Source: Elusimicrobiota bacterium
GTDB lineage: Bacteria > Elusimicrobiota > Elusimicrobia > Elusimicrobiales > UBA9959
Reading direction: 5' to 3'
NCBI GenBank assembly: GCA_027340875.1
Contig: DAIENX010000012.1
Coordinates: 1 to 13,038, forward strand
Length of the DNA stretch: 13,038 bases
Below, piece after piece: positions 1 to 13,038 of this stretch (its first letter is position 1; each line of letters opens with the position of its first letter). Under the pieces are notes generated by a model, which saw only the letters and a program-made list of their open reading frames with translations, searched no databases and was not told where the DNA came from. Made by a program: the position numbers and the translations under genes.

Positions 1-683
1 GCCTTCTCCATGGCCTCGAAAACGGTAACGGAGTAGCCCAGCATGGCCAGGTAATGCGCGGCGCTCATGCCGCCGGGGCCGCCGCCTATCACGGCGACCT
101 TGCGGCCGTTCTTCGGCGCCATCTCGGGCTTCCAGGCGTCCACCGAACAGCGGTCTATGTCTGAAACAAAGCGCTTCACCTGGTTTATCGAGACGGGCTC
201 GTCCACCAGGTTGCGGCGGCAGTGGTCCTCGCAGGGGTGGGGGCAGATGCGCCCGCAGACTGAGGGGAAAGGATTGCGCTCTTTGATGATGCGCAGCGCG
301 TCCGTGAAGTTGCCGCGCATGGCCTCGGAGAGGTAAGAGCGGATGTCGATGCCGGCCGGGCAGACCATGTTGCACGGCGCTATGCAGTCGCCGTGGTGGT
401 TGGAGAGCAGCAGCTCGAGGCCTATGCGGCGCAGCTCGCGTATGGCCTCGGTGTTCGTGCGCACCGTCATGCCGTCCTCGGCCTTAGTGGCGCAGGCCGG
501 GGCCATGCCGCGGCGGCCCTCCACCTCTACTATGCAGACGAAGCAGGAGGCGTAGGGGGGCAGGCGGGGATCGTAGCAGAGCGTGGGGATCTCTATCCCG
601 TTGGCCTTGGCTATCTGCAGCAGCGTGGAGCCCGCGGCGGCCTCCACCTTGCGCCCGTCGAGGTTTATCGAGATCTTCTTCAT
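1..683 (-). CDS. Partial (runs off left edge) FAD/NAD(P)-dependent Fe-S oxidoreductase large subunit: NuoG/HydA-type N-terminal [2Fe-2S] domain fused to a GltD/SudA-type domain (StnC/NfnA-like)
   Basis: Not in the ORF track; translated by hand from ATG at 683, which overlaps the upstream TGA (ATGA). Reads MKKISINLDGRKVEA...IPTLCYDPRLPPYASCFVCIVEVEG...APACAT (2Fe-2S), then LLLSNHHGDCIAPCNMVCPAGIDI...NPFPSVCGRICPHPCEDHCRR (GltD-type Fe-S), then KVAVIGGGPGG (Rossmann motif). Open to the window edge. Confidence 0.9.
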   Translation of the reverse strand, partial: MKKISINLDGRKVEAAAGSTLLQIAKANGIEIPTLCYDPRLPPYASCFVCIVEVEGRRGMAPACATKAEDGMTVRTNTEAIRELRRIGLELLLSNHHGDCIAPCNMVCPAGIDIRSYLSEAMRGNFTDALRIIKERNPFPSVCGRICPHPCEDHCRRNLVDEPVSINQVKRFVSDIDRCSVDAWKPEMAPKNGRKVAVIGGGPGGMSAAHYLAMLGYSVTVFEAMEK

Positions 684-3013
684 GCTGTCCTCCCTGCGGC
701 GGCGGGACCGGGCACGACGTCCACCGCCTTGAAGCGGCAGACGTCCTTGCAGACCCCGCAGCGGGTGCATATCGAATCGTCTATCACGTGGAGCTTCTTC
801 GGCTCGCCGGCGATGGCCTTCACCGGGCAGCGGCGCGCGCAGAGCGTGCAGCCGGTGCAGTTCGGGTTGATCTCGTAGTGTATCAGCGGCTTGCAGACGC
901 CGGCCGGGCAGCTCTTGTCCGTTATATGGGCCCGGTATTCGTCCTCGAAGTAGCGCATCGTGGTCAACACCGGGTTCGGAGCGGTCTGGCCGAGGCCGCA
1001 CAGCGAGGACTTCTTGATGCTCTCGCCGAGGCTCTTCAGTGTGTCCAGGTCCTCCAGCCTGCCCTTGCCGGCGCAGATGCGCTCGAGTATCTCGAGCATG
1101 CGCTTGGTGCCGACGCGGCAGAAAGTGCATTTGCCGCAGGACTCGTTCTGGGTGAATTTGAGGAAGAAGCGCGCGACGTCCACCATGCAGGTGCTGTCGT
1201 CCATCACGACCATGCCGCCTGAGCCCATGATCGCGCCGGTGGCGTTCAGCGAGTCGTAGTCTATCGGGGTGTCCAGCAGGCTCTCCGGTATACAGCCGCC
1301 GGACGGGCCGCCCATCTGCACGGCCTTGAGCTTGCGGCCGCCGGGCACGACGCCGCCCACCTCGTTGACCACCTCGCGCAGCGTCAGGCCCATCGGGACC
1401 TCCACCAGGCCGCCGCGGGCTATCTTGCCGGCCAGCGCGAACACCTTGGTGCCTTTGCTCTTCTCGGTGCCGAACCTGTTGAAGGCCGAGGCCCCGTTGG
1501 AAAGTATCCACGGCACGCAGGCCAGGGTCTCGACGTTGTTTATAGTGGTGGAATGGCCGAACACGCCGCTCTGCACCGGGTAGGGGGGGCGGATGCGCGG
1601 CATGCCGCGCTTGCCCTCCACGGAGGCGATCAGCGCGGTCTCCTCGCCGCAGACGAAGGCGCCGGCGCCTTCCTTCAGGTAGGCGGTGAACGAGAAGCCG
1701 GTGCCGAGTATGTTCTTGCCCAGCAGGCCCTTCTTCTCCGCTTCCTCGATGGCCCGGTTTATGCGACGCACGGCAAGAGGGTATTCGGCGCGTACGTAGA
1801 AGACGCCCTTGTTGGCGCCCACGGCGTAGGCGGCTATCATCAGGCCTTCGAGGACGGCGTGCGGGTCGCTCTCCAGCACGCTGCGGTCCATGAACGCGCC
1901 GGGGTCGCCCTCGTCGCCGTTGCAGATCATGTACTTCTCGCCGTCGGACGGCACCGCCGCCGCGAACTTCCACTTGGTGCCCGTCGGGAAGCCCGCGCCG
2001 CCGCGGCCGCGCAGGCCGGACGCCAGTACCTCGGCTATGACCTGTTCCGGCTTCATCGAGGTGAGCGCCTTGCGGAGGGCGGAATAGCCGCCGGCTTTCT
2101 CATAGGCCTCTATGGAATCCGGATCGATGACTCCGCAGTTGCGCAGGACTATGCGCTGCTGCTTGGCGTAGAAGGGGTTGGAGGCCGCGGGCTTCTCGGG
2201 AGATATCAGCAGGCTCTCCGTGACCGGCCTGCCCTCCAGCACGTGCTGCTGCATCACGCGGGCGGCGGTCTCGGCGGTGGCCTTGCCGTAGAAATAGGAG
2301 TGCCCGTCCTGCACGACCTCTAGTAACGGCTCCTCGTGGCACATGCCGTTGCAGCCGGTGGACAGCACCGGGACGTCCAGCCCGGCCTTCGCCGCTGCTT
2401 CGGTCACGGCCGCCAGCGTCTTGCGGGCGCCGGCAGCTACTCCGCAGGAGCCCATGCCCACGCGGACCAGGGTAACGCCCGGCGCGGGCTTGGCGGAGGC
2501 GGGCGCTTTGGCGGCTTTCGCGGCCGCTTCGGCGCAGGCGCAGCTTCCGGCCCTGGTCTCCTTGACCAGCTTCTTGACCTTGTCCGGCGTAATGCCTCCG
2601 TAGGTCTCGTCCTGCACCATGACCACGGGCGCCAGGCTGCAGCAGCCCAGGCAGGCCACGTCCTCCACGGAGAATTCGCCGTCGGGGGTTGTCTGGCCGT
2701 GGCCTATGCCGAGCTCCTCGTGCAGCGCCGAGCTGACCTTGTCGGCGCCGGCCACGTGGCAGGCGGTGCCGTGGCAGACCTTGATGTGGTGCTTGCCCAC
2801 CGGAGTCGTGCGGAACTGCGCGTAGAAAGAGTAGACCGCTATTATCTCGGCGGGGGCCACGCCCATCCGTTCCGCCAGCCTCTCTATGGCCGGGCGGGGA
2901 AGGTAGCCGAAACGGCTCTGTATCAGCTGCAGAAGGGGGATAAGCGAGCCTTTTCTGTCGCCGTACTTGGCGGCTATGGCGTCCACTTCGCTGATGATGG
3001 CTGAATTCTGCAT
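680..3013 (-). CDS. Fused NuoE-like + NuoF-like (HydC-HydB / StnA-StnB-like) NADH-binding FMN/Fe-S subunit, 777 aa
   Basis: NuoE Cys motifs CHGTAC...CLGCC; thioredoxin-like domain GMGSCG...GCNGMC; NuoF motifs GLRGRGGAGFPTG, NGDEGDPGAFMDR, GAGAFVCGEETAL, ESCGKCTFCRVG and LCGLG; C-terminal 2x[4Fe-4S] CTGCTLCARRCP / CTRCGVCKDVC. RBS TAAGGAG on the minus strand at 3023-3029. Confidence 0.93.
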   Translation of the reverse strand: MQNSAIISEVDAIAAKYGDRKGSLIPLLQLIQSRFGYLPRPAIERLAERMGVAPAEIIAVYSFYAQFRTTPVGKHHIKVCHGTACHVAGADKVSSALHEELGIGHGQTTPDGEFSVEDVACLGCCSLAPVVMVQDETYGGITPDKVKKLVKETRAGSCACAEAAAKAAKAPASAKPAPGVTLVRVGMGSCGVAAGARKTLAAVTEAAAKAGLDVPVLSTGCNGMCHEEPLLEVVQDGHSYFYGKATAETAARVMQQHVLEGRPVTESLLISPEKPAASNPFYAKQQRIVLRNCGVIDPDSIEAYEKAGGYSALRKALTSMKPEQVIAEVLASGLRGRGGAGFPTGTKWKFAAAVPSDGEKYMICNGDEGDPGAFMDRSVLESDPHAVLEGLMIAAYAVGANKGVFYVRAEYPLAVRRINRAIEEAEKKGLLGKNILGTGFSFTAYLKEGAGAFVCGEETALIASVEGKRGMPRIRPPYPVQSGVFGHSTTINNVETLACVPWILSNGASAFNRFGTEKSKGTKVFALAGKIARGGLVEVPMGLTLREVVNEVGGVVPGGRKLKAVQMGGPSGGCIPESLLDTPIDYDSLNATGAIMGSGGMVVMDDSTCMVDVARFFLKFTQNESCGKCTFCRVGTKRMLEILERICAGKGRLEDLDTLKSLGESIKKSSLCGLGQTAPNPVLTTMRYFEDEYRAHITDKSCPAGVCKPLIHYEINPNCTGCTLCARRCPVKAIAGEPKKLHVIDDSICTRCGVCKDVCRFKAVDVVPGPAAAGRTA

Positions 3014-3036
3014 AGAGGCAGGCTCCTTAGTGAGAG

Positions 3037-3066
3037 TTGCGCGCGTTCCGTAATGTTAATTATACT
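3037..3066. promoter_or_regulatory. Putative divergent sigma70 promoter region with overlapping -10 boxes
   Basis: Plus strand TTGCGC(3037-3042)-N18-TATACT(3061-3066); minus strand TATAAT (ATTATA at 3059-3064). AT-rich patch between divergent genes. Confidence 0.45.
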
Positions 3067-3129
3067 AAAAAGCAAAGTTCACCTTATTCCGCCACGGCGG
3101 GCGAGCCGGAGGCGCGGAGGCGTTCACAA

Positions 3130-4725
3130 ATGCGCAAAGATACGGCCAGGATAACCGGTTCCCATATCATAGGCTGCTCGTTCTCCCGGGGAAGCGGGGG
3201 AAAGACCTTCCGCGGCGTAGATCCCGCCACCGGGAACGGTCTCCCCGGGACTTTCCGCGAGGCGGGCCAGGCCGAGGCCGACCGCGCCCTCAGGGCGGCG
3301 CAGCGGGCCTTCGTCGAGCTGCAGGACATGCCCGTCGGAAAGATAGCCGGGATGCTGAAGCGGGTCGCGGCCGGCCTGGAAACCTGCGCCGGGGCCATAA
3401 TAGAGCGGGCGCACCTCGAGACCGGCCTTCCTTACGAGAGGCTCAGGTCGGAGCTGTCCCGAACCGCCGGGCAGGCCCGCGTCTTCGCAGAGCTCATCCT
3501 CGAAGGCTCCTGGGTGCAGGCCAGGATAGACAGCGCCATCCCGGGCAGGAAGCCGCTGCCGAAGCCCGACCTGCGGACGATGATGATGCCGATAGGCCCC
3601 ATAGCCGTCTTCGGCGCCAGCAACTTTCCGCTCGCCATCTCCGTGGCCGGCACCGATACCGTGGCGGCCTTCGCGGCGCGCTGCCCGGTGATAGTGAAAG
3701 GCCACCCGGCCCATCCCGGCACCTGCGAGCTGGTAGGCCGGGTGATAGCGGAGGCGGTGCGCCGCTCCGGCCTGCCGCCCGGGATGTTCTCGCTGCTGCA
3801 GGCCTCCGGTTTCGAGGCCGGGCTGGCCCTGGTGAGACATCCGCTCACCGCCGCTGTCGCCTTCACCGGTTCCCTGGTCGGCGGCAGGGCCCTGGCCGAC
3901 GCGGCCGCCGCCCGCCCCGTTCCCATACCCGTTTACGCCGAGATGGGCAGCGTGAACCCGGTGTTCCTGCTGCCGGGCGCCCTGAATTCGCGCCCCGAGG
4001 AGATAGCCGAGGGCCTGGCCCGCTCGCTCAATACCGGAGTGGGACAATACTGCACCAACCCGGGCATGGTAATAGCCGCAGACTGTCCCGGCTACGCCCG
4101 TTTCCTCGCCGCGCTCTGCGCCAGGGCCAGGGCCGTGCCGGCCGCCCCGATGCTGCACGCCGGCATACAGGCTGCCTATGACCGCGGCACGGCCAGGCTG
4201 GCCGCCATACCGAACGTGCGCCTGGCGGCCGCGGCCCCGGAAGGGGAGGCGGGCCCTAAGAAGGCCGTCTGCAGGATCTTTACCGCCGATGTCTCGCTGA
4301 TAGACCGCAGGCCGGAGCTCGGCGAGGAGGTATTCGGCCCGGCCACCGTGGTCTACCGCTGCAGGAGCGAAGCGGCCATGCTCAAGGCCGCGGACGGCAT
4401 GAGGGGGAGCCTTACGGCCACCGTCCACGCCATCCCCGGGGAACTGCGGCGCTGCGCCCCGCTGCTGCGGGCCCTGCGCCGCAAGGCCGGCCGCATTGTC
4501 TGCAACGGCTATCCCACCGGGCTGGAGCCCTGCCCCAGCCTGCACCACGGCGGCCCTTACCCCGCCACCACGCACAGCTTCTTCACCAGCGTCGGGACTG
4601 CCGCCATCTACAGGTATGTCCGGCCCGTCTGTTTCCAGGGATTCGAAGCCCCCGGCCTGCCTGAAGAGCTCCAGGAAGCCAACCCGAGGGGGATAAGGCG
4701 CCTGGTGGACGGCGTCCTCCGGTAG
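3130..4725 (+). CDS. Aldehyde dehydrogenase, alpha-ketoglutaric semialdehyde (2,5-dioxovalerate) dehydrogenase-like family, 531 aa
   Basis: VFGASNFPLA, KGHPAHP, FTGS..GG, catalytic EMGSVNP and GQYCTNPG, EEVFGP, HGGPYPATT. ATG 3130 is preceded by GGAGG and is preferred over the track start at 3037. Confidence 0.9.
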   Translation: MRKDTARITGSHIIGCSFSRGSGGKTFRGVDPATGNGLPGTFREAGQAEADRALRAAQRAFVELQDMPVGKIAGMLKRVAAGLETCAGAIIERAHLETGLPYERLRSELSRTAGQARVFAELILEGSWVQARIDSAIPGRKPLPKPDLRTMMMPIGPIAVFGASNFPLAISVAGTDTVAAFAARCPVIVKGHPAHPGTCELVGRVIAEAVRRSGLPPGMFSLLQASGFEAGLALVRHPLTAAVAFTGSLVGGRALADAAAARPVPIPVYAEMGSVNPVFLLPGALNSRPEEIAEGLARSLNTGVGQYCTNPGMVIAADCPGYARFLAALCARARAVPAAPMLHAGIQAAYDRGTARLAAIPNVRLAAAAPEGEAGPKKAVCRIFTADVSLIDRRPELGEEVFGPATVVYRCRSEAAMLKAADGMRGSLTATVHAIPGELRRCAPLLRALRRKAGRIVCNGYPTGLEPCPSLHHGGPYPATTHSFFTSVGTAAIYRYVRPVCFQGFEAPGLPEELQEANPRGIRRLVDGVLR

Positions 4726-4735
4726 GACCCCAAAA

Positions 4736-4744
4736 TGCTATACT
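4736..4744 (+). promoter_or_regulatory. Extended -10 promoter element for PFOR
   Basis: TG-c-TATACT about 70 nt upstream of the PFOR ATG; RBS TAAGGAG at 4796-4802. Confidence 0.5.
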
Positions 4745-4811
4745 ATTCCTTAGGTAGGGTCCGCCTTTCATTAGACGAGCTTTGCGATACTTCCTTAAGG
4801 AGTCAATTATA

Positions 4812-8405
<3,594 letters not shown>

Positions 8406-8421
8406 ACAGCCGCGGCCGAAG

Positions 8422-8456
8422 AAGAGGGCGGACCGCCTGGTCCGCCCTCTTTTTTT
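8422..8456 (+). terminator. Rho-independent terminator after PFOR
   Basis: Perfect 13-bp stem AAGAGGGCGGACC / GGTCCGCCCTCTT with GCCT loop, running into T7 (8450-8456). Confidence 0.92.
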
Positions 8457-8532
8457 CGCATAGGCCAAAGGACCTAGAAGCTTCCGGCCGCACCGGCAGT
8501 TTTCCGCTGGGCTTTCCGCCAGTTCCCCGGTA

Positions 8533-8561
8533 TTTACAATGTATTGCATTGTTTTTATCTT
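8533..8561 (+). promoter_or_regulatory. Putative sigma70 promoter overlapped by a palindromic operator-like site
   Basis: TTTACA(8533-8538)-N17-TATCTT(8556-8561); palindrome ACAATG-tattg-CATTGT at 8536-8552. A second -10-like TATACT lies at 8645-8650. Confidence 0.5.
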
Positions 8562-8684
8562 ACCCAGAGGACCCAGGAGGGTCTGGGCCCAAATAGTTGC
8601 CGAGCCTGGGCCTTTGGACGGTGATGGATATCTGCTGGCGGGGTTATACTTTAAGTGTAAGAACTGGAAAAAGGAGTACACAGC

Positions 8685-9836
8685 ATGTATAAATACCTCT
8701 CCTCCTTCTCCGCGCTGATGGCCACCGTCCTCGTTTGCGCCTTGACGGCCTCAGCCCAGGACCTCACGGTCAGGGATACCCCGCAGGATTCCGCAGGATT
8801 CACCGCCTACCAGAAAGAATGGGCCAAGAAGTACCCGGACTATTTCATCATCAGCACCGGCTCCGTCCGCGTGACGCTGCAGGAAGTGAAGGAAGAACCG
8901 GACATGAGTTATGTCCGGTTGCAGGAAGAGCCCCCCAAGGACCTGAACAGCGTTCTGGTCAGCGTTGAGAAAATAGTCAATATAGCCTCAAAGCTCTGGG
9001 AGATAGTAAAGGACGGCAAGCCGGTGGCCAACATAGACACCAAGTACGCCACCGCCTACCCGGACGGCGTGACCTCCGCCACCCAGCTGGCCCAGTGGAC
9101 CAAGCCCAAGACCTACGTCTACGGCTTCTACGCGGCGAATCTCTACGGCTCCACGATGATAGACTGCAAGTACAAGGTCTCCTATACCTATAGCGGCTCC
9201 TATAAGGGCGTGGGCAAGTTCCTGACCGGCGTGGCCGTGATCCCCACCTCTATCACCGTGGGCTGGGGTTACCGCTTCGACATGTCGGCCCAGGTGCCGG
9301 ATTCGACCATAGCCAACGTGGGCACCGACAAGTCCCCGGTGGCGGCCATGCAGCTCAAACTGACCTGGAAGATGTCCACCGTTCTGAAGGAAGTCACCGG
9401 CACCAGCGTCTATTACGTGCAGGGCGACGGCTACTACGAGGAGATAGCCAGCCCGTGGAAGAAGGACCAGAAAGAGCCGGAAAACGTTAAAGCGGCCGCG
9501 CCGCTAATCACATTTTTTAACCAGCAGAAAGGAACTGTTGGAGACGTTTTTGCTCGGAATTCTGGTTTGGGAAATGAAACCTGCGCTATTTCAGACTCCA
9601 GGCCAATTGTTCCGATTCCGACTCCAATTCCAGTCCCTCTGCCTCCTGTCCCGCATCCGGCAGTTCCTCCGGCTGAGAAGCCTTGTTCCCCATGTCCGGA
9701 GCCTCCTCCCTCCGAGATTCACACGGATCATCAGCATGGGAACTGCAAAAATGGACATGAGCACTACTTTGAATACCATCAGGAACCTGCTCCGGGATGC
9801 AAATGCCGGTTGGTAAAAAAGACAAAATGTTTATGA
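8685..9836 (+). CDS. Secreted protein A (383 aa): signal peptide, beta-rich domain of unknown family, then a low-GC-encoded Pro-rich linker and Cys/His-rich C-terminal tip; candidate polymorphic toxin
   Basis: RBS AAGGAG; Sec-type signal ending in ASA. Residues up to about 279 are paralogous to 10269-11102; residues 280-383 are encoded by AT-richer DNA. The CDS is well supported, the toxin function is inference. Confidence 0.8.
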   Translation: MYKYLSSFSALMATVLVCALTASAQDLTVRDTPQDSAGFTAYQKEWAKKYPDYFIISTGSVRVTLQEVKEEPDMSYVRLQEEPPKDLNSVLVSVEKIVNIASKLWEIVKDGKPVANIDTKYATAYPDGVTSATQLAQWTKPKTYVYGFYAANLYGSTMIDCKYKVSYTYSGSYKGVGKFLTGVAVIPTSITVGWGYRFDMSAQVPDSTIANVGTDKSPVAAMQLKLTWKMSTVLKEVTGTSVYYVQGDGYYEEIASPWKKDQKEPENVKAAAPLITFFNQQKGTVGDVFARNSGLGNETCAISDSRPIVPIPTPIPVPLPPVPHPAVPPAEKPCSPCPEPPPSEIHTDHQHGNCKNGHEHYFEYHQEPAPGCKCRLVKKTKCL

Positions 9837-10252
9837 AAAAGCTGAAAACCTCAAAAGGTATATTCGAGCTTTTAAGGAAGTTAAATTTCTTCCATGATGC
9901 GTTCATCAAATCGGTAAAGATAGAATCAGCAGACTCTTTCTCGCGGTTAAAAGGTGAAATGGTGAAAGAAGTCACAGGATCCATGAGTTTGCTCCTGCAC
10001 ATAAAACATTATAATTATGCGCAAAAAACCGCATTGGCGGTTTCGGATATTCTATTGCACTTCAATAACGTAAAAATTTTAAAGTTTCAGGCAGGCACAT
10101 TGGAATATCCCTCCGGGTTTGATATTGTCAGCGCCAAAATTGAACCTATTGGAAGTATGCTTAAGATGGTTTTTGAGGGGAACTCGCGCGGAACTGCTAA
10201 AAAAAACTGCGATCTGCTGGAGATCGTATTTTCCGATTTGCGGTTACTTAAC
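9517..10252. other. Low-GC acquired cassette bounded by TTAAC direct repeats
   Basis: Hand counts: 9841-9900 is 21/60 GC versus 41/60 for 9061-9120. TTAAC at 9517-9521 and 10248-10252. Confidence 0.65.
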
Positions 10253-10255
10253 TAA
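9833..10255 (+). CDS. Small cytoplasmic hypothetical protein (140 aa), candidate immunity protein
   Basis: ATG 9833 overlaps the TGA of gene A (ATGA coupling); low GC; no signal peptide or TM segment; LNFFHDAFIKSVKI motif near the N-terminus. Confidence 0.7.
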   Translation: MKKLKTSKGIFELLRKLNFFHDAFIKSVKIESADSFSRLKGEMVKEVTGSMSLLLHIKHYNYAQKTALAVSDILLHFNNVKILKFQAGTLEYPSGFDIVSAKIEPIGSMLKMVFEGNSRGTAKKNCDLLEIVFSDLRLLN

Positions 10256-10268
10256 GGAGGAAGCGAAA

Positions 10269-11102
10269 ATGAAGAAACTGCTAGCACTTGCCGCAGCCGC
10301 CACCGCGGTGTTCGCGGGCCGGGTCTCCGCAGCGGAGAACCTGGACATGAAGTACTTCACCATTGACCAGGACTCCGTGATGATAGAGGAGATCTCGGAC
10401 AAGGGCGGCACCATACCGCCCCCGGACCAGCTGCCCAAGCCGCCCTCGGGCCCGCAGATCAACCCGCCGAAGCCCGGCGACGGCCCCCAGCAGCCGACCG
10501 GTCCTGACATCAACGGCACTATCGACACGCTGGACAAGATCGTGAACCTGATGGAGAAGATCTTCGGCATCATCGAGAAGAACCAGCCGGTCGTCAACAT
10601 CACCACGAACTACGCCAACGCCGTGCCTTTCGGGACCAGCCACTGGACCCAGTTGCAGGGCTGGAGCAAGCCGGCCACCAAGAAGTACGCGTTCTCGATG
10701 AAGAACGCTTATGGTTCCCAGGTCGTAAAGGTCACCTACCAGGTGCACTACACCTATAACGGCAACTTCCAGGGCAAGGGCAAGTTCCTGACCGGCGTCA
10801 CTATCGAGCCGCTCAGCGTCACCACCGCCTGGGGCTACAAGGTGTCCCTGGTCTCCGAGGTTCCGGATTCCACGATAGCCAACGTGGGCACGCACGAGGA
10901 CCCCATCGCCTCCATGCAGGTTCAGCTCCGCTGGACCGTGCACACGATGGTCAAGGATATCACGCAGAAGGGTATCTATTACGTGCAGGGCGACGGCCTC
11001 CTCCAGGAGATCGGCACCCCGTTCAAGAACGCGGAGAACGCCAGGACCCAGAAGAAGATAGACGCGGCTACGCTCGACATAGCCACCTCGACCTTCAACT
11101 AA
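10269..11102 (+). CDS. Secreted protein B (277 aa), paralog of the N-terminal region of protein A
   Basis: RBS AAGGAGG at 10254-10260; signal MKKLLALAAAATAVFAGRVSA; Pro-rich spacer. Shares KIVN, TQL..W.KP, N.YGS, GKFLTGV, WGY, VPDSTIANVGT and YYVQGDG with A. Host-like codon usage. Confidence 0.88.
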   Translation: MKKLLALAAAATAVFAGRVSAAENLDMKYFTIDQDSVMIEEISDKGGTIPPPDQLPKPPSGPQINPPKPGDGPQQPTGPDINGTIDTLDKIVNLMEKIFGIIEKNQPVVNITTNYANAVPFGTSHWTQLQGWSKPATKKYAFSMKNAYGSQVVKVTYQVHYTYNGNFQGKGKFLTGVTIEPLSVTTAWGYKVSLVSEVPDSTIANVGTHEDPIASMQVQLRWTVHTMVKDITQKGIYYVQGDGLLQEIGTPFKNAENARTQKKIDAATLDIATSTFN

Positions 11103-11135
11103 GTCCTCCGCGCCCAGCGCGGAACGCTCCTCCTT

Positions 11136-11177
11136 ACCCCGGCGCCCTGAGAATGGGCGTCGGGGTTTCGTCTTATT
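11136..11177 (+). terminator. Probable intrinsic terminator after gene B
   Basis: 12-bp stem ACCCCGGCGCCC / GGGCGTCGGGGT (one G-U) with a 7-nt loop, followed by TTCGTCTTATT. A further hairpin TCCGCGC-cca-GCGCGGA lies at 11107-11123. Confidence 0.65.
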
Positions 11178-11179
11178 AC

Positions 11180-11305
11180 GGTTGTCCCGGCCGGCGGAAC
11201 ACAAAACACGCTCGGGAACACCGTTCCCTCGCTCGGCATTCGGGTTCGGCGCTGCGCAAGCCTCGCCCTCACGACGGTTTTGCTTATCCGCCGCCCGGTC
11301 CAACC
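11180..11305. repeat. 126-bp structured intergenic element with imperfect terminal inverted repeats (REP/MITE-like or ncRNA)
   Basis: Left arm GGTTG-tc-CCGG-c-CGGCGGA-aca-CAAAAC pairs with right arm GTTTTG-ctta-TCCGCCG-c-CCGG-tc-CAACC; internal hairpin GGGAAC-acc-GTTCCC. Confidence 0.55.
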
Positions 11306-11336
11306 TACATGCGTGTTTTAGGGGGGATTGGGAAAC

Positions 11337-12281
11337 TTATTCTAACTCTTTTAGCTTTTTGAAGAGGTCGAGCTGGTGGGGGGAGAGGTGGTGCGGAAGG
11401 CGGATGGTGACGACCGCGTAGAGGTCGCCGCGTCCGCCGTCCTTGCGGGGCAGGCCGCGGCCGGAAAGCCTCAGCTTGCGGCCCGTATCGGAGGCCGCCG
11501 GAAGCTTCACTTTCACCGGGCCGTCCGGGGACGGAACCGAGATCTCCGCGCCCAGAGCCGCGTCCCAGGACTGCACGTCCACGTCGGCTTAGAGGTCGTC
11601 GCCGTCGACCCTGAAGCGCGGGTCGGGAAGAACCCGGATCTTCAGATAGAGGTCCCCGGCGCGGCCCCCGGACTCCCTGCCCTGGCCCCTGAGGCGTATA
11701 GTGGAGCCGTCCCGCAGGCCGCGCGGCAGCTTCACGTTGACGTTCCGGGTCTCGGTGCGTCGTCCCGCGCGGTAGCTGAACGAAAGCTGCTTGTGGCCGC
11801 CGCGCACCAGGTCCTCGACCGTCAACTGCAGCTCGGCCTCCATGTCCAGCTGCGAACGCGGCTCCTCCCCGGGCATGCCGCCGAATCCGCCGAAACCCTC
11901 GGAGCCGCCGAACATCGATTTGAAGAAGTCGCTGAAATCCCCGAACTGGTCGAAACCCTGGCCGCCGGAGGACTGATAGCGGTACTGGAAACCGCCCGGG
12001 CCCCTGCGCTGCTGGCGCCCCGCGCCCGGGCCGGGCCCGTAGGCTCCGGCGCCGGCCTGCCAATCCTTGCCATACTGGTCGTAAAGCGCGCGCTTTTTCG
12101 GGTCGGAAAGGACCTCGTAAGCCTCGTTTATCTCTTTGAACTTGCTCTCGGCGGCCTTGTTCCCCTGATTCCTGTCGGGGTGATGCTTCAGGGCCAGTTT
12201 GCGGTACGCGGACTTTATCTCCGCCTCTCCGGCGGTCTTGGAGACGCCGAGGACGGAGTAGTAGTCTATGAAGTCCGGCAT
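11337..12281 (-). pseudogene. Class B J-domain protein (CbpA/DnaJ-like, no zinc finger) interrupted by one in-frame TAA at 11589-11591
   Basis: J domain DYYSVLGV...KHHPDRN...[10 protein letters not shown]-rich region, and C-terminal domain IRLRGQG...GDLYL...DGDDL*ADVDVQSWDAALG...LRLSGRGLP...GDLYA. Track ORFs 11589-12281 and 11337-11582 are in the same frame. Could be a true nonsense allele or a sequence error. Confidence 0.85.
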
Positions 12282-12284
12282 GGG

Positions 12285-12533
12285 CTATTTGAGCTTGTAG
12301 AGGAAGATCCCTATAAAGGCCGCGAAACCGAGCATCACCCAGCGCTCTATCACGCTCTCTGATACTCCGGGGAGAGCGGCGTCGAGCGCACGGGCTATGA
12401 TCACCGCGGCGGCGACGCCTATCCAGAAGGTCCAGAGCTGGGCTTTTGAGACGGAGTCCTCGACCTTGGGCTGCTGCGGGGGTGGGACCGGCTGAGGGGC
12501 CGGCTCGGGAACAGAATGGTTCTTCTTTGCCAT
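12285..12533 (-). CDS. Small membrane protein (82 aa), two predicted TM helices, Pro/Gln-rich N-terminus
   Basis: Hydrophobic stretches LWTFWIGVAAAVIIA and WVMLGFAAFIGIFLY; packed 1 nt after the PAS gene and 3 nt before the J-protein gene. Confidence 0.75.
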   Translation of the reverse strand: MAKKNHSVPEPAPQPVPPPQQPKVEDSVSKAQLWTFWIGVAAAVIIARALDAALPGVSESVIERWVMLGFAAFIGIFLYKLK

Positions 12534-12534
12534 A

Positions 12535-12906
12535 TTATTTCTTCGTTACGAAGGAGATGTCCTGGAAGATGACCGTTACTCCCAGTTCGGCGCCTTCGTG
12601 GTTCTTGACCAGCATGGTGCTGTAGCCGATGACCAGGGGCGTATTGGCGTGCATAACGGAGATCTCCGCCCGGCGCACGCATTTGCCCGTCTCCAGCGTC
12701 TCTTTTATTACTTCGATAAGGGCGGGAAAGCCTTCGAAAGCCTCGTCGTACATCTTGTCGGTGCAGCAGGTGTCGGCCGGCATGCGCAGGATCTTGCCGG
12801 CCATGGGGTTGAGATAGACCACCCTGCCGGACATATCGACGCTGATAAGTCCTCCGGTAAGGTTATCCAGTATGCACTGGTAGTATTCCTGGATGTTCTT
12901 TATCAT
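12535..12906 (-). CDS. Stand-alone PAS-domain protein (123 aa)
   Basis: ILDNLTGGLISVDMSGRVVYLNPMAGKIL is a typical PAS start and GVTVIFQDIS a typical PAC end; no output domain. Confidence 0.85.
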   Translation of the reverse strand: MIKNIQEYYQCILDNLTGGLISVDMSGRVVYLNPMAGKILRMPADTCCTDKMYDEAFEGFPALIEVIKETLETGKCVRRAEISVMHANTPLVIGYSTMLVKNHEGAELGVTVIFQDISFVTKK

Positions 12907-12912
12907 GCGGAT

Positions 12913-12965
12913 ATTCTACAAAAAATGCGCGCCGGCTTTTTGAGCGCGGGAATTTTTTGTATAAT
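12913..12965. promoter_or_regulatory. Back-to-back -10 elements for the PAS operon (minus) and the tRNA (plus)
   Basis: TAGAAT on the minus strand (12913-12918) and TATAAT on the plus strand (12960-12965), each preceded by T6G. Confidence 0.6.
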
Positions 12966-12978
12966 TTATACAGTTCAT

Positions 12979-13038
12979 TCGCCGGTAGCTCAATGGTGGA
13001 GCATTCGGCTGTTAACCGAAGGGTTGCTGGTTCGAGTC
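12979..13038 (+). tRNA. tRNA-Asn (anticodon GTT), 3' end truncated by the window
   Basis: TCGCCGG-TA-GCTC-AATGGTG-GAGC-A-TTCGG-CT-GTT-AA-CCGAA-GGGTT-GCTGG-TTCGAGT-C; D and anticodon stems pair, T-loop present, anticodon at 13011-13013. Confidence 0.96.

Follow-up and report, generated by a model that had tools for sequence, protein, structure and literature searches.

Polymorphic toxins and the replacement of their cassettes are already known: in the Sec/T2SS-exported systems, a single recombination event replaces the 3' end of the toxin gene and brings in the cognate immunity gene (Zhang et al. 2012, PMC3482391). In the same paper the immunity family Imm50 (PF15594) accompanies the toxin domains Tox-HHH and Ntox24. 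Other lineages have systems of their own, such as TANFOR, secreted polymorphic toxins found in Bacteroidetes (PMC7073777), and the ABP polymorphic toxins of gram-positives, which need a co-secreted protease (PMC13460014). The origin of polymorphic-toxin carriers is usually inferred after the fact.

We analysed a 13,038-nt stretch of an Elusimicrobiota genome, order Elusimicrobiales (the window), in which a gene for a probably secreted protein, A, carries a low-GC C-terminal tip and is followed by a small gene, I, and a paralog of A, B (Table 1). Like the Sec/T2SS-exported polymorphic toxins, the locus combines a predicted signal peptide, a C-terminal tip, a predicted toxin-then-immunity order and a replaced 3' end (PMC3482391). 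In the systems of that paper the incoming cassette displaces an earlier tip while the body of the toxin gene stays constant, whereas here it was added to a normally tip-less family; and, unlike in those systems, no array of orphan cassettes lies 3' of I, which is directly followed by B and a terminator-like hairpin. With TANFOR (PMC7073777) and ABP (PMC13460014), the Elusimicrobia systems described below share a lineage-restricted N-terminal part, variable tips and an adjacent immunity gene, but phyla and carriers differ, and no ABP-like co-secreted protease (PMC13460014) was seen beside A/B or among the inspected ORFs next to the carrier family that we call carrier X. A search of literature listings, with subscription papers and supplements outside its scope, returned no paper that describes A/B, carrier X or the tip of the window; the supplements of PMC3482391 may list this tip or carrier under an unnamed group. 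For such systems in Elusimicrobia the search returned two mentions of the phylum in PMC3482391 and nothing further. The comparisons of sequences reported here lead to recurrent cassette grafting and to an apparently undescribed polymorphic carrier in Elusimicrobia.

Table 1 Features of the window and of related loci in other contigs and genomes
Feature	Location	Strand	Remark
Gene A, secreted A/B-family protein with grafted C-terminal tip, 383 aa	8685..9836	+	export predicted
Sec signal peptide of A (predicted), about residues 1-24, ending TASA	8685..8756	+	read from sequence
Conserved A/B core, modelled as an amphipathic helix followed by a beta-sandwich	8940..9464	+	no Pfam, NCBIfam or PDB sequence match
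Low-GC insert, 747 nt	9506..10252	+	replaces about 41 nt kept in the nearest relative, G050
Foreign Pro-rich linker, residues 275-328	9506..9668	+
Cys/His-rich tip domain, about 55 aa	9669..9833	+	predicted toxin; mobile module that also ends RHS proteins and other carriers
Gene I, 140 aa, no signal peptide	9833..10255	+	predicted immunity protein, cognate partner of the tip
TAAGGAGG, in which the stop of I and the host ribosome-binding site of B overlap	10253..10260	+	right junction
Gene B, 277 aa, ordinary tip-less paralog	10269..11102	+	also 3' of A in relatives
Terminator-like hairpin closing the A-I-B unit	11136..11166	+	consensus match only
Second graft: Pro-rich linker, Cys-rich tip and coupled small gene, low GC	L141:690-1431 (G000:C2)
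Tail and Rce1/CAAX-protease cassettes	L033:2274-4625 (G015); L098:733-2766 (G004); L101:1742-3546 (G024); L140:689-2295 (G071)
Carrier X loci	L054 (G012:C55), L056-L058, L062-L064, L067, L071-L096

A 747-nt replacement at the end of a gene for a predicted secreted protein

The ends of the insert were mapped against the nearest relative, G050, in which A and B are adjacent in the same gene order, the flanks are 90% and 85% identical, and the insert is absent. Identity stopped at 9505, within codon 274 of A, and restarted at 10253, so the residues of A from 275 to 383 are foreign. The replaced nucleotides comprised the last codons of A, its stop and the spacer up to the ribosome-binding site of B. 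Base composition changed along the unit, with GC and GC3 of 0.585 and 0.83 in the core of A, 0.49 and 0.40 in the tip, 0.39 and 0.46 in I, and 0.61 and 0.89 in B (genome GC, 0.636). The fusion is in frame, the ORFs of A and I are both intact, and the start of I overlaps the stop of A (ATGA); A lacks the conserved terminal Phe of its family. A and B are 47% identical across 175 aa, the second copy of the conserved core lying in B at 10506-11030. Here and elsewhere, signal peptides were called from visual inspection and a crude rule based on hydrophobicity.

Contigs from three runs of one study, which may be the assembly's own source, bridged both junctions at flat depth, with no listed variant within the insert; misassembly, at least as a simple join error, was thereby ruled out. 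A sequence-only reading of this DNA had described the three-gene layout with its ATGA overlap and low-GC extension, and had named a misassembly as one way in which it could fail. Layout and coordinates proved correct and the observation stands; the foreign part of A is likewise real and low in GC, but begins slightly earlier than that reading had placed it.

The searches for a mechanism returned no target-site duplication at the ends of the insert, no junction motif common to this graft and a second one on contig C2 (described below), and no donor sequence or recombination signal for the grafts. A possible origin of the last codons of I from host spacer gave a null result, with equally high scores in 83 of 230 control windows.

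The tip, its partner and carrier X

A phmmer search with the tip gave 23 matches, two of which were proline-repeat noise and were excluded. The remaining 21 share the C-terminal module, and at least six of them carry it on RHS-like cores, which were read from sequence (two with Pfam RHS/YD matches). Cys, HxH, Tyr, Gln and Pro are invariant in the module, and the motif is intact in the window. The same tip family ends RHS proteins, among them one of 1023 aa whose downstream gene differs from I, while A itself shows no RHS/YD repeats or core in Pfam or NCBIfam; two patterns for RHS cores matched nothing in this genome. With RHS proteins, carrier X and several other N-termini in front of it, the module is shown by these alignments to move between unrelated carriers. 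It was, like I, without a match above cut-off in Pfam, NCBIfam and PDB sequence searches. The predicted structure has three strands (pLDDT 84.6); Foldseek and Atlas returned no match to it and the best VIA hit reached Z 3.1, a lack of fold matches that shows neither that the fold is new nor that it differs.

Within the phylum, the tip profile matched 3 of 401 genomes (this one, G012 and G062). Homologs of I (E ≤ 1e-5) were found in the same three, directly downstream of the tip, and a fourth, weak match (E 0.007) had no matching ORF. This adjacent co-occurrence indicates that tip and I are a cognate pair. By language-model features I lies nearest to Imm50 clusters (0.93, 210 of 256 shared), and it resembles Imm50 in size and position as well. 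Unlike Imm50 systems, neither I nor its two homologs has a Pfam HMM match, to Imm50 or any other family, and the tip is not the Tox-HHH or Ntox24 of Pfam. Compared with its homologs, I is short by 13-14 aa. A complex prediction for tip and I scored 0.02 against a mark of 0.32, from an alignment for I of only three rows. I looks like an immunity protein of Imm50 type, as a prediction.

From its position and pairing the tip is a predicted toxin. The invariant HxH, Tyr, Gln and Cys, together with a cytoplasmic Imm50-like partner, suggest that it is a small nuclease that depends on metal and has its target in the cytoplasm, an assignment that we put forward tentatively, at somewhat short of even confidence. 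The sequence-only reading had taken the extension for a module in a toxin slot and the coupled small gene for its partner, and both points gained support, toxin and immunity function being predicted.

A different protein, carrier X (e.g. MBI4802861.1), bears the tip in G012, in G062 and in one contig from a metagenome; it consists of a signal peptide, FDxG and GY..GP motifs and a coiled-coil. Carrier X occurs in 8 of 80 genomes of the taxonomic family (one by a weak, unrelated match) and in 25 of 301 genomes of the class, and it was not found in this genome, which is 92% complete. Its body gave generic coiled-coil Pfam matches only, below cut-off. The tips of 38 loci fell into 16 blastp groups, or 14 when one frameshifted copy (of the window's tip) and one doubtful coiled-coil match were left out. 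At 30 of the 38 loci an ORF starts between -23 and +15 from the stop of the carrier, two or three of these ORFs resembling housekeeping fragments. Partner groups tracked tip groups: nine of the 12 tips of the Ntox16 group were accompanied by one partner group, and in a second tip group four of five had HEAT proteins. The commonest pair is Ntox16 (PF15523) with DUF6714 (PF20461), both over the Pfam cut-offs, Ntox16 in five of the six group members scanned; this pair is absent from the window. Most of the other tips had no Pfam match. The HEAT-paired tip carries a QAQGGG motif, and several of the other tips are small and Cys-rich. In G062 (L042:239-1407), the tip-bearing copy of carrier X is broken by two frameshifts, with the partner gene intact.

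Varied tips, partners that track them and a recognised Ntox16 domain indicate that carrier X is, on comparative grounds, a family of polymorphic toxins, and the loci of G012 and G062 mean that the tip of the window alternates with a recognised toxin domain. A polymorphic carrier of the kind sought by the sequence-only reading does exist in this lineage, with about 14 tip types, but the protein family is carrier X and not A/B. About a dozen tip types without a Pfam match, each a candidate toxin, together with candidate immunity genes, would make carrier X a place to look for toxin domains that are new and antibacterial.

The A/B family and grafts on other secreted genes

The A/B core gave no match above cut-off in Pfam, NCBIfam or PDB sequence searches, in line with the initial impression of a carrier without RHS/YD or another recognisable domain. 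Among 153 homologs of A, all 119 listed are 217-302 aa long and stop where the foreign part of A starts, 115 of them with an aromatic residue within the last four positions. A search restricted to proteins of 530-2000 aa with the A/B core returned one. Of 80 genomes in the taxonomic family 77 have such proteins, as do 47 of 301 across the phylum, mostly as tandem pairs, of which this genome has three. Such pairs are near-universal in the family, with up to three per genome, and usually end in Phe. At 29 of 29 loci in relatives, A stops at the family end and is followed by a short spacer and then B, with a terminus AAAPLL...F and 32-66 nt to the start of B (28 loci scored by script).

Among 149 complete copies with the A/B core, from 79 loci, 146 had no tail-plus-partner, although selection of the last 40 loci had in part favoured long open frames, a bias towards tails. 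The other three carry a tail of more than 60 aa together with an unrelated, coupled gene whose GC3 is lower: A of the window, an extra B-like copy in G015, and B in G024. Their cassettes are mutually unrelated. The G015 copy has a tail of 252 aa followed by an Rce1/CAAX protease, and a second genome has this fusion at 70% identity. In G024 the tail is 62 aa, again followed by an Rce1/CAAX protease, and is missing in six sister genomes. Both tails also turned up elsewhere. The G015 tail and protease recur in G004 on an unrelated secreted protein, beside a tip-less duplicate of it, and the G024 tail weakly matches (E 0.004) an unrelated secreted protein in G071, whose partner, read from sequence, is also of Rce1/CAAX type. 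CAAX-type proteases can confer bacteriocin immunity. Possibly, these two tail types are bacteriocin-like peptides, with the protease providing immunity or processing.

We also screened 1803 host-like ORFs of this genome for a low-GC3 tail with a coupled low-GC3 ORF. The scan returned A, one spurious frame and one gene on contig C2, a PAD_porph deiminase whose orthologs end normally in five of five relatives (four with a clear signal-like N-terminus). Identity of the C2 gene to G050, at 94%, stops at position 689 and restarts at 1432. The tip and partner in between are homologous to a carrier X pair in G396 (E 9e-7 and 1e-14). The reading frame of the tip is lost at a stretch of nine G, identically in four of four runs, and a related allele free of the insert co-occurs in two runs. 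Since both inserts are lacking in G050, two cassettes were gained on two secreted genes after the split from that relative.

A constant body with varied tips, the pattern of a dedicated carrier, was thus found in only three scattered copies of A/B. Our verdict is that A/B is an occasional acceptor of cassettes rather than a dedicated carrier. The sequence-only reading had proposed a new delivery system, and this was not supported, given the tip-less state of nearly all copies and the occurrence of the tails' cassettes on unrelated secreted proteins. It had also looked for varied tails with different downstream genes on A/B; three such copies exist, but they make up 2% of those examined and their cassettes are not specific to A/B. 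Nor was the proposed role of B as a structural or delivery partner supported, B being the usual neighbour of A in conserved pairs. A special partner arising together with the tip was ruled out in the same way, as B adjoins A in tip-less relatives. A/B may still be a preferred acceptor: 3 of 149 copies (2%) are tailed, against 1 of 420 signal-like genes with a graft in this genome, a count that consists of A itself and missed the start of the C2 gene.

Origin of the fusion

A foreign cassette replaced the end of A and so fused a predicted toxin tip to a normally tip-less, probably secreted protein, and it placed the likely immunity gene of the tip within the A-B operon. We consider it probable that A/B is an opportunistic acceptor of such cassettes. 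The cassette would have come from a pool of tip-plus-immunity modules that are swapped on carrier X and RHS proteins, and would have entered by illegitimate recombination in the variable C-terminal tail of A. The signal peptide of A would then export the tip, and I, expressed from the transcript that encodes A, would counter it within the cytoplasm. A/B would be one of several secreted genes that accept cassettes opportunistically. Grafts may often be dead, given the frameshifts in the C2 graft and in the G062 copy and the shortened I. The locus is the record of a fresh graft and points the way to an apparently undescribed family of carriers. This one genome has two recent grafts with mapped ends that can be dated by comparison with a relative of 90-94% identity, which makes the step from an ordinary secreted protein to a toxin carrier directly testable.

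A bolder version, which we regard as rather unlikely, is a carrier-promiscuous arsenal in which a shared cassette pool, kept up on carrier X, is repeatedly grafted onto dispensable C-terminal tails of ordinary secreted proteins and makes working toxins; at its boldest, A/B would be a bicomponent pore-former delivering a Cys/His nuclease tip. If this were true, the window would hold a new polymorphic toxin caught at birth.

It is improbable, in our judgement, that the insert arrived by accident and is neutral or decaying, with an orphan cassette in a tolerant gene end, an inert fusion and at most a useful immunity gene. Such an accident would account for its presence in a single lineage, its un-ameliorated GC3, the frameshifts in parallel grafts, the short I and the loss of the terminal Phe from A, and by arithmetic sense orientation and frame would arise by chance about 1 time in 6. 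Against it, all the grafts (window, C2, G015, G024, G004 and G071) are in sense at the 3' ends of signal-like genes, which are 420 of the 1803 host-like ORFs here, and the motif residues of the tip are intact.

Quite improbable, too, is that A/B is a true but rarely loaded two-component delivery pair, perhaps kin to beta-pore-formers, with swapped C-terminal cargo. Three independent and different tails with coupled low-GC genes, the persistence of the G015 fusion in a second genome and the intact, in-frame fusion of the window are what such a system would produce, and as tandem secreted paralogs A and B recall the gamma-hemolysin/leukocidin bicomponent beta-pore-formers. The core model (pLDDT 82) weakly resembled gamma-hemolysin (Z 6.0, rmsd 4.1, 116 aligned), NetF and CytK (Z 4.7) and LukAB (Z 4.6), five members of the hemolysin family being in the top 13. 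All of these lie below Z 8, in the range of common arrangements, the best match was a hypothetical protein (Z 6.2), and Foldseek found nothing. Unlike its counterparts, to which it matched at Z 4.2-6.0 and 11% identity, the core is about 100 aa shorter; the resemblance is a weak lead for an entry route, not evidence of one. The near-absence of tips also speaks against such a pair, even with later loci partly picked for long frames, as do tails that extend A in one case, B in another and an additional copy in a third and all occur on unrelated carriers, and a cassette grafted on a deiminase in the same genome.

That the tip is a small disulfide- or metal-bound binding module, with I as a chaperone or unrelated passenger, would fit the missing toxin-family and fold matches but is very improbable for a module that takes the toxin position behind RHS cores, shares one carrier in alternation with Ntox16 and has an Imm50-like partner.

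Two further features of the window were recorded. Upstream, at 3037-4725, an aldehyde dehydrogenase-like ORF of mixed codon style is flanked by a divergent NADH-dependent hydrogenase-like operon and a pyruvate:ferredoxin oxidoreductase, all names being read from translations. Downstream of B, at 11195-11290, lies a repeated palindromic element, likely a REP-like repeat, where read depth is several-fold higher and loose contig ends are numerous.
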